In this document: positions 1 to 48,613 of the stretch, piece after piece
How the letters are laid out: every line of letters starts with the position of its first letter
Position numbering within the stretch: the first letter of the stretch is position 1
Origin: Escherichia phage haarsle
Sequence record: NC_049828.1
Strand: one strand, 5' to 3'
DNA: 48,613 nucleotides
Made by a program: the position numbers and the translations under genes
The notes under the pieces: model-generated
The model's database searches: none
Told to the model about the DNA's origin: nothing
The model's input: only the letters and a program-made list of their open reading frames with translations

Positions 1-57
1 GAGGGGATAGAGAAACGCGATCCTCTCGCATCCTTTCCGGCAATCCTGGCGCGCACA

Positions 58-145
58 TCTGTTATCTTCTGTTATCGCTGTTATGCGTGTTATTCCGGCG
101 TGGAATCGCATAACAAAAAATAACAAGAGAAATCCATATAACATA
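58..145. repeat. Iteron cluster: 4 direct TGTTAT repeats (60-65, 70-75, 79-84, 88-93, ~10-bp phasing) followed by 3 inverted ATAACA copies (110-115, 120-125, 138-143)
   Basis: Read directly from the sequence; helical-turn spacing suggests a protein-binding array (pac, ori or regulator site). Confidence 0.6.
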
Positions 146-149
146 CTAA

Positions 150-300
150 AAAATAAGGATTATTTATTTATATGTATCTATAAATTACTATCTGTTGTGT
201 GTATTATGTGGTCATATTGATGTCTGATGTATTTTTGGTGGTTGTGTGTGGTTGTGTATTGGTTGGTGTGTATATATGGGGTGGGGGCGTATCCGCGCTT
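150..300. repeat. AT-rich tract followed by TG-rich degenerate repeats (GGTTGTGT-like units)
   Basis: Low-complexity composition; the only ORF here (212-445, minus) is a translation of the repeat. Confidence 0.5.
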
Positions 301-407
301 TTTTAGATAACACGCAAAAACAACATTGATTTATAAGAAAAAAAACGCGAATCTTGTTATTTTCTGAAAAGATAACATCGGAAAACCGCCAGTAACAACA
401 AAAACAG

Positions 408-437
408 TTGACACGCCAGGTGGCGGTAAATGATAAT
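408..437 (+). promoter_or_regulatory. Sigma70-type early promoter (TTGACA, 17-18 bp spacer, GATAAT)
   Basis: Consensus -35 at 408-413 and -10 at 431-437, about 30 bp upstream of the first rightward gene; spacer contains CCAGGTGG. Confidence 0.65.
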
Positions 438-468
438 GCAGTCACTGAGTCACGAGGAGGTATAAAGC

Positions 469-939
469 ATGAGTGAATCTGTATTTACAAATGAGCTTCG
501 CAAGGTTGCGATTGCGCTCGCATCTGGATTGCACGAATCGATCCAGATACCTGAAAGATGGGTAAGGCAGCACCTGGAGGGCAAGAAGTCAGCCAGCAAT
601 GCTGGATCATATATCCGTCAGATTATGGGGCGCGTTCCAGAAGTGGCGGAGAAGGGGAGAGTTTCAGTATCAAAGAAACCTTACGGCCCTGATAGCGAAT
701 ATTTCGGAGAAAATTACTTTGATGTGGCGATTGTTAGTGCGCCGAATCGCAGGGTGTACAACAAGGCCGCGCTTGAGAAGGCTGTAGCGAAAGCAAAACG
801 CCAGGTTGCTGAGTCGATGCTTAAAGTCTCACCAAACCTAGCGAACTACTCGCCAGATGAATATGAAACACTTGCTAAGGCGATCGCAGACTTTCACGCG
901 ATCATTAAAGAAACATATCTTAACGATGAGGAACAATAA
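469..939 (+). CDS. hypothetical early protein (156 aa)
   Basis: ORF with RBS GAGGAGG 8 nt upstream of the ATG; first gene after the left-end promoter. Confidence 0.6.
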   Translation: MSESVFTNELRKVAIALASGLHESIQIPERWVRQHLEGKKSASNAGSYIRQIMGRVPEVAEKGRVSVSKKPYGPDSEYFGENYFDVAIVSAPNRRVYNKAALEKAVAKAKRQVAESMLKVSPNLANYSPDEYETLAKAIADFHAIIKETYLNDEEQ

Positions 940-940
940 A

Positions 941-1189
941 ATGAGCAAACTTACTCTTGATGAACTGATGGAAAAAATTGATGAAGTGGGCTTTAACAAA
1001 CTGGTTTATTTCCACTTGACCGCATGTGAAATCACCGCGCAGGAGTTTAGCGACATGCTATCTGATGCGAGCGAGATTTACACAAGCCTATGCGGAAGAG
1101 AAATCAAAGTCATTGAAATTGAAATGCCTGGAGATCCGGTATTTGCAAGGCTTGTGTCTGCATTCGATGAGGAGAATGTTGGACTCTGA
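941..1189 (+). CDS. hypothetical protein (82 aa)
   Basis: Start chosen at internal ATG 941 preceded by GAGGA; the longer ORF from 857 overlaps the upstream gene. Confidence 0.5.
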   Translation: MSKLTLDELMEKIDEVGFNKLVYFHLTACEITAQEFSDMLSDASEIYTSLCGREIKVIEIEMPGDPVFARLVSAFDEENVGL

Positions 1190-1195
1190 GCGGAA

Positions 1196-1239
1196 ATAGC
1201 ACTTTTTGTTAAAACGCCAGGTGCGAATCCTGGCATAAT
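1196..1239 (+). promoter_or_regulatory. Promoter-like module P1: ATAGCACTTTTTGTTAAAAC, dyad GCCAGGTGCGAATCCTGGC, CATAAT
   Basis: 20-mer at 1196-1215, 22-bp spacer, -10-like 1234-1239, leader box TCATCGAAACGA, then the gene at 1272. Confidence 0.6.
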
Positions 1240-1271
1240 AGCCTCATCGAAACGAGATTGAGGAAACAAAA

Positions 1272-1457
1272 ATGGCACGTCGCATCACCAAAGACCTTAA
1301 AGTCCTGAACAAAGAAAACGTAGTTAAAATCCTGGTTATCTGGGGATACAACGAAGAAGCAGCAAAGCAGAAGGTAGAATCAGGTTATGACCTGGCTGTA
1401 AAAGCAATGCCAAACGACGACGCAAAAGGCATTGCAAACTATGTGGCTCTCTTTTAA
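1272..1457 (+). CDS. hypothetical protein (61 aa)
   Basis: ORF with RBS GAGGAAAC; sits downstream of module P1. Confidence 0.55.
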   Translation: MARRITKDLKVLNKENVVKILVIWGYNEEAAKQKVESGYDLAVKAMPNDDAKGIANYVALF

Positions 1458-1472
1458 TTAGCAGGTGAATAA

Positions 1473-1658
1473 ATGAAAACGAAATTAGTCCATAAATCAG
1501 AAATCAAGATCGGCGATACTGTAATTCACAACGGCGAGCTTAGAACGGTTGGCAAAGAGTCAATAAGCCACGATGAATTTATGGGGATCTTGTTGTTCGG
1601 TGACTCTTATCGTCTTGGTTACAAGATGGTTGAGCTTGTGGAAGAGGTGAAATTCTAA
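1473..1658 (+). CDS. hypothetical protein (61 aa)
   Basis: ORF; its TAA stop is immediately followed by module P2. Confidence 0.55.
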   Translation: MKTKLVHKSEIKIGDTVIHNGELRTVGKESISHDEFMGILLFGDSYRLGYKMVELVEEVKF

Positions 1659-1702
1659 ATAGCACTTTTTGTTAAAACTCAAAAGCGATAACCAGGCATA
1701 AT
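1659..1702 (+). promoter_or_regulatory. Promoter-like module P2
   Basis: 20-mer at 1659-1678, 22-bp spacer, CATAAT at 1697-1702; leader contains hairpin GGGCGgcacggcgtCGCCC. Confidence 0.55.
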
Positions 1703-1757
1703 AAATCACATAGGGCGGCACGGCGTCGCCCAGTAAAACCAATCAGGAGAAAGCACC

Positions 1758-1913
1758 ATGTTAAAACTTGCTGACATTAAATTCCCGATCACCTTCCAAT
1801 CAAAAGGAGTCGGACACTTCCACTTCACCAGCCATAATGAGTGCATTATTTATCCTTGCGGCGGAAACGGGCATTGGCATAAAAGCACATGCACAATTGA
1901 TCACATGATTTGA
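1758..1913 (+). CDS. small Cys/His-rich hypothetical protein (51 aa)
   Basis: ATG at 1758 after RBS CAGGAGAAAG; not in the supplied ORF track because under 60 aa. Confidence 0.4.
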   Translation: MLKLADIKFPITFQSKGVGHFHFTSHNECIIYPCGGNGHWHKSTCTIDHMI

Positions 1914-1958
1914 TGCCATAACGATTATTACGAAGCAATCAAAGACTATGGCTACGCA

Positions 1959-2642
1959 ATGCCAGGCTACACATGTTTGCACTATAAGCCATACAAGGGC
2001 CAGGTGTTACCAGTACGCTCACCGGAACGCGCAGAGATTCCGGTGGTAGAAATGAAAACGTGCGACTATAAAAAATTGTGGTGCTTAAGCGTGGATAACA
2101 TCAAGTATCCGATTGTTTTTCATTGTGGCGGTTCAACAATCAGGTTCACATCGCGCGACAATGGCGTTTATAGCGACGGTCAGAAATCAGAGCTTAAGGT
2201 TGATTTTTTTGTTAATGGTCACAACAAATTCAATCCGCACAATGAAACGAGCAAGGTGTACTACGTGGAAGACATTACAAAACACTTTTTTGGCGATGCG
2301 CCAATTGGCGGAGGTAAATCATATTTTGCTCAGGCAATAGATAACGCTGCGCGACGCATTGGTGAGCAGATTCACAGTCAAACAATCAATGGGCCTGGCA
2401 TTATTGCGCGAAACCTCGTAAGTCAGAGCGCCATTGAAGATATGCCAGTTTCAGCCACGCTAAAAGGAGTCCGGCTTGATGACGGCACCTGGTATGAATT
2501 AACGGCTACACCAAAGACAATCGAAATTCATGATGACGTTTTTATCCTCCTGCTTCACTATGGCAGTGCGAAAAACCGGACTGTGGCAGGAGAGATAAGC
2601 ATCAAGCGCGGAACGATGGTTAAGTGGAAGGTTAATGTGTAA
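1959..2642 (+). CDS. hypothetical protein (227 aa) with Walker-A-like motif APIGGGKS
   Basis: ORF; motif read from the translation; weak RBS so the start is uncertain. Confidence 0.5.
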   Translation: MPGYTCLHYKPYKGQVLPVRSPERAEIPVVEMKTCDYKKLWCLSVDNIKYPIVFHCGGSTIRFTSRDNGVYSDGQKSELKVDFFVNGHNKFNPHNETSKVYYVEDITKHFFGDAPIGGGKSYFAQAIDNAARRIGEQIHSQTINGPGIIARNLVSQSAIEDMPVSATLKGVRLDDGTWYELTATPKTIEIHDDVFILLLHYGSAKNRTVAGEISIKRGTMVKWKVNV

Positions 2643-2686
2643 ATAGCACGAATTGTTAAAAGCGGGGCGCAATGCATCGCTATAAT
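2643..2686 (+). promoter_or_regulatory. Promoter-like module P3 (variant 20-mer ATAGCACGAATTGTTAAAAG, TATAAT)
   Basis: Follows the TAA stop at 2640-2642; 22-bp spacer to TATAAT at 2681-2686. Confidence 0.55.
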
Positions 2687-2716
2687 GCAAACACCAATCA
2701 ACGAGAGGAAATCATC

Positions 2717-3118
2717 ATGGTAGAGTTAAACGACATTCGCGTTGGAACAAAATTTCGCGTAACCTGGGCAGATGAATATTGCGGCGTTAGCAAGGGCCAG
2801 GTTGTTACTGTGGATAGTATTTATCGCGGATGCAGCAAAGACTTTCGCCGCCCACGCATCAAGAATGGATATATCATTACTCGCCGTTTTGGCTTTGAGC
2901 ATTATTACGTAGTGGCGACTCAAGGAGTTTTGATTGAGCTTCAGCGAATCAGCGATCATCGCGGCTGTCATGTCAAAACAACGAAGATACCATTTCAGCG
3001 AGCGAGATACGATGCGCGACGGATGCGCCGACTTGCTCGAAATGCGATCAAGTTCAAGAAGCATGGTGGTAACTTTTACCGAATGTACAAAGGGATTGCG
3101 CGAAATGCTGGAAAATAA
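2717..3118 (+). CDS. hypothetical protein (133 aa)
   Basis: Start at ATG 2717 with RBS GAGAGGAAA; the upstream in-frame ATG at 2672 lies inside the promoter module. Confidence 0.55.
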   Translation: MVELNDIRVGTKFRVTWADEYCGVSKGQVVTVDSIYRGCSKDFRRPRIKNGYIITRRFGFEHYYVVATQGVLIELQRISDHRGCHVKTTKIPFQRARYDARRMRRLARNAIKFKKHGGNFYRMYKGIARNAGK

Positions 3119-3236
3119 CAACAACGCAACCAATCCAAAGCCGCCATTTGATTTTCATGAAATCATGATTGTGTTATTCTTGATTCTCTTAGTTGTTTAT
3201 TCAGTGAGGGCCGCAACATGGTTTTTAATGCACTAA
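3105..3236 (+). CDS. small hydrophobic protein (43 aa, one predicted TM helix)
   Basis: ATG 3105 with RBS AAGGGA; hydrophobic core IMIVLFLILLVVYSV; overlaps neighbouring genes. Confidence 0.35.
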   Translation: MLENNNNATNPKPPFDFHEIMIVLFLILLVVYSVRAATWFLMH

Positions 3237-3481
3237 AACGAATCTTTAAACCTGAATACCGGATAGTTGCTTGCACAGAATGCAAGATTTATTACCTGCA
3301 ACGCCGCCGCGTTATCAGTGGAGATTGGGAATATCTGACGGATGACGCTTTCGGCTTTTGGGCTATGGAGTTCAATAGCTACAGCGAAGCGCGTGAGTAC
3401 GCTAAAAAGTTGCACAAGTTCCGACCTTACAAGCTGCGTTTGCTGGTTGTCAAAAAATGCGACGTATGGGATCACGAATGA
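3218..3481 (+). CDS. hypothetical protein (87 aa)
   Basis: ORF with RBS GAGGG. Confidence 0.55.
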   Translation: MVFNALKRIFKPEYRIVACTECKIYYLQRRRVISGDWEYLTDDAFGFWAMEFNSYSEAREYAKKLHKFRPYKLRLLVVKKCDVWDHE

Positions 3482-3654
3482 AAAGAGTAATTATCACCTT
3501 TATTGCACTTATCGCTGGTTCCCACTTGGCTTATGGGTATAGCGGCATTGTTGAGTCAATCGGCGGAATGATTATCTTCCTGGCTGGCGCATGTTACGGC
3601 TACGGCGATGGATTTAAAAATGGCAAGCGTTACATCCTGACCGGGAAGAAATAA
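3478..3654 (+). CDS. small membrane protein (58 aa)
   Basis: ATGA start/stop overlap with the upstream gene; hydrophobic segments. Confidence 0.45.
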   Translation: MKRVIITFIALIAGSHLAYGYSGIVESIGGMIIFLAGACYGYGDGFKNGKRYILTGKK

Positions 3655-3698
3655 TGTTTAACCGCGCCGCTTCGGTGGCGCTAAAAGGAGGAATCAAA

Positions 3699-3836
3699 AT
3701 GGCTAAAAGCAATCGTAAAATGTTGATTAACGCATTCGAAAAGGCAGCGCTTGAGCGTGGTTGGAATGACTCATTTCACACAGCAAACTGTATCCGCCGT
3801 TACGGATTCAAGAATTGCCGCTCCTGGGCACGTTAA
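3699..3836 (+). CDS. small hypothetical protein (45 aa)
   Basis: Strong RBS AAAGGAGGAA before ATG 3699. Confidence 0.4.
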   Translation: MAKSNRKMLINAFEKAALERGWNDSFHTANCIRRYGFKNCRSWAR

Positions 3837-3986
3837 ATGGCTTCATGGTATGATCTTGATGCGCATTACCTTGATATGGATTGCGCCATGGTTGAAATGA
3901 TTGAACAGGCCGCACTAGAGGATCGACCATTAACGCAATCTGATTTTGACGATTTTGTGCGCGATGAAATCTATTACATGAGCTAA
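3837..3986 (+). CDS. small acidic hypothetical protein (49 aa)
   Basis: ATG directly after the upstream stop; its stop TAA abuts module P4. Confidence 0.4.
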   Translation: MASWYDLDAHYLDMDCAMVEMIEQAALEDRPLTQSDFDDFVRDEIYYMS

Positions 3987-4030
3987 TAGCACTTTTTGTT
4001 AAAACTTCCGCGAGGGCATTTGTTAAAGTG
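3986..4030 (+). promoter_or_regulatory. Promoter-like module P4 (20-mer present, -10 not obvious, partial duplication TTGTTAAAG)
   Basis: 20-mer at 3986-4005 overlapping the TAA stop; leader GAAGCGAAACAGAGGAAAG. Confidence 0.45.
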
Positions 4031-4061
4031 TCCTCATTGAAGCGAAACAGAGGAAAGCGCA

Positions 4062-4319
4062 ATGTCAACCTTAAAAGATAAAAATTTTATTGGTCATGTT
4101 AGAGTTAAGTTAATCAATGTTGACTACAGACCAGATCCAGAATCGCCGACATTGCGCGAGTGGGCCGGATTCGAAAACGGAAAGGAAATGGTTGTCGAGC
4201 TTTACAAAGATGGTGAGATGTGGGCGATGGCTGGCATTAATCACAACGGCGAATTTGGCGAAGTAAAAGAAACAGATTGGTTTAGTCTTACAGAGAATGA
4301 AGCGGAGATTATCGAATGA
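4062..4319 (+). CDS. hypothetical protein (85 aa)
   Basis: ORF with RBS GAGGAAAG. Confidence 0.55.
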   Translation: MSTLKDKNFIGHVRVKLINVDYRPDPESPTLREWAGFENGKEMVVELYKDGEMWAMAGINHNGEFGEVKETDWFSLTENEAEIIE

Positions 4320-4549
4320 TCACGATTAACCTTTCAGAGAAGCAAGCATATCAAGTGATGAGCTACATTTCTGGATTTGGTATGGAAGGAGCTATGGGTG
4401 AAGTTGCGGATCAGATTTGCCGTCAACTTACACCAGCACCAACGCGAGCGGCAGAAACTGCCGCATGGCGTAACGAGGCAGGATACATTCAGAAGGCTAT
4501 TGAAGACTGGAAGCGCAAAAACGAGACGGCGGAGGATGCTGGATTATGA
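4316..4549 (+). CDS. hypothetical protein (77 aa)
   Basis: ORF with ATGA overlap, translationally coupled. Confidence 0.55.
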   Translation: MITINLSEKQAYQVMSYISGFGMEGAMGEVADQICRQLTPAPTRAAETAAWRNEAGYIQKAIEDWKRKNETAEDAGL

Positions 4550-4860
4550 TTTACATTCACTACTACCAGATCGGGACAAACGAAAACAAGCAGGAGCGCA
4601 GAGCAATTTGTGACACGCTCGACGATGCAAAAGCACAGCAACGCGTTTTGGGTGGCGTAATTCAGGCTTTTGAGCCAGTTCAAGACATAGAGCACCGAGA
4701 GCATTTGAAAGAGATTGTTGTTGATGAAATTTCATCACTAATCGACGACATGACAAATCACGGGCCTGGTTCTCCGTGGGAAGAAGCCGGATCGACGGAG
4801 TGGGATTGCGCTAAAGTTGCAACGCTTAACAACTTTCGTGAGTTGCTCGACGATTTTTAA
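4546..4860 (+). CDS. hypothetical acidic protein (104 aa)
   Basis: ORF with ATGA overlap to the upstream gene. Confidence 0.55.
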   Translation: MIYIHYYQIGTNENKQERRAICDTLDDAKAQQRVLGGVIQAFEPVQDIEHREHLKEIVVDEISSLIDDMTNHGPGSPWEEAGSTEWDCAKVATLNNFRELLDDF

Positions 4861-4869
4861 TTAAAATTG

Positions 4870-4916
4870 AATGCCTCACACAGCGAACAGGACGCATTTT
4901 GACGAGGCATTTTTTA
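4870..4916 (+). terminator. Putative intrinsic terminator (stem AATGCCTC/GAGGCATT, T6)
   Basis: Inverted repeat with a long loop followed by a T-run. Confidence 0.4.
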
Positions 4917-4930
4917 GGTAAGGTGATTCA

Positions 4931-5059
4931 ATGGATAACTACATAAAACCGTCGCAGTGGTGCGCACAGAAGCAAGAGGAAGCATTAGAACGAGGCGACA
5001 CTGAAACGGCAATGCACTATTTCGAAATGTACAACTTGTGGAAGGGTAGAGGTCTGTAA
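4931..5059 (+). CDS. small hypothetical protein (42 aa)
   Basis: ATG 4931 after AAGGTGA; TAATG overlap with the next gene. Confidence 0.35.
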   Translation: MDNYIKPSQWCAQKQEEALERGDTETAMHYFEMYNLWKGRGL

Positions 5060-5289
5060 TGTTTGGAATGAACGAGGCACAATTCAACGCTGCAAAACGC
5101 CAGGCTAAGAAGTGCGGCGAGGCAATGAAAGCGGATGTTGAAAAGCGCGGAAAGTATGTTGATGAAGTTATGAAGGGCATTATTGCCGAACATTATCAGC
5201 CAGTTGCGCCAATGCTGACAATTACCCAATTCATCTGGTTATGTGGTTATCTTCGTGGGCGATGGGGAAACGCATTTGACCGCGAATGA
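5059..5289 (+). CDS. hypothetical protein (76 aa)
   Basis: ORF, coupled start. Confidence 0.5.
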   Translation: MFGMNEAQFNAAKRQAKKCGEAMKADVEKRGKYVDEVMKGIIAEHYQPVAPMLTITQFIWLCGYLRGRWGNAFDRE

Positions 5290-5435
5290 TTGACAACGAT
5301 TTCCTGATTGGTTAACATCTTAGGTGTTTACATAAGAGCGGCGTTAGTGTCGAACGGGTGGCGCGGTTGCCACGCAACAACGGCGATATGCAGGTTTTTA
5401 CCGTAAGACGTATCGCCTTTTTTATAGGTGGATAT
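5290..5435 (+). promoter_or_regulatory. Sigma70-like promoter (TTGACA-17-TAACAT) plus structured leader with hairpins and a T-run
   Basis: -35 at 5290-5295, -10 at 5313-5318; hairpins GTGGC..GCCAC and GGCGATA..TATCGCC followed by TTTTTTA. Confidence 0.45.
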
Positions 5436-5669
5436 ATGGAAAAGTACAAATTAACTTTCATGTTTAATAGTATGGTGATGAATCCCTTAAATGGTTACGC
5501 TTGCAATAGCTTTTCTGTTACCGTGAATGAGGATGAAATTGATGATGATGGCAAATTCATTCGAATTGGTGAATACTTGTACCCCGTGCACAATATCAAT
5601 TGCATCAAACGCGAGATCGTAAAAGATGAAGTACAAGGTAAGATTGACGATCAGGAGAATGGGGCGTAA
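5436..5669 (+). CDS. hypothetical protein (77 aa)
   Basis: ATG 5436 downstream of the structured leader. Confidence 0.5.
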   Translation: MEKYKLTFMFNSMVMNPLNGYACNSFSVTVNEDEIDDDGKFIRIGEYLYPVHNINCIKREIVKDEVQGKIDDQENGA

Positions 5670-5811
5670 TTGCTCGTCATGCCGACAAAGTTTTGAATGT
5701 GAGGTTGAAGCGCGCGGGGAGCTTGAGGCGGCAGCAATAGCAAAAGAGTTGTCCGGCGCTAATCAAGACACTCACCAGTTTTCAATAGATCTTGTAAGGA
5801 AAATATCATGA
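5659..5811 (+). CDS. small Cys-rich hypothetical protein (50 aa)
   Basis: RBS CAGGAGA before ATG 5659; CSSC motif. Confidence 0.4.
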   Translation: MGRNCSSCRQSFECEVEARGELEAAAIAKELSGANQDTHQFSIDLVRKIS

Positions 5812-6047
5812 GTTCTGTAATTATTGGTTTGGTTGCTTTAATTGTTGGTGTTCTAATCGGTTTTGTTGCTGTATCTTTCGTGTTGGCTGTTGGTGTTCGC
5901 TATAAGTCAAAAAAAGGAGAATTTGCTTTAGCGTTTTGGGATGAAGAACAGAAAGTTTGGCAGGTTCGCGGTCACTACTTATCAATCGGTGGCAAGATTC
6001 ACAGCGCTATGAAAACAAATCCAGAAAAAGTAAAATACAAGTATTGA
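5808..6047 (+). CDS. membrane protein (79 aa, N-terminal TM helix)
   Basis: ORF with RBS AAGGAAAA; hydrophobic N-terminus. Confidence 0.5.
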   Translation: MSSVIIGLVALIVGVLIGFVAVSFVLAVGVRYKSKKGEFALAFWDEEQKVWQVRGHYLSIGGKIHSAMKTNPEKVKYKY

Positions 6048-6054
6048 ACAACTA

Positions 6055-6079
6055 CCCGCCAAATGGCGGGTTTTTTATT
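6055..6079 (+). terminator. Intrinsic terminator (CCCGCC aaat GGCGGG, T6)
   Basis: GC stem-loop followed by TTTTTT at the end of the early region. Confidence 0.8.
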
Positions 6080-6127
6080 GTCTGCAATTTGTCTATAATG
6101 AGGATTTGTTATAAAGGAGGGCGCATT

Positions 6128-6649
6128 ATGGCTAAAAACGTTGAGCCAGCAGTAAAGGCTTGCAATTTTAAAAAACTATATAATAAGCAATATGGCGATA
6201 TTGCAAAAATGACAAAGGCGCACAAGTACACGCCGGAACAGGTGTTTGATCTGGCTGTCCGTTACTTTACGTGGGCCGAGGAAAACCATATACAGGCGGC
6301 GGAAACGGCATCCTTTCAAGGTGATGTATACGAAAGCAAGATTCACAAGCCGCGCGTGTTCACCTTAAATGGATTCCGCTTATTCGCTGGCCTTTCTGCT
6401 TCCGTGCTTGAAAAATGGCGACGCGAGCCAGGATTCAGCGATGTTATGGACTTTATCGACGGCGTTGTTTACGAGCAAAAATTCCAGCTTGCTGCAAACA
6501 ATATTGTTAACGCCGGATTCATTGGTAAAGAGATCGGCATTGAAAAGCCAGCCACCGTTACCATTGAGAATAACACAAGCGCCAGCGTTGACGCTGTAAC
6601 GGCGGAGGAGGTCAAAGAGGCGGTAATTGACATTTTGGAGAAGATATAA
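6128..6649 (+). CDS. terminase small subunit (putative, 173 aa)
   Basis: RBS AAGGAGG; immediately upstream of and overlapping the large terminase; TATAAT at 6094-6099. Confidence 0.6.
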   Translation: MAKNVEPAVKACNFKKLYNKQYGDIAKMTKAHKYTPEQVFDLAVRYFTWAEENHIQAAETASFQGDVYESKIHKPRVFTLNGFRLFAGLSASVLEKWRREPGFSDVMDFIDGVVYEQKFQLAANNIVNAGFIGKEIGIEKPATVTIENNTSASVDAVTAEEVKEAVIDILEKI

Positions 6650-8217
6650 TGCTGATTTGGGAAGACTTAACAGCGGCGCAAAAACGCGCCGTTAAGGAAA
6701 TGAGCGAATATTCATTCGAAAAGATGATCCGCATTTGGTTTCAACTTCTCCAGGGACAAAGGTTCTTAGGAAACTGGCATTTCAGTTACCTATGTAGCGA
6801 AGTTGAAAAAATCATCAAAGGAGAGTCACAGAATGTAATTTTCAACATAACGCCAGGCAGTGGTAAAACAGAGATATTCTCGATCCACATGTCACCTTAT
6901 GCGTCATTGAAAAGTAAGAAGGTGCGAAATCTTAATCTTTCGTTTAGTGATGGCCTTGTCCAGCAGAATAGCAACCGAATTAAGGAGATTATTGGTTCTC
7001 CAGAATGGCAGGAGCTATGGCCTGGGAAACTGGCAAAGGCAAGCGCAAAGGATTTGATTGTAACCGATGGCGGCAAGGTTAAGTTACAAGTTAACTCGCG
7101 TTCTATTGGTGGTCAGGTTACTGGTCTGCGTGGTGGCTACATGGACGATGGCTTTACTGGTATGCTGGTTCTTGATGATCCAGACAAGCCGGATGACATG
7201 CTTTCTAAGGTGAAGCGCGAAGCCGGACACATGCGCCTAAAGAACACGGTTCGATCGCGTCGAATGAAGGACACCACGCCAATTGTGATGGTTCAGCAAC
7301 GCCTACACGTCAATGATTCAACATGGTTCATGACAAACGGCGGCATGGGCGGCATCAAGTTTAAGGTGGTTAGTATTCCGGCGCTCGTTACTAAGGAATA
7401 TCGCGAAACGCTTCCTGATTGGTTAAAGCCTGAGTTTGATCGCGATGTTTTGTCCAGTAAGCCAGTGATGATTGATGGAGTTGCTCATTATTCATTCTGG
7501 CCTGCTAAGGAAAGCGCGGAGGAATTGCTTGCGCTTCGAAATGCTGATCCGTACACGTTCGCTAGTCAGTATCAGCAACAGCCTGTTGCGCTTGGCGGTA
7601 ACGTGTTTAAAACAGAGTGGTTTCAGTATTACGGCAGCAGCGAGAAATGCACGCTACCAAAACCGGATCGCTTTGAATATACATTTATCACGGTTGATAC
7701 CGCACAGAAAACAGGGGAGCTTAACGACTACTCCGTGATCTGTTATTGGGGGATGTATAAAGATCGCGTTTACTTCATTGATGGTGTTCGCGGAAAATGG
7801 GAAGCACCAGACCTTGAGACTAATTTTGTTGCGTTCGTTAATCAGTGCTGGAAGCGCAATAAAGAATGCGGAACGTTGCGAAGGATTCATGTTGAAGATA
7901 AATCGTCTGGCACTGGTTTGATTCAGAGTGCAGCGAAAAAAATAATGATCAAGATCAATCCCGTTCAGCGCGATAAAGACAAGGTTACTCGTGCAATGGA
8001 CGCAGCGCCAGTAATGCGCGCCGGACGCGTAGCACTTCCAGAATCGCATCCTATGCTGGCTGAGATACTCGCTGAAGTTGCGGCGTTTACATTAGATGAT
8101 TCGCATCCTCATGATGATATTGTTGATAACATCATTGATGCGGTTAACATTGAAATGAACATGGCAGATGATCCGGTTGGAAGAATGAAAAAATTGGCAG
8201 GTTTGCGGAACAAATAG
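6649..8217 (+). CDS. terminase large subunit (522 aa)
   Basis: Size, position before the portal gene, ATPase-like GSGKT motif. Confidence 0.85.
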   Translation: MLIWEDLTAAQKRAVKEMSEYSFEKMIRIWFQLLQGQRFLGNWHFSYLCSEVEKIIKGESQNVIFNITPGSGKTEIFSIHMSPYASLKSKKVRNLNLSFSDGLVQQNSNRIKEIIGSPEWQELWPGKLAKASAKDLIVTDGGKVKLQVNSRSIGGQVTGLRGGYMDDGFTGMLVLDDPDKPDDMLSKVKREAGHMRLKNTVRSRRMKDTTPIVMVQQRLHVNDSTWFMTNGGMGGIKFKVVSIPALVTKEYRETLPDWLKPEFDRDVLSSKPVMIDGVAHYSFWPAKESAEELLALRNADPYTFASQYQQQPVALGGNVFKTEWFQYYGSSEKCTLPKPDRFEYTFITVDTAQKTGELNDYSVICYWGMYKDRVYFIDGVRGKWEAPDLETNFVAFVNQCWKRNKECGTLRRIHVEDKSSGTGLIQSAAKKIMIKINPVQRDKDKVTRAMDAAPVMRAGRVALPESHPMLAEILAEVAAFTLDDSHPHDDIVDNIIDAVNIEMNMADDPVGRMKKLAGLRNK

Positions 8218-8273
8218 CACGAATCGACAAACCAATATATAATCAAAGGCTGGTAAATCCAGCCTTTTTTATT
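8214..8273 (+). promoter_or_regulatory. Composite junction: partial module (ATAGCACGAAT...TATAAT at 8237-8242) followed by an intrinsic terminator (AGGCTGG taaat CCAGCCT, T6, 8247-8273)
   Basis: Read from the sequence between the large terminase and portal genes. Confidence 0.6.
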
Positions 8274-8285
8274 GGAGGAAAGATA

Positions 8286-9566
8286 ATGAGTAAATCACGA
8301 ATCGTTAAGGCTGACGGCTACAACGAGATCTTTAAAGGCGAGAATTGCAAATCGCGAGTAGAGCAACCATTCTACATGCAGTCAATGCCATACAAGACGC
8401 TTGCTGACTTTTACGAAAAAGATGGCCTGGCAAAAAGGATTATTGACGTAGTACCAGAGGAAATGGTTTCCCCTGGCTTTACTGTTGACGGCGTGGCAGA
8501 CGAGGCAGCATTCCGTTCTTTGTGGGATGAGAAGCGATTGAATGCAAAAATCATTGATGCGCTTTGCTGGTCGCGTTTGTTTGGCGGATCTGCAATCATT
8601 GCTCTTGTTCAGGATGGGCGTGCGCTCAAATCACCTGTAAAGCCTGGCGCTGTGCTGGAAGATGTTCGCGTTTACGATCGCTATCAGATTCGAGTTGAGG
8701 CGCGCGAAACTAATCCCCGCAAGGTTCGCTATGGTGAGCCAGTGCTTTACACTGTAACGCCAGGCGGAGACTTGCCGGAATACCAGGTACACTACACGCG
8801 AGTTTGCATTATCGACGGTGAGCGGATACCTAACGCAAAACGACGCAGCAATGATGGATGGGGTGAGTCAGTTCTTAACAAGCGACTTATTGAGGCTATT
8901 GTTGATTATAACTATTGTGAAACATTAGCGACGCAATTATTGCGAAGAAAACAACAGGCAGTATGGAAAGCTAAAGGTCTTGCGGACTTGTGTGATGATG
9001 AGGAAGGTGTTAGCGCGGCACGCCTGAGACTTGCGCAGGTTGACGACGAGGGCGGAGTAGGCAAGGCCATTGGTATTGATGCTGAGGATGAGGAATATGA
9101 TGTTCTTAACTCTGACATTAGCGGCGTTGATTCTTTTCTTGAAAAGAAAATGGATCGCATAGTTTCCCTTTCAGGTATTCATGAAATCATCCTGAAAAAT
9201 AAAAACGTTGGCGGCGTTAGCGCAAGCCAAAACACGGCGCTTGAAACATTCTATAAACTTATTGAGCGAAAACGCGTTGAGGATTACAAGCCCATCCTTG
9301 AATTTCTATTGCCGTTCATCATTAGTGAGCAGGAGTGGAGCATTGAGTTTTCACCTTTGAGCGTGCCTAGCGATAAAGATCAGGCTGAAATTCTGAATAA
9401 GAATATCGACTCAATCAGCAAGGCTATTGATGGTCAGTTCCTTGATGTTGAAGAAGCGCGAGACACGTTGCGAGCAATCGCCCCAAGCGTTAAACTAAAG
9501 GACACTAATAAAATCAAGCTGCCGGAGCCATCGGAGCCGGAGCCAGGCACACAGGGGAATGAGTAA
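8286..9566 (+). CDS. portal protein (426 aa)
   Basis: Size and position after the large terminase; RBS GGAGGAAAG. Confidence 0.75.
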   Translation: MSKSRIVKADGYNEIFKGENCKSRVEQPFYMQSMPYKTLADFYEKDGLAKRIIDVVPEEMVSPGFTVDGVADEAAFRSLWDEKRLNAKIIDALCWSRLFGGSAIIALVQDGRALKSPVKPGAVLEDVRVYDRYQIRVEARETNPRKVRYGEPVLYTVTPGGDLPEYQVHYTRVCIIDGERIPNAKRRSNDGWGESVLNKRLIEAIVDYNYCETLATQLLRRKQQAVWKAKGLADLCDDEEGVSAARLRLAQVDDEGGVGKAIGIDAEDEEYDVLNSDISGVDSFLEKKMDRIVSLSGIHEIILKNKNVGGVSASQNTALETFYKLIERKRVEDYKPILEFLLPFIISEQEWSIEFSPLSVPSDKDQAEILNKNIDSISKAIDGQFLDVEEARDTLRAIAPSVKLKDTNKIKLPEPSEPEPGTQGNE

Positions 9567-10330
9567 TGAAAGTGAAGGGCGTCGTTAAACAATGGCGCTT
9601 TCCTGAAGCAAGCGAGCGGCAATTTAGCCGCTCAATTCAGGAGGCAATTAGAGATCTTGTGGTTCTCATGCGCAAGCGAACAAAAGCGATGAAGTTTGAC
9701 GCAACAGATAATGAGATCAACAGCGCAGAAGATGAAATTAACAGCCTGGCAACTGACCTTATAGCTGGCATTGTTTCAACTCTTCCTGCAATCGCGTTGA
9801 CCATTTATAAATTCAATGCTAAGCAGTTTATCAATGTTGCCAAGTCAACTGGCGGAAAGGATAATACGGCGGTAATTGTTTTGATCGCGGTTGGCGCTAA
9901 CGCTAACGAGGATTGGTATCAGACGCTCTACGGTCAATGGCACGGGCTTACAGAATCATCGCTAAGGAAGTTGTTCACAAATATTGTGTCTGACTGGTCA
10001 ATAAACATTCGCAATGCAAACTTTCGCGGAAGTAATGATAAACAGGTTAATGATCTTGCAGAAAAGAGATTTGCTGTTTATAGCTCTTGGGGCAAAACAA
10101 GATCAGAAAACATTATCGGCGCGTGGAATAGTCGCCTGATGCGCCAGCGTCTTTATGATGCTAAGGTAACTCATTATTTCTGGCATGGAATGTTAGATGA
10201 TAGAGAGCGATTGCAGCATGTGTTATGGGAAGGTAAAAGAATAGCTCTTGATGCAATTCATGATTTCCCTGGTGAGCCGTGGAGTTGCCGTTGCTGGGCG
10301 ATTCCAGATTGGAATAGTAAAGGAGAGTAA
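9566..10330 (+). CDS. minor head protein, MuF-like head morphogenesis protein (254 aa)
   Basis: Synteny after the portal gene; coupled start. Confidence 0.65.
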   Translation: MKVKGVVKQWRFPEASERQFSRSIQEAIRDLVVLMRKRTKAMKFDATDNEINSAEDEINSLATDLIAGIVSTLPAIALTIYKFNAKQFINVAKSTGGKDNTAVIVLIAVGANANEDWYQTLYGQWHGLTESSLRKLFTNIVSDWSINIRNANFRGSNDKQVNDLAEKRFAVYSSWGKTRSENIIGAWNSRLMRQRLYDAKVTHYFWHGMLDDRERLQHVLWEGKRIALDAIHDFPGEPWSCRCWAIPDWNSKGE

Positions 10331-10333
10331 TTA

Positions 10334-11446
10334 ATGAAGGCAAAACAAAGATTTGATAGCGTCCAGGTTAAGGCGCATTTTGATGATAATGGCTTTTTAG
10401 TGGATCGCCCAATTGTGGCGCGAATTGGCTTGCAGGAGTATCACACGCCGTATGGAATCAGACGAGAGTTCAGACCAGCGTCCGAGGTGTTCAAAGCTGA
10501 TTCCCTTGCCACGTTCGCAGGAAAGCCGATCACTATCGGTCACGTCACGGTAACACCGGACAATGCGGATCAGGTTGTTGTTGGTTCATGCGCTGGTGCT
10601 GGTGTTCCAAATGGTGTTGGCGTTGAAGTTCCGTTAAGCATTTACTCAAAGCGAGCAATTGAGAGCGCAAAAAAGAAAGACACAGCCGAAATTTCAGTTG
10701 GTTACACATCCATTGATATTGATAAGCCAGGATGGGGAAACAATAAAACTGGTGATTACTTATTTGAGGAAGATATTAAAGAAGACTGGAAGCCGGATTC
10801 TCCTGATTGGGTAAAATTTGACGCCATTCAGACTAACATCCGAGTTAATCACATTGCGCTTGTCTTTCGTGGTCGTGCTGGCATTGCCAAATTAAATCTT
10901 GATAGTGAACAAGATTTTCCGTATAGTGACGAGGTTCTAAATGACAAAGGAGATGAGGAAATGACAGTAAAAATTAAACTTGATGGCGCGGTAGAATTTG
11001 ATGTTCAAAAGGCCGTTGCTGATCATATTGAGGCGTTAAAGGCAGATGCAAAAGCTGCAACCGAAAAAGCTGATGGCCTTGAGGCCGAGCGCGACGCCCT
11101 GAAAACTAAAGTCGATGGCATTCCGGCGCAGATTGCAGAAGCTGTTAAGAAGGCAAAGACTGACGCAGAAGAACATGCCAAGCTGGTTGCAGATGCAACT
11201 GAAATTGGCATCAAGTGTGACGGCTTGGACGCTAAAGCGATCAAGGTTGCTTACGTCAAAGAAGTCACTGGCGCTGATATTTCAGAAAAAGCCGATGCAT
11301 ATATTGAAACAGCTTTTGACCTTGCGAAGCAGTCTGATAAAATGGCGGCGCAGCGTAAATCTGTTAAGGGCGATTCTTTCGAATCTGGCAAGAGTGAAAA
11401 AACCGACTCCCTTGATCCTACTGCGCGTTTGAAAAAACTTAAATAA
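10334..11446 (+). CDS. prohead protease/scaffold-like protein (370 aa)
   Basis: C-terminal Ala/Lys/Glu-rich coiled-coil typical of scaffolds; sits between the MuF-like and capsid genes. Confidence 0.5.
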   Translation: MKAKQRFDSVQVKAHFDDNGFLVDRPIVARIGLQEYHTPYGIRREFRPASEVFKADSLATFAGKPITIGHVTVTPDNADQVVVGSCAGAGVPNGVGVEVPLSIYSKRAIESAKKKDTAEISVGYTSIDIDKPGWGNNKTGDYLFEEDIKEDWKPDSPDWVKFDAIQTNIRVNHIALVFRGRAGIAKLNLDSEQDFPYSDEVLNDKGDEEMTVKIKLDGAVEFDVQKAVADHIEALKADAKAATEKADGLEAERDALKTKVDGIPAQIAEAVKKAKTDAEEHAKLVADATEIGIKCDGLDAKAIKVAYVKEVTGADISEKADAYIETAFDLAKQSDKMAAQRKSVKGDSFESGKSEKTDSLDPTARLKKLK

Positions 11447-11458
11447 GGAGAAATAAAC

Positions 11459-11971
11459 ATGGCTACAATTGGAGCAAGCTACTTTGCTGTAATGTCTCGT
11501 GCGTTACCTGGTCAGGTTTCTGACACTTCAGCTTATAATATTGATGGCGCTTGTGTTCTTGAGAATGCGGCAGGCAATCAGAATCAGTCTGTTTTTGTTG
11601 GTGTTGCGGTCCAGCATGGCGGCGTTGACGCTATGGGCAATAAGCTAATTAAGCCGATGGCGGCAAGCGGCAAGGCTTACGGCGTTGCAATTCGATCTCA
11701 CTTTCAGACAACTTCGTCTGACGGTCGAATGATTTATGAATCTGGCGGCGGAATCAACGTAATGACTGAAGGGCGTGTTTGGATGTTGGCTAAAGACGCT
11801 TCCGCGCCAGCTTTCGGCACTGCAATCAAACTGTCTGATGATGGTCAGGTCGATACCACGTCTGGCACTATCGAAACAAACTGGATCGCGACTGGTGATT
11901 TCACCAAGTTTCAAGACTTGAAGCTGGTAGAGGTTCAGGTGCAAAAAGTTCCGGCAGTTTCAGCAGGTTAA
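11459..11971 (+). CDS. capsid decoration-like structural protein (170 aa)
   Basis: Position in the head module; paralogous to the next gene (shared G-x-VW-x-L...APxxG block). Confidence 0.5.
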   Translation: MATIGASYFAVMSRALPGQVSDTSAYNIDGACVLENAAGNQNQSVFVGVAVQHGGVDAMGNKLIKPMAASGKAYGVAIRSHFQTTSSDGRMIYESGGGINVMTEGRVWMLAKDASAPAFGTAIKLSDDGQVDTTSGTIETNWIATGDFTKFQDLKLVEVQVQKVPAVSAG

Positions 11972-11978
11972 TAAATAT

Positions 11979-12003
11979 GGCGCTCACTGAGCGCCTTTTT
12001 TAT
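11979..12003 (+). terminator. Intrinsic terminator (GGCGCTC act GAGCGCC, T-run)
   Basis: Perfect 7-bp GC stem plus TTTTTT. Confidence 0.8.
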
Positions 12004-12016
12004 ATTTGGAGTTCTC

Positions 12017-12451
12017 ATGAGTGATTATTCAGTCATTGTTGGCGCTGAGTCGCCAGGGTGCATGGTCGATTCTTCAATAATGGTGATTAACGGATCTTTC
12101 GTGTGCGGAGATGAATTTATTGCGCCAGGTAAGATTGTGCGACTATCACATATAACAAATGGATACAAAATAGCAAGTGTTAATGGGGATCTCGTTATTG
12201 GCGTGGCAGTAAGGCCGCCGGACTCGTGCATATATGAGGAGGGCGATCCAGTTAATGTGGTTAGTCGAGGTAATGTTTGGTGCTTAACTTCTGAGAGCGA
12301 AGCGCCAGAATATGGAGATAAAGTATTTGTAACGCAAGATGGAGATGTGGCATACAGTGAAGGCGACTTGCTGATTGGTTGGATCTTTACTGGCGAACAT
12401 GTAAAGGTTGATAATGATTCATATATTGTCGGGGTAAGCATTGACCCATAA
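12017..12451 (+). CDS. paralogous decoration-like protein (144 aa)
   Basis: Sequence similarity to the 11459-11971 product, seen by eye. Confidence 0.45.
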   Translation: MSDYSVIVGAESPGCMVDSSIMVINGSFVCGDEFIAPGKIVRLSHITNGYKIASVNGDLVIGVAVRPPDSCIYEEGDPVNVVSRGNVWCLTSESEAPEYGDKVFVTQDGDVAYSEGDLLIGWIFTGEHVKVDNDSYIVGVSIDP

Positions 12452-12468
12452 CACAAAATTATGTTGCA

Positions 12469-12488
12469 CGTTTAACAAAAAATGCTAT
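12469..12488 (-). promoter_or_regulatory. Reverse-oriented module copy M1 (ATAGCATTTTTTGTTAAACG on the minus strand) inside the rightward head operon
   Basis: 20-mer present without the canonical 22-bp spacing; may instead contribute TTGCAC-16-TATCAT plus-strand promoter for the capsid gene. Confidence 0.45.
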
Positions 12489-12534
12489 CATTGGTCCGTT
12501 ACATACTAACGACCTTTATATATGGAGGAAGAAA

Positions 12535-13509
12535 ATGGAAAAAGAAAAATTTGATCAGCTAGATGCGGACATTGTTTCTAGCTATCTGGCTACTCGCGGC
12601 GTTAAAGGTGATGCGTCCGATATGGGTATTTGGGCCGCTCAAGAACTGCATAAGATTCGCTCTAATGCTTACGAGAAAGAATATCCGGCAGGTTCAGCGC
12701 TTCGTGTATTCCCTGTAACTAATGAGCTTTCTGATACTGATAAGACTTTTGAATATCAGATGTTTGACAAAGTTGGTTACGCAAAAATTATCGCTGATTA
12801 CACCGACAACCTGCCGACCGTTGACGCGCTGATGTCTAGCGAATTCGGTAAAGTATTCCGCCTGGGTAACGCGTTCTTGATCTCCATTGACGAAATCAAG
12901 GCTGGTCAGCGCACTGGTAAGAGCCTTTCCACTCGCAAGGCAAACGCAGCGCAAAACGCTCATGATCAGGAAGTTAACCGCCTGGTGTTTAAGGGTTCAA
13001 AGCCGCATAAGATTCTTTCGGTGTTCGAACATCCTAACCTGACAAAGATCGTGTCTTCTGGCTGGTTAAGTAATGATGAAAACACTAAGTTCCCACAGGC
13101 TGCATCTGATGAACTGGAAAAGGCTATTGAAACAATTCAGACCATCACCAATGGTGAGCACCGCGCAACCAATATCTTGATTCCGCCGTCTATGCGCAAG
13201 GTTCTTTCCGTTCGAATGGAAAACACCACTGAAAGTTATCTGGAATACTTCCAGAAACAAAACAGCGGAATCACCATCGACTCAATCGCAGAGCTTGAGG
13301 ATATTGATGGCGCTGGAACGAAAGGTTGCCTGGTATATGAGAAAGACCCGATGAACATGTCGATCGAAATTCCAGAAGCATTTAACATGCTTCCGGCGCA
13401 ACCAAAAGATCTGCATTTCAAAGTTCCGTGCACTTCAAAATGTACTGGCCTGACGATTTACCGTCCGTTTACGCTAGTACTTATTACTGGCTTGAAAAAA
13501 TCAGGTTAA
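12535..13509 (+). CDS. major capsid protein (324 aa)
   Basis: Size and position; strong RBS GGAGGAAG; followed by a strong terminator. Confidence 0.65.
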   Translation: MEKEKFDQLDADIVSSYLATRGVKGDASDMGIWAAQELHKIRSNAYEKEYPAGSALRVFPVTNELSDTDKTFEYQMFDKVGYAKIIADYTDNLPTVDALMSSEFGKVFRLGNAFLISIDEIKAGQRTGKSLSTRKANAAQNAHDQEVNRLVFKGSKPHKILSVFEHPNLTKIVSSGWLSNDENTKFPQAASDELEKAIETIQTITNGEHRATNILIPPSMRKVLSVRMENTTESYLEYFQKQNSGITIDSIAELEDIDGAGTKGCLVYEKDPMNMSIEIPEAFNMLPAQPKDLHFKVPCTSKCTGLTIYRPFTLVLITGLKKSG

Positions 13510-13522
13510 TCGTATAACATTG

Positions 13523-13553
13523 GGGAATCCTTAACTGGATTCCCTTTTTTATT
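13523..13553 (+). terminator. Intrinsic terminator (GGGAATCC ttaact GGATTCCC, T6)
   Basis: 8-bp stem plus T-run after the capsid gene. Confidence 0.8.
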
Positions 13554-13565
13554 GGAGGTTATGAA

Positions 13566-13838
13566 ATGGCTAAAGAAAAAACTGTAACGCTAAAGGTTTC
13601 CGGCGTGTGCCTTATCATTGTTGATGGTGAGCATTATCATCCAGGCAAAGAGTTTGACGTAGAAGAATCAAAATTGAAAACAAGCGCGTTTGAATATCTA
13701 ATTGCAAAAGGCGATCTGGAGGTTAAAGACAACTCCGCATTGAACGAAGAAATCAAACAGAGCGCAGCAAGCAAACGTAAAAAAGACCCACGAGAGGGCA
13801 AGAGCAAAGCCGAACTTGAAGACGGCGGCATCTATTAA
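13566..13838 (+). CDS. hypothetical structural protein (90 aa)
   Basis: ORF with RBS GGAGG. Confidence 0.45.
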   Translation: MAKEKTVTLKVSGVCLIIVDGEHYHPGKEFDVEESKLKTSAFEYLIAKGDLEVKDNSALNEEIKQSAASKRKKDPREGKSKAELEDGGIY

Positions 13839-13844
13839 TAAAGA

Positions 13845-13868
13845 GGGCGCTATAAGCGCCCTTTGTCA
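13845..13868 (+). terminator. Weak terminator-like hairpin (GGGCGC tataa GCGCCC, TTTGT)
   Basis: Stem-loop with a short T-tract. Confidence 0.4.
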
Positions 13869-13885
13869 TATCTGGAGGAAACACA

Positions 13886-14302
13886 ATGGTTGATGAATTT
13901 TTCACTGACGCAGAAATCACGCAGCAAATCGTGAAATTAGCTCCACCGATGAAGCAGATTGATCCAGATTTAATGGTGGCATGGATTGAGCTTGCAAAGG
14001 AATTTGTTTGCAAGAAGCGGTTTAAAGAATCATATCCTAAAGCGGTCGCTCTTTATACGTTGCACCTTATGACGCTTGACGGAGCGATGAAACAGGAAGG
14101 GGAAAGCGTAGAGAGTTACTCACGGCGCGTGGCGTCATTTTCCCTGACTGGTGAATTTAGTCAGACATTTGATCGTGTGTCAGGCGATTCAAGCGGAAAA
14201 GAGATCAGGCAAACTCCGTGGGGTAAAATGTATGAAACGTTAAATCGCAAAAAAGGCGGCGGATTTGGTCTTGTTACTGGATTTAGGAGACGTTGCAAAT
14301 GA
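13886..14302 (+). CDS. head-tail connector/adaptor protein (138 aa)
   Basis: Position between the head and tail modules. Confidence 0.4.
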
Positions 14303-14670
14303 ACTATAACGAGATCGCAAGAATGGCAACCGAAGGAATTAACTTCTTTAGTGATGGCAACGGTGAGTTTAAGTGCATAACGCAGCGTGGAAGCGTTGAA
14401 ATCATCGGAGGCGAAGAAGTAGAAAAGCCAGAGATCAGTGTAATGATTAAAGGTTTAATTCGATCCCCAAAATTACGCGAGGTTGACGGAGAGACAATAC
14501 GAGTAACCGATAAGTTGGGAGTTTTTAACAATAAAGTTGAAATTAAGAACGGGTATCATATTGATGTTGATGGTGAATTATATGTTGTAGTTGAAGCAAG
14601 ACCAATCAGACAAACCAATGTCACTGTTGCTTATCGGCCTATTTTGAGAAGGATTTCTGTACATGGCTAA
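14293..14670 (+). CDS. head-tail joining (head closure) protein (125 aa)
   Basis: Position; overlapping coupled genes. Confidence 0.45.
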
Positions 14671-15106
14671 AAACTACACGATAAGAGAATTTCACGGCAA
14701 CATTGATGCGTGGATAAACGCCGTTGATAGTGGACTAAAAGATTGCGTGGAGTTATTCGCCGAAAAAGTACACACAGATTTGGTTAAGCGTTCTCCGGTA
14801 GATACTGGTCGTTACCGTGGAAACTGGCAGGTAACAGCAAATAAGCCGCCATTGTATGCGCTTAACCAGTACGATAAGCACGGCGACAAAACGATCGCGG
14901 AAGGTAAGCGAGCTATATACGCAATATTGAGAGGTGGCGGAGCGGTAAGGGCTATTTATTTTTCAAATATGCTTATTTACGCTAACGCGCTTGAATACGG
15001 TCATTCAAAACAAGCGCCAGCGGGTGTGCTTGGTATTGTTGCCGTGAAGTTGCGTTCATATATGGCTGAAGCAATAAAAGAGTCGAGGGCTAAAAATGCA
15101 CTATGA
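14663..15106 (+). CDS. tail completion/neck protein, HK97 gp10-like (147 aa)
   Basis: DTGRYRGNW motif resembles the HK97 gp10 family signature. Confidence 0.55.
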   Translation: MAKNYTIREFHGNIDAWINAVDSGLKDCVELFAEKVHTDLVKRSPVDTGRYRGNWQVTANKPPLYALNQYDKHGDKTIAEGKRAIYAILRGGGAVRAIYFSNMLIYANALEYGHSKQAPAGVLGIVAVKLRSYMAEAIKESRAKNAL

Positions 15107-15494
15107 ATTAATGCTATCGGCGCGCAAGGCGCTGGCGACTGAATACGAAAACAGATTCATGATCTCTTATGAAAACGTAGAGTTTACGCCACCTGGTGAC
15201 GGTTCGCCGTGGTTGAAGTTTGACTATACCGAAGTTGACACAGAATACTTGTCATTGGATCGCAAATGTGTTTCCTATATCGGAATGATTCAGGTTGGCA
15301 TTGTGTTTCCGCCAGGTTACGGAACTGACAGGCCGCGCGTTCTAGCTAAAGAGATTGCGCAATTCTTTTACGATGGTAAAATGCTGGAGCATGGTTATAT
15401 ATATGAGGGTGCAAGAGTTCACAAGCCGCTCAAGAGTGAAAGCGGTTGGATTCTCCCAATAAGGTTTTATGTTCGAATTGAAACAAAGGAGTAA
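15096..15494 (+). CDS. tail terminator-like protein (132 aa)
   Basis: Position immediately before the major tail gene. Confidence 0.45.
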   Translation: MHYELMLSARKALATEYENRFMISYENVEFTPPGDGSPWLKFDYTEVDTEYLSLDRKCVSYIGMIQVGIVFPPGYGTDRPRVLAKEIAQFFYDGKMLEHGYIYEGARVHKPLKSESGWILPIRFYVRIETKE

Positions 15495-15499
15495 AAATT

Positions 15500-16162
15500 A
15501 TGCATTTACCAAATGGATCGCAAATTTTCGTTGAGAGCAATCGCGGCAGCGAAATCCAAGCAACGGCAGTATCAAACGCTAAAGATCCTGTATTCACCGT
15601 TGCATCTGGTGGCACTGCGTACAAGAAAGGCGATTATGTAATCATCACTGCGTCCTCCTGGGGCAAGCTGATTGATCGTGTTATGCGTGTAAAGGCTAAC
15701 GGTGAAGAAACAAGCGTGACTCTTGAGGGTGTTGATACTACCGATCAGAACGTGTTCCCGACTGGAGGCACTGCATCTTTTGCCAAGATTGATGCATGGA
15801 CTGAGATCCCTTGCGTTCAGGATTTGTCGCAGGACGGCGGAGAGCAGCAATATTACACTTATCAGTGTTTGGCGGACGACCAGGAGCAGCAGTTACCTAC
15901 CTATAAGAGCGCGGTTTCTCTTACCTACACTTTTGCGCACGAATACGATAACGCGATCTATCCGCTATTGCGTTCAGCAGATGAATCCGGTGAAGTAACA
16001 GCACTTCGCATGTATGTACCGAAAGCGAAAGAGATGCGTTGCTGGGCTGGTGTCCTTTCGTTTAACGAAATCCCACAGACCACCGTTAACGAAATGGAAA
16101 CTGTTTCCCTGTCTGTATCCCTGAAAGGTCGATTCACCTTCCTACCTTCTCAAGTAGCATAA
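15500..16162 (+). CDS. major tail protein (220 aa)
   Basis: Position upstream of the G/GT chaperones; followed by a strong terminator as usual for abundant structural genes. Confidence 0.7.
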   Translation: MHLPNGSQIFVESNRGSEIQATAVSNAKDPVFTVASGGTAYKKGDYVIITASSWGKLIDRVMRVKANGEETSVTLEGVDTTDQNVFPTGGTASFAKIDAWTEIPCVQDLSQDGGEQQYYTYQCLADDQEQQLPTYKSAVSLTYTFAHEYDNAIYPLLRSADESGEVTALRMYVPKAKEMRCWAGVLSFNEIPQTTVNEMETVSLSVSLKGRFTFLPSQVA

Positions 16163-16167
16163 TCACA

Positions 16168-16192
16168 AGGGGCGTTGCGCCCCTTTTTTTGT
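16168..16192 (+). terminator. Intrinsic terminator (AGGGGCG ttg CGCCCC, T7)
   Basis: GC stem plus TTTTTTT. Confidence 0.85.
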
Positions 16193-16204
16193 TACTGTAC
16201 AATC

Positions 16205-16248
16205 ATGCTACACGATTCATAATCAATTCTTTTAACAAAAAGTGCTAT
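16205..16248 (-). promoter_or_regulatory. Reverse-oriented module M2 (antisense to the tail operon), -10-like TAGCAT
   Basis: 20-mer at 16229-16248 in minus orientation with a 22-bp spacer; would transcribe antisense into the major tail gene. Confidence 0.45.
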
Positions 16249-16261
16249 CAAGGAGAAAGAA

Positions 16262-16579
16262 ATGTCAAAAATGAAATTGACGATTGGGCCGCTTCCTGAT
16301 TTTAAATTACCAGTGAAATTTGCAATGCCTAACGGAGAAGATCAAACAATTATCTTCACAGTTCGCCACCGCAAAACAAGTGAGATTCACGAGCGCTACA
16401 CGTCAGATACTCCAATGAGCGATGTTGAAATGATCACCTTCCTTGCTTCTGGTTGGAATCTTGATGATGAATTTAACGAAGAAAATATTAAACAGCTTCT
16501 TGATTACTACCCAGCAACAGCAATCGGATTAACTAGCGCATACATGAAAGCGCTTGCGGGGCAGCGAGTAAAAAACTAA
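16262..16579 (+). CDS. tail assembly chaperone (G-like, 105 aa)
   Basis: Position between the major tail and tape measure genes; slippery site at its 3' end. Confidence 0.75.
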   Translation: MSKMKLTIGPLPDFKLPVKFAMPNGEDQTIIFTVRHRKTSEIHERYTSDTPMSDVEMITFLASGWNLDDEFNEENIKQLLDYYPATAIGLTSAYMKALAGQRVKN

Positions 16580-16890
16580 AAAGGGCGGTTTACCTGTTTT
16601 ATCAGAAACCGCCGACAGATGCAGAGCTTGAGGCTGTTGGCCTTACAAGGGCAGACTATGAAGGAGAAGATCCGCCAGAGGTTATATTTGATGAAAGCAT
16701 GATGCAATCATGGGATATATTTTGCGCAATGCAAACGCAATGGAGATGTTCAGGCGGTGGCGCTTACGGATTTGATTATAATGTCTTGCCTATGCTTTTT
16801 GAGATTTACAAGGTTGAGGATCGCGAGATGGCGCTAAACGACTTGCGAATCATGGAGCAAAAAGCACTTGAAATGATGCATTCAAAATAA
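16262..16890 (+). CDS. tail assembly chaperone GT-like fusion produced by -1 programmed frameshift
   Basis: Heptamer A_AAA_AAC at 16570-16576; the -1 frame is open to 16890; downstream stem-loop. Confidence 0.65.
16570..16613 (+). other. -1 frameshift signal: slippery heptamer AAAAAAC plus stimulatory hairpin (stem 16584-16591 / 16606-16613)
   Basis: Canonical X_XXY_YYZ heptamer with a 7-nt spacer to an 8-bp stem. Confidence 0.7.
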
Positions 16891-16913
16891 GCGCCTACGG
16901 GCGCTTTTTTATT
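16890..16913 (+). terminator. Terminator-like hairpin (GCGCC tac GGGCGC, T6) directly upstream of the tape measure gene
   Basis: Stem-loop plus T-run; likely partial (attenuating) termination. Confidence 0.7.
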
Positions 16914-16929
16914 ACCTGGAGGATTAATA

Positions 16930-19602
16930 ATGTCAGAACAATACGCAGGCTTGACGCTTGGGGTTGACGTTTCTCAACTCAACAATGCTGTAAAGTCTTT
17001 GCAGCAATTCAAGAAGGCAAACGACGACGCAAAGGGAAGCGTTGAGAGTTTTGTTGATTCAGAGGTTGTTGCAAGACAAAGAGCCAAACAACTTGCTGAG
17101 GAATTGGCAAAGCAGAAGCAAGAATTTAAAGCAATTCAGTCGGCAATAGATCCGACAGCAAGCAAAATGGATAAGTTGCGCCAGGCTGCGACACAGCTTG
17201 ATGCGCTTTGGAAAAAAGGAATTGTTCCGGATGACACATTCTTTGAATTAGGATCAATTCTTGAGACGCAGCAAAATAAACTGATCGCAACTAAAAAGGC
17301 GCTAACTGAAGAAGGCCGCGCGGCTCTTGAGGAAGCAAAAAATAAGGCAAGAGCAGAGGCTGAGGCAAGAAAGTTTATTGCGGCATTGCAGGCGCAAGCT
17401 GACGCAGCGGAAAAAACAAAGTCAGAGCTTGTCGAAATGAGAGCCGCACAACTTGGAGTTAGTGCAGAGGCCGCGCCATTTATTGCAAAAATGAAGGAGC
17501 AGGAAAAACAAGCCTCAAAACTTGGCGTTTCTATGGGGCAGTACAAGCAAGCAATGGCGCAATTGCCAATGCAGATCACTGACGTTGTTACTTCTCTTGC
17601 TTCAGGAATGCCAGTATGGATGATCGCAATCCAGCAGGGCGGTCAAATCAAGGACTCATTCGGCGGTGTTGCTAATACGTTTAAAGCGCTAATGACATTT
17701 GTCACGCCTTTAAGTGTAGGGATGACGGCGCTGACTGGTGCTCTTGGTTATGCTGCATATAATGCATACAAAGCAAATGCACAACTGAAGGAGATCACAA
17801 AAACCGTTCAGGAGGCAACTGGTCTTTCAGGTGAGTTTGCAGAGCGGATCGCAACTGGAATCCAGGCGCTATCTGACAAGACAGGTGAGAGCGCCGATAA
17901 TCTGGCAAAGGCATACATAAGCACTAAGGATGGAGCAACCGAGGCCATACAAAAACTCGTCGATGTTGGGTTTACCTATGACGAAGCAAAGGTAAAGGTA
18001 AACGAATACAAGAATGCATCAAGTTTTGTAAGTCTCAACAATGAGATTGCTGATCACAAAAACAAGGTTCTTGAGCTTGGCGATTCGTGGTATGAAGTCT
18101 TAAAAGCGAAGAATGATTATGCTTCACCGTCCGGCGGGCTGTTGGGGAAAGAGCTTGGTTATGTAAATCCTATGTTGCAATTTGCGAAGAACACCTATGA
18201 GGATATAGGAAAGATCGTAAAAGATGCGAATAAGGATATGGCGGAACGAGCAGCACGCATCGACAGAGAAAATCTTTCCTTAAACAGAGTTCGAGCGGCG
18301 CAAGAGGCTTTAAACAAAGCCATAGAGGATCAGAAAAATGTAGCAAGGACAGCAGACGAAGAGTTGAAAAAACGAGCAGCCGAGAACGTTGAGTTCAGGC
18401 GAAAAGAGCTTGAAGAGGCGAAGAAGGCACAGCAGCAAAAGGAGAAAGTTGGCGGAGTTGTAAAAGCACCAACAGAGCAGCTTGATAAGGAGCTATATGT
18501 TCTCAAGGCGCAACTTGAAGCGCTGAAAGATCACCGAACTGTAAATGATGTTATTTCACGCCAGAGGCAATCTTTGTGGAGTATTGAAAAGCAGATCCAG
18601 ATCCTTGAGGAAGCGCAAAGCAAACGTAAGCTGACAAAAGCGGAACAGGCGTTACTAAACGAGCAAAAAGCAGTTATTGCTATGGCAAAAGAAAAGGCCG
18701 AGATAGGCGATCAGATTGTTTTGCAACAGAGAAAGAACAAGCAATACCAGGAAGGGCTAAAGTTCATTCAGCAAACTTCAGATGCCATTGATGCTATGAA
18801 CTTGCGACAGTCCGGAGCTACAGATCTGCAAATCCAGCGAGAGCTTGAGTTGAAGAAGTTGCGAACTGATTATGTTGCTGGCGGCGGTAGTATCGACGAT
18901 GAAATTTATCAGCAGATGGAAGCAAAGCTGAAGGAGTATTACGCAACTGAGGATCAACTTAGAAATAACTGGATTGCAGGAGCAAAAAACGCATGGGAGG
19001 TTTACGGACAAGACGCAATGGATATGTACGGAAACGTGCAAGATATTGCAAGCGAGGCGCTCAACGGTCTAACCAACCAAATGGCTACATTCCTTGCAAC
19101 AGGAAAGGCAAACTTTAAGAGCTTCGCAACGTCAATCATCCAAATGATTATCCAGATGATCACAAAGATGGTTATCTTTAATGCCATATCTGGTGCGATT
19201 GGCGGTGACACTTGGACGATTGGAAGCCTTCTTAAAAATGTTGGGTTTGCAACTGGTGGATACACTGGCGACGGCGGGAAGTATGAGCCAGCAGGTGTTG
19301 TTCATAAAGGCGAGTTTGTCATGACGAAGGAGGCCACGAAGCGGATCGGAGTTGGAAACCTTTACAAAATGATGCGCGGTTATGCAAATGGCGGCGTTGT
19401 TGGCGGAACTTCATACACTGGCGGCGGCGTTTCATCTGGAGCCACGAATCTTAATATTGGCGGGATCAGCGTTGATATTAACAACGGAAGCGATCCGAAA
19501 GGGTTGGAGACTGGCGTAAAAATGATTTTCACTGATATGATTAAGCGTTCCTGTACGCAGGGTGGTGAAGTTTACGAATTTGTTATGTCTAAGCGGGGGT
19601 GA
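16930..19602 (+). CDS. tail tape measure protein (890 aa)
   Basis: Length, coiled-coil-rich sequence, position after G/GT. Confidence 0.85.
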
Positions 19603-19955
19603 TAGTGAAACTTGAGCAATTCAAATGGTGCACGCAAACGCAAGGAGGCGGCGGCACTATGACCACATCAAATAACGACAGGGAAATCTCATTTGGTAAT
19701 GGTTACACGCAGGTTGCGTCAGGAGGGTTTAACACGGTACGCAGGGAGTTTTCCATTGTCTATGTTGGCAAGGATTACAGAGACGTTGTTGACTTCCTGA
19801 ATGGACACAGGCTGAAGCCGTTTTTATGGTTTATGCCTGACGGCCAACCTGGTCTATTCAGGGTAAAATCTGGTAGCGTTGGATTAACTCCAATATCAGC
19901 AACCGTTCAGGAAGTGAAAGCAACATTTACTGAGCAATTTACATCAATGCAATAA
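19599..19955 (+). CDS. minor tail protein (lambda M-like, 118 aa)
   Basis: Synteny (tape measure, M, L, K, I, J) and size. Confidence 0.7.
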
Positions 19956-19958
19956 TTC

Positions 19959-19985
19959 AAGCCGCCTTTGTGCGGCTTTTTTATT
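19959..19985 (+). terminator. Intrinsic terminator (GCCGC ctttgt GCGGC, T-run)
   Basis: Stem-loop plus TTTTTTATT. Confidence 0.75.
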
Positions 19986-20016
19986 GATGATACAATGTAC
20001 GAAAGGAGGTGCAATT

Positions 20017-20778
20017 ATGGCTAATGAAACAACAGGTCGCGCGGATCTTGAAAATTGTCTGCAAAGCCTTTACCCTGGCGAGATTATCACGCTAATTGAA
20101 ATTGACGGAACAAAGTTTGGCGCAAATATTTACCGCATACACAATGAGAACATCTCATACACTGCGGAAGAATTATTGCAGGCGCGAGAAACTGGAGTTC
20201 TTCCGCCGAAAGAGATTACATTCCGTGGCGAGGTTTACGGCGCGCGCCCGTTCGGAATATCTGGAATCAACTTCACAAGCAACGGAAAGGCTGATAAGCC
20301 ACAATTGATACTATCAAACCTTGATAGCCAGGTGAGCGCGATGATTCGCAACTTTAACGGCATGATGCAAGCTAAGGTTACAATCTGGATTACGCCAGCG
20401 GAATTAATGGGGAAAGATGGCAGCATTAAAGATGGAGCTTCAAGAAAGCTGGTTTACTACATTGAGCGCCCAAGCCATTACAATAGAATGATGGCGAAAT
20501 TTGACCTGACATCGCCTTATGATATGGATGGAATAATGATTCCTCCGCGAATAACTCAAAGCGTTTGTTACTGGGCGCAGCGTGGATGGTATCGCAGCGG
20601 AAAAGGTTGCGGATACAATGGGTCGCGAATGTTTGACAAAGACAACAATCCTGTAACAGATCCATCTCAAGACTTTTGCGCAGGAACTGTAACAGCGTGC
20701 AAACTTCGTTTTGGTGCAGATCAGCAGCTTGATTTTGGCGGTGCACCAGTAGCAAGCCTGTTAAGGAGAAATCAGTGA
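20017..20778 (+). CDS. minor tail protein (lambda L-like, 253 aa)
   Basis: Start at ATG 20017 with RBS AAAGGAGG; synteny. Confidence 0.75.
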   Translation: MANETTGRADLENCLQSLYPGEIITLIEIDGTKFGANIYRIHNENISYTAEELLQARETGVLPPKEITFRGEVYGARPFGISGINFTSNGKADKPQLILSNLDSQVSAMIRNFNGMMQAKVTIWITPAELMGKDGSIKDGASRKLVYYIERPSHYNRMMAKFDLTSPYDMDGIMIPPRITQSVCYWAQRGWYRSGKGCGYNGSRMFDKDNNPVTDPSQDFCAGTVTACKLRFGADQQLDFGGAPVASLLRRNQ

Positions 20779-21509
20779 TGATTAGTGCAAAAATAAAACT
20801 TGAAATAATGCAGCACGTAAAAGATGAATACCCGCTCGAGGCGTGCGGTGTTATCACTCAAAAATCACGCGTGCAAAAATACCACCGCATAACCAACGTG
20901 CATGATGATCCTGAAAATCATTTTGAGATGGACGCAATTGAATACGTTGAAGCGTGTGAAAGTGGCGAGCTTATTGCTGTTGTGCATAGCCACACTGGAG
21001 ACGGGGCAAGTACAATTCCAAGCGCCCATGATACATGCATGTGTGATGAAATGGGTGTTTCATGGGTTATTGTGTCATGGCCCGAAGGTGATATGAGAAT
21101 CATTGAGCCTGAATCTCGTCCTCTGATTGGTCGCCCGTGGTCGCTTGGGGCGTATGATTGCTGGGGGCTTATTATGGCATGGCACAAGCAACATGGCGTT
21201 ATCCTGAATGATTTCAGGAAACCATATGAATGGTGGAAGCCCGAGCACGGGGAAAATCTTTACCAGGAAAATTATCTGAAAGAGGGTTTTGTTGAAACAG
21301 GAGAGCCGCCAAAACCTGGTGATATGGTTATCTTTCAGCTTTCCGCGCCAGTGTGGAATCATGCAGGCATTTATCTTGGCAACAATCAGTTGCTTCATCA
21401 TGCCTTTGGTAAGTTGTCAAGGGTTGATTTGTATTCTGGATGGTATCAGGAACATGCAAAAATGGTTTGTAGACATAAGGATCTGAAATATGACTTTGAA
21501 GGTAATTAA
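20775..21509 (+). CDS. tail assembly protein (lambda K-like; MPN/JAMM plus NlpC/P60 domains, 244 aa)
   Basis: HSHTGDGASTIPSAHD JAMM-like motif and Cys/His hydrolase-like C-terminus. Confidence 0.8.
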   Translation: MMISAKIKLEIMQHVKDEYPLEACGVITQKSRVQKYHRITNVHDDPENHFEMDAIEYVEACESGELIAVVHSHTGDGASTIPSAHDTCMCDEMGVSWVIVSWPEGDMRIIEPESRPLIGRPWSLGAYDCWGLIMAWHKQHGVILNDFRKPYEWWKPEHGENLYQENYLKEGFVETGEPPKPGDMVIFQLSAPVWNHAGIYLGNNQLLHHAFGKLSRVDLYSGWYQEHAKMVCRHKDLKYDFEGN

Positions 21510-22086
21510 ATTGTCTGGATCTTTAGGGCGAAGATTTGGTGTATTTCATAAGCTGGCTGTTGACTCATACCCTGAAGCAATCCGTGCGCTATCTTCGCAG
21601 GTGGAAGGATTCAAGGACTACATGCAAAGCGAAGTGGGATCGCGAATGCGTTACGCTGTATTTGTTGACGGTAATAATGTAGGACAGCACGATGAAAAAG
21701 CGTGGCAATGCGCAAAGGAAGTGAGGATTATTCCAATCCCAACAGGTTCAAAGTCTGGCGGGTTGTTTCAGGTTGTTCTTGGCGCGGTTATTATGGCGAC
21801 TGCATTTTTCACTGGCGGCGCTTCACTTGCTTTGATGGGTGCTTTTGCATCGTCTGCTTTCATGATGGGTGGTGCTATGGTGCTTGGCGGCGTAATGCAA
21901 ATGATTTCACCGCAGCAAGGGGGATCAAGATTGTCATCACAGTCAGCAGAAAACAAGCCGTCTTATGCTTTCGGTGGCGCTGTTAACACAACAGCAGCAG
22001 GATACCCAATACCATTGCCATACGGTCAAAGGACCGTCGGCGGAGCTATCTGGTCGGCTGGCAGCTATGCAGAGGATAAGGCTTAA
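21490..22086 (+). CDS. tail assembly protein (lambda I-like, 198 aa)
   Basis: Synteny; Gly/Ala-rich hydrophobic C-terminal half. Confidence 0.75.
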   Translation: MTLKVIKLSGSLGRRFGVFHKLAVDSYPEAIRALSSQVEGFKDYMQSEVGSRMRYAVFVDGNNVGQHDEKAWQCAKEVRIIPIPTGSKSGGLFQVVLGAVIMATAFFTGGASLALMGAFASSAFMMGGAMVLGGVMQMISPQQGGSRLSSQSAENKPSYAFGGAVNTTAAGYPIPLPYGQRTVGGAIWSAGSYAEDKA

Positions 22087-22092
22087 TATAAA

Positions 22093-22122
22093 AGAGTCGC
22101 GCGTTGCGCGGCTTTTTTTTTG
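22093..22122 (+). terminator. Terminator (GC-rich imperfect stem, T9)
   Basis: GTCGCGCGTTGCGCGGC followed by TTTTTTTTT. Confidence 0.65.
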
Positions 22123-22166
22123 CCCGTATAATTCAACAAATCAAATAGCACAAAAGGTGAAAAAGC

Positions 22167-25100
22167 ATGGCTGAAAATATGATAACTGGCAGTAAGGGTG
22201 GATCATCAAAACCTTATGTTCCAAAAGAGATGGAAGATAACCTGATCTCAATCAATAAAATCAAAATCCTTCTTGCAGTTTCCGATGGCGAGTGCGATCC
22301 AGATTTTACACTTCGCGATCTGTATCTTGATGATGTTCCGGTAATTGCAGACGACGGAACTGTTAACTACCAGGGCGTGAGCGCAGAGTTTCGCCCAGGC
22401 ACACAGACTCAAGATTACATCCAGGGATTTACTGACACATCAAGCGAAGTGACGCTGGCGCGTGATATTACTACATCAAATCCTTATGTGATTTCCGTAA
22501 CCAACAAAACATTATCTGCTATCAGAATCAAAATGCTAATGCCAACAGGCATTAAGCAAGAGGATAACGGCGATCTTGTCGGCGTTAAGGTTACTTATGC
22601 TGTTGACATGGCTGTTGACGGAGACTCTTACAAAGAAGTATTGCGAGACACTATCGAAGGTAAAACGCGTTCAGGTTACGACAGAAGCAGAAGGATTGAC
22701 CTTCCGGCATTTAATGATCGCGTATTACTTAGGGTTAGAAGGGTTACGGCAGACAGCACATCTTCTCGTGTTACTGATCTGATTAAGCTACAAAGTTACG
22801 CTGAGGTTATTGATGCAAAATTCCGTTATCCTCTGACTGGTCTTGTATACGTTGAATTTGACAGTGAGCTATTCCCTAACCAGATCCCAAATATTTCAAT
22901 CAAGAAAAAGTGGAAACTGATTAATGTGCCAAGCAACTATGATCCTGTATCTCGTGAGTATAGAGGTTCATGGGATGGAACATTCAAAAAAGCCTGGTCA
23001 AACAATCCAGCATGGGTGCTTTACGACATCATTACAAATCAGCGTTATGGATTAGATCAGAGAGAGCTTGGTGTACAGGTTGACAAATGGAGTCTTTACG
23101 AAGCGGCGCAATACTGCGATCAGAAAGTGCCGGACGGAAAAGGCGGCACAGAGCCGCGTTATCTATGCGACGTTGTGATTCAAAGCCAGATTGAGGCTTA
23201 TCAGCTTATTCGTGATATTTGCTCAATCTTCCGAGGCATGAGCTTTTGGAATGGGGAGAGCTTGTCAATCGTCATTGATAAGCCGCGCGATCCGTCGTAC
23301 ATCTTCACCAATGACAACGTTGTTGATGGTGATTTTCAGTACACAACAGCAAGCGAAAAGAGCATGTACACGCAGTGCAACGTGACGTTCGACGACGAAC
23401 AAAACATGTATCAACAGGACGTAGAGGGCGTATTCGACACCGAGGCAGCATTGCGCTTTGGATACAATCCTACAAGCATAACCGCGATCGGATGTACACG
23501 CAGGAGTGAGGCTAATCGGCGCGGTCGATGGATACTAAAAACAAACTTGCGCAGCACTACGGTAAACTTTGCTACTGGACTGGAAGGCATGATCCCATCA
23601 ATAGGTGATGTGATTGCTATTGCTGACAATTTTCACAGCAGCAACCTTAAATTAAACCTATCAGGGCGCGTGATGGAAGTTTCCGGCTTGCAGGTGTTCG
23701 TTCCGTTTAAGATTGACGCGCGACCAGGTGATTTCATTATCATCAACAAGCCTGACGGAAAGCCAGTTAAGCGCACAATCTCAAAAGTAAGCGGTGACGG
23801 AAAAACCATTGAGCTAAACATTGGGTTTGGGTTTGAAGTTAAGCCGGATACAGTTTTTGCAATCGACCGCACTGACATTGCGTTGCAGCAATATGTTGTA
23901 ACGAGTATCGGAAAAGGTGATGATGATGATGAATTTACATACTCCATCACGGCTGTTGAATATGACCCTAACAAATACGACGAGATTGATTACGGAGTAA
24001 ACATTGACGACAGACCAACTTCAATTGTCCAGCCTGACACGATGGCAGCACCGGAAAACGTGCAAATATCCTCATACTCGCGAATTGTCCAGGGTGCAAG
24101 CGTTGAAACAATGGTTGTGTCGTGGGATAAAGTACCTTACGCATCGCTGTATGAAATGCAATGGCGAAAAGGCGATGGCAACTGGCTGAATACGCCGCAG
24201 ACAGCTAACAAAGAGATAGAGGTAGAAGGGATTTACTCAGGGAACTATCAAGTAAGGGTTAGATCTGTTTCTGCGAGTGGGAACACTTCCCCGTGGTCAA
24301 AGATTGCAACCGCCACACTGACAGGTAAAGTTGGCGAGCCAGGAGCGCCGATTAATCTTACAGCTTCTGATAATGAAGTTTTTGGCATTCGTGTTAAGTG
24401 GGGGATGCCAGAAGGGAGCGGAGACACGGCATACATTGAGCTTCATCAGTCGCCGGATGGAACGGCTGAAAACTCAAGCCTGCTAACGCTGATCCCGTAT
24501 CCACAATATGAATACTGGCATGGAACGCTTCCGGCTGGTCATGTTGTATGGTATCGGATCAGGAGCGTAGACAGGATCGGCAACGTTTCCGGTTGGACTG
24601 ATTTTGTTAGAGGTATGGCTTCAGATGATGTGGAGGCTGTTTTAGGAGATATTCTTGATAAGATTTTTGATACTGAAGCAGGTCAGGATCTGAAAGAGAA
24701 CGCCATTGACAGTGCAAACAAGATAAAGGACCAGGCGCAAAGCATCATTCAAAACGCATTAGCGAATGATACTGACGTTAGGATTATGAGGAAGGAAAAC
24801 GGCAAGCGCAAAGCCGAGTTTAGGCAATCAATCCAATTGATCGCAAATGAAACTGAAGCGCGCGTCACCGCAATGACTCAACTAAAGGCTGAATTTGACG
24901 AGGAGATAACTAGCGAAGTAACGAGACTTGATCAGGCAATTGCAACAGAATCGGAAACGCGAGCCACAGCCATTGAGGAATTGAAATCACAGATTGGAGA
25001 TGATATTCAGGGGCAATTAACGAGAGTTGAGGAGGCGATTGCAAGCGAAACAGAGGCGCGCGTTTCGGCTGATACAGCATTAACAGCGAAGTTTGGAGAT

Positions 25101-25592
25101 GTTGAATCAGCGCTGACTGAGAAACTTGATTCATGGGCTGGCGTTAATGGAGTTGGCGCACAGTACGCAATGAAACTTGGATTGACATACAACGGGCAGA
25201 AGTACAGCGCCGGAATGGTCATGCAGTTATCAAACAGCAATCAAGGGTTGATCTCACAAATCCTGTTTGATGCTGGCAGATTTGCGATCATGACGAGTTC
25301 TACTGGAGGATCGTATACATTGCCTTTTGTGGTAGAAAATAACCAAGTTTTCATTAACAGCCTGTTAGTAAAAGACGGTTCAATCACAAATGCTATGATC
25401 GGTAATTATATTCAGTCGAATAACTTTGTTGCTAATCAGCAGGGGTGGAGGCTGGATAAAAACGGCAGACTTGAGAACTACGGATCAACTCCAGGAGAGG
25501 GAGCTACTAAATTCACCAACGAAGGATTGAAGGTAAAAGATGCAAACGGAGTATTGAGGGTTGAACTCGGAAGGATTACCGGAAGCTGGTAA
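22167..25592 (+). CDS. tail tip/central fibre host-specificity protein (lambda J-like, 1141 aa)
   Basis: Length and position after the I-like gene; TATAAT at 22125-22130 and a partial AAATAGCAC element upstream. Confidence 0.85.
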   Translation: MAENMITGSKGGSSKPYVPKEMEDNLISINKIKILLAVSDGECDPDFTLRDLYLDDVPVIADDGTVNYQGVSAEFRPGTQTQDYIQGFTDTSSEVTLARDITTSNPYVISVTNKTLSAIRIKMLMPTGIKQEDNGDLVGVKVTYAVDMAVDGDSYKEVLRDTIEGKTRSGYDRSRRIDLPAFNDRVLLRVRRVTADSTSSRVTDLIKLQSYAEVIDAKFRYPLTGLVYVEFDSELFPNQIPNISIKKKWKLINVPSNYDPVSREYRGSWDGTFKKAWSNNPAWVLYDIITNQRYGLDQRELGVQVDKWSLYEAAQYCDQKVPDGKGGTEPRYLCDVVIQSQIEAYQLIRDICSIFRGMSFWNGESLSIVIDKPRDPSYIFTNDNVVDGDFQYTTASEKSMYTQCNVTFDDEQNMYQQDVEGVFDTEAALRFGYNPTSITAIGCTRRSEANRRGRWILKTNLRSTTVNFATGLEGMIPSIGDVIAIADNFHSSNLKLNLSGRVMEVSGLQVFVPFKIDARPGDFIIINKPDGKPVKRTISKVSGDGKTIELNIGFGFEVKPDTVFAIDRTDIALQQYVVTSIGKGDDDDEFTYSITAVEYDPNKYDEIDYGVNIDDRPTSIVQPDTMAAPENVQISSYSRIVQGASVETMVVSWDKVPYASLYEMQWRKGDGNWLNTPQTANKEIEVEGIYSGNYQVRVRSVSASGNTSPWSKIATATLTGKVGEPGAPINLTASDNEVFGIRVKWGMPEGSGDTAYIELHQSPDGTAENSSLLTLIPYPQYEYWHGTLPAGHVVWYRIRSVDRIGNVSGWTDFVRGMASDDVEAVLGDILDKIFDTEAGQDLKENAIDSANKIKDQAQSIIQNALANDTDVRIMRKENGKRKAEFRQSIQLIANETEARVTAMTQLKAEFDEEITSEVTRLDQAIATESETRATAIEELKSQIGDDIQGQLTRVEEAIASETEARVSADTALTAKFGDVESALTEKLDSWAGVNGVGAQYAMKLGLTYNGQKYSAGMVMQLSNSNQGLISQILFDAGRFAIMTSSTGGSYTLPFVVENNQVFINSLLVKDGSITNAMIGNYIQSNNFVANQQGWRLDKNGRLENYGSTPGEGATKFTNEGLKVKDANGVLRVELGRITGSW

Positions 25593-25620
25593 AAAAAGGG
25601 GGCATAGCCCCCTTTAATTT
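25591..25620. terminator. Bidirectional intrinsic terminator (A7 GGGGGC ata GCCCCC TTTAATTTT)
   Basis: Hairpin flanked by an A-tract and a T-tract between convergent genes. Confidence 0.7.
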
Positions 25621-26232
25621 TAATCATAGTGTGATGCATTTATAACCAAAACAGATGAGGCGGTGTAAATACCAACAGGTCCAGGGGTTTGTGCAACCTG
25701 CCTAGAAAAAGAGTAGATCCCGTTACCATACGCGGCAGCTTGAGACTCAAAAATCATAAATCCACCTAAAGCCGGATTAGGTACAGAGTTTAACGCTGTT
25801 AGTGATGGCATTATTGCGCAAGGGTAGCCAAGGTTAACATCAAACGCGATCCCGCTCACACCAACTTGCTTTGCATCAAGCGGCCTCATTTTTCCATGAT
25901 AAACCATTTCACCATGAGCGTTATAAAACGCTATGCCGTGACTACCTGGAGGAGTCACCATGTTACTAAAAGCATAAACAATAACCTCCCCTTGATTATC
26001 AGATCTATCAATTCTTATTGCGTGCCTTCCGCCATTGTTAAATTGCGTAAATGATATGTATGATTTAGCAGTCAATCTAACAAAGAAAAAACATACCCTA
26101 TCAACAGGAATTGACGAAGTAAAAACTGTTCCGGTATTAGCAGATATTACGGCGCGATCAATTAGATTAACTGGAGTGAAATCTGGGCTTAGCCATAATG
26201 ATCCATCTGATTTTTTTATGCTCATTCCGTAC
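25620..26232 (-). CDS. hypothetical protein (204 aa) with internal repeat related to the upstream 92-aa protein
   Basis: ATG at 26232 with RBS GGGGGTGA (the ORF track used an upstream TTG); motif GIAFYNAHGEMV resembles GYAIYDDRGREV. Confidence 0.5.
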
Positions 26233-26236
26233 ATTA

Positions 26237-26515
26237 TCACCCCCAAAAAGTATATATATATCTTGAATCAGAACCAGAAAGTCCATCCCATGTAACGGTA
26301 TCGCCACTTACACCTAAATTTGGAGCGCCAGGATCGCCACCGCGCCAGGAGTTCATGCCAACATATATTGCTTTCAATGATTTACCTGGCGGCCTGTTTT
26401 GATAAGTCTTACTACCGGATGGTTGAGTGAATTTATCAAGGAAGAAAACAGGCGTTAAAAGTCCTGTAACTTCCCTTCCTCGATCGTCATATATTGCATA
26501 CCCATACTCAGCCAT
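26237..26515 (-). CDS. hypothetical protein (92 aa)
   Basis: RBS GAGG 7 nt before the ATG; overlaps the lipoprotein stop (coupled). Confidence 0.5.
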   Translation of the reverse strand: MAEYGYAIYDDRGREVTGLLTPVFFLDKFTQPSGSKTYQNRPPGKSLKAIYVGMNSWRGGDPGAPNLGVSGDTVTWDGLSGSDSRYIYTFWG

Positions 26516-26789
26516 TTTTGCACCTCAAATCAATAAATTTACTTTCATTTTGCCAACGGTTGATAAATTTAACTTCTTTATTGTCAACGCTCAACCTGTA
26601 TTGTTTTTGGCTGAATCTGTTTTCGCGTACTGCATTAATTTTAACTTCATGGAATCCGTTAACAGGGAATGTTTTAACGTTAAATTTTGCCGTGCAGTCG
26701 ATCTCATTGAAGTTGCCAGTAGGAGACGCTGCGCAACCGGTCAGAGCGGTTACGGTGGCGATAACTGCGATTAATTTTTTCATCTTCAA
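26508..26789 (-). CDS. lipoprotein (93 aa; lipobox LTGC); Cor-like superinfection-exclusion candidate
   Basis: Signal peptide plus lipobox read from the translation; RBS GGAG; position after tail genes and own promoter are typical for a moron. Confidence 0.55.
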   Translation of the reverse strand: MKMKKLIAVIATVTALTGCAASPTGNFNEIDCTAKFNVKTFPVNGFHEVKINAVRENRFSQKQYRLSVDNKEVKFINRWQNESKFIDLRCKNG

Positions 26790-26814
26790 TACTCCTTAGT
26801 TGTCGTTGCCTGTA

Positions 26815-26857
26815 ACTATACACGATCCGACAAGCGGCGTTTAGCAAAAAGTGCTAT
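26815..26857 (-). promoter_or_regulatory. Promoter-like module M3 (variant ATAGCACTTTTTGCTAAAC, TATAGT)
   Basis: Minus-strand 20-mer at 26839-26857, 21-bp spacer, -10-like; drives the lipoprotein cassette. Confidence 0.55.
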
Positions 26858-26886
26858 TCTGTTCTTTTTGTTCTCGCGTGTTCTCA
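26858..26886. repeat. 3 direct TGTTCT repeats at ~10-bp phasing (26860-65, 26869-74, 26879-84)
   Basis: Read from the sequence; analogous to the left-end TGTTAT array. Confidence 0.55.
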
Positions 26887-26929
26887 AATCTGCGGAGTCT
26901 TAAATTTAGCTCAAAAAGTGAACAATAAT

Positions 26930-27115
26930 AGAGCGCAATACATACAGATAAATATATATACATACATATAAATCAATAAGTTAGTAGTATATATATTTAT
27001 ATTTGTTCTTTATTGTTATCTGTGTTTTGTGTGATTTTGTGTTTCTGGTGATTTTTATGTGATTATGCATGTGTCAGTGATTATGTGTGTCTATATATCT
27101 ATATCCGGCGCAAAT
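26930..27115. repeat. AT-rich tract followed by TG-rich GTGATT(T/A)T repeats
   Basis: Low-complexity region; resembles 150-300. Confidence 0.5.
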
Positions 27116-27116
27116 T

Positions 27117-27145
27117 GAGGAACAAGAGAACAAAAAGACAACAAA
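27117..27145. repeat. Inverted (AGAACA/AACA) copies of the TGTTCT repeat
   Basis: GAGGAACAAGAGAACAAAAAGACAACAAAG read from the sequence. Confidence 0.45.
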
Positions 27146-27227
27146 GATATTTATCAATCACTTACATGTAAGTTTTGTTATCCAAGTTGACGAGAACGTT
27201 GTTAAAACAGAAAAAACAAAATAACTA

Positions 27228-27255
27228 TTGACTAAACGCATCAAATAGCTACAAT
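27228..27255 (+). promoter_or_regulatory. Sigma70-type promoter (TTGACT-16-TACAAT) for the recombination operon
   Basis: Near-consensus hexamers about 30 bp upstream of the exonuclease gene. Confidence 0.65.
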
Positions 27256-27284
27256 GCAGACATACCAACCAATGAGGGCAAATC

Positions 27285-28346
27285 ATGAATAAGTTTATGG
27301 CGTACACCAGCGAAGAAATGAGCAATGAGCTTTATCACGATCCAGAAGCGTGGACGGCTGATTATGTTAGCGGATCAAGCCTTGCAGAGATTTACAGCAC
27401 ATGCCCGGCGGCGTGGAAGTTCAAGCCTCGTGACGATAAGAGCAAGGCGCTTGTTTTCGGTACGCAGTCGCATACCAACTTTGAAAGCAAGGAGTTATTC
27501 GAAAAAACCTATCGACGCGCGCCAGCGCCAGAAGACTTTAAGGATCTGATAACTAGCCAAACTGCGCTTGCCGCAAAACTGAAATCATTTGGCCTGAAAG
27601 GTACAACCGGAAATACTTACCCAGAACTTATAAAAATGATGGTTGACTGTGGCGAAGACCTTAACGTTATGTGGTTGATTGAGATGATCGCAGAAAGCCA
27701 AGCTATGACCGACGGAGTGCAGTTAATCGACGCTAAAGACTACGACGCTTGCGTTGCAATGCGCCAAGTTCTGGAATCAATACCGGAACATAACGCATGT
27801 ATGAATAGCAAGACAGCACAACGTGAATTATCGTTGTTCGGTGAAATCAACGGCGTAAAAGTCAAAGTGCGATGCGATCACGTTGACGTAACAAAGAACG
27901 TCACCGCAACGCTGATTGATGGTTACGATGAAAAAGGTCAGCCGATTTGCCGCGATATTATTTATCCAGAGGCCATTGTGATCACAGACTACAAAACCAC
28001 AATGAGCGCGAATCCGGCTGAGTTTATGCGCCTGGCTTACAATCACGGCTATTATTTGAAAATGGCGTTGCAATGTGATTTATTCAGGAAAGCGTATCCA
28101 GAAGAAAAGCGACCTATAGTTGTTCGCCTGTTAGCCCAGGAGAAGAAAGAGCCTTATTTGCCGCTGGCTTTCCGCATGAACAACGAGCAATTGAAGATTG
28201 GGCGCATTCAGTACATGAGCGTAATTAACCAGTTTGCCATGTGCCAGCAACATGACGTTTGGCCTTCGTATTCAAACGGTGAGCCTGAGGTTTGCCTTGA
28301 TACTCCTGATTGGGTGCGCCGCCAGTTTAAGCAATATCTTATTTAA
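27285..28346 (+). CDS. recombination exonuclease, PD-(D/E)xK family (353 aa)
   Basis: Nuclease-like motif region (ITDYKT); first gene of an exo-ERF-SSB module. Confidence 0.55.
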   Translation: MNKFMAYTSEEMSNELYHDPEAWTADYVSGSSLAEIYSTCPAAWKFKPRDDKSKALVFGTQSHTNFESKELFEKTYRRAPAPEDFKDLITSQTALAAKLKSFGLKGTTGNTYPELIKMMVDCGEDLNVMWLIEMIAESQAMTDGVQLIDAKDYDACVAMRQVLESIPEHNACMNSKTAQRELSLFGEINGVKVKVRCDHVDVTKNVTATLIDGYDEKGQPICRDIIYPEAIVITDYKTTMSANPAEFMRLAYNHGYYLKMALQCDLFRKAYPEEKRPIVVRLLAQEKKEPYLPLAFRMNNEQLKIGRIQYMSVINQFAMCQQHDVWPSYSNGEPEVCLDTPDWVRRQFKQYLI

Positions 28347-28352
28347 ACAGCA

Positions 28353-28388
28353 CAAATAGCTAAACAAATGAAAAATGTGGTGTTATAA
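28353..28388 (+). promoter_or_regulatory. Extended -10 promoter candidate (TGT-TATAAT at 28380-28388)
   Basis: TGnTATAAT read from the sequence upstream of the gene at 28428. Confidence 0.45.
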
Positions 28389-28427
28389 TTCACCGCATAA
28401 GTTAACAACAAGCGTAAGGAAATAAAC

Positions 28428-28706
28428 ATGGAAAACAAACAAGTTTCAGAGGTAGCAGTTCGTATCAATAATTTTGCAACTGGCATGGGTATGTTGCTTC
28501 GTGACTTTGTAGCGCCGCTTGATCCAACGGCAGGCACAGAAGAAATGGAGTACATCAGAAAAGTAATTGATGCAGTCGATAACGTCGTACTTGTTGCAAC
28601 AATGAGCGAAGACAACGAGGAAGCAATCAAGGCGGTAAAAGAAAGTTCCGATCGCATGATGGAAAATCTGATTAAATTACACACTAAAGAAGAAACAAAG
28701 CATTAA
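28428..28706 (+). CDS. hypothetical acidic protein (92 aa)
   Basis: ORF with RBS GTAAGGAAA. Confidence 0.5.
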   Translation: MENKQVSEVAVRINNFATGMGMLLRDFVAPLDPTAGTEEMEYIRKVIDAVDNVVLVATMSEDNEEAIKAVKESSDRMMENLIKLHTKEETKH

Positions 28707-28751
28707 CAGCAATAAGGAGGCGAAAGCCGCCATGAATTACGGGAATTAATC

Positions 28752-29408
28752 ATGAAACTATCAGAGCAATTCGACAAGGTTTTACCAGCGCTGCATAAGG
28801 CTCGCAGCTTGTTTGTGAAGGTTAAAAAGGACAAGCAAAACACTCACCTTAAAAATCGTTACGCAACGCTTGATGCAGTTCTTGATGCAATCACTCCGGC
28901 GCTAAACGATAACGAATTAATGCTTATGCAGGATATGATTGAAAGCGATCAGCCAAATAGGATTAAAGTTGAAACGACAGTGCTTCATGTGTCCGGTCAG
29001 TACGTTAAATTCTATGCTGAGTTGCCAATCGTTAAAAACGATCCTCAAGGTGTCGGATCTGCATTCACATACGCGCGTCGCTATGCAGCAGCAGCAGCAT
29101 TTGGCTTAAGCCAGGCAGACGATGACGCACAGATTGCCGTTAAATCTGCAAACGACTGGAAGCGTGACATTGAGAAATGCGAAAGCGTAAACGAATTACA
29201 AGAAGTGCTCAAATCAGCATGGAAGGCAAGCGATCCGGCAAGCAAGCAGGTAATTAAAGAGCATTACGAAAAGCGCAAGGCAGAACTTGAGATCGGAAAA
29301 GCACGAGGATTTAATCCAGCGCAACCAAAACAAAATCTTGCCGCTCAAGACGTTGACACAAAAAACGACGAGCAAGTAAAATCACAAAGCATAACTGATT
29401 TTGAATAA
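28752..29408 (+). CDS. ERF-family single-strand annealing protein (218 aa)
   Basis: [12 protein letters not shown] and FTYARRYA motifs resemble the ERF superfamily; located between exonuclease and SSB. Confidence 0.65.
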
Positions 29409-29414
29409 TTGACA

Positions 29415-29438
29415 TGGGGCGCTTGCGCCCCTTTATTG
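29415..29438 (+). terminator. Terminator-like hairpin (GGGGCGC ttg CGCCCC, TTTATT)
   Basis: GC stem plus a short T-tract between ERF and SSB. Confidence 0.5.
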
Positions 29439-29452
29439 CAGGAGAATAAAAC

Positions 29453-29893
29453 ATGCATATTATTACTGGTGAGATCCGAAAAGAGCCGCGAGTAAAGCAA
29501 ATGCCTAACGGCAGCACGCTTTATGTAGTTGAGCTTTCAGAGCGATACAAAGATAAAGATGGAAACTGGCAATATACAAACTACAGTTTCTTTTTTAATG
29601 CTAAAACAGAAGGTCTTAATGGTTGGTATGCTGAGGCGTTCCAGGTTGGAAAGGTTATTTCTGTATCTTGCGACACGCTTCGCATAGAAACGCGTGAATA
29701 TAACGGAAAGATGTATTCAAGTTTAATGCCTGGTGGATTCGCAAATCTTATATTCAGCCAGCGCGGAGAAGGCCAGCCGCAACAGCAACAACAAGGAGGA
29801 TGGGGCCAACCACAGCAACAGAATCAACAGCAACAACAACCAAAACAAAGCAATCAGCCTCCTATGGACTTTGACGACGACATTCCTTTCTGA
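29453..29893 (+). CDS. ssb: single-stranded DNA-binding protein (146 aa)
   Basis: OB-fold-like N-terminal region, Gln/Gly-rich linker and acidic C-terminal tail DFDDDIPF. Confidence 0.85.
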   Translation: MHIITGEIRKEPRVKQMPNGSTLYVVELSERYKDKDGNWQYTNYSFFFNAKTEGLNGWYAEAFQVGKVISVSCDTLRIETREYNGKMYSSLMPGGFANLIFSQRGEGQPQQQQQGGWGQPQQQNQQQQQPKQSNQPPMDFDDDIPF

Positions 29894-29897
29894 TCAA

Positions 29898-29922
29898 CAA
29901 AGGGGCATTACGCCCCTTTTTC
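29898..29922. terminator. Bidirectional terminator (AGGGGC atta GCCCCT, T5)
   Basis: Hairpin between convergent SSB and the leftward block. Confidence 0.7.
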
Positions 29923-30165
29923 ACTTTCAGCCACTCCAAGCACGGCAATAACCTTGACAGCAATTCGCTTTGCAAGTTCAGTTTGATTCGCGTTCAGCTT
30001 TCCGGTGGTCATTATTGACAACATTCCGCTCATACTTCCAAGCCCGTTAAAATCTGACATTGCCGATTTCATGATTGATATTGGTGAATGACCTTCATCA
30101 GCTATTGTGTGCGCTCTCTCTGACAGGTCTTTAACTACCTGATCTATTCCTTCACTTTTCGTCAT
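29908..30165 (-). CDS. hypothetical protein (85 aa)
   Basis: ORF with RBS AAGGAAAAG. Confidence 0.5.
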   Translation of the reverse strand: MTKSEGIDQVVKDLSERAHTIADEGHSPISIMKSAMSDFNGLGSMSGMLSIMTTGKLNANQTELAKRIAVKVIAVLGVAESEKGA

Positions 30166-30643
30166 TTACTTTTCCTTCAGGAGTTGATTGCTGTTCTGGC
30201 ATTACAGGCCACGGGCTAATTGATTCCCTTTCTGCTACTGGTTTTTCAGGTTCAATGCCTAAAAACTTTCCTACAAACTCACCAACAAAATTTGAACTAT
30301 CGCTTACATAAACATGCATTCTGTCAAGATCTGCAACTGTAACGCTATTTGGTGCGATCATAATTCGCTGTTGGTGAAAACCGATATACATCACATTTGC
30401 CGGACGCTCAATAGTCCCCATATTTGGCGCAATTACGCCCATTATCCAACAATAATGAATGTTGCCATCAAGCGGTTCACATCCAGCGTTAAGCCAGTTT
30501 ACTTTCTGGTGAGGAAACGCCATTGATGAATCAGTAGCATCACGCCGCAACGACCATTTAACGCCGCCAATCTCAATGATTTGTTTTGGCCTCATTCCGT
30601 TGAATTGAGTCACGCCAGCGCCATTTTGATTAATGTTTTGCAT
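30152..30643 (-). CDS. hypothetical protein (163 aa)
   Basis: ORF with RBS GGTGA. Confidence 0.5.
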   Translation of the reverse strand: MQNINQNGAGVTQFNGMRPKQIIEIGGVKWSLRRDATDSSMAFPHQKVNWLNAGCEPLDGNIHYCWIMGVIAPNMGTIERPANVMYIGFHQQRIMIAPNSVTVADLDRMHVYVSDSSNFVGEFVGKFLGIEPEKPVAERESISPWPVMPEQQSTPEGKVNDEK

Positions 30644-30657
30644 ATCGGTTCACCTTG

Positions 30658-30981
30658 TTACATTGATTTCATTTTACGCAATGCGCAGATACAAGCGGCA
30701 GCAAGATCGGTTAATTCTTTCTCAATGCCATGATGCGAGCCGTCTGCCTTTTCGGTCATTAGCTCTTTGTATTCCATTTCTACAATCGACATTAAGCCAC
30801 CTGGCTTGTCAATGTGCGCGTCCCATGTTTTAGGATAGTGTTTAGTTCTTTCAATAACACTTCCCATAACTGCATCATGTTCATGATCTCGATCATAATC
30901 TCTATCATGGACATTCCCTCCAATTACCACTCGCGGCAAATGCACGCGCGGTAAATGATAGCCAGCGACACGAATTTTCAT
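30658..30981 (-). CDS. hypothetical His/Asp-rich protein (107 aa); tentatively MazG-like NTP pyrophosphohydrolase
   Basis: EMEYKEL...EKELTDLAAACICAL is loosely MazG-like; weak. Confidence 0.3.
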   Translation of the reverse strand: MKIRVAGYHLPRVHLPRVVIGGNVHDRDYDRDHEHDAVMGSVIERTKHYPKTWDAHIDKPGGLMSIVEMEYKELMTEKADGSHHGIEKELTDLAAACICALRKMKSM

Positions 30982-30993
30982 GAGTATATCCCC

Positions 30994-31020
30994 TTATAAA
31001 AAAGCGCCCCGAAAGGCGCT
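30994..31020 (-). terminator. Intrinsic terminator on the minus strand (AGCGCC ccgaaa GGCGCT, T6)
   Basis: Hairpin preceded by A6 on the plus strand, i.e. a T-run on the minus strand. Confidence 0.7.
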
Positions 31021-31027
31021 TGATTTA

Positions 31028-31732
31028 TTAGCAACCACAGCAACCAGTCGGCGGAGTCGCCGGAGTTGGTAGCTTGAAGTTTACCAGTTGATTGACTTGG
31101 TTGATTTTGCAGTTGAGTTCCGAAGTCTGCTTCTCTTGAGAAAGAGCAAAGCGCGCTTCCTGCAACTGAGCTTTCATATCGCAAATCAAAACAGCCTGAG
31201 AATCAGCAAACTGTTGGCGCATCAGATCTCGCGTTGCATTGCCTTGTCGCTCAATATTCAGGTTTGTCTCACAGCAACATCTCTCCGCTGCAATCTGTGC
31301 CTGATAGGAACGCTCAAGAGCATTAACATCAGCAGCATTAATCGCAGCAACTGTTTGGTTAGTACCGCTAACAATCGCGGTATTCAGTCCGGCGAAACCT
31401 TGCACCGATGCAAGCAGGTTTTGCGTATTCTGGCTGGTAATGCCGTTAAAGGTTGATGCGGCGGAGCGCTCAACGGTAAGGTTTGTGGAGTTTTGGCCTT
31501 GCAGAGTTTGCAGCCCCAGGTTGTTTACGCCTGTCTGGATGTTATTAATACCATCAAGAACAGCGTTAGCACCGACAGCAACAGCCGCACCATCACCACC
31601 ATAACCACCACGACCATTAAAGCCGTTACCAAACCATGACCCAATCAGGCCGCCAACAGCACCGCCAAGACCAGCCGCGCCAGCTTCGCCACCAAAACCA
31701 CCACCAGTAGGGAGTAAAGTCATATCTGACAT
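31028..31732 (-). CDS. Gly-rich / Gln-Asn-rich protein with C-terminal CCGC cysteine cluster (234 aa)
   Basis: Start at MSDM with RBS AAGAGG; composition read from the translation; immediately downstream of the tail fibre gene. Confidence 0.5.
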   Translation of the reverse strand: MSDMTLLPTGGGFGGEAGAAGLGGAVGGLIGSWFGNGFNGRGGYGGDGAAVAVGANAVLDGINNIQTGVNNLGLQTLQGQNSTNLTVERSAASTFNGITSQNTQNLLASVQGFAGLNTAIVSGTNQTVAAINAADVNALERSYQAQIAAERCCCETNLNIERQGNATRDLMRQQFADSQAVLICDMKAQLQEARFALSQEKQTSELNCKINQVNQLVNFKLPTPATPPTGCCGC

Positions 31733-31867
31733 AGTAAATTCCTCTTTGACGTTAAAAAAAATTAAAAAAGTTTGCAACATTTATGTTACGACAAAGAGTA
31801 TGCGCCCAATTACCAGGAATAGATATGAAACATTTGTAAGCGATATGTCAGCAAATGGCATAAAGAC

Positions 31868-31895
31868 GAAAAAAGGCGCAGCCGTAGCCGCGCCT
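31868..31895 (-). terminator. Minus-strand terminator (GGCGC..GCGCC, T-run)
   Basis: Hairpin with a plus-strand A-run upstream, after the tail fibre gene. Confidence 0.6.
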
Positions 31896-31910
31896 TGTGA
31901 TTATTTTTTG

Positions 31911-33962
31911 TTAACTTTCCAGCGTTGTTGGCTTGTCGAGTAACGCCGCCACCGCCTCTTTGAGATCTGCAATTTCAGATTTAAGTGTTTCGATCTCCTC
32001 TTGTTGCTTGTCAACTTTTGCCTTTTGCTCTTTGAATGCGTTAACCAAAAGAGCCACAACTCCATTATAGTTAATTCCTTTGATTGACTCACCTTTTGGA
32101 TCTAATCCCCCATCATTGTTTAAAGAGTGAACAGCTTCCGGCAAAACCCTTTCAACATCTTGAGCGATCAATCCAGCCTCAATGCTATAAACGCTGTTTT
32201 CATCTTCTATAAGATTATTGCGCTTGTAGTAAGTATAACCAGTTAGATAATCAATTTTGTCGGATGCCGTTTCAATCTCTGTTAGTTGCGCTTTCATCCT
32301 TATGTCTGACGTAGAAATCCATTGGCTACAAGTAGCATTTCCAGCGCTATTGAAAATGAATTCACCACCCTTTACATAAAGGTGAGTTTCAGCGCCGCCA
32401 CCAGAAAAGCTAATGGCATCCATTCCAGCAATCCAATCATCACCCCAATGAACAACCTTGAATACGTTAAAGGCTGAGTCTTTTCCTGTAATCTCGCAAA
32501 GCAACCCACAACCACGATCACGCCAACCAGCAAAAGAGCCTCCCCCAATTTGACCGGCAATCATGGCACTTCCACCACCTGACCTAACGCCAGCAACCCT
32601 AATTGCATTATCATCAACAGGATATATGGTTAAACGACCATCAAAACGAATGTTTTGAGGAGAAAATGATGCAATACTTCCACCATTACAATAAACCTGC
32701 AATATTCCGTCACCGCCCCATTTAAAACCTGTATCATTATCTCCAATTGCTATTGAGTATTCACCAAGAGTATTTCCTTTTTCACCAGTAAGTTCAATTA
32801 TGTTATCGCTTCTAAAAACTCTTTTCCAACCACGCCAGTTACCGTTATCGCAAACATTTTCCCATTTGTTACCAGAGTGACCTGTTACTGAAAGAAGACC
32901 ATATAGCAATTTACTTTCATCACTAGTCTTTCCGTGAACATGTAAATTATACATCCACCAAGCGCCGACTTCCGGCAAACCTACAACGTCGCCACCAGAA
33001 GAATAATATCCGCTTTCTGGATTGTTTATAAAAAAACTGAGAATATCAGTCTTGTCAGCAAGTCCAACAGCCATATTACCAACAGGAATATTCAGGTTCT
33101 TTCTTGCTCCAGCTTCACTATTAGATCCAGTGCCTCCAGCATAAATTGGAAGAGGAATAAAACGTTGCAATGCGGTATCCCAGTAACCCCAATAATCGTT
33201 ACGAACTGTAAGGAATTTGATCTTATCCGGCGACTGAATAAACGTTTCGCCATCGGCCTGATTAAATCGGTCAACCTTCAATGCTTCCCTTGCAAGGTCT
33301 TTATTTTCCAGATCATTTAGGTTTTGATCTTTATGTAGCAGATTTTCAGCATTAAGGCTTTTGGCAAATTCTTCAGCCTCATTGCGCGCAGTAACAGCTC
33401 CGTTTTTTGCAGTTTCAGCGGCGCTATTTGCAGCCTGAGCGCCATTCATGTATTGCTGTGCGGAATCTCTTGCTGAAATAGCTTCGTTTTTCAGACTAGA
33501 AACATCACCCTTTATCTGTTGAGTGTCGTTTTTCAGTTGTTCAGTAGCAGCACGATCATTTGCCGTTTTCTCTGCATCGCCTTTAACCTGATTAGCCAGA
33601 TCTTGCAATTGTTTCAGGTCAAAGTTTTTGAAAAATTCAATAGCCTCCTCGATCTGAGTTTCTTTGCTTTGATAGTAACGCAGCGTTTCCGCAACATCTT
33701 GCGCCAGGCCGTCAACAGTGATTGAGTCATGCAGCAAAATAATGTAGTTGCTTCGCCCAATTTCTGCGCCGCCAGTTGTGATGGCGCGGATTTGTGTATC
33801 GCTGATAACTTCACTGATCACAGCCGCCTGAAAAGGAGCATCAATAAAAAAGATTGTTGCGCCAGGGCGAATGAGTGTTAGTTGTTCTCGCCATTTTGTG
33901 TCGTATCCAGTAATATAACCTTGCGCGTCCATTGACGCTTGTCCGGTTCTGTAAATTGCCAT
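31911..33962 (-). CDS. tail fibre protein with C-terminal intramolecular chaperone (peptidase S74-like) domain (683 aa)
   Basis: C-terminal TSDIRMK...YSIEAGLIAQDVERVLPEAV resembles self-cleaving fibre chaperone domains; start at MAIYRTG with RBS GGGAGA. Confidence 0.7.
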   Translation of the reverse strand: MAIYRTGQASMDAQGYITGYDTKWREQLTLIRPGATIFFIDAPFQAAVISEVISDTQIRAITTGGAEIGRSNYIILLHDSITVDGLAQDVAETLRYYQSKETQIEEAIEFFKNFDLKQLQDLANQVKGDAEKTANDRAATEQLKNDTQQIKGDVSSLKNEAISARDSAQQYMNGAQAANSAAETAKNGAVTARNEAEEFAKSLNAENLLHKDQNLNDLENKDLAREALKVDRFNQADGETFIQSPDKIKFLTVRNDYWGYWDTALQRFIPLPIYAGGTGSNSEAGARKNLNIPVGNMAVGLADKTDILSFFINNPESGYYSSGGDVVGLPEVGAWWMYNLHVHGKTSDESKLLYGLLSVTGHSGNKWENVCDNGNWRGWKRVFRSDNIIELTGEKGNTLGEYSIAIGDNDTGFKWGGDGILQVYCNGGSIASFSPQNIRFDGRLTIYPVDDNAIRVAGVRSGGGSAMIAGQIGGGSFAGWRDRGCGLLCEITGKDSAFNVFKVVHWGDDWIAGMDAISFSGGGAETHLYVKGGEFIFNSAGNATCSQWISTSDIRMKAQLTEIETASDKIDYLTGYTYYKRNNLIEDENSVYSIEAGLIAQDVERVLPEAVHSLNNDGGLDPKGESIKGINYNGVVALLVNAFKEQKAKVDKQQEEIETLKSEIADLKEAVAALLDKPTTLES

Positions 33963-34020
33963 GCGGTTTCTCCCGTGTTGCATGTTAATGTCAATGCAGA
34001 TAATAGCATTTGCTAAGGCA

Positions 34021-34043
34021 AAAAAAAACCCCGCAATGCGGGG
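34021..34043 (-). terminator. Minus-strand intrinsic terminator (CCCCGC aat GCGGGG, T8)
   Basis: Perfect stem with A8 on the plus strand. Confidence 0.8.
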
Positions 34044-34060
34044 CAAAGTAGCAGTGACAT

Positions 34061-34993
34061 TTAGAGAAGTGATTCAGGTTTGTAAACCTTCCTCTCTATC
34101 CCTTTCCTGTAATTATCATTAATCGGCATCATAATTTCAAGTCCTCTTTCCTCGGCAGCAATGATCGCGTCACGGTCTGTACTCTTACAGACAACTCTCA
34201 TTCTTCTGTTTCCCTTATACCTGTAAGCCACAATCTCAATGTTAGTTGCATCAAAGCAGGCCCAAACCTCTTGACCAGTTGCAAGGTGAATATGTTGCGC
34301 ATCAATCCAGTCAACGCAAAGATAGATCGTCTTATCTGTGCTTCCTGTTCTCACAACAGACCCGCGCGTGTAGTCCTTTGCGAGAAAAGACTGTTTACCC
34401 TCTTCATCAATGAAAAGCACATTGCACATTTCATCATCAATATCATCGGAATGCACCAGGTAACATGGTAACGCGTGAATGTATCGACCATCTTTAACGC
34501 CGCATTCATAATAACCATCTTCAGGAGGATATATCCCTTCATAGGAGCTTAACGGCGTGCGATCAAATTTTAGTGTTTTTGACATAACGCGCTCGCAGCA
34601 TTCATGGCTTGCCTGTTTCCCAAACGAATAACCAGAATCACGAGACACTCGCTTATTTGCCTTAATTCTATAGTCCTGCGGAACTTTTCCAAGAAAGCGA
34701 CCCAAAATATTGATCACTTCGCTGTAAGGTTCTCCGGTTAGCTTCATGATCCAACCGATTCCAGTATCGTTTCCGCACACGTTGCAGATAGCGCCGCCGT
34801 CGCCTTTTTTATCTCCAAGTTTATCCGTCCATCTAAAGCGATCCTTTCCGCCGCAGTGGGGGCAAGATTGATGCTTGCCGTTAAAAACTTCATTTGGAAG
34901 ACCGCAAATACTTTGTAGCGCCTCACGCCATAATCCCTGCATATATGGGAGAACATCTTCCTTTTGATAAACCATAAAGTTTTCGTTGTTCAT
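34061..34993 (-). CDS. DNA primase (zinc-ribbon CPHCGGKDRF plus Toprim-like region, 310 aa)
   Basis: Primase-type zinc-binding motif; start at MNNENF with RBS GAGG. Confidence 0.7.
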   Translation of the reverse strand: MNNENFMVYQKEDVLPYMQGLWREALQSICGLPNEVFNGKHQSCPHCGGKDRFRWTDKLGDKKGDGGAICNVCGNDTGIGWIMKLTGEPYSEVINILGRFLGKVPQDYRIKANKRVSRDSGYSFGKQASHECCERVMSKTLKFDRTPLSSYEGIYPPEDGYYECGVKDGRYIHALPCYLVHSDDIDDEMCNVLFIDEEGKQSFLAKDYTRGSVVRTGSTDKTIYLCVDWIDAQHIHLATGQEVWACFDATNIEIVAYRYKGNRRMRVVCKSTDRDAIIAAEERGLEIMMPINDNYRKGIERKVYKPESLL

Positions 34994-35005
34994 ATGCACC
35001 TCAAA

Positions 35006-35046
35006 CAAAAAAGCCTGACAGATGATAACATCATGCCAGGCATTGT
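35006..35046 (-). terminator. Terminator-like hairpin (GCCTG..CAGGC with flanking A/T runs)
   Basis: Inverted repeat with a long loop. Confidence 0.4.
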
Positions 35047-35048
35047 TT

Positions 35049-35522
35049 TTAGCAATTAGTGCTTTCAGGTTTATACAGGAATCCGCCAGGCTCATAATCT
35101 GACATTCTTACCACTCGCAACATTTCACGCTTATCACATCTCTTTGTGAGCGGTTTGCCATTGGAATCAAATCGCAGGTCTGGGCGGCAGAATGATGCGC
35201 GATAGCCTTGACATCCATATTTTTTGTAATCGTTATGCACCTTTTGAGCGCCAGCGGCTGAAATCATACCGCGAACACGCCACTGATTTACAGTTTGCTG
35301 GCTAACGTTAAGACGTTTTGCCATTGCTGACACACTTCCGTAATACTCAATAAGGATGTCAAGACGTGCTTTTAGTCCGGCGCGCACTTCATCTTTTAGT
35401 ACATAATATCCTGTAGGGCGCTTGCGTTTCTTCTTATCCTTGCCTCGTCTGGTTCCGTTATTGCCATTAATTGTGCGCTTGTCAATCTTGCCAGTTGATA
35501 CTGCGATTCGCTGTTCTTTCAT
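35049..35522 (-). CDS. helix-turn-helix DNA-binding protein (157 aa)
   Basis: HTH-like segment AMAKRLNVSQQTVNQW and basic N-terminus; RBS GGAG. Confidence 0.55.
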   Translation of the reverse strand: MKEQRIAVSTGKIDKRTINGNNGTRRGKDKKKRKRPTGYYVLKDEVRAGLKARLDILIEYYGSVSAMAKRLNVSQQTVNQWRVRGMISAAGAQKVHNDYKKYGCQGYRASFCRPDLRFDSNGKPLTKRCDKREMLRVVRMSDYEPGGFLYKPESTNC

Positions 35523-35534
35523 TACTCATTCTCC

Positions 35535-35578
35535 AATAGCATTTTTTGTTAAACGATGATTTAATGATTGTGTATTAT
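35535..35578 (+). promoter_or_regulatory. Promoter-like module P8 (ATAGCATTTTTTGTTAAACG, TATTAT) in the divergent region
   Basis: 20-mer at 35535-35554 with 21-22 bp spacer to a -10-like hexamer; upstream of the helicase gene. Confidence 0.5.
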
Positions 35579-35611
35579 ACACGCCAAATGGCATTACTCA
35601 AAGGTTTTAGA

Positions 35612-37657
35612 ATGATTCCAAACATTGAAAAGCAAATATCAGCACTTGGTGAAGCGGTAATTAAATCCATTCAGGAGCGATTCACTGTTGGCGATATTGT
35701 GCCTTACCCTTACCAGTGCGTTGCATACGCTGAGATCGCAAAGCGTATGAAAAATTATAAGCATCCATTCTTTGTTAAAGCGTCGGTATCGGCTGGCAAA
35801 ACATTGATGTTTGCAATGGTTGCTCACCAGTGCCGGAAAATGGGCTTGAAAATGATGGTCCTTGCTCGCCAGGCTGAGATTGTTGATCAGGATTCTGAAG
35901 AGATAACAAATCTTGGCGTTCCGAACTCAATCTATTGCGCAGGGCTGAAGACAAAAAGCGCATACTTTCCTATCGTTGTTGGTTCTGAGGGCACTGTAGT
36001 TAATGGACTATTTAAAGCGCTTGGCGACTATGTTCCGCACGTTATCGGGATTGACGAGTGTCACCAGGTGGATTGGGAAGACCTTGCCGACGCAATAGAG
36101 AAAGACGAGTCATTTTTACAAATGACGACAAAGAAAGGCGAAAAAGTACCAAATCCAGATTATGACATAACAAAGGGAAGCAGGAACAGAAATACAGAGT
36201 TCCTGATTGGTGAGGATGGCTTTCCAATGGAGGGAACAGGCCGCACGCAATACACTGTCATTATCATGGAAATGATGCGACGTTGCAGGAAAGCATACTG
36301 TCATGAACTGCGCATATTTGGTATGACTGGATCGGAGTTTCGCGGTGTAGTCCCAATACTGGTAGAAGATAAAAAGCAGAAAGGATTTTGGCGTGAACAG
36401 GTTACTAATATTGACACCAACTACCTGATCAAGTTCGGTTCTGTTGTTCCGACTAATTTTGGCGACGTTGGCGATCTCGGGTATGACCTTTCAGAGTTTG
36501 AGGCATCCAGTGAGGATGGCGTTGCAGACTTTGACGCTAAAACGCTTCGTAGGATGGAACAAAAAATTCATGAAGAAGCGACCATGACAAAGCGCATCAT
36601 GGCGAAAGTGCACGAGATCTGTAAAAACCGTAACGGTGTACTTGTGACATGTGCAGGTGAAAGGCACTGCAAAGAGGCAGCGGCAGCATTGCCACCTGAA
36701 ACGACTTACAGGATCATTACTGGTAAGACTGGCGATAACCAGCGCAAGGAGTGGTTGAAAGAAGCATACGAGGGAAAGGTTAAATACATCTTCCAGGTGC
36801 AGGCGCTAACTACTGGCGTTAACGTGCCGTTTTGGGATACGTCTGTTATTCTGCGTAAGATTGGATCTCTTACGTTGCTGATTCAGCTTTTAGGTCGCGG
36901 AATGCGACTACTTAAGAAGTGGCATAAGGAGCAAGGATTCCAGAAGGATGATCATCTAGTCATGGATTTTTCAGGAACGATGGACGAGCTAGGGGAGCTT
37001 TATTTTGATCCGATACTGGAACAGGCGCAGCACCAGAAGAGATTTAGGAACGGTAAAGATCCGAAGCCTTGTCCTGTTTGCGGAACTCTTAACAGCTATT
37101 ATGCTCGTCGTTGTATGAACGTAGACGAAAACGGCAACAGATGCGAGTGGTTCTTTAAATTCAGGACATGTGATGATCAGATTGACCCGCGCACTAAAAA
37201 GATTATTCATCGCGGTTGCGGAACGAAGAATGATATTGCGGCCAGGGTATGCAGACATTGCGACATGTCATTGATTGACCCTAACGAGAAGTTAAGCGGA
37301 AAGCACTACACAAAAAACGACTGGTTCCATGTGCAATCTTTCGCGGTTGATATGACTAAAAACCAGAAAGGGATAATATTTAATTATGAGCTTTCCGATG
37401 GCATAGATACTTTCAAGGCGAGAGAGATATTTTTCCCTGAATCTGAGAGCCAAATTTGCCGCGCAAAATGGCGAAGCGTTGCTCTTAAACACATACCAGA
37501 TCGCCGCATTGCTGGTATGGTGGCGAGCTATCGCAATGCGCGTAAAATCATGCAATATGTGAATCACATCATGCCGCCATCGCGCGTGACTCACCGCAAG
37601 ACTAGCAAGGGCGAAGATAATTTGTACAAGAAGGAATTTAATTATGGCAATGACTGA
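35612..37657 (+). CDS. superfamily-2 DNA helicase (Walker A SAGKT, DECH box) with C-terminal zinc ribbon (681 aa)
   Basis: Motifs read from the translation; start at MIPNIEK. Confidence 0.7.
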   Translation: MIPNIEKQISALGEAVIKSIQERFTVGDIVPYPYQCVAYAEIAKRMKNYKHPFFVKASVSAGKTLMFAMVAHQCRKMGLKMMVLARQAEIVDQDSEEITNLGVPNSIYCAGLKTKSAYFPIVVGSEGTVVNGLFKALGDYVPHVIGIDECHQVDWEDLADAIEKDESFLQMTTKKGEKVPNPDYDITKGSRNRNTEFLIGEDGFPMEGTGRTQYTVIIMEMMRRCRKAYCHELRIFGMTGSEFRGVVPILVEDKKQKGFWREQVTNIDTNYLIKFGSVVPTNFGDVGDLGYDLSEFEASSEDGVADFDAKTLRRMEQKIHEEATMTKRIMAKVHEICKNRNGVLVTCAGERHCKEAAAALPPETTYRIITGKTGDNQRKEWLKEAYEGKVKYIFQVQALTTGVNVPFWDTSVILRKIGSLTLLIQLLGRGMRLLKKWHKEQGFQKDDHLVMDFSGTMDELGELYFDPILEQAQHQKRFRNGKDPKPCPVCGTLNSYYARRCMNVDENGNRCEWFFKFRTCDDQIDPRTKKIIHRGCGTKNDIAARVCRHCDMSLIDPNEKLSGKHYTKNDWFHVQSFAVDMTKNQKGIIFNYELSDGIDTFKAREIFFPESESQICRAKWRSVALKHIPDRRIAGMVASYRNARKIMQYVNHIMPPSRVTHRKTSKGEDNLYKKEFNYGND

Positions 37658-38063
37658 TAAAGGCGATTATCTGGAGTTTTACGAAAGAGATCCGACAGAT
37701 ACGCTAAAAGAGGAATCGCACCAGATCGGGGCGTTTCAATGGTTGACTTATGCCTACCCTGAATTGCTGGCATGGCATACGAAAAACGAGGGCGACAAGG
37801 GGATCGCTACAGCAATGATGGATCAGCAGGCTGGGCTTGTTAAGGGCGTAAGTGATTTTATCATCCTGATTGGATTAAAAGGCCGTTACCCGTTCGCGGC
37901 AATTGAGATGAAGCGCGTCAATAAGTCCGGCAAGGGTAAGGCTTCACCAGTCAGCAAAGAGCAAAAAGCCTTCTTGCGACGTGTGCGTGAGCTTGGCGGA
38001 TTCGCCGCCGTAACATACGGATATAAGCAATTCATGATCGCTGTAGAATACATGATGAAATAG
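37644..38063 (+). CDS. VRR-NUC domain nuclease (139 aa)
   Basis: GVSDFIIL...AAIEMKR motif arrangement; typical partner of phage helicases. Confidence 0.55.
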   Translation: MAMTDKGDYLEFYERDPTDTLKEESHQIGAFQWLTYAYPELLAWHTKNEGDKGIATAMMDQQAGLVKGVSDFIILIGLKGRYPFAAIEMKRVNKSGKGKASPVSKEQKAFLRRVRELGGFAAVTYGYKQFMIAVEYMMK

Positions 38064-38103
38064 CACTTTTTGTTAAAACAGGCGCGAAGAATTGCGCCAT
38101 AAT
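38060..38103 (+). promoter_or_regulatory. Promoter-like module P6 (dyad GGCGCGAAGAATTGCGCC, CATAAT)
   Basis: 20-mer at 38060-38079 overlapping the TAG stop at 38061-38063; 22-bp spacer. Confidence 0.6.
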
Positions 38104-38137
38104 AACACCAGTTCAACAAGCAACAGGTAATTAAGAA

Positions 38138-38839
38138 ATGAGCAAAGAAACCGAAGTGACATTTGAACAAATAGAACGCGAAACATTCATTGGCAATGCT
38201 CTTGCTACTGGTGGTCATTACCAGGCTGTTAAACCAAATCAATATTTCAAAGTGACTGGCAACCGCTATAACGGAAGCAATACGCCGGACATTGTGCGCG
38301 ATTTGTGGTCTACTCCGTCTGAGCTTGTTGCATGGATGGAAAGCGAATACGGTGATTATGACATCGACGCGGCGGCGAGCAAAGAAAATGCTGTATGTGA
38401 AAAATTCTACAGCAAGGAAACAAATTGCTTAAAGCGTTGGTGGGGTAGTAATAAGCATATCTGGCTTAATCCACCGTACAGCAATATTACTCCATTTGTT
38501 AAGAAGGCGATTGAGCAAATGGAGCACAACAACCAGATCGACATACTGTTACCTTGCGACACATCAACAGGATGGTTTTATGAAGCGCAACAGCGCGCAG
38601 CGGAAATCATCTGGATCACTGGAGAAGTTTACCAGGAGGACGGAACAGAATATTCCCGCACCGGACGCCTGGCGTTTACTTCCGCGCTTACAGGTAAACC
38701 AGTGCAGGGCAACAACAAAGGCAGCGTTATTTTCATCATGCGAGAACTTAAAGAAGGTGAGCAGCAGAAAACGCGATACGTTAAAATCAGCGACATTTGC
38801 CCTTCGGTGGCAGACCGTCGCGCACGGAAACGGAGCTAA
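38138..38839 (+). CDS. dam: DNA N6-adenine methyltransferase, phage Dam type (233 aa)
   Basis: NPPY catalytic motif (WLNPPYS). Confidence 0.8.
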   Translation: MSKETEVTFEQIERETFIGNALATGGHYQAVKPNQYFKVTGNRYNGSNTPDIVRDLWSTPSELVAWMESEYGDYDIDAAASKENAVCEKFYSKETNCLKRWWGSNKHIWLNPPYSNITPFVKKAIEQMEHNNQIDILLPCDTSTGWFYEAQQRAAEIIWITGEVYQEDGTEYSRTGRLAFTSALTGKPVQGNNKGSVIFIMRELKEGEQQKTRYVKISDICPSVADRRARKRS

Positions 38840-38843
38840 AACC

Positions 38844-39083
38844 ATGCAGAAAGAAAGAAGCGTTTATTTAAATGAAACTGGAGAGTGGTTGTTATTTCGC
38901 GCTATGGTTTGCGAGGCGCTTGATAAAAACGATTTCATAAAACCGCTATTAGGTTGCGATCCGTGGGAGTTTACAAGCGCGCTTGATATGAGCTTTGAGG
39001 AAACAAGAAAACTACCGCTTGAAAAATGGCATGAGCAGATCGGTAAAGACTTGCAAGAGTTTTACGAATCCGCGTCAAAATAG
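38844..39083 (+). CDS. hypothetical protein (79 aa)
   Basis: ATG 38844 with RBS GGAG; stop TAG lies inside module P7. Confidence 0.5.
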   Translation: MQKERSVYLNETGEWLLFRAMVCEALDKNDFIKPLLGCDPWEFTSALDMSFEETRKLPLEKWHEQIGKDLQEFYESASK

Positions 39084-39123
39084 CACTTTTTGTTAAAACG
39101 CCCGGCCTTGTGTCGGGCATAAT
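39080..39123 (+). promoter_or_regulatory. Promoter-like module P7 (dyad GCCCGGCCTTGTGTCGGGC, CATAAT)
   Basis: 20-mer at 39080-39099; 22-bp spacer; leader box TCATCAAAACGA. Confidence 0.6.
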
Positions 39124-39155
39124 TACTTCATCAAAACGAACAAGAGGAAAACAAA

Positions 39156-39335
39156 ATGGTTGTTTACGATCCACGCGCTTTTAAAATTGCTCAAGAAGTT
39201 TCACGCGAGTCTGTTGCTGGCGGTTCGGTTAACGGCTATCAGTTTGATTGGTCGGCAGCAATGACCTTGCTTAAGGTTGCATATGGTCACGCGCCAATTG
39301 AAACAGCGGAGGAATATTATAAGCATGAAGGTTGA
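39156..39335 (+). CDS. small hypothetical protein (59 aa)
   Basis: ATG after RBS AAGAGGAAAAC. Confidence 0.45.
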   Translation: MVVYDPRAFKIAQEVSRESVAGGSVNGYQFDWSAAMTLLKVAYGHAPIETAEEYYKHEG

Positions 39336-39567
39336 GCAAGGTAGGCAGGCTGTATGGGATCACGCAAAGGAATGCGGGATCGCAGAAGACATATCCAGGA
39401 TAGCGAAATATTTTGATATTGCTGACATAAGCATTATCAGCGGCGACAAAATGACATTTCTCAATGAACGCCCGCGCAAGATGCATCGCGTACCAGCAAT
39501 ACCAACAAAGATTGATTTCAAAGAGGCTATGGCGAAAATTCGCGAGCCGCGCAAATACTACAAATGA
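39325..39567 (+). CDS. hypothetical protein (80 aa)
   Basis: Coupled start overlapping the upstream stop. Confidence 0.45.
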   Translation: MKVEQGRQAVWDHAKECGIAEDISRIAKYFDIADISIISGDKMTFLNERPRKMHRVPAIPTKIDFKEAMAKIREPRKYYK

Positions 39568-39665
39568 GGATTATTATCATGTGGCGTTTGTTACTTTTGC
39601 CCTTACCTGTTATGATGGCGATCTCTATTGTATATGTTGTCATAATGAAATAAGGAGAATTTTTG

Positions 39666-40781
39666 ATGAAGCAAATCAAAATCACAGATGAACAATTTAT
39701 CAATGAGCGCAAGCAGGGAAAGACATATAAGCAGATCGCTAATGAGTATGGCATGAACGTTCGCAGCATTGAGCGCCGCGCGGCACGATTAGCAAAGCAA
39801 GGTAAAGTTACAACCATCGGATCACCTGGTTTTGGTGTTACTGGAGAATCAAAGCTAATTGATCAAGATGGCAATGTGGTTATGACATGGATTAAGACAA
39901 GCAAGGACCGCGAACAGTTAGAAGCATTAATGCAGGCCGCTATGGATGCATTTAGCGAAGAAGTTCCGCGACTTGATCCGCAACCAGAATCACAAAAGGA
40001 TTATAGCGAGACGTTATCACTGTATCCGATCTTTGATATGCACTTGGGCGCAATGGCGCATAAGCATGAATGCGGAGAGAATTGGGATACAGCAACAGCA
40101 GAGCGCGTAATGAATAATTTCATTGATTATTCCATCCAGTGCGCGCCGGATAGTGAAAAAGCTGTCTTGCTGATTGGTGGTGATATGCTTCACAGCGACG
40201 GACTGGAGGCGGTAACACCTGCAAGCGGTCACGTATTGGATCAAGATAGTCGATACGCAAAACTTGTTTACGTTGCCATCCGGTCAGTGCGTCGGGCAAT
40301 AGCAAAGCTGTTATCAAAACACAAAAACGTCGAGATTCAGATAATTGAAGGCAACCACGACCAAAGCGGCATGATCTGGTTGCGCGCAGCAATGGCGGCA
40401 GCATATGAGAATGAGCCGCGAGTGCATGTTGATGTGTCTCCGCGAGTAGTTCATCACACACAATATGGCAAAACATTCCTGGCATACCATCATGGGCACA
40501 CTATCCGCAAGCCTGAAACATTGCTCATGATGTGCGCGGCAGACTGGCGCGAAGACTTCGGAAATTCAAAAATGATGTATGCTCACGTAGGGCACTGGCA
40601 TCATCAGACAGTAACTGAAACAAGCCTGGGCATTGTTGAAGTGCATAGCACTATGGCGGCAAAAGATGCATATGCGGCGCGCGGTGGATGGCGTTCCCGT
40701 CGCCGTGCGGCTGTTATTGTTTACGATAAAGAATACGGAGAAGTAGGGCGATTTATGCATTATCCAGAAATGGCTGATTGA
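39666..40781 (+). CDS. HTH domain - metallophosphoesterase fusion protein (371 aa)
   Basis: N-terminal HTH-like TYKQIANEYGMNVRSIERR; phosphoesterase-like motifs GGDMLHSDG, GNHD, HHGH; RBS AAGGAG. Confidence 0.5.
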   Translation: MKQIKITDEQFINERKQGKTYKQIANEYGMNVRSIERRAARLAKQGKVTTIGSPGFGVTGESKLIDQDGNVVMTWIKTSKDREQLEALMQAAMDAFSEEVPRLDPQPESQKDYSETLSLYPIFDMHLGAMAHKHECGENWDTATAERVMNNFIDYSIQCAPDSEKAVLLIGGDMLHSDGLEAVTPASGHVLDQDSRYAKLVYVAIRSVRRAIAKLLSKHKNVEIQIIEGNHDQSGMIWLRAAMAAAYENEPRVHVDVSPRVVHHTQYGKTFLAYHHGHTIRKPETLLMMCAADWREDFGNSKMMYAHVGHWHHQTVTETSLGIVEVHSTMAAKDAYAARGGWRSRRRAAVIVYDKEYGEVGRFMHYPEMAD

Positions 40782-40825
40782 ACTTTTAATTATTAAAATA
40801 CCAATATAAATCATAAATTTAATTG

Positions 40826-40860
40826 GGCGAGGCATTTTGCTTTGCCCTTTTTTTATTCCT
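40826..40860 (+). terminator. Terminator (GC stem, T7)
   Basis: GGGCGAGGCATTTTGCTTTGCCC followed by TTTTTTTATT. Confidence 0.55.
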
Positions 40861-40927
40861 TTTTATGCGTTCAATGGTTAGGATACAATCAATTAATTGT
40901 TGACTTTTATTTACAGGAGATCTAATC

Positions 40928-41143
40928 ATGAAAGATTTTTTAAACGCTGCAACTTCCGGCACTGGCGGCGCGTCAATCACTGGCGCGGTAACTGGTCAAA
41001 CAACCATTGCAATAGCCAGCTTCGTTTTGATGGCTGCATTTGGTATGTGGGGGGCTTATCTTCGCTGGCGTGATAGTAAGGCGCTACGTGACGCGCTTGA
41101 ATGCGGAGATATTAAGAAAGCTATTGAAATCAGGGGTAAATAA
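40928..41143 (+). CDS. holin (putative pinholin, 71 aa, one TM helix)
   Basis: Small TM protein directly upstream of the SAR endolysin. Confidence 0.6.
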
Positions 41144-41631
41144 TGAGCATAAAACAAAGAGTGACCGCTGCGGCTTTTGGCGTTGCTCTTGCTCTTACTT
41201 CTCCGTTGCTGGAGGAAATAGAAGGAGTAAAATATAAGCCGTACAAAGATATTGCTGGAATATGGACGGTTTGCGCCGGAATAACTGGACCTGACGTAAT
41301 ACCAGGTAAGACGTACACGCAGAGAGAATGCGATGCGCTACTGGCAAAGCATATCAAGATCGCAAAGGATGAAGTTGATAAGCGTGTTAATGTTGATATT
41401 CCTGATACAATGCGCGCGGCAATGTATTCATTCACATACAATGCTGGCACTGGTGCTTTTAGAAATTCAACCATGCTTAAGCTGATTAATAACGGTCGTT
41501 ATATGGAAGCGTGCGAGCAGTTATGGCGATGGACAAAATACACCAATCCAAAAACAGGAAAGAAAGAAACGTCTAAAGGACTGCGAAACCGCCGCGCTGT
41601 GGAATTTAAATATTGCATTAAGGATCTGTAA
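41143..41631 (+). CDS. SAR endolysin (lysozyme, phage P21 R-like, 162 aa)
   Basis: N-terminal signal-anchor-release segment; [23 protein letters not shown] closely resembles P21 R as recalled. Confidence 0.85.
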
Positions 41632-41633
41632 TT

Positions 41634-42032
41634 ATGAGAAAGTTATCAATAATCGTGATCGCTGTTATTTTGTCTGGATGTTCAAGCGTTATGCCACTGA
41701 CCGGATTAATCGGTAGTAAGCCGGAAATCACAGCACAGGCAGGAGCGGAGAACGTAAAGCAGACCGTTGGCGTTACCGCAAAGCAGGACACCAGCACAAA
41801 ACAGGAAACTACAATAAAGGAATCTGCGGTTGATAAGGTGGACACTTCCAGCAAGAAGGATTTTACTACGTCAACCATTCAGGCTAACACCATCAAGGCT
41901 GATAAAATCCAGGTCGTGCAAGGTGGGCAAAGGAATTGGTACGATCCTATAATCTATTGCGCGGCAATTTTTAGTGGTCTTTTGTCAATGCTTTACTTTT
42001 CCTACCGCAAAGGCAACAAAAAGGAGGCTTAA
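41634..42032 (+). CDS. unimolecular spanin (132 aa; N-terminal lipoprotein signal LSGC plus C-terminal TM helix)
   Basis: Lipobox at the N-terminus and hydrophobic C-terminal segment, the architecture described for the T1 u-spanin. Confidence 0.7.
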   Translation: MRKLSIIVIAVILSGCSSVMPLTGLIGSKPEITAQAGAENVKQTVGVTAKQDTSTKQETTIKESAVDKVDTSSKKDFTTSTIQANTIKADKIQVVQGGQRNWYDPIIYCAAIFSGLLSMLYFSYRKGNKKEA

Positions 42033-42050
42033 CGCCTCCTTTGTTTTATA
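42022..42050. terminator. Bidirectional terminator (AGGAGGC ttaac GCCTCCT, TTGTTTTAT)
   Basis: Hairpin between the convergent spanin gene and the leftward block. Confidence 0.65.
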
Positions 42051-42267
42051 GTGAATCCATCAAATCTTGAAAGCTGTTTCCGCTATAATCATTCTCGACA
42101 AGAATGTAAGCACCTTTCTTCTTTATATCCCATAACATTTCATTGTATTCGTAACGATTTATTTCAAACGTGCTACCATCTTCTCTTGTCGCAGTTCCTT
42201 TGTCGTTGAAAACATCAAAAGTTACATTGATGATTTTTGTTTCTTTTTTTGTTACTTTGATAGCCAT
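42046..42267 (-). CDS. hypothetical protein (73 aa)
   Basis: Start at MAIKV with RBS GAGGA and the conserved leader. Confidence 0.55.
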   Translation of the reverse strand: MAIKVTKKETKIINVTFDVFNDKGTATREDGSTFEINRYEYNEMLWDIKKKGAYILVENDYSGNSFQDLMDSL

Positions 42268-42300
42268 TTTTAAAATCCTCATATTCGTTTCGATGAAACA

Positions 42301-42344
42301 AATATACCCGATACGAGATCGGGTGTTTTAACAAAAAGTGCTAT
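42301..42344 (-). promoter_or_regulatory. Promoter-like module M4 (dyad ACCCGATCTCGTATCGGGT containing GATC, TATATT)
   Basis: Minus-strand 20-mer at 42325-42344 overlapping the TAG stop; 22-bp spacer. Confidence 0.6.
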
Positions 42345-42535
42345 TCAATACGCTTTACAGTAACCAACAAAACTCCGTCCTCATCACACAAATTATGCTC
42401 TGATATATCAAACGCTCGCATGTCAGAATGAATGAGCGTTAACATTGCGTGCATGAAGTCGTCATGTGAGATTGAACTTACGGCGCAGAACTTCAATATT
42501 TTGTCTATTAGCATTTGACGTAAACAATTCTTCAT
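42341..42535 (-). CDS. hypothetical protein (start uncertain)
   Basis: ORF overlaps the 3' end of the upstream gene; no clear RBS. Confidence 0.3.
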   Translation of the reverse strand: MKNCLRQMLIDKILKFCAVSSISHDDFMHAMLTLIHSDMRAFDISEHNLCDEDGVLLVTVKRIE

Positions 42536-42854
42536 CGCTCATTTCTCCGATCCGTAAAACATCTCTTACCCATTCGTTTTGCATACCTTCCAGGCTGTAA
42601 AGTTCAAACGAGAAAGGGCGATTTGCTGATCCTTTCTTACACCAGAACTTTCCACCAACTCCATCAAGATAACCAGCGGTCATCATTCTTGCGCAAAATT
42701 CTTTTGAAACGGCAGTTGCAAACATCCTCGGAGTAAATCCTGCGGCCCTTGCGAGCCGCTCACATTCTCTGTGCTGAAAGATAAATTTTGCTATATGTTG
42801 ACGTGTAAACCATTCGAATGACTCACACCAGCGATACAGATCCAGAAGAAACAT
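42462..42854 (-). CDS. hypothetical protein (130 aa)
   Basis: ORF immediately downstream of the P-loop protein gene. Confidence 0.5.
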   Translation of the reverse strand: MFLLDLYRWCESFEWFTRQHIAKFIFQHRECERLARAAGFTPRMFATAVSKEFCARMMTAGYLDGVGGKFWCKKGSANRPFSFELYSLEGMQNEWVRDVLRIGEMSDEELFTSNANRQNIEVLRRKFNLT

Positions 42855-42856
42855 AA

Positions 42857-44440
42857 TTACCCCAGCAATGTTGGATTTACAAAAACAACGCCATTAATCA
42901 CACAAATATAATTTCTTTCTTCAAGCATCGGCAGCAGTTGCGTTTCCATACGCTTCATTACGCCAGCCTGGCCAACAAACGGCTTAACTTTTCGTGCAGC
43001 CTCATATATGGCGCGCACATTCAAGATCCCCTTGTTAGCCTTACCGTGTCGAGTGATGATCTCGATTAGTTTACCCATTTCAGCATCATCACCAGCATAG
43101 CCAGAAGCGTTGGCGGCGCTAATGTATGTTTTGCTCAACTCGCTAAACATCAGCAATGCTTCCTGAACGGTTTCAACCTCAATCTCTTTCGACTTCTGAG
43201 GGTATCCACCAGGATTAAACCAATTGCGGATAGTGTGCAAAACCGAAGCAATCCTGATCACCTGCTTATCCATTTTGCCAAGCGCACCTCGCAGCATTGT
43301 ATGCGAATACTTTCCGCCATCAGCAAGATGCGGTTCCATCTCCTGACGAGCCATGTTAAGCACTCGCATTGCGGATTTGCTGATCTTAAGCTGGATGCTT
43401 GATTCGCTCATGATGTTATGGATCAGCTTAAAATATTGGCTTTTCAGTTCTCCATCAACAGGTTCATAAGTCGAATCACCGTTATCATCAACAAATTTTC
43501 GACGACCTAAAAATGATTCTTCACGCACAAGCAAATAACGTTCACTCACACCGATACCGCGCGATCCTGCATCCATGATGGCATTAATTGTTTCATCCTG
43601 GGCAATTACTGCCATACAGCCAAGAGCTTTAAAACTCATGTTATTGTCTGCGTTTGCGCGAGCTATAGAAACATGACCGTGATCCCATGCTTTCAGCACA
43701 AGTTCGCTGTTGGTTTTACGTTCGCTATTTGCATATGTCAGACCTAAAAGGCTGTTAATACTCGTTGCCTCGTCTGAAATTACAGCAAAGTTACCCTGGC
43801 GATTGTTGATTCTTGCAAGTCCTTCAGGTGTGGTATCGGACACAGGGAAAACAATGTCACACATCTTTTCAAGTTTTTCTTCAAGATCTTCTTTCTCCTG
43901 GTATAGCGATTCCATATCAGCGCCAGATCGCTCGCTTTTCATCTCTTTTGCAAGACCTGCCAACTTTGCCTGAATCTTTTTCCGCTCCTTCTTTCGCTGA
44001 TCATTAATTCTTTCCACTTCAGCAACCATAGGAGCAAGAGCCAGGCTGTTAACGGCAGATTTACCAGTTGAAGGAGGCTGGCTTGTGACAACATAAAGAG
44101 CGGTTGGCTGATCCGTTCCGTGATACTCAACCGTGAATCGCCCAAGCATTGCAGCAGACACACAGCCGATAAAATGCATATATGCCGATGATTCAGGGAA
44201 TTGAACAGATCGAGCAATGTTTCGCGCCAACTTTCCAACAACATCAACATCATTGCCAAGAGAAATTACAGGGTAGCGATCGTTTCCGTTATTAACATCA
44301 TTAACCTCACCCCAAAAGCTGGACGATTGACGGTATCCGTTAGCCTGAATGGACACGCGCACCGGAGACAATCCTTGTGCATCAGCTAATTCGATAATTT
44401 GTTTTGGTGTTAGTTTATTGGTTTCAAACGAAAAATTCAT
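42857..44440 (-). CDS. P-loop NTPase-like protein of unknown function (527 aa; Walker A SQPPSTGKS)
   Basis: Start at MNFSFE with RBS AAAGGAG; Walker A read from the translation. Confidence 0.5.
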   Translation of the reverse strand: MNFSFETNKLTPKQIIELADAQGLSPVRVSIQANGYRQSSSFWGEVNDVNNGNDRYPVISLGNDVDVVGKLARNIARSVQFPESSAYMHFIGCVSAAMLGRFTVEYHGTDQPTALYVVTSQPPSTGKSAVNSLALAPMVAEVERINDQRKKERKKIQAKLAGLAKEMKSERSGADMESLYQEKEDLEEKLEKMCDIVFPVSDTTPEGLARINNRQGNFAVISDEATSINSLLGLTYANSERKTNSELVLKAWDHGHVSIARANADNNMSFKALGCMAVIAQDETINAIMDAGSRGIGVSERYLLVREESFLGRRKFVDDNGDSTYEPVDGELKSQYFKLIHNIMSESSIQLKISKSAMRVLNMARQEMEPHLADGGKYSHTMLRGALGKMDKQVIRIASVLHTIRNWFNPGGYPQKSKEIEVETVQEALLMFSELSKTYISAANASGYAGDDAEMGKLIEIITRHGKANKGILNVRAIYEAARKVKPFVGQAGVMKRMETQLLPMLEERNYICVINGVVFVNPTLLG

Positions 44441-44467
44441 TGATGATAACTCCTTTTTGATGCGGCA

Positions 44468-44511
44468 ATAATACCGCACCAATGCTACCCGCATTTAACA
44501 AAAAATGCTAT
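44468..44511 (-). promoter_or_regulatory. Promoter-like module M5 (ATAGCATTTTTTGTTAAATG, TATTAT)
   Basis: 20-mer at 44492-44511 overlapping the TAG stop at 44508-44510; 22-bp spacer. Confidence 0.55.
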
Positions 44512-44729
44512 TTTATCCGCTCTATGCTAACTAAGATTTTTTCTGGTTCCTTTGCACTATGGCAATGCGCGGTTACAGAATCAACAAAATCAAAGTAAAG
44601 TGATTTGTGATATGAGAATCCAATCAGCCACCCAACCATCGTTTTCTTTATTGGCCTGACTACATCGCCAGGCTTGAAGGTTTTTGTTGCTGAATAAGTC
44701 ACCTTATAGCGATATTCAGTCTTGATCAC
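44508..44729 (-). CDS. hypothetical protein (73 aa)
   Basis: ORF with coupled ATGA overlap. Confidence 0.5.
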   Translation of the reverse strand: MIKTEYRYKVTYSATKTFKPGDVVRPIKKTMVGWLIGFSYHKSLYFDFVDSVTAHCHSAKEPEKILVSIERIK

Positions 44730-45112
44730 TTATACATAGCCTCAAACAAATGACAGCCACCAGCGGAAAACCCTACTTCTTCGCGGTATAGCGTCCAGCG
44801 GTCGCCAGCTTCATCAAACACATAACCAGCAACAGCGCCAAGCGCGCGGCCTTGCTCAATCTGGTAGCGCTTTCCTTCTTTGAAATGCTTTTTACAAGGG
44901 ATCTTGTGATCTACAAAGGTGCATTTAATTGTTTTTGTCTTGATATGACGATAGTCAGACTCAACAGCGTTTTGCCACTTACTACCCTTTGTAATGCTCT
45001 TTACCTGGAATTGTTCCAACTCGATCACATCATCGCTACCAGCAATTTTTTCGTATACAGCTTTATAACGACCGTTCATCAAAACGTTGGTTTTATTGCA
45101 GATAACTTTCAT
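44726..45112 (-). CDS. hypothetical protein (128 aa)
   Basis: RBS AAGGAGAAATAA; downstream of module M6. Confidence 0.55.
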   Translation of the reverse strand: MKVICNKTNVLMNGRYKAVYEKIAGSDDVIELEQFQVKSITKGSKWQNAVESDYRHIKTKTIKCTFVDHKIPCKKHFKEGKRYQIEQGRALGAVAGYVFDEAGDRWTLYREEVGFSAGGCHLFEAMYK

Positions 45113-45143
45113 CGTTTATTTCTCCTTTCGTTTCGGTGAAGTG

Positions 45144-45187
45144 ATTATGCCAGGCTTTTACACCTGGCTTTTAACAAAAAGTGCTAT
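45144..45187 (-). promoter_or_regulatory. Promoter-like module M6 (dyad GCCAGGTGTAAAAGCCTGGC, CATAAT)
   Basis: 20-mer at 45168-45187 overlapping the TAG stop of the cytosine methyltransferase gene; dyad nearly identical to that of P1 and holds two CCWGG sites. Confidence 0.6.
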
Positions 45188-45894
45188 TTTGCGTTAGCTT
45201 CAAAGATTGCGCGAGCAAAACCGCGCGGTGTTAGGGAGCGGATCATCTTTGTACGAGATGATTTTCCGCCAGTTTTGGCCCAGCCAGGATTATCCTTGTC
45301 GTCCTCTTTCGGTAGGATCGTTGCGCGCGGAGGAATAACAAATCCGTTACCAGTCCAAAGGCATGTTTTCTTAAAGTACCGATCCCGCGCCGGAATAATA
45401 TCAGGGAAGTCGGGATGTTTATCATCTTCCGGCAGATAGCCAGCGTAATCGCACGGATGGAACGTATAATCAGGCTTACGCCATAACGTTGACAGCTTGC
45501 CTACAGGATTCTCTATCATGTAAGGAACACCGAAATAATCAGCGATATGCGCGGCTATTTTGCAAGTGTCGGCGGCCTCATTTTGGAAGTTAGGATTTTC
45601 CATGCGCTTTTTAGCCCAATGGCGAGATCCGCTGTTTGCTAATTGTGTGCAAGGTGGGAAGGCCATAATGAAATCAGGCTTACCCCAATTTTCAAGTTTT
45701 GCGGTATATTTGAATAGATCATCAATCCACACATTAACGTAAAAAATGTTATCATGGATTATGCGCACTGATTGGTAATCGCCGTGATCGGCATCATCGT
45801 AATTAAAGCAAATGCATTTATAACCAGCATCAGCCCAATCTTTAACAGCCTTACCAGATCCATCAAACAAAGAGAAAATTAAACCTTTATACAT
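45184..45894 (-). CDS. DNA (cytosine-5)-methyltransferase (236 aa)
   Basis: Motif I FDGSG, motif IV PPCTQ (Pro-Cys), motif VI ENV (MIENPVG). Confidence 0.7.
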   Translation of the reverse strand: MYKGLIFSLFDGSGKAVKDWADAGYKCICFNYDDADHGDYQSVRIIHDNIFYVNVWIDDLFKYTAKLENWGKPDFIMAFPPCTQLANSGSRHWAKKRMENPNFQNEAADTCKIAAHIADYFGVPYMIENPVGKLSTLWRKPDYTFHPCDYAGYLPEDDKHPDFPDIIPARDRYFKKTCLWTGNGFVIPPRATILPKEDDKDNPGWAKTGGKSSRTKMIRSLTPRGFARAIFEANAK

Positions 45895-45903
45895 TTCATC
45901 ACC

Positions 45904-46128
45904 TCAAAACGGAAAGCATCGCGGGCAGTTAGGATCAAAATTGCAGCCGCAATCATTGACAATCATAGTTGGATCTGCAAATGCAGCGCCGCATTCATGA
46001 TCCATATCCATTTCACCAAGCGCATCATCAAGCGTCCTGATCTTATATGCAACTTCAAGCGCTGCCTCTTTATTTAATCCGGCATCTTCAGCCATTTGCA
46101 GGCGCTCAAAAAATCCGTCCTGACTCAT
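45904..46128 (-). CDS. hypothetical protein with C-terminal Cys cluster CGCNFDPNCPRC (74 aa)
   Basis: RBS AAGGAGA; coupled to the upstream small ORF. Confidence 0.5.
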   Translation of the reverse strand: MSQDGFFERLQMAEDAGLNKEAALEVAYKIRTLDDALGEMDMDHECGAAFADPTMIVNDCGCNFDPNCPRCFPF

Positions 46129-46238
46129 TTCATAATCTCCTTTATAGCAACCAAAATAATAGCAAGACCAGCAGTGACAACAAAAAGACCAGCAAGGCCA
46201 ATCATCACTCCAAATAAAATATCAAGAAATTTCATCAT
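46125..46238 (-). CDS. small membrane protein (37 aa, single TM)
   Basis: RBS AAAGGTGA; hydrophobic MMKFLDILFGVMIGLAGLFVVTAGLAIILVAIKEIMK; ATGA overlap with the next gene. Confidence 0.35.
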   Translation of the reverse strand: MMKFLDILFGVMIGLAGLFVVTAGLAIILVAIKEIMK

Positions 46239-46246
46239 TATTATCA

Positions 46247-46285
46247 CCTTTATTTAAAGGGAGGCGAAAACCTCCCGTTTATTAA
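46247..46285 (-). terminator. Terminator-like hairpin (GGGAGG..CCTCCC)
   Basis: Stem-loop with a weak T-tract on the minus strand. Confidence 0.45.
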
Positions 46286-46513
46286 TTAGACAGCCTTCCA
46301 GCTTTCAATGAACATGCTGTTTTCTTCCAGCAGTTTAATCAATTCTTCGCGTGTATATTTGCGGATTTTACTACCAGGATGCGAGCCAACAACAAACACG
46401 CCTTTACCGCCTGTGATTGTTAACTGGTTGATTCCGCAAGATTTATCCATTTTCACAGCGACGCGGTGATGTGCATCAACAGTGTGCATGATGTTAGTTA
46501 CTTTAGCTTTCAT
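46286..46513 (-). CDS. hypothetical protein (75 aa)
   Basis: ORF with RBS GAGGA. Confidence 0.5.
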   Translation of the reverse strand: MKAKVTNIMHTVDAHHRVAVKMDKSCGINQLTITGGKGVFVVGSHPGSKIRKYTREELIKLLEENSMFIESWKAV

Positions 46514-46621
46514 TTAAATATCCTCAATTGAAATATGAATGACGTGGCGCTCTTTTTCCGTCGCCGCCGTAATGGTCATTTGCAACCGCTACCATCCAGG
46601 CATTTTTGAAAATAAATAGCC

Positions 46622-46834
46622 TCATTTCTTATTTTTCATCTTAAATTTATGGCCTGGAACACCAGCGCCAATATAGCCATCGTTGTATTCCATTAAATAA
46701 AGGTGAAGACCATTATCTGAAATTATATGAGGATCTTCTTTGAGATTTCCCATTAGTGGATATTCTTTTTCGCGCGTGAATCTCCAAGCTGAGTTATAAG
46801 TTTCTACGCATTTAAGTTTTAATTGCTTTGCCAT
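46622..46834 (-). CDS. hypothetical protein (70 aa)
   Basis: RBS GGAGG; TAATG overlap with the upstream gene. Confidence 0.5.
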   Translation of the reverse strand: MAKQLKLKCVETYNSAWRFTREKEYPLMGNLKEDPHIISDNGLHLYLMEYNDGYIGAGVPGHKFKMKNKK

Positions 46835-47031
46835 TAGATGACCTCCATGTATGTTTCAAAGCCATTTAACTTGAACATGCCGTTTTCACATTTGTGCACG
46901 TTCCAAGTTAGTCCTGAGTGGTACGCAACAATATCCTCAAGATCAATGGTGATGATAGCGCCTTTCTTAAAGATTCCTTTCTCGTGAGTGGTGTCACGCT
47001 GTACAACTTTAACATCAACCTGTGTTTCCAT
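46834..47031 (-). CDS. hypothetical protein (65 aa)
   Basis: Conserved leader and RBS GAGGATTTAAAA. Confidence 0.5.
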   Translation of the reverse strand: METQVDVKVVQRDTTHEKGIFKKGAIITIDLEDIVAYHSGLTWNVHKCENGMFKLNGFETYMEVI

Positions 47032-47062
47032 TTTTAAATCCTCGTTCGTTGTCGATGCGCTT

Positions 47063-47106
47063 AATATACCAATCAGAGGCGCATCGGTTTTAACAAAAAG
47101 TGCTAT
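47063..47106 (-). promoter_or_regulatory. Promoter-like module M7 (TATATT)
   Basis: 20-mer at 47087-47106 overlapping the TAG stop; 22-bp spacer with dyad CGATGCGC..GCGCATCG. Confidence 0.6.
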
Positions 47107-47393
47107 TCAACAACAGATCCAGTTAAAGAGATAAGCTGTCTTGTGATCTTGTGTCTGCGATACTGACGCGCAACAACCGGAAGATTTTCACCGCTCTGAT
47201 GACCGAAGCAGATCGGCAACTCATCCTCAAGAGAGCGGAAGCCGCCAAATTCAAGATCCCGCACTGGCCTTGATCGCCACGCTTCAATAAATCCGCGTTC
47301 GTCACGCGTGATATAGCGGTATATGTTCGGGAGGGGCAATTGTATCCCCTCAAAATCCACGGTATCGGTATAGCTGTAAAACTTAGAACTCAT
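47103..47393 (-). CDS. hypothetical protein (96 aa)
   Basis: Start at MSSKFY with RBS GGAG; the ORF track start at 47453 overlaps the upstream gene. Confidence 0.5.
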   Translation of the reverse strand: MSSKFYSYTDTVDFEGIQLPLPNIYRYITRDERGFIEAWRSRPVRDLEFGGFRSLEDELPICFGHQSGENLPVVARQYRRHKITRQLISLTGSVVE

Positions 47394-47535
47394 AATCAAC
47401 AACTCCAAATTCGTTAACAATTTGCGCCTTATAGAAGCCGCCATTTTTCGCAAGGTTGTAGCAGGCCGCTACAGTTTCAAATTCGCGCACTTCCGGCTGG
47501 CTGTTTTCGTGTTCCCAGGTAATCAGAGTAACCAT
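47383..47535 (-). CDS. small hypothetical protein (50 aa)
   Basis: Conserved leader and RBS GAGGATTTGAAA before the ATG; not in the ORF track because under 60 aa. Confidence 0.45.
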   Translation of the reverse strand: MVTLITWEHENSQPEVREFETVAACYNLAKNGGFYKAQIVNEFGVVDYEF

Positions 47536-47568
47536 TTTCAAATCCTCGCATTCGTTGTCGATGTGTGT

Positions 47569-47612
47569 AATGTACAGGAATACGAGGATTCAGTTTTAAC
47601 AAAAAGTGCTAT
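47569..47612 (-). promoter_or_regulatory. Promoter-like module M8 (TACATT)
   Basis: 20-mer at 47593-47612 abutting the TAA stop at 47613-47615; 22-bp spacer. Confidence 0.6.
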
Positions 47613-47879
47613 TTAGTCCAAGAGTTCGATTTCGCGCTCGCCAGTTAACGGATCTACAAGCCAGAATCCGAGCGCCTCGCCGTAAACACCGCCATAGAAT
47701 CCAAGCGCCGCCAGATCTTCACCTTTAACGAATACCAGATCCCCGCTACTGCTTACGTGAGACACGTTAACGATAACAGGAAAGGTGCGATCCTTAAATG
47801 CAGGCCGCAGGGCGTATCATCCGTTGTTGAGCAAACGGGCTTTGCGTTTCACTGGAATGGGTGCATTGATTCGCGCCAT
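47613..47879 (-). pseudogene. Gene interrupted by an in-frame TGA at codon 21 (47817-47819); uninterrupted product would be 88 aa
   Basis: Strong RBS AAGGAGAAATAAAA + ATG; same frame open before and after the TGA; gene ends at a canonical module junction. Confidence 0.5.
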
Positions 47880-47892
47880 TTTTATTTCTCCT

Positions 47893-48138
47893 TCATTGTT
47901 GATCGTGTTTAACTACCATCATAACATCACAGGACTCGTTAATGAATTTAGCCATACGTTTATCATCACCAGCAGGGATTAGCGCGTTAAACTCGCGCTT
48001 GCTACTGAATACCGTAACTTTATGAAACGATGCGAACGGCATCGACGGGAACTCGACTGTTTGCTTCAAGATCCGCAACCCCATCTTTTTGGCCCTTACC
48101 TGGGCCTCTGCAAGTTCAAAATCCATCTCATTAATCAT
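47893..48138 (-). CDS. hypothetical protein (81 aa)
   Basis: RBS GAGGAG; ATGA overlap with the upstream gene. Confidence 0.5.
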   Translation of the reverse strand: MINEMDFELAEAQVRAKKMGLRILKQTVEFPSMPFASFHKVTVFSSKREFNALIPAGDDKRMAKFINESCDVMMVVKHDQQ

Positions 48139-48407
48139 TTCTTGATCTCCTCAGCAATAAACTTCAATACCTGGCGCAAAAACACTTCGTTGTTGATGGT
48201 CGCTGGCAATTCTTCTTTCACTTCTTGCGGCAGATAGATATTGCCGTGCCAGGTCAAGCAATCGTAGTTGATACGATAAGAGCAGAGCCACTCGCAATCG
48301 TTATCTGCTTCCCAAATGCAGAGTTGCAGAACATCGCCAAAATCTTCAACAGTCAGATCCAGACCGTGACGCTTAGCGAAGTTGAAAGTGGTTTTACTGA
48401 TGTTCAT
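48135..48407 (-). CDS. hypothetical protein (90 aa)
   Basis: RBS CAGGAGA; first gene after module M9. Confidence 0.55.
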   Translation of the reverse strand: MNISKTTFNFAKRHGLDLTVEDFGDVLQLCIWEADNDCEWLCSYRINYDCLTWHGNIYLPQEVKEELPATINNEVFLRQVLKFIAEEIKK

Positions 48408-48442
48408 TTGCTATCTCCTGAGAGGTTCGTTTCGATGTGTGT

Positions 48443-48486
48443 AATGTACCCGATCAGGCGGATTCAGTTTTAACAAAAAGTGCTAT
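48443..48486 (-). promoter_or_regulatory. Promoter-like module M9 (TACATT; spacer contains GATC)
   Basis: 20-mer at 48467-48486; 22-bp spacer; leader CATCGAAACGAA. Confidence 0.6.
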
Positions 48487-48494
48487 TTCTCAAC

Positions 48495-48613
48495 TGGCGA
48501 TTATTCCATCTATTCCATTAATCAGGAATAACAGGAATAACTCATTCGAGATCACCTGGATTGTGAGATCTTGAGTTTGATCAATTTTAATCAGTTGATT
48601 AACTTTTTGTGTG
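48495..48613. repeat. Right-end repeat region: 2 TATTCCAT, 2 AGGAATAAC (9-bp phasing, mutually inverted), 3 GATC sites within 33 bp, palindrome TTGATCAA
   Basis: Read from the sequence; non-coding. Confidence 0.5.

Follow-up and report, generated by a model that had tools for sequence, protein, structure and literature searches.

The genome of Escherichia phage haarsle (NC_049828.1), analyzed here as a window of 48,613 nucleotides, raises the question of what two DNA methyltransferase genes on opposite strands do for a phage when neither appears to belong to a restriction-modification system. Haarsle is a lytic, T1-like Hanrivervirus of the Drexlerviridae, and its genome is ~95–96% identical to those of phiE31-2, G29-2, egaa, pSf-1 and KarlJaspers. 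A preliminary description had located the two genes, and both open reading frames are indeed present, stop codons counted, at 38,138–38,839 on the plus strand (dam) and 45,184–45,894 on the minus strand (dcm). Both are genuine methyltransferase genes. Dam-type and C5-type orphan methyltransferases are already known in the Drexlerviridae, where the T1 Dam and K42 Dcm orthologs have been characterized; experiments on both enzymes exist for very close relatives, and the finding is in this respect ordinary. What the present analysis adds is a hotspot of recent C→T mutation at the inner cytosine of CCWGG in 14 genomes of Hanrivervirus.

We begin with dam, which encodes a 233-aa N6-adenine DNA methyltransferase of the T1 phage type. 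The protein scores well above the cut-offs of Pfam PF05869 (E = 1.6e-60, 204 bits, cut-off 28.1) and of the TIGR01712 equivalog model ‘phage_N6A_met’ (185.9 bits, cut-off 97.05), and it also matches phrog_111. The NPPY catalytic motif is read from the sequence at aa 111–114 (38,468–38,479, plus strand), so that frame, motif and both family matches bear out the first assignment as an NPPY-motif adenine methyltransferase. A DIDAAAS stretch located 5′ of NPPY, at aa 75–81 (38,360–38,380, plus strand) and likewise read from the sequence, may bind the cofactor. Dam is 99.6% identical to the Dam of KarlJaspers and 67.6% identical, over 210 aa, to T1 Dam (ST20, YP_003925.1). The T1 enzyme belongs to the same family, although about one-third of its residues differ; the two phages have the gene order helicase, VRR-NUC, dam in common, and the same 21-bp box lies upstream of dam in T1 (T1 position 38,952–38,972). 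E. coli Dam has sequence similarity to neither haarsle Dam nor T1 Dam, the latter as previously reported (PMC10470545).

The experiments on T1 indicate what haarsle Dam is expected to do. T1 Dam methylates GATC, as shown when DNA of the wild-type and Δdam phages was digested with DpnI and MboI; T1 DNA from a dam− host is DpnI-sensitive, and the Δdam phage grown on that host is unmethylated (PMC10470545). Host Dam methylates T1 DNA only partially, and deleting the phage gene lowers the burst size to ~60%, even in dam+ cells (PMC10470545). Because the drop occurs in dam+ cells, T1 Dam has an effect beyond anti-restriction. By analogy, haarsle Dam would act on the adenine N6 in GATC, and the haarsle sequence agrees with this in so far as GATC is not avoided (O/E 1.04). 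Made from a rightward replication operon (helicase, VRR-NUC, dam), it would complete a GATC methylation for which host Dam is too slow during fast phage replication, and it may also confer the fitness effect that T1 Dam has independently of restriction.

The second gene, dcm, encodes a compact C5-cytosine DNA methyltransferase of 236 aa, here called mini-Dcm. All of its features lie on the minus strand. Motif I, the AdoMet-binding loop, reads FDGSG (aa 10–14; 45,853–45,867), motif IV reads FPPCT with the catalytic Cys82 (aa 79–83; 45,646–45,660), and motif VI reads ENPV with Glu128 (aa 128–131; 45,502–45,513). The preliminary description of a C5 methyltransferase with FxGxG, PC and ENV motifs was therefore right in position and in the first two motifs, while its ENV is in fact ENPV; it recognized a methyltransferase but passed over how divergent and compact the form is. 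A motif VIII-like segment, RYFKKTCLW (aa 172–180; 45,355–45,381), places Lys175 and Lys176 at the position of the canonical QxRxR, and a motif IX-like segment, IRSLTPRGFA (aa 218–227; 45,214–45,243), is invariant in alignment A1. The position of the target-recognition domain is occupied by a short variable segment (aa 182–216; 45,247–45,351; alignment A1). In the proposed catalysis, Cys82 of the PC motif would be the nucleophile, with Glu128 and Lys175/Lys176 in the active site. Among 42 diverse family members, C82, E128, P130, Y173 and W180 are invariant and K175 nearly so; R219, S220, P223 and G225 are conserved among the diverse members of alignment A2, and N234 is invariant in alignment A1. 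The ribosome-binding region, GAGGTGA (45,895–45,905), overlaps the stop codon of an upstream 74-aa gene, and dcm is therefore co-transcribed with a leftward cluster of small genes, from which mini-Dcm would be made.

Classical C5 methyltransferases have a recognition segment of ~80 or more residues. Mini-Dcm lacks the canonical QxRxR of motif VIII, and no target-recognition domain of appreciable size lies between that motif and motif IX; ~35 residues separate YFKKTCLW from RSLTPRG, and model confidence is lowest there (pLDDT 60–80). This compact architecture is the norm for the family, whose 2,202 cluster representatives are nearly all 200–260 aa long and which occurs in ~3% of sequenced phage records. 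It largely escapes curated models. Against Pfam PF00145, mini-Dcm falls below the gathering score of 22 (E = 0.22, 11.4 bits) with coverage of motifs I–IV only; with the same model, E ≤ 1 is reached by 14 of 22 close relatives, the best at 1.2e-5, and E ≤ 0.01 by two of the 42 diverse members. No NCBIfam model matched, nor did a phmmer search of PDB sequences return a hit. When PDB sequences were searched with family profiles, the hits, DNMT3B and M.HaeIII, were not significant, and a broader profile gave noise. We consequently dropped identification by sequence alone, the Pfam, NCBIfam and PDB searches having come back empty, and relied on fold and literature.

Mini-Dcm matches phrog_757, and its predicted fold is that of a C5 methyltransferase. 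The nearest solved fold to the model is the catalytic domain of DNMT3A/DNMT3B (15–17% sequence identity), although these are eukaryotic CpG enzymes, oligomeric and with regulatory domains. Our assignment of mini-Dcm rests on its motifs, the phrog_757 match, this predicted fold and, by analogy, published experiments with a KarlJaspers strain. E. coli Dcm and M.EcoRII share the PC and ENV-type catalytic motifs with mini-Dcm, which probably also carries out their reaction, formation of 5mC at the inner CCWGG cytosine; E. coli Dcm, however, has 472 aa against 236, and mini-Dcm is without the large target-recognition domain and without an adjacent vsr. When the family profile A1 was aligned with K-12 Dcm (hhalign), it matched 24 columns around motif IV at a probability of 1.1%, which rules out ‘Dcm-like’ as a statement of family membership; the term denotes a presumed function only. 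A split methyltransferase that takes its recognition domain from the downstream 128-aa gene was also ruled out, because K42 Dcm is sufficient alone.

Type II restriction-modification systems are recognized by a cognate endonuclease gene adjoining the methyltransferase gene, and neither dam nor dcm has one. Around dam lie genes for a VRR-NUC protein, for small proteins without assigned function and for an SbcD-like exonuclease; around dcm lie genes for 73–128-aa proteins without known domain and for a DUF3987 helicase. No restriction-enzyme-like domain occurs among their products, as the preliminary description had held of adjacent restriction endonucleases. Viable null mutants agree: T1 Δdam is viable (PMC10470545), as is K42 when its dcm carries a frameshift or a deletion (bioRxiv 10.1101/2023.08.16.553469). 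Both enzymes are therefore orphans, since a functional restriction partner normally forbids such loss. The VRR-NUC nuclease-domain gene lies directly 5′ of dam (37,644–38,063, plus strand; PF08774, E = 1.3e-9) and had gone unmentioned; its place next to dam is conserved in T1 (as ST21) and in every relative examined. We asked whether its product could be a concealed restriction partner for Dam and rejected this, as it is a helicase-associated nuclease family-wide and T1 Δdam is viable.

We now turn to what is known of the dcm product. K42 is strain Hzau42 of KarlJaspers, and its Dcm triggers the retron Ec86 (bioRxiv 10.1101/2023.08.16.553469). We compared it with mini-Dcm through the Bas06 KarlJaspers Dcm, to which mini-Dcm is 97% identical; the K42 gene is likewise 711 bp long, its residue numbering (C82, E128, K175, K176) is the same, and it has the same neighbors and the same ribosome-binding region, the site of escape mutations. 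Expressed alone, the 711-bp K42 dcm raises 5mC on Ec86 msDNA as measured by LC-MS, and the C82A/E128A/K175A/K176A quadruple mutant does not (bioRxiv 10.1101/2023.08.16.553469). All four Ec86-escape phages were dcm mutants, frameshift and deletion among them, and a point mutation in escape mutants lies 9 bp before the dcm start codon; dcm-null K42 plates normally on retron-less hosts, and 34 of 35 Ec86-sensitive phages encode Dcm (bioRxiv 10.1101/2023.08.16.553469). Defense is lost when either C of the CCTGG in the msDNA is mutated, and in dcm+ MG1655 the empty-vector msDNA carries little 5mC (bioRxiv 10.1101/2023.08.16.553469). Host Dcm therefore modified this CCTGG inefficiently, unlike the phage enzyme. 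That the phage enzyme is specific for CCWGG was itself assumed, by analogy with host Dcm (bioRxiv 10.1101/2023.08.16.553469). For haarsle, mini-Dcm would then be a liability as well, with Ec86 sensing the methylation of its msDNA and aborting infection, as shown for the K42 ortholog. This trigger function is the best-documented consequence of dcm, and the preliminary description did not include it.

The genome sequences hold evidence of their own. Haarsle has 278 GATC and 114 CCWGG sites, and neither is avoided relative to sub-word expectation (O/E 1.04 and 0.99); CCSGG, which is almost absent, RCCGGY, GATATC, GAATTC and CTGCAG are strongly avoided. In a comparison of 14 Hanrivervirus genomes, the inner C of CCWGG carries 24 derived C→T singletons where 10.5 are expected (Mantel–Haenszel OR 3.1, p = 9e-6, with the forking-path caveat that singletons were chosen after a first footprint analysis of any minor allele gave p = 0.044). 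The marginal first value probably reflects saturated synonymous sites. The inner-C events are spread across 10 of the 14 genomes, and the outer C shows no C→T enrichment among the singletons. At synonymous sites the C→T rate is 21.8% in CCWGG, compared with 5.1% in CCWGH and 7.8% in DCWGG, which shows that the complete pentamer is needed. The genomes came from GenBank; IMG/VR gave six usable relative loci. The hotspot is a footprint of 5mC, which could stem wholly or partly from host Dcm. A Tunavirus control of four genomes had low power, with four events against ~3 expected per class in Dcm+ and Dcm− members; dcm is patchy there, missing from T1 and Lg3 and present in CLB_P3 and JMPW2 as a copy 55–57% identical.

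Taken together, these results make it very probable that haarsle carries two independent, partner-less methyltransferases acting on its own replicating DNA, Dam at GATC and mini-Dcm likely at CCWGG. The inner cytosine of CCWGG is the base that mini-Dcm most likely methylates.

The main competing possibility is that mini-Dcm has a target other than the inner C of simple duplex CCWGG, and that the footprint comes from host Dcm. Its specificity could be relaxed or different, or it could prefer hairpin or single-stranded DNA such as msDNA. A recognition segment of ~35 residues is unusually short for a 5-bp specificity, the enzyme is not specifically similar to E. coli Dcm, and its nearest fold is that of DNMT3, which acts on CpG and whose recognition loop is small. 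The low-powered Tunavirus comparison, with no CCWGG enrichment in Dcm+ or Dcm− members, leans the same way. However, the hotspot needs the complete pentamer and its inner C, and CCWGG is retained while CCSGG is almost absent. Wild-type K-12 has McrBC, which cuts R-5mC sequences, and methylation outside a C-5mC context would therefore be costly on K-12; Hanrivervirus phages have been isolated and propagated on K-12 MG1655. The retron data pull in both directions: CCWGG specificity was assumed there and host Dcm modified the msDNA CCTGG inefficiently, but either C of that site is required for defense and nearly all Ec86-sensitive phages carry Dcm (bioRxiv 10.1101/2023.08.16.553469). We judge a different target unlikely. 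The mini-Dcm family as a whole has kept the catalytic core with almost no target-recognition domain and is missed by curated models, and there is some small chance that its specificity differs from that of host Dcm, by a DNMT3-like dimeric recognition, by relaxed recognition or by a preference for hairpins or single strands.

We next consider whether methylation of GATC or CCWGG, within promoter-like elements or a packaging site, sets the timing of transcription or DNA packaging. A conserved 21-bp promoter-like box occurs in 14 copies in the haarsle genome. Upstream of dam, the box AATAGCACTTTTTGTTAAAAC (38,059–38,079, plus strand) is followed by an 18-nt hairpin spacer and then CATAAT (38,098–38,103), the element spanning 38,059–38,103; its spacer contains neither GATC nor CCWGG. 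Another copy, with one mismatch, starts within the dcm stop codon (45,168–45,188, minus strand), and its spacer is a CCAGG...CCTGG hairpin. A sigma-70 consensus scan misses the promoters of the 21-bp element and finds fewer promoter-like sites than shuffled sequences do. The preliminary description placed GATC and CCWGG sites in promoter spacers and end repeats. Each site does occur in three of the 14 spacers, but the window has no long terminal direct repeat. By random sampling, three or more spacers with GATC are no more than chance would give (P = 0.23), and three or more with CCWGG are nominally above chance (P = 0.025); two of its three spacers, at 1,195 and 45,188, are not independent events because they are near-duplicate hairpins. 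Phage P1 packaging is controlled by Dam, which lends the idea a precedent, although this documented role is a P1 feature. The reduced burst of T1 Δdam in dam+ cells also favors it (PMC10470545), but the element copies that precede dam and most other genes contain neither site, T1 shares the elements yet has no cytosine methylase, and dcm-null K42 plates normally on retron-less hosts (bioRxiv 10.1101/2023.08.16.553469). With genome-wide GATC and CCWGG frequencies as sub-words predict (O/E ~1) and spacers at or near chance, the site statistics give no support to the suggested epigenetic control, which we regard as very unlikely.

Finally, it is hardly credible that mini-Dcm adds a non-methyl group, such as carboxymethyl from Cx-SAM in the manner of CmoX, or, like Dnmt2, works on RNA: Cx-SAM is indeed produced by the E. 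coli host via CmoA (PMC12783734), but the K42 ortholog puts 5-methylcytosine on msDNA by LC-MS (bioRxiv 10.1101/2023.08.16.553469), no CmoA or CmoY homologs are noted in annotated relatives, and the CCWGG hotspot behaves as 5mC would. CmoX selectivity needs an active-site Arg, mirrored by engineered M.MpeI N374K (PMC12783734); mini-Dcm instead has the conserved N234 at what is, judging from motif order, probably the motif X position.

Two orphan methyltransferases acting at GATC and, likely, CCWGG thus remain the preferred reading. The likely benefit would be progeny DNA independent of the host's dam and dcm status and resistant to MboI/DpnII-type and EcoRII-type enzymes; independence from the host and resistance to the blocked enzymes together form the most likely advantage that we infer, and protection against host restriction is already the literature's proposal for such enzymes. 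The BASEL survey found no pattern tying these methyltransferase genes to restriction-modification resistance, although none of the restriction-modification systems in its tests is known to cut GATC or CCWGG. The T2/T4 and P1 Dam enzymes and the multispecific C5 methyltransferases of Bacillus phages are partner-less and pre-methylate progeny DNA against restriction; they resemble the haarsle enzymes in lacking a partner, although the protein families differ.

The finding changes little, and its practical value lies in annotation and host-range prediction. Haarsle DNA should be GATC-methylated, and probably CCWGG-methylated, on any host. By analogy with K42, the phage should be sensitive to Ec86, which BL21 carries natively. 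Methyl-dependent nucleases should also be able to attack it. The point of interest is the true specificity of this compact cytosine methylase family: if it differs from that of host Dcm, the difference could account for a response of the Ec86 msDNA to the phage enzyme and not to host Dcm.

The 8.6 kb around the two methyltransferase genes match about 100 GenBank phages across at least 80% of their length, and the top matches (phiE31-2, G29-2, egaa, herni, pSf-1, slyngel and KarlJaspers) are 94–96% identical. The matching phages all belong to the Drexlerviridae, Tempevirinae, Hanrivervirus, which are lytic, T1-like siphoviruses infecting E. coli, Shigella and Salmonella. Around both genes the order is fully syntenic with KarlJaspers, and in the dam region synteny extends to T1. 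Both open reading frames lie exactly where the preliminary description had placed them: dam at 38138–38839 on the forward strand, encoding 233 amino acids, and dcm at 45184–45894 on the reverse strand, encoding 236 amino acids.

The assignment of Dam is straightforward. Its NPPY motif is found at residues 111–114, and the protein matches the Pfam Dam family PF05869 (E = 1.6e-60) and the NCBIfam equivalog TIGR01712, ‘phage N-6-adenine-methyltransferase’ (186 bits, with a cut-off of 97). It shares 99.6% identity with the Dam of KarlJaspers and 67.6% with that of T1 (YP_003925.1). A phmmer search of the PDB returned no solved structure with sequence similarity to T1-type phage Dam, and yielded only chance matches to snake toxins. 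T1 DNA is DpnI-sensitive when produced in a dam- host, GATC is unmethylated when a CRISPR-made Δdam T1 is grown in a dam- host, and host Dam methylates T1 DNA only in part (PMC10470545). Loss of dam leaves T1 with about 60% of its burst size, also when the cells are dam+ (PMC10470545), and Dam therefore has some role besides anti-restriction. In the Tunavirus JMPW2, the Dam gene is annotated as two separate coding sequences (39259–39555 and 39646–39972), which a frameshift or faulty sequencing in that record could explain.

The cytosine methylase belongs to a compact family of its own. The C5-methyltransferase motifs that had been described are present, as FDGSG, FPPCT and ENPV, but the assignment is less obvious than first implied: the protein has no significant match among Pfam, NCBIfam or PDB sequences, its score against PF00145 (E = 0.22, 11.4 bits) lies below the gathering score of 22, and its only good match is PHROG 757, ‘DNA methyltransferase’. 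A database search recovered 1637 relatives, mostly 227–260 amino acids long and located on phage-sized contigs of 40–55 kb, while an exhaustive profile search recovered 2202 representatives of 50%-identity clusters, almost all of 200–260 amino acids and matched end to end. Because the relatives are nearly all equally short and match over their full length, the small size represents the normal architecture of the family and not a truncation. Across 42 diverse members, Cys82 of the PC motif and Glu128 and Pro130 of the ENPV motif are invariant, together with Gly89, Pro147, Tyr173, Trp180, Pro188 and Pro223. The protein carries YFKKT in place of the canonical motif VIII (QxRxR), and the position of the target-recognition domain holds just 35 or so low-confidence residues. 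When the family profile is compared with E. coli K-12 Dcm, only 24 columns align, around the PC motif, with a probability of 1%; the database label ‘Dcm-like’ thus expresses a presumed function and not a relationship. The gene occurs in 1500 of 50,697 phage records; its carriers include Drexlerviridae, Klebsiella siphoviruses and large E. coli phages roughly 137–164 kb in size. Its distribution in Tunavirus is patchy, where CLB_P3 (positions 51–728) and JMPW2 (49451–49996) carry copies with 55–57% identity that lie elsewhere in the genome, close to one of its ends, and T1 and Lg3 have none.

Deamination converts 5-methylcytosine to thymine. We aligned nine complete genomes of Hanrivervirus and four partial contigs to the window (14 genomes with the window itself) and polarized substitutions by majority. 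C and G sites were stratified by trinucleotide and by whether a change there is synonymous, non-synonymous or intergenic. When any minor allele is counted, the inner C of CCWGG shows a slight excess of C→T changes (31 observed, 22.4 expected, odds ratio 1.6, p = 0.044), and there is no signal at the outer C across the 14 genomes. Singletons, which are derived alleles found in one genome only and are therefore recent and well polarized, were chosen after that analysis; they comprise 24 C→T events at 220 inner-C positions where 10.5 are expected (Mantel–Haenszel odds ratio 3.1, p = 9e-6), and are not enriched at the outer C (13 observed, 10.0 expected, p = 0.39). Ten of the 14 genomes contribute to the 24 events, of which 19 are synonymous. 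At synonymous sites, the C→T rate is 21.8% in CCWGG, compared with 5.1% in CCWGH, 7.8% in DCWGG and 11.6% at all other cytosines; the hotspot depends on the whole pentamer. Among the 1492 contexts of an unbiased scan, the C at position 2 of CCTGG ranks second. The DNA of this phage lineage behaves as if it were methylated at C-5mC-WGG, and this mutational footprint of cytosine methylation is new in this analysis. Host Dcm could be partly or solely responsible for it. The corresponding comparison in Tunavirus is underpowered (four genomes, two of them without the gene), with 4 events per class and about 3–3.6 expected.

At window positions 24251, 27704, 27767 and 47621, a derived T (or A) stands where relatives keep the inner C of CCWGG, and the window genome has thus recently lost four such sites by the hotspot transition. 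The strongest singleton context in the scan is TGTCG with C at position 4 (10 observed, 2.0 expected, p = 5.6e-5), a signal that fails correction for 1492 tests; the contexts TTGTC, GTCG and TGTC are also elevated.

The site frequencies in the window fit protection of GATC and CCWGG by methylation. The window contains 278 GATC and 114 CCWGG sites, as expected from their sub-words (observed/expected 1.04 and 0.99), while many other palindromes are strongly avoided: CCSGG (3 observed, 13 expected), GATATC (0 and 11), RCCGGY (2 and 22), GAATTC (2 and 12), CTGCAG (0 and 8.5) and GGWCC (8 and 20). Host enzymes would produce the same retention of GATC and CCWGG. T1 has 65 CCSGG sites where 45 are expected and 19 GATATC sites where 20 are expected, so that restriction-site avoidance differs sharply between Hanrivervirus and T1.

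Dam and Dcm are functional-looking orphan methyltransferases, and the absence of an adjacent restriction endonuclease is borne out by their neighbors, which lack restriction-enzyme-like domains. Next to dam lie a VRR-NUC nuclease-domain gene (37644–38063; PF08774), which is the helicase’s conserved partner in T1 and in every relative, an SbcD-like exonuclease and small genes whose function is unknown. The neighbors of dcm are a DUF3987 helicase and three genes, encoding 73, 74 and 128 amino acids, that have no known domain. The viability of Δdam T1, and of dcm-null K42 (KarlJaspers strain Hzau42), argues directly against a cognate endonuclease. An anti-restriction role for both methylases is the conventional presumption; the BASEL study found no simple link between these genes and resistance to restriction–modification (PMC8594841).

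The suggestion that methylation controls promoters or packaging finds no real support. The window contains 14 copies of a 21-bp box, AATAGCACTTTTTGTTAAAAC, with up to three mismatches, where none is expected: at 1195–1215, 1658–1678, 3985–4005, 35535–35555, 38059–38079 and 39079–39099 on the forward strand, and at 16229–16249, 26838–26858, 42325–42345, 44492–44512, 45168–45188, 47087–47107, 47593–47613 and 48467–48487 on the reverse strand. The boxes are always oriented with transcription, and they often include the stop codon of the gene before. Downstream of each come, in order, an 18-nt spacer that varies in sequence and is frequently a GC-rich hairpin, a −10-like hexamer, CATCGAAACGA, a ribosome-binding site and the ATG. 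The dam gene has a copy immediately upstream, and a further copy starts in the dcm stop codon. The distance from box to hexamer is incompatible with a sigma-70 −35 element, a sigma-70 consensus scan misses these sites, and our literature search found no paper containing the sequence; a phage transcription factor might bind the box. The promoter spacers and end repeats of the preliminary description are copies of this box, with GATC and CCWGG each in 3 of 14 spacers; a long terminal direct repeat is absent from the window. The GATC occurrences (boxes at 26858, 42345 and 48487) are compatible with chance (P = 0.23), and two of the three CCWGG occurrences (boxes at 1195, 1658 and 45188; P = 0.025) are near-duplicate hairpins. 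T1, which lacks the cytosine methylase, has nine copies of the identical box.

The essentials are already known from the literature on near-identical phages. The window’s cytosine methylase is 97% identical to Dcm of KarlJaspers (Bas06), and its gene agrees exactly, in residue numbering and in the GAGGTGA ribosome-binding region upstream, with the one described in a preprint on retron Ec86 that studied K42 (10.1101/2023.08.16.553469). There, K42 Dcm expressed alone was toxic only to retron-bearing cells and raised 5mC on msDNA as measured by LC-MS, an effect lost in the C82A/E128A/K175A/K176A mutant, and mutating CCTGG in the msDNA stem abolished defense; CCWGG specificity of the phage enzyme was assumed by analogy with host Dcm and not measured (10.1101/2023.08.16.553469). 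The preliminary description overlooked the most concrete known biology of these genes, namely the sensing of the cytosine methylase by retron Ec86.

Follow-up and report, generated by a model that had tools for sequence, protein, structure and literature searches.

The window analysed here is the whole 48,613-nt stretch of Escherichia phage haarsle (NC_049828.1), a T1-like coliphage (Drexlerviridae, Hanrivervirus) that is syntenic with T1. ORF calling and translation place an open reading frame on its plus strand at 39666–40781, which runs from an ATG start to a stop codon and encodes a 371-residue protein with an N-terminal helix-turn-helix (HTH) and a metallophosphoesterase (MPE) core. An in-frame TTG at 39663 is a possible alternative start; the ATG is favoured, since the Shine-Dalgarno sequence AAGGAG (39652–39657) lies 8 nt upstream of it. 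At the nucleotide level, the gene shares 99.6% identity with gp70 of Escherichia phage aalborv (“DNA repair exonuclease”) and 97–98% with numerous copies from further T1-like phages; these copies bear the annotation “putative phosphoesterase” or “DNA repair exonuclease”. The protein is 99% identical to deposited, annotated proteins and shares 57% amino acid identity with its T1 orthologue ST16. Moreover, the PHROG 704 profile (“DNA repair exonuclease”) matches residues 5–370 over profile positions 3–389 of 390 (E 6e-151). The haarsle protein is a full-length member of this PHROG 704/T1 ST16 family with essentially no difference, its C-terminal end lying 5 residues earlier than in the closest relatives (371 versus 376 aa). 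By these comparisons, the ORF is a genuine, highly conserved gene rather than a chance reading frame.

Downstream, the gene is followed by a strong terminator-like hairpin with a 10-bp stem (6 GC pairs) and a T-run, found by a terminator scan at 40825–40857 (+), with the hairpin itself at 40825–40847; in T1, a terminator is annotated at the corresponding site behind ST16. Behind the hairpin, the lysis genes begin with a holin (40928–41143), succeeded by an endolysin (41143–41631) and a spanin (41634–42032). The gene and its position ahead of holin, endolysin, and spanin form a persistent core in 508 of 522 Drexlerviridae (PMC13164509); both are already catalogued, and the haarsle copy adds nothing new to them. 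The preliminary description of this locus as a 371-aa HTH–MPE fusion upstream of the lysis cassette is confirmed for the ORF, all quoted peptide strings, and the lysis genes.

Upstream, the order is helicase (35546–37657), a VRR-NUC-like ST21 homolog, Dam, two small ORFs, and the HTH–MPE gene. The two small plus-strand ORFs (39156–39335, 59 aa, and 39325–39567, 80 aa; together 39156–39567) are apparently co-transcribed with the HTH–MPE gene. The second of them is the counterpart of aalborv gp71, while T1 ST18 weakly matches haarsle 39180–39317. A probable promoter of this three-gene unit occupies 39078–39123 (+) and consists of the 20-mer AAATAGCACTTTTTGTTAAA (39078–39097), a GC hairpin spacer, and the hexamer CATAAT (39118–39123). 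As judged from its likeness to other copies of the same motif, this element probably drives the unit that includes the HTH–MPE gene. Additionally, a sigma-70-like match (TTGTTA, 17 nt, TG-TATGAT; 39588–39616, +) is possibly the gene's own promoter, although it counts as a consensus match only, as the pattern scan found 8 such sites versus 10 expected by chance.

The AF2 model, built on an 86-sequence alignment (mean pLDDT 92.3, pTM 0.76), arranges the protein into the HTH (residues 8–44), a β-hairpin (56–80) with an adjoining long helix (82–99), and the MPE core (116–365), which adopts the β-sandwich MPE fold. The calcineurin-like catalytic core is encoded at 40011–40760 (+) and carries the five expected motifs: DxH in FDMH (residues 123–126; DxH at 40035–40043), GDxxH in GGDMLHSDG (171–179; 40176–40202), GNHD (229–232; 40350–40361), HHGH (275–278; 40488–40499), and GHWHH in HVGHWHH (307–313; 40584–40604), all on the plus strand. 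Among the 86 homologs, which reach down to ~32% identity, the metal ligands D124, H126, D173, N230, H231, H276, and H312 are invariant, as are T184, D192, and G309. H176, D178, D194, R196, H278, H310, D334, and R346 are conserved in at least 90%, and the superfamily motifs G172-D173, G229-N230-H231-D232, and G309-H310-x-H312 are either invariant or at least 90% conserved. The metal-binding residues, for which the preliminary description had proposed an active-site comparison, are thus kept on alignment. With active-site residues that are invariant across these homologs, the alignment shows that selection clearly acts on catalysis.

Between motifs II and III, a family-specific segment, VTPASGHVLDQDSRYAK (VTPxSGHxLDxDxRxxK; residues 183–199; 40212–40262, +), stands out in the alignments. 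It contains the invariant T184 and D192 as well as the conserved D194 and R196, and H189 is at least 90% conserved in alignments of 10 and 14 sequences. Pfam Metallophos matches the haarsle protein with E 0.046 (14.6 bits, below the gathering cut-off of 21.5) and 19 of the 86 homologs at E ≤ 0.01 (best 1.9e-5). On these profile scores, the family appears divergent and poorly covered by Pfam.

The N-terminal HTH is a predicted three-helix domain, probably of the LuxR/GerE or sigma-70 region 4 type (residues 8–44; 39687–39797, +), with AF2 helices at 8–16, 21–28, and 32–44. The string quoted for it, TYKQIANEYGMNVRSIERRAARLAK, corresponds to residues 20–44 (39723–39797). Pfam scores on the haarsle protein alone are sub-threshold (HTH_28, E 0.0023, 18.4 bits versus a cut-off of 25; Sigma70_r4_2, 12.8 bits versus 25.7). 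The N-termini of the 86 aligned homologs reach best E values of 1.5e-9 for Sigma70_r4_2, 2.4e-8 for GerE, and 1.8e-6 for HTH_8, and the models match 15 members (Sigma70_r4_2), 14 members (HTH_1), and 11 members each (HTH_8, HTH_28, and HTH_23). A search of the PDB with the family profile adds weak, sub-significant matches to GerE, RhlR, DesR, and sigma-H. The HTH assignment is supported despite the sub-threshold Pfam scores because of these family-level matches and the confidently modelled three-helix bundle. The N-terminal 50 residues are basic (pI 10.3), whereas the connector (residues 56–99; 39831–39962, +), in which W75, K77, and T78 are conserved, is acidic (pI 4.3) and the MPE core is near neutral.

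The combination of the two domains had been called unusual in the preliminary description. On the contrary, members of a very large phage family are regularly built this way, with HTH matches family-wide. At E ≤ 1e-3, an exhaustive HMMER search yields 4,639 representative clusters (50% identity), of which 1,040 remain at E ≤ 1e-30, and tblastn finds the protein in 2,040 phage records. Most cluster members are 370–420 aa long and hence have an N-terminal extension as in haarsle. Longer members likewise begin with an HTH, one of them with two, and a few members have none, such as Campylobacter F352_151 (317 aa, PHROG 704 positions 78–389). Carriers comprise Drexlerviridae, Dhillonvirus, Kagunavirus, Jerseyvirus, and Klebsiella Jedunavirus; phages of Vibrio, Rhizobium, Roseobacter, and Flavobacterium, Campylobacter Eucampyvirinae, and Gram-positive phages; a T7-like Pantoea phage; and the temperate lambdoid phages mEp010 and mEp013 together with E. 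coli prophages. The depositors of the Pantoea phage Nifs112 named the product “HTH and metallophosphatase domains containing protein”. The preliminary description thus reads a real gene correctly, but the gene is ordinary and belongs to a large, widespread phage family. Database names for the family include “DNA repair exonuclease”, “DNA polymerase II small subunit”, “proof-reading exonuclease”, and “oxidoreductase”, all of which are guesses; “DNA repair exonuclease” derives from remote homology.

The nearest structures of the catalytic core are nucleases, namely Mre11/SbcD and PolD DP1, which come first in both structure searches, the Foldseek ranking being in agreement. Small-molecule phosphodiesterases are interleaved with them or follow close behind (MJ0936, 14.0; LpxH, 13.7; YfcE, 12.8; Rv0805/GpdQ, 12.5), and PPP protein phosphatases rank far lower (about 9). 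The structural ranking thus favours a nuclease, short of proof. Among viral structural neighbours, we find uncharacterised MPEs of 370–500 aa, encoded by phages that infect Gram-negative or Gram-positive bacteria. A single-sequence PDB search with the haarsle protein returned nothing relevant, and the family profile gave sub-significant HTH and Mre11 matches only.

This ranking bears on two readings of the MPE core that do not involve DNA cleavage. The protein could hydrolyse nucleotide second messengers or other small phosphodiesters, in anti-defence or in the control of nucleotide pools, with the HTH serving autoregulation or localisation only. Nucleases head both structure searches, however, and a DNA-binding domain is obligatory in none of the known anti-signalling phosphodiesterases, in contrast to the HTH, which is kept throughout the present family. 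Furthermore, none of the PADLOC defence and counter-defence models matches the haarsle protein at E ≤ 1. We therefore consider this function improbable, and the regulator hydrolysing a nucleotide signal that the preliminary description had put forward finds no positive evidence. Alternatively, the enzyme could be a protein phosphatase for Ser/Thr/Tyr, comparable to lambda PP (NinI), and reprogram proteins of the host. It has the superfamily and the metal-binding motifs in common with lambda PP, and lambdoid phages carry an MPE-type phosphatase, which counts for this possibility. Given the low placement of PPP phosphatases, it appears the least probable of all the functions considered.

Despite the structural proximity, the haarsle protein belongs to neither of the two nuclease families that it resembles most. 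There is no significant sequence relationship to Mre11/SbcD: T. maritima Mre11 is found with E 0.7 when the family profile is run against the PDB, and the SbcD/Mre11 models of Pfam and NCBIfam do not match the haarsle protein. In the AF2 model the chain ends at residue 371 right after the last MPE strands and carries no C-terminal capping domain; in turn, it possesses the N-terminal HTH and the insert between motifs II and III as extra elements. A Rad50/SbcC partner gene is missing both from the T1 genome, which is annotated in full, and from the 10.5-kb aalborv stretch annotated around the gene. Membership in Mre11/SbcD was rejected for want of a sequence match, a capping domain, and a Rad50/SbcC partner. 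PolD DP1, the archaeal 3′–5′ proofreading exonuclease, is ~15% identical; the haarsle protein lacks its OB-fold and its DP2 partner, which speaks against membership in the DP1 family as well, and the two differ entirely in host range and biological setting. A DP1-like 3′–5′ proofreading or editing exonuclease could aid the host replisome by trimming 3′ ends that are mismatched or blocked while phage DNA is being synthesised, and T1-like phages, which encode a primase and helicases and no DNA polymerase, would provide a setting for it. With DP1 among the nearest structures, this role is conceivable; considering the differences just described, we give it little weight.

Functionally closer parallels come from other phage MPEs. 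T5 A1, a predicted metallophosphatase, is required for the degradation of host DNA and also suffices for it, and its structural neighbours are double-strand break repair nucleases and polymerase proofreading subunits (bioRxiv 10.64898/2026.04.02.716235). It resembles the haarsle protein in having structural neighbours of the same kind and in having relatives with an N-terminal HTH, which is found in at least 5 of 22 sampled A1 relatives. Since these relatives form a separate family, the logic of fusing an HTH to an MPE has arisen more than once. Both families also share a local similarity around motif III (SNHD/GNHD…S.WL). However, hhalign of the HTH–MPE family against A1 alone and against a 22-sequence A1 profile covers just 19–22 columns at this motif with a probability of 15–20%, the profile comparison giving 20% over 22 columns, and A1 is absent from the top 50 viral structural neighbours of the haarsle protein. 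A1 (phrog_1745) further differs in its length of 556 aa, its expression as a pre-early gene, and its cooperation with a separate DNA-binding protein, A2, to which the haarsle protein shows no match. We thus rejected a fused equivalent of A2 and A1 as homology, as the similarity is confined to the motif III columns and A2 is not matched, and keep it as a functional analogy.

Likewise, the MPE gp48 of mycobacteriophage A10ZJ24, whose homolog in Bxb1 is gp47, breaks down DNA in vitro, whether linear, plasmid, or genomic, and in vivo compromises the integrity of the host genome (PMC12287305). The Cluster A mycobacteriophage MPE gene also sits among replication genes, while Bxb1 gp47 (phrog_221) is a 255-aa protein without an HTH. 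Homology to gp47 and the mycobacteriophage MPE was rejected at an hhalign probability of 13%. The three phage MPEs map to separate PHROGs (HTH–MPE, 704; T5 A1, 1745; Bxb1 gp47, 221). Because the hhalign probabilities are low and the PHROGs differ, the profile comparisons indicate three separate families whose analogy is functional only. That such a core can act alone is illustrated by the Pseudomonas putida MPE/PdeM, reported as a stand-alone, ligase-associated, Mn2+-dependent ssDNA endonuclease that needs no Rad50-like partner (PMC7826289). Its matches to the haarsle protein are weak and local around motif III (TIGR04123, E 2.9e-4, score 20 versus a cut-off of 150; 6nvo, E 1.3). PdeM is encoded in a bacterial repair operon and has no HTH, and the haarsle protein is not a member of its family.

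The genomic contexts of the HTH–MPE gene in other carriers share DNA metabolism as a recurring theme. In lambdoid mEp013, the gene is flanked by those for replication protein O and for a DNA helicase. In T7-like Nifs112, it is preceded by a 5′–3′ exonuclease, an HNH endonuclease, and endonuclease VII and followed by a phosphatase, a dNMP kinase, and a ligase. It comes after an HJ resolvase and a DNA ligase in Campylobacter F352, and downstream of a primase in Geezett. In Jersey-like, Vibrio, Rhizobium, and Dhillon-like phages, the gene adjoins structural, lysis, or terminase genes, often together with an HNH homing endonuclease. A Q-like late antiterminator, as suggested by the position ahead of the lysis genes in haarsle, was discarded on account of the location between O and helicase in mEp013 and the occurrence of the family in T7-like phages.

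The preliminary description had also proposed the protein as a binder of the conserved 20-mer that precedes its transcription unit. This motif, ATAGCACTTTTTGTTAAA, occurs 16 times in haarsle at up to 3 mismatches versus 0.13 copies expected by chance. It has been published as the 21-nt repeat aaATAGCACnnnTTGnTAAAA in TLS, T1, Rtp, and Rogue1, with a stoperator, an enhancer site, or an UP element as the authors' proposals (PMC11447400). A full-text literature search with the literal 20-mer string retrieved no paper, the TLS paper giving the motif with degenerate positions. In nearly all 16 copies, a −10-like hexamer (CATAAT, TATAAT, or TATTAT) follows ~21 nt after TTGTTA, and the spacer in between is often a GC hairpin, which is annotated as a terminator in the T1 record. 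The T1 genome holds 13–15 copies. No copy, even at 3 mismatches, is present in the complete genomes of mEp013, Jerseyvirus SeF1, and Dhillonvirus SD276, all of which encode an HTH–MPE protein.

The protein might accordingly be a sequence-specific transcription factor that acts on the repeat and controls phage transcription, the MPE being a sensor or a second activity. In line with this, the HTH resembles sigma-70 region 4 and LuxR, the gene is core in the Drexlerviridae (PMC13164509), where the repeat is also found, no binder of the repeat is named in PMC11447400, and the gene's own unit lies downstream of a repeat copy. The distribution of the repeat argues to the contrary. Over residues 20–46, the HTH of repeat-free mEp013 is 63% identical to that of haarsle, compared with 52% for repeat-bearing T1, 48% for SD276, and 44% for SeF1; the alignments thus suggest that HTH conservation follows overall divergence rather than the presence of the motif. 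Moreover, family members are also found in T7-like phages, which transcribe with an RNA polymerase of their own, selection on the catalytic site is strict, and haarsle encodes a small dedicated regulator, the T1 ST23 homolog at 35097–35522 (−), as a more conventional candidate. With the repeat confined to T1-like phages, binding of the 20-mer is unsupported and a regulatory role very improbable. The predicted HTH would rather bind DNA without strong sequence specificity.

All four alternative functions are less likely than that of an HTH-tethered, Mn2+-dependent DNA nuclease, which we favour with somewhat better than even confidence. The nuclease on DNA that the preliminary description had also suggested gains support from the nearest structures and from genomic contexts that point to DNA metabolism. 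We infer DNA as the substrate of a phosphodiesterase with a binuclear metal centre, probably Mn2+, whose stand-alone core would be structurally closest to Mre11/SbcD and PolD DP1. The putative LuxR/sigma-4-type HTH would hold this nuclease on DNA and replace the Rad50/SbcC partner. Transcribed together with the helicase, VRR-NUC-like, and Dam genes from a T1-type promoter, with a terminator before the lysis genes, the enzyme most likely serves phage DNA metabolism, where it could process ends or intermediates for replication, recombination, or repair. Supplying nucleotide salvage by degradation of the host chromosome is a further possible task in virulent T1-like phages.

T1 degrades the host chromosome, and mutants defective in this degradation show raised transduction, according to refs 46 and 47 as cited in PMC11447400. 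The trait was defined genetically in 1981 with high-transduction T1 mutants. To our knowledge, the responsible gene has been assigned to no ORF. The HTH–MPE protein is a plausible candidate. That it is indeed this host-chromosome-degrading function, with the HTH steering the nuclease to host rather than phage DNA, is a speculative proposal that we regard as rather unlikely. A literature search found no genetic or escape-mutant evidence on the gene in T1-like phages. If the proposal were true, HTH-tethered MPEs would, together with T5 A1 and mycobacteriophage gp48, constitute a general, convergently recruited tool for host-genome destruction and nucleotide salvage.

The HTH–MPE proteins, core in T1-like phages, are among the most widespread phage enzyme families never assayed. 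Identification of their substrate would correct the annotation in thousands of genomes and could reveal which nuclease underlies host-DNA breakdown and generalized transduction in T1. The link to transduction matters for the safety of phage therapy, as T1-like phages are common both among therapeutic candidates and among laboratory contaminants. Should the host chromosome be the target, the enzyme would also be a likely source of danger signals, for instance m6dAMP, sensed by Metis-type defences against T1-like phages. The phosphoesterases that appear in two preprints on m6dAMP-sensing defence are host defence effectors and distinct from the HTH–MPE phage protein.

The 20-mer repeat occurs at 16 sites in the window, seven on the plus strand (1196, 1659, 2643, 3986, 35536, 38060, and 39080) and nine on the minus strand (12471, 16231, 26840, 42327, 44494, 45170, 47089, 47595, and 48469). 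At nearly all 16 copies, a −10-like hexamer (CATAAT, TATAAT, TATTAT, or TACATT) is positioned ~21 nt past the TTGTTA of the 20-mer and is followed by a conserved CATCGAAACGA-like leader. The spacer ahead of the hexamer is variable and often takes the form of a GC hairpin, which carries a rho-independent terminator annotation in the T1 GenBank record. In its entirety, this unit resembles a composite, phage-specific promoter or terminator-promoter whose −35 region and spacing are non-canonical. On its own, the repeat has already been described in TLS, T1, Rtp, and Rogue1; the fixed −10 element and the hairpin spacer are absent from this published account (PMC11447400).

According to the published description, the repeats are always oriented along transcription. 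The copies in the structural-gene module contradict this rule. These reverse-facing copies are found on the minus strand at 12471–12488, 16231–16248, and 26840–26857 in the window and at 15069 and 18833 in T1 (genome L011). They reside in intergenic gaps of plus-strand genes and are oriented against them, as checked for 12471 and 16231. Read on the plus strand, they correspond to TGCTATCAT or TGCTATTCT, which resemble an extended −10 element facing the late genes. Alternatively, the structural-module repeats could be antisense promoters.

The preliminary description proposed the product of the HTH-metallophosphoesterase (HTH-MPE) gene (39666–40781, plus strand) as a candidate binder of the repeat. 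A more conventional candidate is the homolog of the T1 “transcriptional regulator” ST23 (35097–35522, minus strand; 60% identity), a small, Cro/YdaS-like HTH protein whose gene is flanked by primase and helicase and adjoins the repeat copy at 35536.

In four unrelated phages, an HNH homing-endonuclease gene is adjacent to the HTH-MPE gene or at most two genes away, namely ST15 in T1 (L002), SeF1_025 in the Jerseyvirus SeF1, 0034 in a Vibrio phage (L006), and ORF30 in the T7-like Pantoea phage Nifs112. This recurrence suggests that the HTH-MPE gene is a repeated landing site for homing endonucleases. No HNH gene lies beside it in the window, where 40782–40927 holds a terminator only. In Dhillonvirus SD276, the HTH-MPE gene (44061–45203) is located past the lysis cassette, and the small terminase gene comes next, over the circular junction. 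In phage aalborv, the HTH-MPE gene lies ~350 bp from an end of the deposited sequence. A tie to genome ends or packaging was considered from these two positions, and no supporting evidence was found.

Within the protein, the family-specific segment VTPxSGHxLDxDxRxxK (aa 183–199; 40212–40262), placed between MPE motifs II and III, is almost invariant. To our knowledge, Mre11, DP1, and other MPEs have no equivalent of it. The segment could be a substrate-binding or extra catalytic element. At the C-terminus, the window protein ends in PEMAD (371 aa; 40767–40781), whereas P0001 and the other closest relatives, at 99% identity, end in PEMADRTFNY (376 aa), a trivial difference due to a shifted stop codon.

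An HTH is also found in five relatives of T5 A1 (P0342, P0344, P0345, P0372, and P0384; 45–48% identity; alignment A3), where HTH domains of the HTH_23, HTH_38, HTH_7, and CENP-B_N types take the place of the first ~70 residues of A1. Here, an HTH is fused to an MPE independently of the HTH-MPE family. T5 A1 itself is partnered by a separate DNA-binding protein, A2.

Further, the coliphage HTH-MPE gene is present in Campylobacter-labelled phage records (20 in the megablast search), among them MG065657 (“Campylobacter phage C4”; 49,946 bp), and in one Streptococcus-labelled record (“Streptococcus phage MBBL140”; protein P0050). T1-like phages are notorious laboratory contaminants. With 79–95% protein identity for HTH-MPE and T1-sized genomes, these records are probably T1-like contaminants or wrongly labelled.

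Follow-up and report, generated by a model that had tools for sequence, protein, structure and literature searches.

Promoter-early stem-loops (PeSLs) were described in T4-type phages together with a mechanism of cassette recombination, and in the T4-like phage phi1 they take the form TTGACA-17-CATAAT-N6-CATCGAAACGAGATACC..AGGAG; these cassettes function with an unadorned TTGACA (PMC2839356), so the leader and the -10 box suffice as a promoter in that phage. The Gp54 family is the trigger of the CapRelSJ46 defence, and Gp54 of phage Bas11 is non-essential, with its authors suggesting a possible inhibition of another defence (PMC11578894). The DUF3987 family has been put forward as replicative helicases (PMC4889955), one member of which unwinds DNA 5'-3' (PMC11724360).

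The window analyzed here, a 48,613-nt stretch of Escherichia phage haarsle (NC_049828.1), is a Hanrivervirus-like member of the Drexlerviridae, a T1-like coliphage, and genome comparison shows it to be collinear with T1 and JakobBernoulli. The block at 42046-48407, which is matched by 308 phage records headed by Hanrivervirus phages at 92-96% identity, is the counterpart of T1 genes 1-10. It resembles the PeSL regions of phi1 in that its repeated modules share the -10 box and leader, the latter recurring unchanged over 17 nt, whereas phi1 carries a plain TTGACA where the block modules have a conserved 19-mer. Homologues of three block genes, g1 (ORF185), g7 (ORF189) and g18, lie within the same PeSL-rich region of phi1.

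A dense leftward block with six promoter modules

The block holds 18 ORFs (g1 to g18), all on the minus strand and 16 of them shorter than 135 aa. The preliminary description had recognized this dense minus-strand arrangement but counted 17 genes, 14 below that length. Coding sequence covers 93% of the block, leaving ~438 nt of intergenic DNA in total; many genes inside units are translationally coupled through start/stop overlaps, and the GC skew is negative, matching the expectation for leftward transcription. Since 15 of the 18 ORFs match PHROG families and dN/dS against two relatives is low (0.00-0.36 in 16 genes, the exceptions being g9 and g5), the ORFs are real genes, mostly under purifying selection. 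Proteins of this region are annotated as hypothetical across hundreds of deposited genomes. A G+C-rich hairpin, AAAGGAGGCttaacGCCTCCTTT (42020..42042), at the convergent junction of the spanin gene (plus strand) and g1 is likely a bidirectional terminator closing the block; in the T1 record, too, this junction carries an annotated terminator.

The motif AATAGCACTTTTTGTTAAA occurs 16 times in the window at ≤3 mismatches, against 0.04 copies expected by chance. All 16 module copies lie in non-structural regions save two inverted ones; inverted 19-mers occupy conserved intergenic spots upstream of late genes in the window, JakobBernoulli and T1. As read off the sequences, a module consists of AATAGCACTTTTTGTTAAAAC, a spacer of ~18 nt that varies in sequence and at times forms a hairpin, a -10 box, the leader CATCGAAACGA, a Shine-Dalgarno sequence and ATG. 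The block contains six modules, all on the minus strand and together ~9% of its length. M1 (42268..42345; 19-mer 42327-42345) comprises the hairpin ACCCGATctcgtATCGGGT, TATATT, the leader and a Shine-Dalgarno sequence; M2 (44441..44512; 19-mer 44494-44512, with one mismatch) lies upstream of the helicase gene; and M3 (45113..45188; 19-mer 45170-45188) combines a strong spacer hairpin, GCCAGGtgtaaaaGCCTGGC (-13.7 kcal/mol), with TGnCATAAT. Further upstream are M4 (47032..47107; 19-mer 47089-47107), M5 (47536..47613; 19-mer 47595-47613), the first base of which is overlapped by the TAA stop of g16, and M6 (48408..48487; 19-mer 48469-48487), which would be the first promoter of the arm. ORF and module coordinates show that the TAG within the 19-mer doubles as the stop codon of g2 in M1, g5 in M2, g7 in M3 and g14 in M4.

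Conservation of the 19-mer extends to T1, Bas09, TLS, a Klebsiella phage and phiKP26; it barely changes between T1 and the Klebsiella and Rogunavirus phages, in contrast to the spacer and the -10 box. This conservation exceeds the need of a -35 or UP element. A canonical sigma-70 scan of the sequence did not call the modules, in which TTGTTA and TTAAAA stand 22 bp and 19 bp from the -10 box, a non-canonical spacing. A strong spacer hairpin is found in two of the six block modules and in about one third family-wide, so these modules match PeSLs only partly in the "stem-loop" element. Promoter activity, early timing and promoter strength are inferences; a literature search found no transcription start or timing measurements for T1-like phages.

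With six modules for 18 genes, the proposal that each gene has its own promoter module gives way to six units of one to seven genes, and the seven modules previously counted are reduced to six. The sole other long gap, 46239-46285, contains a hairpin, GGGAGGttttcgCCTCCC (46259..46276, minus strand), followed by TTTAAAT between g10 and g9 inside the third transcription unit, and this hairpin is a candidate attenuator. The near-identical -10 and leader sequence reported for three modules, CGATGTGTGTAATGTAC, is found twice at ≤3 mismatches, the third copy differing at four positions. A recent duplication of modules is not supported, given their presence at orthologous positions in relatives and the conservation of the 19-mer in T1, TLS, the Klebsiella phage and phiKP26.

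Crossovers within the modules

Two close relatives lack whole cassettes: B1.3 is without 47614-48431 (g18-g16) and KarlJaspers without 47108-47531 (g15-g14), and in each the junction is a single chimeric module. Junction alignments place both crossovers inside AAATAGCACTTTTTGTTAAAAC, within the conserved 19-mer. M5 served as a crossover site in both phages, M6 in B1.3 and M4 in KarlJaspers. The g1 cassette, which JakobBernoulli, aaroes and JLBYU26 either lack or have replaced, has its homology breakpoints at 42284 and 42339, both within M1. Replacement of the g11-g12 slot has breakpoints at 46514 and 46898, away from modules, and appears to be a separate event that did not use them. The case for recombination comes from three junctions seen in a few genomes and fits cassette gain or loss alike; as any repeats of such length would recombine, calling the cassettes "mobile" could make too much of a passive effect.

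A conserved helicase core and variable accessory genes

The largest gene of the block, g4 (42857..44440), encodes a 527-aa DUF3987 (SF6-type) helicase (PF13148, 149.7 bits against a cut-off of 27; phrog_2373) with Walker A PPSTGKS and Walker B VISDE, and it is a core gene throughout the Drexlerviridae compared. Being a family-wide core DUF3987 helicase, g4 is therefore regarded as a replication gene. The preliminary description had located this Walker-A protein correctly, and the homology to replication proteins that it had taken to speak against a host-takeover or anti-defence region applies to this gene. The basic, family-restricted 130-aa protein g3 (42462..42854; phrog_2794) follows the helicase gene immediately downstream in all Drexlerviridae compared, and its 3' end is overlapped over 74 nt, in another frame, by g2 (42341..42535; 64 aa, phrog_9539), which is kept in four of five distant Drexlerviridae, including T1, where it is unannotated, with no match in phiKP26. 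The GTG start of g5 (44508..44729; 73 aa, phrog_12725) overlaps the stop of g6 (GTGA), and its dN/dS is 1.40 against aalborv, resting on very few changes, versus 0.08 against JLBYU26. The basic 128-aa protein g6 (44726..45112; phrog_2684) shows no deaminase-type zinc motif; it is present in T1, TLS, Bas09, a Klebsiella phage and phiKP26, and its family is limited to contigs of roughly 50 kb. All five distant Drexlerviridae carry g3, g4 and g6, and g2, g3, g5 and g6 accompany g4 in most or all family members compared. Since g4 is conserved together with g3, g2 and g6 in all or nearly all of them, ~40% of the block would be a replication-associated core.

By contrast with this core, 10 of the 18 ORFs (g1, g9 and g11-g18) are missing from at least three of the five distant Drexlerviridae. 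The start of g1 (42046..42267; 73 aa, phrog_10679), whose ORF is open up to 42282, is most likely 42267, as the upstream ATG falls in the conserved leader. Close relatives alone have g11 (46524..46625; 33 aa, phrog_32259). In place of g12 (46622..46834; 70 aa), JakobBernoulli, pSf-1 and aaroes have a 282-nt gene, which the JakobBernoulli annotation calls "putative homing endonuclease", whereas KarlJaspers has a 234-nt hypothetical gene there. KarlJaspers lacks g14 (47103..47393; 96 aa, phrog_1972). For g15 (47383..47535; 50 aa, Pfam match DUF7170), the Bas09 homologue is encoded on the other, rightward arm, and the T1 homologue of g16 likewise belongs to the other arm. The 88-codon gene g16 (47613..47879) is interrupted by an in-frame TGA at codon 21 (47817-47819), as noted previously; relatives have TGT (Cys) there, and the interruption appears to be a plain and fresh TGT-to-TGA nonsense mutation, a single-base difference. 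The product of g17 (47893..48138; 81 aa) has no family match and is found in four close relatives, as protein in JakobBernoulli and aalborv and by DNA homology in pSf-1 and aaroes. The product of g18 (48135..48407; 90 aa, phrog_6147) yields a confident RWD-like alpha/beta model, for which Foldseek gave nothing significant among PDB entries; contigs of about 50, 148 and 165 kb carry its homologues, one of which is phi1 ORF194.

The remaining genes belong to the unit that runs from g13 to g7. An orphan C5-cytosine DNA methyltransferase of 236 aa is encoded by g7 (45184..45894), correctly placed by the preliminary description, with catalytic motifs I FDGSG, IV PPC (Cys82) and VI ENP; its predicted structure (pLDDT 89.6) has the C5-cytosine methyltransferase fold, with DNMT3A/3B catalytic domains as the best Foldseek matches (E 2e-6) alongside the prophage C5-methylase 3g7u. 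PF00145 matches 14 of 25 members of its family, and g7 is absent from T1 and phiKP26. The enzyme presumably methylates the phage's own DNA as protection from restriction. The acidic 74-aa protein g8 (45904..46128; pI 4.1, phrog_9323) has a C-terminal Cys cluster; T1, TLS, Bas09 and the Klebsiella phage all retain it, as they do g10 (46286..46513; 75 aa, phrog_4344; ST5 in T1). An ATGA overlap couples g8 to g9 (46125..46238), a 37-aa hydrophobic peptide (GRAVY 1.86), confirming the coupled pair described earlier at 45904-46238; g9 evolves fast (dN/dS 0.67-0.94) and is confined to close relatives. The 65-aa product of g13 (46834..47031) belongs to the Gp54 family (PF25180, 128 bits; PDB 9axb, E 5.5e-16), and it has V7 and A25 in place of A7 and I25 of Bas11 Gp54, lacking both residues required for CapRelSJ46 triggering.

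Host takeover, operator or exchangeable arm

The block was previously proposed to be a host-takeover or anti-defence region. The accessory character of its promoter-proximal half, the loss of whole cassettes from close relatives, the nonsense mutation in g16 and the presence of a methyltransferase and a Gp54-family gene agree with this, while the replication helicase does not, and profile and structure searches that put names to g4, g7 and g13 matched no known anti-defence protein. That the whole block is a dedicated island, with most small ORFs inhibiting defences or shutting off the host right after injection, is unlikely. The small genes are indeed accessory, variable and under purifying selection, Bas11 Gp54 may inhibit another defence, g1, g7 and g18 are common to an unrelated T4-like phage, and g16 tolerates a nonsense allele; but g2, g3, g5 and g6 travel with the helicase, and g18 finds no structural match. 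PADLOC and NCBIfam models matched none of the 18 ORFs, no named anti-defence fold was matched, and across Pfam, PADLOC and NCBIfam only Gp54 hints at interaction with defence. Moreover, most Drexlerviridae in BASEL are very restriction-sensitive, with methyltransferase genes unlinked to resistance (PMC8594841), and a T1-like genome yielded no anti-defence hit with DefenseFinder (PMC13164509). An anti-defence role for a few block genes is plausible, and any host-directed or anti-defence role of the unnamed small proteins would be an inference.

It is doubtful, though slightly likelier, that a phage DNA-binding protein uses the 19-mer chiefly as its operator and so switches the non-structural genes on or off in time, with recombination a passive by-product of the repeats. 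Near-invariance of the 19-mer beside a varying spacer and -10 box, its spacing and its inverted copies upstream of late genes would suit such a role, and a 157-aa HTH protein (35049-35522), the orthologue of T1 gp23, is a candidate binder whose gene diverges from one module. However, the 19-mer lacks dyad symmetry and phi1 cassettes function with TTGACA instead; the cassette-exchange junctions are compatible with an operator as well. Quite improbable is an ordinary polycistronic early region whose repeats are no more than look-alike sigma-70 promoters and whose TGA stems from a sequencing error or is read through. Host-polymerase promoters are often alike in compact phage genomes, the hypothetical annotations fit, and one base change makes the TGA, yet the 19-mer is conserved across subfamilies, fused to upstream stops and marks exact cassette junctions, and the leader recurs in a T4-like phage. 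The TGA, judged from assembled sequence rather than reads, has nothing suggestive of recoding in its context, and an Rfam search gave no match.

The reading we favour, and consider probable, is a leftward non-structural arm in which a PeSL-like hyperplastic region is joined to a replication core. Six transcription units (g18-g17-g16, g15-g14, g13-to-g7, g6-g5, g4-g3-g2 and g1) would each open with a family-wide module abutting the preceding gene's stop codon. The promoter-distal g6-g5 and g4-g3-g2 would form the conserved core around the DUF3987 replicative helicase, followed by g1, a one-gene unit that is once more of the variable kind. The promoter-proximal stretch, which includes the methyltransferase and Gp54-family genes, would be a hyperplastic region of small accessory genes, whose cassettes may be gained, lost and swapped by homologous recombination between the repeated modules, as in the PeSLs of T4-type phages.

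Layout of the Leftward Block

The 6.4-kb block at the right end of the window (42046-48407, minus strand) matches 308 phage records, the best of which are Hanrivervirus members of the Drexlerviridae. Phage aalborv covers 100% of the block at 91.8% identity, and JakobBernoulli (Bas07) covers 89% of it at 96.4% identity. The gene order of the whole window, which runs from rightward small genes through the structural genes, the recombination and replication genes and the lysis cassette to the leftward block, is that of JakobBernoulli and T1, and by this order the block corresponds to T1 genes ST1-ST10. The right-end leftward block of T1 (NC_005833, genes 1-10) likewise follows the lysis cassette in the same orientation and shares a core, in which ST10, ST9 and ST7 are equivalent to g3, g4 and g6 (the block ORFs being numbered g1 to g18 from the lowest coordinate, with g18 at the first-transcribed end), and predicted promoter modules stand upstream of ST9 and ST7. 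In T1, however, the C5-methyltransferase, the Gp54-family gene and g11-g18 are missing, their place being taken by an HNH endonuclease and other small ORFs. Additionally, 20 to 23 records labelled 'Campylobacter phage' (host C. jejuni), including MG065670, bear the block, which is enterobacterial and T1-like, at about 91% identity; these genomes are probably mislabelled or contaminant.

Eighteen minus-strand ORFs lie within 42046-48407, leaving about 438 nt non-coding, and GC skew is negative throughout. PHROG families take in 15 of the 18, and dN/dS measured against aalborv and JLBYU26 ranges from 0.00 to 0.36 in 16 of them. The 37-aa hydrophobic peptide encoded by g9 gives 0.67-0.94 in the same comparisons, while g5 gives 1.40 against aalborv, from very few changes, and 0.08 against JLBYU26. 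Judged by this constraint, the block ORFs are real genes. Along the block, synonymous divergence from aalborv ranges from 0 (g1 and g2) to more than 2 (g10), an unevenness that indicates a recombination mosaic within the arm.

The observations in the preliminary description were largely right and its interpretation is partly supported. The dense leftward block of small genes that it proposed is present, with 18 genes rather than 17, and ORF calls agree with the coordinates it assigned to the methyltransferase, a 527-aa protein, an ATGA-coupled pair of transmembrane and Cys-rich proteins, and an interrupted gene. Its view that every gene carries a promoter of its own is wrong, as the 19-mer that marks the modules occurs only six times among the 18 ORFs. 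From the positions of this 19-mer, six transcription units are predicted: g18-g17-g16, g15-g14, g13 to g7, g6-g5, g4-g3-g2, and g1. Overlapping start and stop codons are frequent inside these units, and the remaining long gap (46239-46285) contains a hairpin and TTTAAAT, with the module absent.

Conserved Core and Accessory Genes

The g4 gene (42857-44440, minus strand) encodes a predicted DUF3987 helicase, which matches PF13148 across residues 82-431 at 149.7 bits (gathering cut-off 27) and phrog_2373 'DNA helicase', and which contains Walker A (PPSTGKS) and Walker B (VISDE) motifs; a PDB sequence search with it returned no matches. DUF3987 proteins occur in phages and mobile elements and have been placed among the phage SF6 replicative helicases (Kazlauskas et al. 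2016, PMC4889955), and the PriCT-DUF3987 protein AgaPH unwinds DNA in the 5'-3' direction (PMC11724360). Like such helicases, g4 belongs to a phage with a separate primase gene, located on the same strand at a distance of about 8 kb; unlike them, it carries neither a PriCT domain nor a primase fusion, and its activity is predicted. Among the matches listed, g4 is the only part of the block common to most of about 1,200 distant records, and it is flanked by g3 and g6 in all five distant relatives compared and by g2 in four of the five.

A phmmer search of 1.84 billion representatives revealed no fusion of g3 to helicases elsewhere and identified 24 small distant relatives. In the +1 frame, the g2 gene, with a dN/dS of 0.08-0.18, overlaps the final 74 nt of g3 (42462-42535), and both the overlap and the two frames are kept in T1 (where g2 is unannotated), TLS, Bas09 and a Klebsiella phage. 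The g6 family is confined to contigs of about 50 kb. A 'cytidine deaminase' is listed in this region of T1-like genomes in the KanT1 paper; this identity, considered for g6 or g3, was dropped for g6 because its family alignment contains a single invariant Cys and a single invariant His, without the HxE/PCxxC pair. On sequence grounds, the most suitable reading of g6-g5 together with g4-g3-g2 is a core that is conserved and replication-associated.

The g7 gene (45184-45894, minus strand) had been described as a C5-cytosine methyltransferase. At the default cut-off it has no Pfam match, scoring 11.4 bits against PF00145 (threshold 22), and a PDB sequence search found no matches. Fourteen of 25 homologues touch PF00145 (E up to 1; best 1.2e-5). 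The top 45 Foldseek PDB matches of its AlphaFold model (pLDDT 89.6) comprise the DNMT3A/3B catalytic domains and the prophage C5-methylase 3g7u (E 2e-6 to 7e-5; TM about 0.5), and motifs I (G12-S13-G14), IV (P81-C82) and VI (E128-N129-P130) are invariant in all 25 homologues, so that fold, family and motifs support the assignment. Like the orphan Dcm-like C5-methyltransferases of virulent phages, g7 combines an AdoMet-methyltransferase fold with motifs I, IV (PC) and VI (ENx) and has no adjacent restriction enzyme, whereas it is very short (236 aa), has a minimal target-recognition region and falls below the PF00145 threshold. Sensitivity to restriction is high in most of the Drexlerviridae, with no correlation with methyltransferase content, and these field data speak against g7 having a simple protective role (PMC8594841).

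The g13 gene (46834-47031, minus strand) belongs to the Gp54 family, matching PF25180 'phage antiviral trigger protein Gp54' at full length with 128 bits (cut-off 27) and the solved Bas11 Gp54 chain (PDB 9axb) at E 5.5e-16 and about 50% identity. Zhang et al. demonstrated that Bas11 Gp54, a non-essential protein, directly activates the CapRelSJ46 toxin-antitoxin defence as its second trigger, that A7V and I25V each largely abolish activation, and that four other Gp54 homologues leave CapRelSJ46 untriggered (2024, PMC11578894). As small as Bas11 Gp54 and set in the same genomic neighborhood of T1-like phages, g13 differs from it at the critical positions, keeping G24 and carrying V7 and A25 in place of A7 and I25. 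Since activation needs A7 and I25, we infer that g13 is not a CapRelSJ46 trigger.

In g16, codon 21 is TGA, where orthologues have TGT (Cys), and the gene is otherwise constrained (dN/dS 0.18). Compared with these orthologues, the TGA represents a nonsense mutation of recent origin, and the gene carrying it is dispensable. The unnamed block genes gained no additional identity from NCBIfam, PADLOC or Pfam: NCBIfam gave no matches for ten block proteins, and PADLOC yielded only sub-threshold noise (JetC coiled-coil, DruM and MTase_II, E about 0.005). Rfam and tRNA scans found no RNA genes.

These results bear on the suggestion that the block is a host-takeover or anti-defence region. No block ORF was matched to a characterised anti-defence inhibitor in sequence or fold, and none is an extreme acidic DNA mimic, the most acidic being g8 (pI 4.1). 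A DefenseFinder analysis of a T1-like genome revealed no anti-defence system (PMC13164509), and the literature provided nothing usable on accessory-gene screens covering T1-like phages or on SECphi27 escape mutants in block genes. That the methyltransferase, the Gp54-family protein and those small ORFs that vary might act in anti-defence is a reasonable hypothesis. Reasonable candidates for anti-defence screens are limited to the promoter-proximal small genes and g1, with the helicase core excluded.

Predicted Promoter Modules Built on a Conserved 19-mer

The 19-mer AATAGCACTTTTTGTTAAA occurs 16 times in the window, against 0.04 expected, and six copies lie in the block, at 42327, 44494, 45170, 47089, 47595 and 48469 (modules M1 to M6). 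In every module the order is AATAGCACTTTTTGTTAAAAC, a variable stretch of about 18 bases, a hexamer resembling the -10 box (CATAAT, TATATT or TACATT), a further six bases, CATCGAAACGA, a Shine-Dalgarno sequence and an ATG. Each of the five internal modules starts at or within the stop codon of the gene upstream and runs as far as the next ATG; the TAG within the 19-mer serves as the stop codon of g14, g7, g5 and g2, and the TAA of g16 overlaps its first base. The distance to the -10 box is 22 bp from TTGTTA and 19 bp from TTAAAA, and a canonical sigma-70 scan (-35/-10 at 16-18 bp) misses every module, with a hit count no better than in shuffled sequence. The modules at 1195, 1658 and 45170 and their relatives contain CC(A/T)GGCATAAT, which forms TGnCATAAT, an extended -10 box, and which also holds the Dcm/EcoRII site CCWGG beside the -10 box.

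Recent duplication had been proposed for three of the modules, on the basis of a 17-mer said to be nearly identical in all three, of which two copies were found. T1, Bas09, TLS, a Klebsiella phage and phiKP26 all keep the 19-mer, which by this distribution is an old family feature and not the product of recent duplication. A spacer hairpin was also considered as a universal module feature and rejected, as it characterizes only a minority of modules, about one third strongly. Strong spacer hairpins (z -3.7 or lower) are found in two of the six block modules, M1 and M3, and spacers fold at -4 kcal/mol or below in 19 of 48 family modules (40%), compared with 19% of random 26-mers from the window. 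Several such hairpins are annotated as terminators in the T1 record.

Of the 16 copies, 13 are found in the replication region or one of the two small-gene arms, and none is sense-oriented in the structural block. Two inverted copies, at 12471-12489 and 16231-16249 (both minus strand), occupy intergenic gaps of the plus-strand late region, the latter adjoining the Shine-Dalgarno sequence and ATG of a plus-strand gene. Their positions are orthologous in JakobBernoulli and T1, one upstream of the major head gene and the other in the gap that separates the next gene from the major tail gene terminator. The conservation of these inverted copies beside late genes hints that a protein may bind the 19-mer and that this site could also act at late genes. 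A candidate binder is a 157-aa protein (35049-35522, minus strand) with a Cro/YdaS-like helix-turn-helix (…AMAKRLNVSQQTVNQWRVRG…), an orthologue of the T1 gp23 'transcriptional regulator', whose gene is divergent from a module at 35535. A mid-genome module (26840-26858, minus strand) precedes a minus-strand ORF that begins MKKLIAVIATV…, has a lipoprotein-like signal and lies where T1 has its Cor superinfection-exclusion gene. Literature searches provided nothing usable on the 19-mer or on Drexlerviridae transcriptomics and promoters, and no transcription map of a T1-like phage was found.

Probable Cassette Exchange and Kinship With PeSLs

The block was compared with ten relatives by local blastn. 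Phage B1.3 lacks exactly 47614-48431 (g18-g16), and KarlJaspers (Bas06) lacks exactly 47108-47531 (g15-g14). A single module remains at each junction: one window module supplies its upstream flank, the next supplies the spacer, -10 box, leader and gene, and the junction alignments place the crossover within the conserved 19-mer. In JakobBernoulli, aaroes and JLBYU26 the g1 cassette is missing or has been replaced, and the breakpoints (42339 and 42284) fall inside M1; homologues of g15 and g16 are carried by the opposite arm in Bas09 and T1. The g11-g12 slot contains a 282-nt gene in JakobBernoulli, pSf-1 and aaroes ('putative homing endonuclease' in JakobBernoulli) and a 234-nt hypothetical gene in KarlJaspers; the breakpoints of this replacement, at 46514 and inside g13, are away from the modules. 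Recombination between module copies would insert, delete or replace whole ORF cassettes, and the block is best read as a conserved replication-associated core joined to a hyperplastic region of accessory genes resembling those associated with promoter-early stem-loops (PeSLs).

In T4-type phages, PeSLs are mobile regulatory cassettes (Arbiol et al. 2010, PMC2839356; Comeau et al. 2014, PMC4122927). Those of phi1 and RB49, both T4-like, consist of a repeated early promoter and stem-loop extending from the upstream stop to the downstream start, cluster among small ORFans, and shuffle ORF cassettes by recombining with one another (PMC2839356). The T1-like modules are alike in clustering in regions of small non-essential ORFs, in the predicted stem-loop that some of them carry between the -35 region and the -10 box, and in the deletion or insertion of ORF cassettes through recombination between copies. 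The phi1 PeSLs read TTGACA-17-CATAAT-N6-CATCGAAACGAGATACC..AGGAG, and the T1-like modules have the identical -10 box and leader (CATCGAAACGAGATACC). In contrast, the strictly conserved 19-mer of the T1-like modules replaces the AT-rich tract and TTGACA of the PeSLs, strong hairpins are limited to about one third of the modules, and promoter and terminator activity is here predicted. No description of PeSL-like cassettes in T1-like phages or siphoviruses was found in the open-access literature.

Given the kinship of the modules with phi1 early promoters and the lack of sense copies in the structural block, early expression of the block is the expected pattern. In phi1, homologues of g1 (ORF185), g7 (ORF189) and g18 (ORF194) lie within 3.5 kb (973-4512), beside the alt gene and among PeSLs with the T1-like leader. 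The exact 17-nt leader was also detected in 14 IMG/VR contigs, which include T1-like ones of about 50 kb and two of about 230 kb (L015 and L018).

Because the -10 box, the leader and at least three cassette genes are common to both groups, the promoter-leader cassette could conceivably act as an integron-like platform for gene exchange across families, between T1-like siphoviruses and Krischvirus (T4-like) myoviruses, with the 19-mer also serving as a regulator-binding site that times the non-structural programme; this full reading is tentative and rather unlikely. Under such a scheme, recombination in the module would move small accessory genes, possibly counter-defence genes, within a genome, between arms and between unrelated virulent coliphages. 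The main added value lies in the evidence, drawn from sequence comparison, for module-mediated cassette shuffling and for a leader common to different phage families.

T1-like phages are among the commonest coliphages and are present in therapy and model collections such as BASEL, and about two thirds of their genes are 'hypothetical'. If the modules are units of expression and exchange, they mark where the accessory genome of the family lies and account for the whole-cassette differences between close relatives. They would also offer a simple rule for selecting host-interaction gene candidates, namely module-flanked ORFs that come and go, and would provide engineers with safe insertion sites that have a built-in promoter. 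The leader common to both groups suggests cassette traffic between T1-like and T4-like phages, and would extend to siphoviruses a mechanism known only from myoviruses.

Follow-up and report, generated by a model that had tools for sequence, protein, structure and literature searches.

Spontaneous opal (UGA) nonsense mutants and the pseudogenised accessory genes of tailed phages have this much in common: one base change introduces a premature stop into a gene that the phage can do without, the reading frame is unbroken elsewhere, and the phage is still viable. A coliphage UGA can also be read through as part of a programme, as in the Q-beta coat gene, where programmed read-through of a conserved UGA adds an essential extension to give protein A1. 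In E. coli itself, the selenoprotein genes fdhF, fdnG and fdoG carry an in-frame TGA where homologues have Cys. The interrupted gene described here, from Escherichia phage haarsle (NC_049828.1), is like the opal mutants in all the respects listed above, like the Q-beta gene in being a coliphage mRNA with a UGA open to few-percent misreading by host tRNA-Trp, and like the selenoprotein genes in having Cys-bearing homologues at the position of its TGA. Its intact orthologues pSf1_0029 (gp29, Shigella phage pSf-1), bas07_0063 (JakobBernoulli) and aaroes_19 share 89-94% protein identity with it and agree with it in length, stop, ribosome-binding site and place in the genome, but codon 21 is TGT (Cys) in them and residue 44 is Arg, against TGA and Ser in haarsle. 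Here, we present evidence that the haarsle allele is most probably a recent, natural TGT-to-TGA nonsense mutation, inactivating an accessory gene that this T1-like coliphage can dispense with.

The window, i.e., the whole stretch of 48,613 nucleotides that was analysed, was placed by megablast and tblastn against GenBank phages in the T1-like Drexlerviridae (Tempevirinae), near Hanrivervirus. The closest to it are pSf-1, JakobBernoulli, G29-2, herni and aaroes, all Hanrivervirus phages, with approximately 93% nucleotide identity around the gene at 47613..47879. Sibling contigs continue from position 48613 directly into position 1, and the window therefore represents a complete, circularly permuted genome. 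The locus comprises the following features, all on the minus strand:

47613..47879 (read 47879..47613, 267 nt), minus strand: interrupted 88-codon gene plus TAA, orthologue of pSf1_0029 (gp29) and bas07_0063
47880..47893, minus strand: ribosome-binding region AAGGAGAAATAAAA, directly 5' of the ATG
47817..47819, minus strand: in-frame TGA at codon 21; TGT/TGC (Cys) in orthologues
47817..47879, minus strand: terminated product, a 20-aa basic peptide MARINAPIPVKRKARLLNNG
47786..47809, minus strand: small hairpin from folding prediction, 8 bp with the 7-nt loop GCAUUUA, beginning 7 nt beyond the UGA
47613..47765, minus strand: the sole downstream in-frame ORF, 50 aa from GTG at codon 39, without a Shine-Dalgarno sequence and inside a predicted hairpin
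47558..47614, minus strand: intergenic module of 57 nt, overlapping the TAA of the gene at its 5' end and including the repeat aaATAGCACnnnTTGnTAAAA

The gene reads in a single frame as MARINAPIPVKRKARLLNNG-TGA-YALRPAFKDRTF...EIELLD-TAA, with AAGGAG as its ribosome-binding site, and beyond the TGA at codon 21 this frame is open to the TAA, with no further stops and no indels. An initial inspection of the letters of the window (hereafter, the sequence-only reading) had described a strong ribosome-binding site, one frame and a lone in-frame TGA at codon 21, and all of these were confirmed on the sequence. The same reading had the gene's TAA meeting a repeated module, and the TAA indeed overlaps the 5' end of the intergenic module (AAATAGCACTTTTTGTTAAAA...).

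Comparing orthologues at the position of the TGA, as the sequence-only reading had proposed, returned a sense codon everywhere. We read 14 orthologous DNA loci, 11 from GenBank phages and three from IMG/VR. Codon-by-codon comparison gave TGT (Cys) at codon 21 in 11/11 GenBank-phage orthologues, while the IMG/VR orthologues (n = 3) had TGT, TGT and TGC, so that a Cys codon occupies this position at all 14 loci (13 TGT, one TGC). The TGA is therefore the outcome of one third-position substitution at plus-strand position 47817, where the mutated base is T on the plus strand and A in the mRNA sense. The 11 annotated or aligned GenBank orthologues are uninterrupted 87-88-aa ORFs, and every annotated locus among them is one intact 87-88-aa "hypothetical protein" CDS (e.g., pSf1_0029 and bas07_0063). 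At the protein level, 24 matching clusters were found in a 5.8-billion-sequence database, the largest representing 181 members, and 22 of the 24 are 87-88 aa long. A sense codon in an unbroken frame among orthologues is what defines a nonsense allele, and the suggestion of a recent nonsense mutation, one of several alternatives in the sequence-only reading, is supported by this single TGT-to-TGA change. Across the whole family, residue 21 is variable (C/R/Y/G/D/T); close homologues also have Arg (P0013) or Tyr (P0017) there, and Gly, Gly, Asp and Thr occur in the distant members.

The pooled dN/dS among orthologues is 0.18, indicating purifying selection on the gene family. This value, the uninterrupted orthologues (n = 11) and the 24 protein clusters show that the locus is a genuine gene with an interruption, rather than a chance pair of ORFs. 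The gene product matches PHROGs 9595/13367, both of unknown function; no Pfam domain was found in it, and its AlphaFold model (mean pLDDT 39.5) is too poor for a fold search. An exhaustive profile search among 1.84 billion representatives put the size of the family at five clusters at 50% identity. The conserved core extends from approximately residue 11-13 to the C-terminus, and the 20-aa product therefore loses almost all of it. The window allele carries six private bases: four are synonymous, one makes the stop and one gives R44S, at a residue that does not vary among 21 close homologues (alignment A2). R44S is one of the two private changes that the window has 3' of the stop. With only these two private substitutions to go by, dN/dS in that downstream part is 0.23, compared with 0.24 in the intact orthologues, a result that fits a very recent mutation and continued selection (e.g., through low-level read-through) equally well.

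Two further members of the family have unusual architectures. A distant homologue of 162 aa (P0025) has the family domain only in its C-terminal half (residues 85-161); its N-terminal half has a similar K-x-K-L-L-x-x-G-G-Y motif, which may reflect an internal domain duplication. A 118-aa protein (P0023), encoded on a 911-nt ENA contig, joins in frame the N-terminal ~60 residues of the upstream 81-aa gene to the C-terminal 58 family residues (RTFPVIVNVSHV...; compare window positions 48138-47613), and this arrangement implies a putative deletion fusing the two neighbouring genes in some relative.

Sibling contigs of the window were located via exact look-up of the neighbouring 81-aa protein. 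The identical 267-nt allele, TGA included, is present in the Logan assemblies of four runs (ERR13325509, ERR13324852, ERR13325844 and ERR14844724), whose contigs show 98.4-100% identity to the window in each aligned block and belong to a single lineage of >=99% identity. The gene caller behind these contigs called no gene at the position of 47613..47879. The ERR13324852 contig differs from the window by eight SNPs in 9.7 kb, by the absence of a 506-bp cassette and by CAA at a window-private TAA. Three of the four run accessions are neighbours, and the runs may come from one study; a literature search found no paper naming ERR13325509, ERR13324852, ERR13325844 or ERR14844724. No TGA allele was found in IMG/VR and JGI metagenomes, a weak negative given only three pattern-matching orthologues in IMG/VR. 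Because the allele is identical in four assemblies that are not copies of one another, we conclude that the TGA is a true allele, fixed in a natural and slightly diverse lineage.

The 57-nt intergenic module ("module M8") occurs in three copies, in minus-strand sense, at 47052-47108, 47558-47614 and 48432-48488, and its 5' part, AAATAGCACTTTTTGTTAAAA, matches the T1-like 21-nt direct repeat aaATAGCACnnnTTGnTAAAA. This intergenic direct repeat has been described in TLS, T1 and relatives, approximately 76 nt upstream of start codons and with no known function (PMC11447400). The segment absent from ERR13324852 is exactly one 506-bp module-to-module unit (~47108-47613), comprising a 52-aa and a ~96-aa gene, which suggests that recombination between the 57-nt modules gains and loses gene cassettes. 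In the minus-strand region that aligns to JakobBernoulli bas07_0066 (108 aa; window 48457-48613 continuing into 1-140), the window has four stops; the annotated ORF of bas07_0066 reads through the intergenic repeat (…IALFVKTESA is the repeat in translation), and there may be no real gene in either phage.

To place the interruption in its genomic context, we surveyed the window for broken genes by comparison with 85 JakobBernoulli CDSs. This gave just two in-frame TGA codons, along with one in-frame TAA; besides the TGA at codon 21 described above, there are two on the plus strand:

1911-1913, plus strand: second in-frame TGA, codon 52 of a ~293-aa hypothetical gene (1758-2642)
3834-3836, plus strand: in-frame TAA in a 95-aa gene (3699-3986), at a codon that is CAA (Gln46) in all relatives

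At the second TGA, JakobBernoulli, SFP17, vB_EcoP_06 and vB_EcoS-95 have Glu/Asp and an open frame, and the TGA itself recurs in the sibling contig ERR13324852. An ATG-started ORF of 227 aa (1959-2642) remains downstream of it, and in phage EC147 the ~293-aa gene has been disrupted independently. The 95-aa gene is otherwise 98% identical to its relatives and is intact in ERR13324852 and ten other contigs, so that the TAA is private to the window and either a private mutation or an error of one assembly. Taken together, these breaks fit ordinary mutational decay, in which accessory genes of this genome region are broken repeatedly and not specifically by UGA.

Several other explanations of the codon-21 TGA have to be weighed against a plain nonsense allele. 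A sequencing or assembly mistake, with TGT in the real phage, was one of the alternatives raised in the sequence-only reading; it would account for a single-base difference from all relatives, in a window that also holds a private nonsense codon (the TAA at 3834) absent from a sibling contig. We nevertheless reject it as highly improbable, since the same TGA recurs in four separately assembled runs whose contigs differ from one another by SNPs and a deletion. That reading had also raised programmed TGA read-through or recoding, for which we found no support. Among the 70 window genes that end at the same C-terminus as their JakobBernoulli orthologues, 21 use TGA as terminator, and ARAGORN detected no tRNA genes in the window, hence no phage-encoded suppressor tRNA; together these rule out a genome-wide reassignment of TGA. 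The stop and its context are not conserved among relatives and, unlike the UGA of Q-beta, this one is limited to a single lineage, with a sense codon in the relatives and no conservation indicating a programmed event. A more specific form of recoding would have the UGA decoded as selenocysteine by the host SelB and tRNA-Sec, and here the close orthologues with Cys exactly at the window TGA recall the classical selenoprotein signature, as does a small hairpin shortly 3' of the UGA with a loop that starts with G. For comparison, we extracted the genuine E. coli SECIS elements at fdhF codon 140, fdnG codon 196 and fdoG codon 196, in which pairing runs from the UGA onward and which have in common the core CGGU-N-GCA-R-GUCU, a bulged U and a loop with G23/U24. 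The phage hairpin at 47786..47809 lacks these features: its loop has U23/U24 and its 3' strand carries the bulge, nothing 3' of the phage UGA matches the core with three mismatches or fewer, and no Rfam family, SECIS families included, matched the phage sequence at E<=10. Moreover, the hairpin is already present in the TGT-bearing relatives, residue 21 is no conserved Cys in the family, and the lineage's second in-frame TGA replaces Glu/Asp, not Cys. Unlike fdhF, fdnG and fdoG, then, the phage gene has neither a SECIS hairpin directly 3' of its UGA nor a conserved Cys/Sec position, and the comparison with the three real elements effectively refutes selenocysteine, to which we give practically no credence.

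Another way to preserve function would be a split gene, in which ribosomes restart after the UGA and make a separate C-terminal protein. The 50-aa in-frame ORF from GTG39 could provide such a product, and the fusion protein P0023, with just the C-terminal 58 family residues behind another N-terminus, hints that this part is possibly a separable module. GTG39, the only in-frame start codon between the stop and the last two codons, is however 54 nt away from the stop, and no Shine-Dalgarno sequence was found in the 20 nt upstream of it (CCTTTCCTGTTATCGTTAAC). It is further covered by a predicted stable hairpin in the minus-strand mRNA (47740-47785; -27.7 kcal/mol for the 80-nt segment, z = -2.4 relative to shuffled sequences), a restart there would miss conserved residues 11-38, and no database records the 50-aa product as a gene. 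The ATG that overlaps the stop (GGATGA) belongs to another frame, which stays open for just eight codons. The statement of the sequence-only reading that there is no plausible internal restart was thus correct, and we reject reinitiation, which we consider very unlikely. The likeliest of these alternatives is a leaky stop, in which near-cognate tRNA-Trp read-through would give a low but sufficient amount of full-length protein with Trp21, the gene would be down-tuned and not dead, and the UGA would be tolerated or even favoured. Reporter measurements in E. coli K-12 BW25113 put UGA read-through between approximately 2% (37 °C) and approximately 4% (25 °C) (PMC10570021). The variability of position 21 (C, R, Y, G, D, T) indicates that Trp may be tolerated there, the dN/dS of the downstream codons equals that of intact orthologues, and the second in-frame TGA at 1911-1913 is common to the lineage. 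Against this, the fourth base after the codon-21 stop is U, and UGA-U would be a strong terminator; Poole et al. are said to have reported in 1995 that no other UGA context terminates as efficiently in E. coli. We found no read-through-enhancing signal: the 3' hairpin is shared with the TGT relatives and has an unremarkable folding energy (z = -1.3); the window-private TAA in another gene fits general decay and not a tolerance specific to UGA; and a dN/dS comparison with two private substitutions 3' of the stop is nearly powerless. We therefore regard a leaky but functional allele as unlikely, and its extension to the lineage as a whole, in which the UGAs at 47817-47819 and 1911-1913 would be dose-reducing "opal" alleles that are kept by tRNA-Trp read-through and tolerated or exploited, as rather more doubtful.

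The recent nonsense allele that we favour would have arisen by a third-position transversion from TGT (Cys) to TGA at codon 21 and become fixed in one closely knit lineage. Translation would initiate normally at the strong ribosome-binding site and then be terminated by RF2 at UGA-U after 20 residues, almost wholly removing the conserved core (~residues 11-88) and leaving an allele that is effectively null. At most, background decoding by tRNA-Trp, at the 2-4% seen on the E. coli K-12 reporter, might yield trace full-length protein with Trp21. As the lineage propagates despite the allele, we infer that the gene at 47613..47879 has lost its function and is dispensable under the conditions sampled. 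The allele is an ordinary phenomenon: compared with laboratory opal mutants, it is a natural allele in metagenome-derived assemblies, with no material difference otherwise.

For annotation, the locus is best recorded as a disrupted gene or pseudogene, and neither as two ORFs nor as a recoded gene. It also provides a worked example of how a Cys-to-TGA difference is, by itself, no evidence for selenocysteine. For the biology of these phages, the allele may be of mild use in assigning functions to the unknown early or accessory genes of Drexlerviridae, and it would amount to natural-knockout evidence that the conserved hypothetical pSf-1 gp29 family of T1-like phages is non-essential for propagation.
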